Source: Escherichia coli (GTDB lineage Bacteria; Pseudomonadota; Gammaproteobacteria; Enterobacterales; Enterobacteriaceae). Taken from it: 41,323 nt of DNA. A model generated the notes under the pieces. It was not told the DNA's origin and did no database searches. It worked only from the letters and a program-made list of their open reading frames with translations. Shown here one piece after another: positions 1 to 41,323 of the stretch; the first letter of the stretch is position 1, and every line of letters begins with the position of its first letter. Location of the stretch: assembly GCF_003334785.1 (NCBI RefSeq), contig NZ_QOWV01000025.1; one strand, written 5' to 3'. The translations under genes were made by a program, and so were the position numbers.

Positions 1-10223: not shown

Positions 10224-10592
10224 CTAGTTATCGTTGATTTTGTCCAACAACTTGTCAGCATAATCGCCGCGTAAAAAATCGGTACTCAATCCAGCTTGTC
10301 GCAGCTTCAATTCCAGTAATGACAATCGACGGCTAACCTCTTGATATTGCGGATCATCGTGACGGATACCTTTGAGAATATCCAGAAGCTGAATTGCTTC
10401 TCTCCGTTGCTCAAGTTCTGGCGGTAAGCAACCGGCATTCTTCAGCAAGCGATACCCCGCACGTAATTCCGGTGGCACGTGAGAATCATCATCCAGTATC
10501 AATGGTTCGCCGCTACCTGCCAGGTTATCAAACTCACCTTTCGCTTGCGCTTCTGCTATATGGCGCTCTGCCCACTGGTCAAGTAACCACAT
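10224..10592 (-). CDS. yhdN: DUF1992-family protein YhdN, 122 aa
   Basis: MWLLDQWAERHIAEAQAKGEFDNLAGSGEPL... Confidence 0.85.
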   Translation of the reverse strand: MWLLDQWAERHIAEAQAKGEFDNLAGSGEPLILDDDSHVPPELRAGYRLLKNAGCLPPELEQRREAIQLLDILKGIRHDDPQYQEVSRRLSLLELKLRQAGLSTDFLRGDYADKLLDKINDN

Positions 10593-10656
10593 AAATACTC
10601 CAGGGGATGAACAAAAAGAGTACAGCTATTGTAGATAAGTGGGGATACTACGGGTA

Positions 10657-10685
10657 TAAAAAAACCCGCCGGGGCGGGTTTTTTT
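10657..10685 (-). terminator. Rho-independent terminator ending the alpha operon (after rplQ)
   Basis: A-run, CCCGCC/GGCGGG GC-rich stem, then T7 run; symmetric flanks suggest it could act in both directions. Confidence 0.8.
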
Positions 10686-10698
10686 ACGTTGCTTCAGA

Positions 10699-11106
<408 letters not shown>

Positions 11107-11122
11107 TTAACCTGTGATCCGG

Positions 11123-12112
11123 TTACTCGTCAGCGATGCTTGCCGGTGGCCAGTTTTCCAGGCGCATGCCCAGAGACAGTCCACGGGAAGCCAGCACGTC
11201 TTTAATCTCAGTAAGAGATTTTTTACCAAGGTTAGGCGTTTTAAGGAGCTCAACCTCGGTACGCTGTACCAGATCACCGATATAGTGGATAGCTTCTGCT
11301 TTAAGGCAGTTAGCAGAGCGGACAGTCAATTCCAGATCGTCAACAGGGCGCAGCAGGATCGGATCGAACTCTGGTTTCTCTTCTTTCACTTCAGGCTGAC
11401 GTACATCACGTAAGTCAACGAAAGCTTCCAGTTGTTCAGCCAGAATGGTTGCCGCACGACGAATCGCCTCTTCAGGATCGATTGTGCCGTTGGTTTCCAT
11501 TTCGATGACCAGCTTGTCCAGGTCGGTACGCTGTTCTACACGCGCTGCTTCAACATTGTAGGCAATACGCTCCACAGGGCTGTAGCATGCGTCGACCAGC
11601 AGACGGCCGATTGGGCGCTCATCTTCTTCCGAATGAATTCGGGTAGAAGCCGGCACATAACCACGACCGCGCTGAACTTTGATACGCATGCTAATAGACG
11701 CGTTCTCATCGGTCAGGTGGCAGATCACGTGCTGCGGCTTGACGATTTCGACATCACCGTCGTGGGTGATATCGGCTGCAGTCACAGGGCCAATGCCAGA
11801 TTTATTCAAGGTAAGAATAACTTCATCTTTGCCCTGAACTCTCACCGCCAGCCCTTTCAGGTTGAGCAGGATTTCCAGGATATCTTCCTGAACGCCTTCT
11901 TTGGTGCTGTACTCATGTAGTACACCATCAATCTCAACCTCGGTCACCGCGCAACCCGGCATCGATGAGAGCAGAATACGGCGCAGTGCGTTACCCAGAG
12001 TATGGCCAAAGCCACGCTCTAAAGGCTCAAGGGTCACCTTGGCGTGCGTCGAACTCACTTGCTCGATATCAACCAGGCGCGGTTTTAGAAACTCTGTCAC
12101 AGAACCCTGCAT
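11123..12112 (-). CDS. rpoA: RNA polymerase alpha subunit, 329 aa
   Basis: [45 protein letters not shown]... Confidence 0.98.
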
Positions 12113-12137
12113 TGTGTCCTCTCTTTGGTACTAAGCT

Positions 12138-13184
<1,047 letters not shown>

Positions 13185-13197
13185 TCAATCACCCCGA

Positions 13198-13563
<366 letters not shown>

Positions 13564-13653
13564 CTACTATTTAATATGTACGTTCCATGCTGAAAAGCCC
13601 GTTTTCAGGATACTCAAATGGAAACGCACAGACATACAAAAGATTGGCTGGCT

Positions 13654-13682
13654 AATCTAGCCAGCTCAACCCAACTTTGCAA
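13654..13682 (-). promoter_or_regulatory. Candidate alpha-operon promoter (P-alpha) between rpmJ and rpsM
   Basis: Minus strand TTGCAA (13677-13682), 16/17-bp spacer, TAGATT (13655-13660); predicted start near 13647 gives a leader of about 93 nt, the region expected to carry the S4 autoregulatory target. Confidence 0.55.
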
Positions 13683-13700
13683 GAAAAATATGCGAAAAAA

Positions 13701-15180
<1,480 letters not shown>

Positions 15181-15187
15181 CTGCTAC

Positions 15188-16321
<1,134 letters not shown>

Positions 16322-16326
16322 CTACC

Positions 16327-17634
<1,308 letters not shown>

Positions 17635-17661
17635 TTACTCCCGTGATTCAATTGGTGACAA

Positions 17662-17970
<309 letters not shown>

Positions 17971-17981
17971 GTAACCCTACC

Positions 17982-19244
<1,263 letters not shown>

Positions 19245-19304
19245 CTAATGTCAACTACTACTGAGACCCGAAAATCAGGTCGTTAAAAATCCCCATATCG
19301 AGGG

Positions 19305-19330
19305 CGCGGCATTATAACACCGCTTCAAGG
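19305..19330 (-). promoter_or_regulatory. spc operon promoter region (-10 TATAAT with GC-rich discriminator)
   Basis: Minus strand TATAAT (19311-19316) followed by GCCGCGCCC, about 80 nt upstream of rplN; I could not place a convincing -35 hexamer. Confidence 0.55.
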
Positions 19331-19337
19331 ATATGGG

Positions 19338-19371
19338 TAGAAAAAATAAACGGCTCATTTCTGAGCCGTTT
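19338..19371 (-). terminator. Rho-independent terminator ending the S10 operon (after rpsQ)
   Basis: Perfect 10-bp stem AAACGGCTCA (19348-19357) / TGAGCCGTTT (19362-19371), loop TTTC, followed on the minus strand by a U6 run. Confidence 0.85.
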
Positions 19372-19396
19372 ATTCGTATTGAGAGAGTGTACTGTA

Positions 19397-21325
<1,929 letters not shown>

Positions 21326-21330
21326 CTACC

Positions 21331-21612
<282 letters not shown>

Positions 21613-21625
21613 TTATCCTCTAAAA

Positions 21626-24021
<2,396 letters not shown>

Positions 24022-24041
24022 TCAATCGCTCAATGACCTGA

Positions 24042-24523
<482 letters not shown>

Positions 24524-24530
24524 CCCGCGC

Positions 24531-24558
24531 ATTATACATACTTAACCACCGAACGCAA
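24531..24558 (-). promoter_or_regulatory. S10 operon promoter
   Basis: Minus strand TTGCGT (24553-24558), 16-bp spacer, TATAAT (24531-24536), followed by GC-rich GCGCGGGC discriminator. Confidence 0.7.
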
Positions 24559-24590
24559 GCGTATTGCTAGTAAAGTAAACAGCCTTCGGG

Positions 24591-25010
24591 TTATCTCTCA
24601 AGTTCGTTCAGTGCATTTTTGACACGCTCTCTTAAACCGGCTTTCTCTTCGCTTTCTTCCACAGTATTTTCTTCGTCTTCAGAAGAAGAGGGGGCATTCT
24701 CAACCGCGACGCCTGGGTCATCTTCCTCCTCGACGGATTCGACGACGGGGAGTGGCTGTTTTTTGAAGAAATAGTGTTGTGTTGATTGTTTAAAAGCGGG
24801 CGTTTCAGCCTCTACAGTGACTTCGGCTTTTACTATCCAAAGCACCCATAGCTGCCTGGCATACCCACCAACCAGCACCATTCCTGCAAACCACAGGCAA
24901 ATCAGTAATAAACAAATTACATATATTATGGTGCTGTGTTTTTGTCGGGAGAAGATACCAGGGTGACCTGTTTCTTTCTGCTCACGCGCGGCGATATAGA
25001 ATTCAAACAT
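24591..25010 (-). CDS. gspB: Type II secretion accessory protein GspB, 139 aa
   Basis: One predicted TM segment (IIYVICLLLICLWFAGMVLVGGY) and acidic Glu/Asp-rich C-terminal region; immediately downstream of gspA. Confidence 0.8.
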   Translation of the reverse strand: MFEFYIAAREQKETGHPGIFSRQKHSTIIYVICLLLICLWFAGMVLVGGYARQLWVLWIVKAEVTVEAETPAFKQSTQHYFFKKQPLPVVESVEEEDDPGVAVENAPSSSEDEENTVEESEEKAGLRERVKNALNELER

Positions 25011-25011
25011 G

Positions 25012-26481
25012 TCATTTCCCCTTCACTGTTGTTTCCGGGGAAATATTTGCTTCATCCCGATATAAGTAGGCACTCTCCCCTGCCACCTGCCAGAGATGTA
25101 CTAACGTTGAAAAGCCAACAACACCGTCAGTTTTCAAGTGGTGGCTTTTTTGAAATTGCTTTATTTTTTCTACCAACAAGGGACGCCACTCCGCCGAAGG
25201 TTCTGTCGAAATATGCAATGCGCGGTTTAACATCGTTTCCAGCCAGAGAATCTCTTCCTCGCTGCTATCACGCGTAATGGTACTCTCCCCTTCCGGCGAC
25301 ATTTTCCACAACAGAAGATAATCACCCGTCCATACCGACTCAAACCATTTATGTGTCAGCGTCCACGTTTGCTGACCTACGAGGACATCAACGCTAGCCT
25401 CACCGACGCGAACGACCACAACAGGCAATTTTTTGTCCCCGACTTTAAGCGATGCGATCCAGGGCAAATTCTGATCTACCAATGTTTGTAAAGAAGCATT
25501 CCCACTTTTACATGCCAGCCCCGCTCTTACTGCCTGATCGCACCAGGCCGAATCAGCTGGGACCTCGTACCCCCATACGCCGTATAACACGCTTAGCGCC
25601 TCACTATCGCGCATCACCACATGAGCAATATCCTTAGTCATATCTTGTTTAACTACTGGCGTTACGGGTATCAGCCACGCAGGAACGGGTAACGTAGCTG
25701 TAAAAGAGGACAGCAGTAGCCAACCACAGGTAAGAGCGATAATGGTTCCACTCATCACCACGGCAAGCTGCATTTTCCGGGGGCGGTTATCACCCAATAT
25801 GCGGTAAATCATTCGCCATTGTTTTGCTGTGAAAACGCTGGTCTGCTCGGCTTGCTGTAATAAGCGAATTGTTTCGCCGGCAAGCGCCAGCTTTCTGCGA
25901 TCGCCCCGACATAATAAAGCTATCCGTTTCAGAACTCTGGCGGTTAAAAGGAGATCGGGTTGGTCAATATTCTGACCTTCAAGGATGCTTGCCTTAAGTT
26001 CGTGCTCCGTCAGACGTCCTATCGAGACAAGTTCAATGCCCTGTTTTTTAAAATCACGTTCGACTTTTCGATCGGGTCTGCCGATCAGCAAAAATTGACC
26101 GTCAGGAATAAGAGATATTGCGCGTTGGAGATCATCAAGTATGCGGCGGTGATTCAGGTGAGCATTTTCAATAATAATAAGAGGGCAGCGACTATCAGTT
26201 CGATGAAGCGCATGCAGTAATTGCCCCGCCATCTCATCTCGCGTCCAGGCGCTGTCACGGCAGCCCTGTTCAGCCGCGTTATCGTCGGTAACGATCCATG
26301 CGGCCTTACCTTGCCAGGAAACAACGAGGCTTAAAGTAATCACACGGCGATGTTTATCTTTTTGCAGTTGCTGCGCCAGCCAGGTTTTTCCACTTCCAGC
26401 CTCACCCAACAAATAGCATAGACGCCAGGTTTGACGTTTCTCACACAACCAGGAAAGAATAACTTCTCTTCTCGTAGACAT
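25012..26481 (-). CDS. gspA: Type II secretion accessory protein GspA (P-loop ATPase-like), 489 aa
   Basis: Walker A motif GEAGSGKTWLAQ near the N-terminus, central TM segment; diverges from gspC. Confidence 0.85.
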   Translation of the reverse strand: MSTRREVILSWLCEKRQTWRLCYLLGEAGSGKTWLAQQLQKDKHRRVITLSLVVSWQGKAAWIVTDDNAAEQGCRDSAWTRDEMAGQLLHALHRTDSRCPLIIIENAHLNHRRILDDLQRAISLIPDGQFLLIGRPDRKVERDFKKQGIELVSIGRLTEHELKASILEGQNIDQPDLLLTARVLKRIALLCRGDRRKLALAGETIRLLQQAEQTSVFTAKQWRMIYRILGDNRPRKMQLAVVMSGTIIALTCGWLLLSSFTATLPVPAWLIPVTPVVKQDMTKDIAHVVMRDSEALSVLYGVWGYEVPADSAWCDQAVRAGLACKSGNASLQTLVDQNLPWIASLKVGDKKLPVVVVRVGEASVDVLVGQQTWTLTHKWFESVWTGDYLLLWKMSPEGESTITRDSSEEEILWLETMLNRALHISTEPSAEWRPLLVEKIKQFQKSHHLKTDGVVGFSTLVHLWQVAGESAYLYRDEANISPETTVKGK

Positions 26482-26660
26482 AGAACTTCCTGTTTTAATT
26501 ATTGATTATCCTTAATCATAAAAATAATGTATGTATTTATTAATTAAATACATATTACTAATATAAATAAATTTTGCTTGATTCATGCAAGCGGCATTAA
26601 TACTATTTATACTAACGTCAATATACAACCCACCCAATCTATTTTATTAGAACATACATC
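26482..26660. promoter_or_regulatory. Strongly AT-rich divergent control region between gspA and gspC
   Basis: 179 bp of very low GC content by eye (long runs of A/T, TATTTATTAATTAAATACATATTACTAATATAAATAAA); separates divergently oriented gspAB and gspC-O. Confidence 0.65.
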
Positions 26661-27476
26661 GTGCCCACACTACGTTTCCCCTTCCATCTGGCGAATCATA
26701 ATAAAGATGCTGCCATCAATATATTGATTATATTTATAAGCATAGGGTCGATTATTTTTAATGTGAATTATTTCCATACAACTATAGTTAAAAATGGACA
26801 GATCATTAATCAACCAACAAACGCATTTCAGTCTGATTTCAGCCTTGCCGCTTTATGGCGTAACGAAAATCATGCTGGGGTAAAAGATGCAAATCCCGTG
26901 GCAGTTAATCAGGAAACACCTAAGCTCTCTATAGCGCTTAATGGCATTGTACTCACATCGAATGATGAGACTTCTTTTGTCTTAATTAATGAGGGGAGCG
27001 AACAAAAGCGATACTCCCTCAACGAAGCCCTTGAGTCAGCGCCGGGAACGTTTATTAGAAAAATAAATAAAACCAGCGTTGTGTTTGAAACTCACGGGCA
27101 TTACGAAAAAGTAACTCTCCATCCAGGGCTACCTGACATCATCAAGCAGCCTGATTCAGAAAGTCAAAATGTACTCGCTGATTATATTATCGCCACGCCT
27201 ATACGTGATGGAGAACAGATATACGGGCTTCGATTGAACCCTCGTAAGGGCCTCAATGCATTTACCACCAGCTTGCTACAACCAGGGGATATCGCCCTCA
27301 GGATCAATAATCTTTCGCTGACCCACCCTGATGAGGTTTCACAGGCATTAAGTTTACTGCTAACTCAACAAAGTGCTCAGTTTACAATTCGTCGCAACGG
27401 CGTACCCCGCTTGATAAATGTTTCCGTCGGGGAACTTACAGGAATGAATGGACTGCGTCATGAAAGGACTCAATAA
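26661..27476 (+). CDS. gspC: Type II secretion system protein GspC, 271 aa
   Basis: N-terminal TM segment ([15 protein letters not shown]) and C-terminal PDZ-like region; first gene of gspC-O; GTG start. Confidence 0.85.
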
Positions 27477-29412
27477 AATCACCTGCTGCTTGCTGGCAGC
27501 ACTACTCATGCCTTGTGCAGGACACGCTGAGAACGAACAATACGGCGCGAACTTCAATAACGCCGATATCCGCCAGTTCGTGGAAATAGTGGGTCAGCAT
27601 CTTGGCAAAACGATCCTGATCGACCCTTCGGTACAGGGAACCATTTCCGTACGCAGTAATGATACGTTTAGCCAACAGGAGTACTACCAGTTCTTTTTAA
27701 GTATTCTTGATCTTTACGGTTATTCCGTGATCACGCTGGACAATGGTTTTCTGAAAGTGGTTCGCTCAGCTAATGTAAAAACATCGCCAGGGATGATTGC
27801 TGACAGTTCTCGTCCAGGCGTAGGTGATGAGTTGGTCACCCGAATTGTACCGCTTGAGAACGTTCCTGCTCGTGACCTGGCCCCCCTGCTCCGCCAGATG
27901 ATGGATGCGGGTAGCGTCGGTAATGTTGTGCATTATGAACCCTCCAACGTTCTTATTCTGACCGGTCGTGCCTCCACCATTAATAAACTGATTGAAGTCA
28001 TAAAGCGCGTTGATGTCATCGGCACAGAGAAGCAGCAAATTATTCATCTGGAATATGCGTCAGCGGAAGATCTCGCCGAGATTCTTAATCAATTAATCAG
28101 CGAAAGCCACGGTAAAAGCCAGATGCCAGCCCTCCTCTCCGCGAAGATTGTGGCGGATAAGCGAACCAACTCTCTTATCATCAGTGGACCGGAAAAAGCA
28201 CGCCAGCGCATCACTTCATTACTGAAAAGCCTTGATGTCGAAGAGAGCGAGGAAGGAAATACCCGGGTTTATTACCTGAAATATGCTAAAGCCACGAATC
28301 TGGTGGAAGTGCTAACCGGTGTTTCCGAAAAGCTGAAAGATGAAAAAGGGAATGCGCGTAAGCCCTCCTCTTCTGGCGCGATGGATAACGTCGCCATTAC
28401 CGCCGATGAACAGACTAACTCTCTGGTCATTACCGCTGACCAGTCCGTCCAGGAAAAACTCGCCACGGTAATTGCGCGTCTGGACATTCGCCGTGCACAG
28501 GTGCTGGTTGAGGCAATCATCGTTGAAGTTCAGGATGGAAATGGACTAAACCTCGGCGTGCAATGGGCGAATAAAAACGTTGGCGCACAGCAATTTACCA
28601 ATACCGGATTACCGATTTTTAACGCTGCGCAAGGTGTGGCTGATTATAAAAAGAATGGTGGGATCACCAGCGCGAATCCTGCCTGGGATATGTTTAGCGC
28701 CTACAATGGCATGGCCGCAGGCTTCTTCAATGGCGACTGGGGAGTACTGCTTACCGCGCTGGCCAGTAACAATAAAAATGACATCCTCGCCACCCCAAGC
28801 ATCGTAACGCTGGATAATAAACTCGCGTCCTTCAACGTGGGGCAGGATGTGCCGGTGCTATCCGGGTCACAGACCACTTCAGGGGATAACGTCTTTAATA
28901 CCGTCGAACGCAAAACGGTGGGGACAAAACTCAAAGTTACTCCGCAGGTCAATGAAGGCGACGCGGTGTTGCTCGAAATAGAGCAGGAAGTCTCCAGCGT
29001 TGACTCTTCCTCTAACTCGACGCTCGGCCCGACGTTTAATACCCGTACTATTCAAAACGCCGTGCTGGTCAAAACCGGTGAAACGGTGGTCCTGGGCGGA
29101 TTGCTGGATGATTTTTCTAAAGAGCAAGTGTCAAAGGTTCCTCTGCTTGGCGATATTCCTTTAGTGGGGCAACTCTTCCGCTATACCTCCACCGAGCGCG
29201 CTAAACGCAACCTGATGGTATTTATCCGTCCGACGATTATCCGTGACGATGATGTTTATCGCTCACTGTCAAAAGAGAAATACACCCGTTACCGTCAGGA
29301 GCAACAACAGCGGATCGACGGGAAATCAAAAGCGCTGGTTGGCTCGGAAGATTTGCCGGTGCTGGATGAAAACACGTTCAACAGTCACGCCCCTGCGCCA
29401 TCGTCACGGTGA
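27460..29412 (+). CDS. gspD: Type II secretion system secretin GspD, about 650 aa
   Basis: Signal peptide [24 protein letters not shown]-domains and C-terminal secretin core ([18 protein letters not shown]...MVFIRPTII); start taken at second ATG (27460), first ATG (27448) also possible. Confidence 0.9.
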
Positions 29413-29421
29413 GGCATTCAT

Positions 29422-30903
29422 ATGAGAATTCACTCACCGTACCCCGCCAGTTGGGCGCTGGCACAACGAATTGGTTATCTCTATTCAGAGGGCGAGATTA
29501 TTTATCTCGCCGATACGCCATTCGAGCGGTTACTCGATATTCAACGTCAGGTTGGCCAGTGCCAGACCATGACCAGCTTGTCACAGGCTGATTTTGAAGC
29601 TCGGCTGGAAGCGGTATTCCATCAGAATACCGGTGAGTCGCAACAGATTGCGCAGGATATCGATCAATCCGTCGATCTTCTCTCGCTTTCGGAAGAGATG
29701 CCCGCAAATGAAGATCTCCTGAATGAAGATTCAGCGGCACCGGTTATCCGCTTGATCAATGCGATTTTGAGTGAGGCCATCAAAGAAACCGCCTCTGATA
29801 TCCACATTGAAACCTATGAAAAAACAATGTCGATCCGTTTTCGCATCGACGGCGTTTTGCGGACAATTTTACAGCCAAACAAAAAACTGGCGGCACTGCT
29901 TATCTCCCGAATTAAGGTCATGGCTCGTCTTGATATCGCCGAAAAACGTATTCCACAGGATGGAAGAATTAGTTTGCGTATCGGGCGACGTAACATAGAT
30001 GTCCGCGTATCCACACTGCCGTCCATCTATGGTGAACGCGCCGTACTCCGCCTGCTGGATAAAAACAGCCTCCAGCTTTCATTGAACAACCTGGGGATGA
30101 CGGCAGCGGATAAGCAGGATTTAGAAAATCTCATTCAGCTTCCGCACGGTATTATCCTGGTGACAGGGCCGACAGGCTCCGGTAAAAGCACCACGCTCTA
30201 CGCCATCCTTTCGGCGCTGAATACTCCCGGCCGCAATATTCTGACGGTAGAAGATCCCGTGGAATATGAGCTGGAAGGCATTGGGCAAACGCAGGTGAAT
30301 ACCCGTGTGGATATGTCTTTCGCTCGCGGCCTGCGCGCCATACTTCGCCAGGACCCGGATGTCGTCATGGTGGGGGAAATTCGTGATACAGAAACCGCGC
30401 AGATTGCGGTTCAGGCCTCGCTCACCGGCCATCTGGTACTCTCAACACTCCACACTAACAGTGCATCAGGCGCAGTGACCCGGCTCCGCGACATGGGCGT
30501 CGAATCATTCCTGCTTTCGTCTTCCCTGGCAGGGATTATCGCGCAACGTCTGGTTCGTCGCCTGTGTCCGCAATGCCGACAATTCACGCCCGTATCACCC
30601 CAACAAGCGCAGATGTTTAAATATCATCAGCTCGCGGTGACAACAATTGGCACTCCCGTAGGCTGCCCTCATTGCCATCAATCCGGCTATCAGGGGCGCA
30701 TGGCGATCCACGAAATGATGGTGGTGACGCCGGAATTACGGGCCGCTATTCATGAAAATGTGGATGAACAAGCACTGGAGCGACTAGTCCGGCAACAACA
30801 CAAGGCCTTAATCAAAAATGGCCTGCAAAAAGTGATAAGCGGTGACACCTCCTGGGATGAGGTTATGCGCGTCGCCAGTGCCACGCTGGAGAGCGAAGCA
30901 TGA
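29422..30903 (+). CDS. gspE: Type II secretion ATPase GspE, 493 aa
   Basis: Walker [14 protein letters not shown], Asp/His boxes and C-terminal tetracysteine motif (CPQC...CPHC). Confidence 0.95.
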
Positions 30904-32096
30904 ATTATCGCTATCGCGCCATGACCCAGGATGGTCAAAAATTGCAAGGGATCATTGATGCTAACGATGAACGTCAGGCACGACTGCGGCTGCGTGAAGA
31001 AGGGCTTTTCCTGCTGGATATTCGCCCCCAAAAAAGTTCGGGAGTAAAAACACGTCGCCCGAGGATCAGCCATAGTGAACTGACGCTTTTCACCCGGCAG
31101 TTGGCAACCTTAAGCGCAGCGGCATTACCCCTGGAAGAGAGCCTTGCCGTAATCGGTCAACAAAGCAGTAATAAACGACTGGGTGACGTGTTAAATCAGG
31201 TACGCAGCGCCATCCTTGAAGGGCATCCCCTTTCCGATGCATTACAGCATTTTCCCACGCTTTTCGATTCGCTCTATCGTACCCTGGTAAAAGCGGGCGA
31301 AAAGAGCGGGCTGCTGGCCCCGGTGTTGGAAAAGCTGGCTGATTACAATGAAAACCGGCAGAAAATCCGCAGCAAGCTCATTCAGTCACTGATCTACCCC
31401 TGTATGCTCACTACGGTGGCGATTGGGGTCGTGATTATTCTCCTCACTGCTGTCGTGCCCAAAATTACCGAACAGTTCGTGCATATGAAGCAGCAACTGC
31501 CGCTGAGTACACGCATTCTTTTAGGTCTGAGCGACACGTTGCAACGTACCGGCCCGACATTATTAGCGACAGTGTTTATTGTCGCTGTAGGTTTCTGGCT
31601 CTGGTTAAAACGCGGCAATAACCGCCACCGTTTTCATGCCATGTTGCTGCGCGTTGCGCTCATCGGCCCGCTGATTTGCGCCATTAACAGCGCACGCTAT
31701 CTCCGCACTTTAAGTATTTTGCAATCCAGCGGCGTCCCTCTGCTGGATGGGATGAATTTGTCCACCGAAAGCCTCAACAACCTCGAAATTCGCCAGCGTC
31801 TGGCAAATGCGGCAGAGAACGTTCGCCAGGGTAACAGCATTCATCTTTCGCTGGAACAAACCGCAATTTTCCCGCCGATGATGCTCTACATGGTGGCCTC
31901 TGGCGAAAAAAGCGGGCAGCTCGGCACATTAATGGTCAGAGCCGCAGATAACCAGGAGACACTCCAACAAAATCGGATCGCCTTAACGCTCTCCATCTTC
32001 GAGCCAGCACTCATTATTACGATGGCACTGATCGTCCTGTTTATTGTCGTGTCGGTACTCCAACCTCTTCTTCAACTTAACTCAATGATTAATTAA
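30900..32096 (+). CDS. gspF: Type II secretion inner-membrane platform protein GspF, 398 aa
   Basis: Two-repeat GspF/PilC architecture with three TM segments; start overlaps gspE stop by 4 nt. Confidence 0.93.
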
Positions 32097-32105
32097 GGAA
32101 AGCAT

Positions 32106-32543
32106 ATGCGCGCAACGGATAAGCAACGCGGTTTTACATTACTGGAAATTATGGTGGTGATCGTCATTATCGGCGTACTTGCCAGCCTGGTGGTTCCTAA
32201 CCTAATGGGCAATAAAGAAAAGGCGGATAAGCAAAAAGCCGTCAGCGATATTGTGGCGCTGGAAAACGCCCTTGATATGTACAAACTCGACAATCATCAC
32301 TATCCAACCACAAATCAGGGGCTTGAATCCTTAGTAGAAGCGCCGACACTGCCACCGCTGGCCGCAAACTATAACAAGGAAGGTTATATCAAGCGTCTGC
32401 CTGCCGATCCCTGGGGCAATGATTATGTCCTCGTTAATCCTGGTGAACATGGTGCATACGATCTGCTTTCAGCAGGGCCCGATGGTGAAATGGGAACCGA
32501 GGACGACATCACCAACTGGGGTTTGAGCAAGAAGAAAAAGTAA
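32106..32543 (+). CDS. gspG: Major pseudopilin GspG, 145 aa
   Basis: Prepilin leader and cleavage motif [20 protein letters not shown]. Confidence 0.95.
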   Translation: MRATDKQRGFTLLEIMVVIVIIGVLASLVVPNLMGNKEKADKQKAVSDIVALENALDMYKLDNHHYPTTNQGLESLVEAPTLPPLAANYNKEGYIKRLPADPWGNDYVLVNPGEHGAYDLLSAGPDGEMGTEDDITNWGLSKKKK

Positions 32544-32550
32544 GTCAGCG

Positions 32551-33060
32551 ATGAATCAGCAACGCGGGTTTACCCTGCTGGAGATGATGCTGGTGCTGGC
32601 GCTGGTCGCTATCACGGCAAGCGTGGTGCTCTTCACATATGGCCGGGAGGATGTCGCCAGCACTCGTGCGCGCGAAACAGCGGCGCGGTTTACCGCTGCA
32701 CTTGAATTAGCCATCGACCGCGCCACGCTCAGTGGTCAGCCTGTCGGTATCCATTTCTCTGATTCAGCATGGCGCATTATGGTACCGGGCAAAACACCAT
32801 CAGCCTGGCGCTGGGTTCCATTACAAGAAGATGCCGCAGACGAGAGCCAAAATGACTGGGATGAAGAACTCTCAATTCATCTTCAGCCATTTAAACCTGA
32901 TGACAGCAACCAGCCACAGGTTGTGATTCTGGCCGACGGACAAATCACGCCCTTCTCTTTGTTGATGGCTAACGCCGGGACCGGTGAGCCGCTCCTGACG
33001 TTAGTCTGTTCAGGCTCATGGCCCCTGGATCAAACGCTCGCCAGAGATACCCGCCCATGA
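32551..33060 (+). CDS. gspH: Minor pseudopilin GspH, 169 aa
   Basis: Prepilin motif [18 protein letters not shown]. Confidence 0.92.
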
Positions 33061-33434
33061 ACAAACAATCAGGGATGACACTGCTTGAAGTCTTACTGGC
33101 GATGAGTATTTTCACCGCTGTTGCTCTGACTTTAATGAGCAGTATGCAAGGGCAACGAAATGCCATCGAGCGAATGCGTAACGAGACGCTGGCATTGTGG
33201 ATAGCGGATAACCAGCTTCAGTCACAAGATTCATTCGGCGAGGAAAACACGTCCAGTTCTGGCAAAGAGTTAATAAATGGCGAAGAGTGGAACTGGCGCA
33301 GCGATATCCACTCAAGCAAAGACGGCACGCTTCTGGAACGCACCATAACGGTGACATTACCCAGCGGTCAGACAACCTCGCTTACGCGTTATCAAAGCAT
33401 CGATAATAAATCCGGGCAGGCACAAGATGATTAA
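33057..33434 (+). CDS. gspI: Minor pseudopilin GspI, 125 aa
   Basis: Prepilin motif [16 protein letters not shown]; track ORF trimmed to ATG at 33057, which overlaps gspH stop (ATGA). Confidence 0.9.
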
Positions 33435-34014
33435 TCGCCAGCAGGGTTTCACATTGCTGGAGGTCATGGCGGCGCTGGCGATTTTCTCAATGCTTAGCGT
33501 GCTGGCGTTTATGATTTTTTCGCAAGCTTCCGAGTTGCATCAACGCTCACAGAAAGAAATCCAGCAGTTCAATCAGCTACAGCGCACCATCACCATTCTT
33601 GATAACGATCTCCTGCAACTGGTCGCCCGGAGGAATCGGAGTACGGACAAAATCATGGTGTTGGGTGAAGAAGCTATTTTTACCACGCAAAGTCGCGATC
33701 CGCTGGCTCCTCTCAGTGAAGCACAAACCTTACTCACTGTTCACTGGTATCTGCGAAATCATACGCTCTACCGTGCTGTTCGTACTTCTGTGGATGGCAG
33801 GAAGGATCAACCCGCCCAGGCGATGCTGGAACATGTCGAGAGCTTTCTTCTGGAAAGTAACAGCGGGGAAAGCCAGGAACTTCCTCTCTCAGTCACGTTA
33901 CATCTGCAGACTCAGCAATATGGGGGGTTACAGCGCCGTTTTGCATTACCTGAGCAGTTAGCGAGAGAAGAGTCGCCAGCTCAGACGCAGGCCGGGAATA
34001 ATAACCATGAATAA
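33427..34014 (+). CDS. gspJ: Minor pseudopilin GspJ, 195 aa
   Basis: Prepilin motif [16 protein letters not shown]. Confidence 0.92.

Positions 34015-41323: not shown

Follow-up and report, generated by a model that had tools for sequence, protein, structure and literature searches.

How is the short and extremely AT-rich interval between the divergently read genes gspA and gspC of Escherichia coli organized, what marks it for nucleoid proteins such as H-NS, and how strongly is its sequence constrained? We addressed these questions in a window of 41,323 nucleotides, which is the whole stretch of DNA analyzed here (assembly GCF_003334785.1, contig NZ_QOWV01000025.1), and all coordinates below refer to it. 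The RefSeq annotation of the full 41-kb maps one-to-one onto this window, and a 601-bp query around the spacer is 100% identical to E. coli K-12 strains. The K-12 gspAB/gspC-O region described earlier (Francetic & Pugsley 1996; Francetic et al. 2000; Curran et al. 2017) is this very sequence, with no difference. A first-pass annotation, made from the letters alone, had described the interval as an AT-rich control region of the kind bound by H-NS. This AT-rich, H-NS-silenced spacer is a real feature, correctly interpreted and already known, and the residual novelty lies in its unusually strong conservation and in a palindrome at 26530-26554.

The locus and its gene neighbourhood

The spacer is the 179-bp intergenic interval 26482-26660, a placement that is exact with respect to the RefSeq ends of gspA and gspC. 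To its left lies gspA on the minus strand (25012-26481, 489 aa; RefSeq WP_000107576.1, with the same coordinates as in the list of open reading frames), which is the first gene of the gspAB operon and is followed in the leftward direction by gspB and the S10 ribosomal operon. To its right lies gspC on the plus strand (26661-27476, 271 aa, with a GTG start and a RefSeq match), followed by gspD to gspO and then by bfr, bfd, chiA and tufA. The spacer is thus the shared control region of both divergent operons of the K-12 chromosomal type II secretion system. The gspA-gspC region was found in 3142 of 5426 complete E. coli genomes (58%), and loss of the gsp locus from phylogroup B1 strains and from strain W through a gspO-rpsJ deletion has been reported (PMC3032704).

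Two strains carry an IS1A element at this locus. In strain GF31 (positions 2025-2791 of locus L002) an element of about 768 bp lies within gspC at 26814-26823, at about codon 52-54, with a target duplication of about 9-10 bp. The element in strain TL012 (positions 3248-4000 of locus L003) has the opposite orientation, ends at 26822 and adjoins a deletion that extends back to about 25740 in gspA, with the whole spacer gone. These are two separate IS1 events at essentially one AT-rich site. K-12-like gsp sequences were also encountered under unexpected names: a 12-kb contig deposited as Flavobacterium paronense CECT 8460 carries gspA/gspC with indel errors consistent with uncorrected long reads (L007), and a 273-bp contig was deposited as Alkalicoccobacillus porphyridii P16 (L008). 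Both most likely represent E. coli contamination in those assemblies.

Base composition and curvature of the spacer

The spacer contains 69 A, 69 T, 13 G and 28 C, which amounts to 22.9% GC as against 49.5% in the window. Just 12 of the 41,145 overlapping 179-mers of the window are as AT-rich or more so, and these lie at the spacer locus or possibly in the chiA promoter region, where the minimum ties at 22.9%. At the 179-mer scale GC content drops under 30% in just three places in the window, namely the spacer, a small patch at 38028-38214 and a patch at 40893-41247. Among the 10 intergenic regions that span 60 bp or more, the spacer also has the lowest GC content (the other nine range from 29.9 to 45.1%), which bears out the extreme AT-richness noted at first sight. 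The gsp genes themselves have 42-56% GC, which makes the AT-richness a local trait of the control region and not the mark of a foreign island. The description of the interval as almost devoid of G and C holds for the gspA-proximal half (26482-26575, 13.8% GC) but not for 26576-26660 (32.9%). Likewise, its description as full of A/T tracts is apt for the mixed runs of A and T, which reach 17 nt, but not for homopolymers, as there are only four runs of at least 4 nt. TpA steps number 30 against 26 expected.

The AT-rich zone exceeds the spacer, with 28.9% GC over 26440-26820, and includes a coding-side extension of about 160 bp in the 5' part of gspC (26661-26820, plus strand, 32.5% GC). This extension recurs in all five orthologous loci compared (5/5), where the first 150 nt of gspC have 28-35% GC and the rest of the gene 42-49%. 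The AT-rich 5' part of gspC is probably a downstream platform for H-NS. The patch at 40893-41247 covers the 5' end of chiA (38243-40936, minus strand) and the chiA-tufA spacer (40937-41227), with a 179-mer minimum of 22.9% GC and 29.9% for that spacer as a whole. The product of chiA is the endochitinase exported by the gsp system, and the literature also describes chiA as H-NS-silenced. On the composition of both patches, the control regions of the secretion machine and of its cargo, some 14 kb from each other, are matched in AT-richness.

Curvature was assessed by a helix-path calculation with Bolshoy-Trifonov wedge angles. The end-to-end/contour ratio of the spacer is 0.9575 as against a window mean of 0.9536; curvature equal to or above that of the spacer occurs in 44% of windows, and shuffling the spacer sequence on average increases its curvature. 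We detected no phasing of A-tracts in the spacer, as the power of the AA/TT helical periodicity at 10-11 bp was reached or exceeded in 875 of 1000 shuffles. The supposition that the spacer is curved DNA was therefore not borne out, as both the wedge-model path and the AA/TT periodicity lie at the window background. The segments predicted by the same calculation to be by far the most curved in the window lie elsewhere, at about 121-330, upstream of yrdA, and at about 17121-17350, at the rplF/rpsH junction, with ratios of about 0.75 as against the mean of 0.95.

A search with the H-NS high-affinity motif TCGATAAATT returned TAAATAAATT (26564-26573, plus strand, 8/10) as the best match in the spacer, with three more at 8/10 within the initial 100 bp of gspC. 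Window-wide there is no enrichment of the motif (42 matches against 41.8 expected), and since this count is at chance the match in the spacer constitutes weak evidence. Taken together, the curvature, periodicity and motif tests place the spacer with H-NS targets of the AT-rich and TpA-rich type and not with those of the bent type. AT-richness and TpA steps explain the preference of H-NS for it better than intrinsic bending does.

Published occupancy by H-NS, RNA polymerase and SlyA

The gsp operon (gspC-O) has been characterized as cryptic and silenced by H-NS (Francetic et al. 2000, as cited in passages of PMC5797941 and PMC3446290). H-NS ChIP-chip matches from the Kahramanoglou and Oshima sets are tabulated for the locus (PMC3661553 Table 1; PMC5797941 Table 2); the Grainger set has no flag there, the entries reading 'K' or 'K, O' only (PMC5797941, PMC3661553). 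In IPOD-HR profiles from which the RNA polymerase signal was subtracted, the sole prominent peak in the surrounding ribosomal-protein operon region lies in the gspA-gspC spacer, and the authors described the exact location of H-NS binding as previously unknown (bioRxiv 2020.01.29.924811). The spacer is accordingly a target of an H-NS-type nucleoid protein, as had been proposed from its composition, and the H-NS ChIP signal suggested as a check on that proposal was already in print, with the outcome predicted.

RNA polymerase is likewise known to recognize the spacer, as a genomic SELEX screen with the sigma-70 (RpoD) holoenzyme lists it as the divergent entry 'gspA < HNS > gspC' (PMC3946193). 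Together with the RefSeq gene arrangement, this listing supports the expectation that promoters for both gspAB and gspC-O lie in the spacer. SlyA was reported to bind exactly this 179-bp fragment in electrophoretic mobility shift assays (apparent Kd 50-100 nM), the primers TC59 and TC60 matching the spacer ends at 26482 and 26660, and overproduction of SlyA raised gspCDEF 2.4-fold (PMC5797941).

The locus further corresponds to island 3453428_392, gspA(-)/gspC(+), one of 78 'promoter islands', which is flagged as H-NS-bound and, at 392 bp, is longer than the spacer (PMC3661553). Such islands are defined by PlatProm as having at least 8 predicted transcription start sites (TSSs) per 100 bp over at least 300 bp. 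A simple consensus scan of the spacer yielded no more than 4 promoter-like sites, where shuffles gave 2.3 +/- 1.7, so that the 'island' property of the locus depends on PlatProm scoring. In contrast to the many redundant starts that the promoter-island idea envisages, the spacer has one specific gspC promoter that is phylogenetically conserved (see below).

Syntenic loci used for comparison

Four syntenic loci (L009, L010, L011 and L013) were fetched via GspC homologues and contig look-ups. A search of the genome collection with GspA yielded only two contigs, both E. coli-like and useless for comparison. L009 belongs to E. coli (GCA_012400105.1), and its gspA and gspC, at the same chromosomal site, show 78-79% nucleotide identity to K-12, as against 87% for the spacer. 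With a pS of about 0.5, this gsp allele is deeply divergent. The rpsJ of L009 shares 99.7% identity with that of K-12 but its GspA and GspC only 75%, which points to allelic replacement by recombination. In L010, L011 and L013 GspA and GspC are 42-47% identical to K-12. The first two retain the same rpsJ-gspB-gspA / gspC-D-E order, and L013 has the same gsp order without the rpsJ flank. The orthologous spacers of the four loci measure 154-203 bp with 24-34% GC, and apart from that of L009 they are 49-56% identical to K-12.

Promoters and translation starts

The main invariant islands of the five-locus spacer alignment include CTTG.T and T.ATA.TAT, which coincide with the -35 and -10 hexamers of a predicted sigma-70 promoter for gspC-O, TTGATT-17-TACTAT (26578-26606, plus strand; -35 at 26578-26583, -10 at 26601-26606). 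With 8/12 consensus matches it falls below the threshold of our consensus scan, which consequently missed it in K-12. The scan independently called the aligned promoter in the orthologues, as TTGATT-16-TATAGT in L010 and as TTGATC with a spacing of 16/18 in L011. Our placement of the gspC-O promoter rests on these scan matches and on the conservation of the hexamers, and the same TTGATT-17-TACTAT was predicted by Shimada 2014 (PMC3946193). From the position of the -10 hexamer the TSS would be at about 26613, giving a 5' UTR of about 47 nt. We also considered a terminator-like hairpin, GCTTGATTCATGCAAGC, at 26576-26592. Its left arm alone, which equals the -35 hexamer, is conserved in the orthologues, and we therefore read it as part of the promoter and not as an operator or terminator.

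For gspA the scan predicted a sigma-70 promoter TTAATA-17-TATGAT on the minus strand (26515-26543; -35 at 26543-26538, -10 at 26520-26515) with 9/12 matches, also among the predictions of Shimada 2014 for gspAB (PMC3946193), and the -10 position would put its TSS at about 26508. The five-locus alignment reveals no clear conservation of these hexamers in L010, L011 and L013, and as these are the three most distant loci the position of the gspA promoter is tentative. Each direction of the spacer thus has a -35/-10 pair at a spacing of 17 bp, within the 16-18 bp of a divergent sigma-70 pair, and the two predicted TSSs would be about 105 bp apart. We found no mapped TSS for gspA or gspC in the literature searched, the promoter positions given here being those indicated by consensus and conservation.

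The two genes differ in their translation signals. gspA has a Shine-Dalgarno sequence AGGAAG (26486-26491, minus strand) 4 nt before its ATG, and the block CAT.ATAC.TCCTGTA, which comprises the gspA start and this sequence, is kept in K-12, L009, L010 and L011 despite the 49-56% identity of the spacers. gspC starts with GTG (26661-26663, plus strand), as noted in the first-pass annotation and annotated in RefSeq, and the start position is kept in the four diverged loci, with three GTG and one ATG. At the aligned position L009 and L011 have GTG and L013 has ATG; L010 carries a GTG in frame with gspC, which stands in the conserved context and precedes the called ATG by 27 nt. The context ATCGTGCC is kept in L009 and L010, and the alignment has AATATA.CGTG as a conserved island. 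By inspection, there is no GGAG- or AGGA-like sequence within 20 nt upstream of gspC in K-12 or in the four orthologous loci, and the leader is A/U- and CA-rich in place of a Shine-Dalgarno sequence. The combination of GTG and a leader of this kind suggests a conserved weak or S1-dependent initiation of gspC translation. Folding of the predicted gspC 5' UTR with the start gave z = -1.29, with no evidence of a structure occluding the GTG.

At the other end of the gene, the RefSeq start of gspD at 27460 makes a 17-nt overlap with the 3' end of gspC, and the longest gspD frame begins at 27448. The overlap of 27448-27476 suggests translational coupling of gspD to gspC, by which weak gspC initiation could propagate downstream. 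Other readings of the spacer were set aside. An Rfam scan of 24300-27500 gave a spurious eukaryotic lncRNA (E=0.23) as its sole match and thus no RNA family. Two small open reading frames, one of 41 aa on the minus strand and one of 49 aa on the plus strand, begin with TTG and owe their composition to AT-richness; spacer length varies among the orthologous loci, and indels occur.

A palindrome and a candidate SlyA site within the spacer

The sequence TATGTATTTA ttaat TAAATACATA at 26530-26554 forms a perfect inverted repeat, its two arms (10+10) separated by 5 bp, and overlaps the predicted gspA -35 hexamer. Arms of 10 bp are attained in 25 of 1000 dinucleotide shuffles of the spacer, making the repeat only marginally unusual. 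In a hand comparison the palindrome is retained at 8/10 in L009, where a T to C change in one arm is matched by the complementary change in the other; by eye it is not evident in L010, L011 or L013. The one SNP seen in strain E04, at 26534, breaks it. Given its weaker form in L009 and the lack of an evident counterpart in the distant loci, we treat the palindrome as a lead only. LeuO was considered as a possible binder and dropped, as the papers naming both LeuO and gspA held no supporting record, and the gspCDEF row of Curran Table 2 (PMC5797941), in the portion of that paper drawn on here, has no LeuO mark.

Immediately adjacent is the candidate SlyA site TTATATTAGTAA (26555-26566, minus strand), which we located in the sequence from its published description as a site centred 79 bp upstream of gspA (PMC5797941). 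It lies midway between the predicted TSSs at about 26508 and about 26613. Its match to TTAGCAAGCTAA is 7/12, which is weak in AT-rich DNA.

Sequence constraint on the spacer

To quantify constraint, we compared three 179-bp segments, with K-12 as the reference, against the complete E. coli genomes with a match. The spacer (26482-26660) is at least 99% identical in 3129 of 3133 such genomes. The same level is reached by the gspA coding flank (26303-26481) in 1975 of 3138 and by the gspC coding flank (26840-27018) in 2055 of 3123, which is about 63-66% of genomes. The 95-99% identity band probably represents a few deep lineages and not about 1100 independent observations. Across 1,422 bases of flanking coding sequence K-12 differs from strains CD306 and NGF1 at 37-42 positions (pS 0.077), and the spacers are identical; for CD306, 13.7 spacer differences would be expected at the flanking synonymous rate (Poisson 1e-6). 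Over the longer distance to L009 the spacer divergence of 13% equals pN (0.133) and is far under the pS of 0.50. On these comparisons the spacer appears to evolve at roughly the non-synonymous rate. Such strong constraint fits a spacer packed with functional elements and is an indication, rather than proof, of selection, given that the lineages are non-independent and that AT-rich DNA has fewer mutable G/C sites.

A model for silencing, and competing explanations

The reading that we favour, and hold to be very probably right, is that an H-NS coat silences two back-to-back sigma-70 promoters in the spacer, that SlyA partly relieves this silencing and that the GTG start of gspC, with no Shine-Dalgarno sequence, limits translation. 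According to this reading, H-NS, probably with StpA, would polymerize over the AT-rich DNA between and around the promoters, and the coat would probably extend over about 160-220 bp of gspC, at its AT-rich 5' end. RNA polymerase would bind, yet productive transcription would remain silenced both ways in laboratory conditions. Silencing would be lifted by removal of H-NS, or partly by the counter-silencer SlyA bound near the centre of the spacer, and the start signal of gspC may further limit synthesis of GspC. Within this scheme the dependence on H-NS, its occupancy, the binding of RNA polymerase and that of SlyA have been published by others. The present analysis establishes the composition, the conserved gspC promoter, the gspA Shine-Dalgarno sequence, the position of the gspC start and the constraint. 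We infer the exact TSSs, the position of the gspA promoter, the bridging between the spacer and the gspC 5' end and the weak initiation of translation.

It could be argued that nucleoid proteins have no role here, the interval being ordinary AT-rich promoter DNA and the operons silent through weak promoters. The non-consensus hexamers (8/12 for gspC and 9/12 for gspA) and the GTG of gspC with no Shine-Dalgarno sequence are in keeping with this. We nevertheless consider it extremely unlikely, as it is contradicted by the published occupancy and H-NS-dependent silencing, as RNA polymerase binds the spacer in vitro unaided (PMC3946193) and as the GC content of the spacer is far under that of the other promoter-bearing spacers in the window. 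If H-NS is accepted as the silencer, what marks the DNA for it might still be curvature from phased A-tracts and not AT-richness as such. Intrinsic curvature is a classical view of H-NS targets, and the mixed A/T runs of up to 17 nt could be cited in its favour. With a wedge-model ratio at the window mean, shuffles that are more curved on average, an unremarkable AA/TT periodicity and only four homopolymer runs of at least 4 nt, this appears very unlikely.

The near-invariance of the spacer also admits more than one explanation. It could result from mutation bias, there being few G/C sites, from a recent recombinational sweep of one allele, or from both, and not from function. Mutation in E. 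coli is biased from GC to AT, only 23% of the spacer sites are G or C, the 95-99% band probably comprises few deep lineages, and the locus undergoes allelic replacement, as L009 attests. Against this, the divergent spacer of L009 is still 87% identical where the flanking genes are at 78-79%, with a divergence equal to pN; the conserved blocks coincide with the Shine-Dalgarno sequence, the -35, the -10 and the start codon; and bias alone would have to reduce about 14 expected changes to 0. We regard such an origin as unlikely. Another proposal is that, besides H-NS and SlyA, a sequence-specific dimeric regulator at the palindrome (26530-26554) acts as the physiological switch, and that the near-invariance of the spacer reflects sites of this kind. 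The perfect 10+10 repeat, found in only 25 of 1000 shuffles and overlapping the predicted gspA -35, would suit such a regulator, as would the paired complementary arm changes in L009 and a rate of evolution near the non-synonymous one, slower than non-specific coating of AT-rich DNA would seem to need. A P of about 0.025, obtained in a single AT-rich sequence, carries little weight, the palindrome is at 8/10 in L009, is not evident in L010, L011 or L013 and is broken by the SNP in E04, and no regulator has been linked to it in the literature searched, leaving this proposal rather doubtful. We attach a similarly low likelihood to its extended form, in which regulatory elements would be tightly packed in the spacer and purifying selection on it would match that on the neighbouring proteins in strength, with part of the constraint coming from a dimeric regulator at 26530-26554 that would be the natural trigger of the chitinase secretion system.

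Relation to other H-NS-silenced promoters

Silencing by H-NS with partial relief by SlyA, as favoured above, aligns the spacer with E. coli promoters such as those of hlyE (SlyA), bgl, proU and chiA, in which a local AT-rich patch allows RNA polymerase to bind without productive transcription and in which relief comes from hns mutation or from the MarR-type antagonist SlyA. bgl and proU have downstream silencing elements, with AT-rich DNA running into the first gene, and the AT-rich DNA of the gsp spacer likewise runs into gspC. The gsp case differs from the hlyE, bgl, proU and chiA class in that the silenced genes have about 50% GC, so that only the control region looks 'foreign', and in that one patch serves two divergent operons; no mapped H-NS nucleation site or downstream element has been published for it (bioRxiv 2020.01.29.924811).

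A second E. coli type II secretion operon under H-NS control is the T2SS-beta of ETEC. Its yghJ-pppA-yghG-gspC-M promoter is reportedly repressed by H-NS and StpA at low temperature (Yang et al. 2007, J Bacteriol). This is a paralogous cluster at another chromosomal site and is read in one direction, as opposed to the divergent gsp spacer. No temperature dependence is reported for the gspA/gspC spacer in the literature searched. K-12 is without most of the T2SS-beta cluster (PMC3032704).

Biological significance

The spacer accounts for the fact that in laboratory E. coli the chromosomal type II secretion system stays unused and chitinase is not secreted. H-NS silencing of gsp has been understood since 2000 and has been exploited in secretion engineering. 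What is added to the known K-12 region is the conservation of the gspC promoter and start across loci, the absence of predicted curvature and the invariance of the spacer at the population level. The conservation-backed positions of the gspC promoter and start may be of modest practical use for derepressing or rewiring the operon, and curvature need not be invoked for the targeting of H-NS to the spacer. Finally, the unusual constraint on the spacer speaks for regulation and use of this 'cryptic' system in nature, and against its decay.
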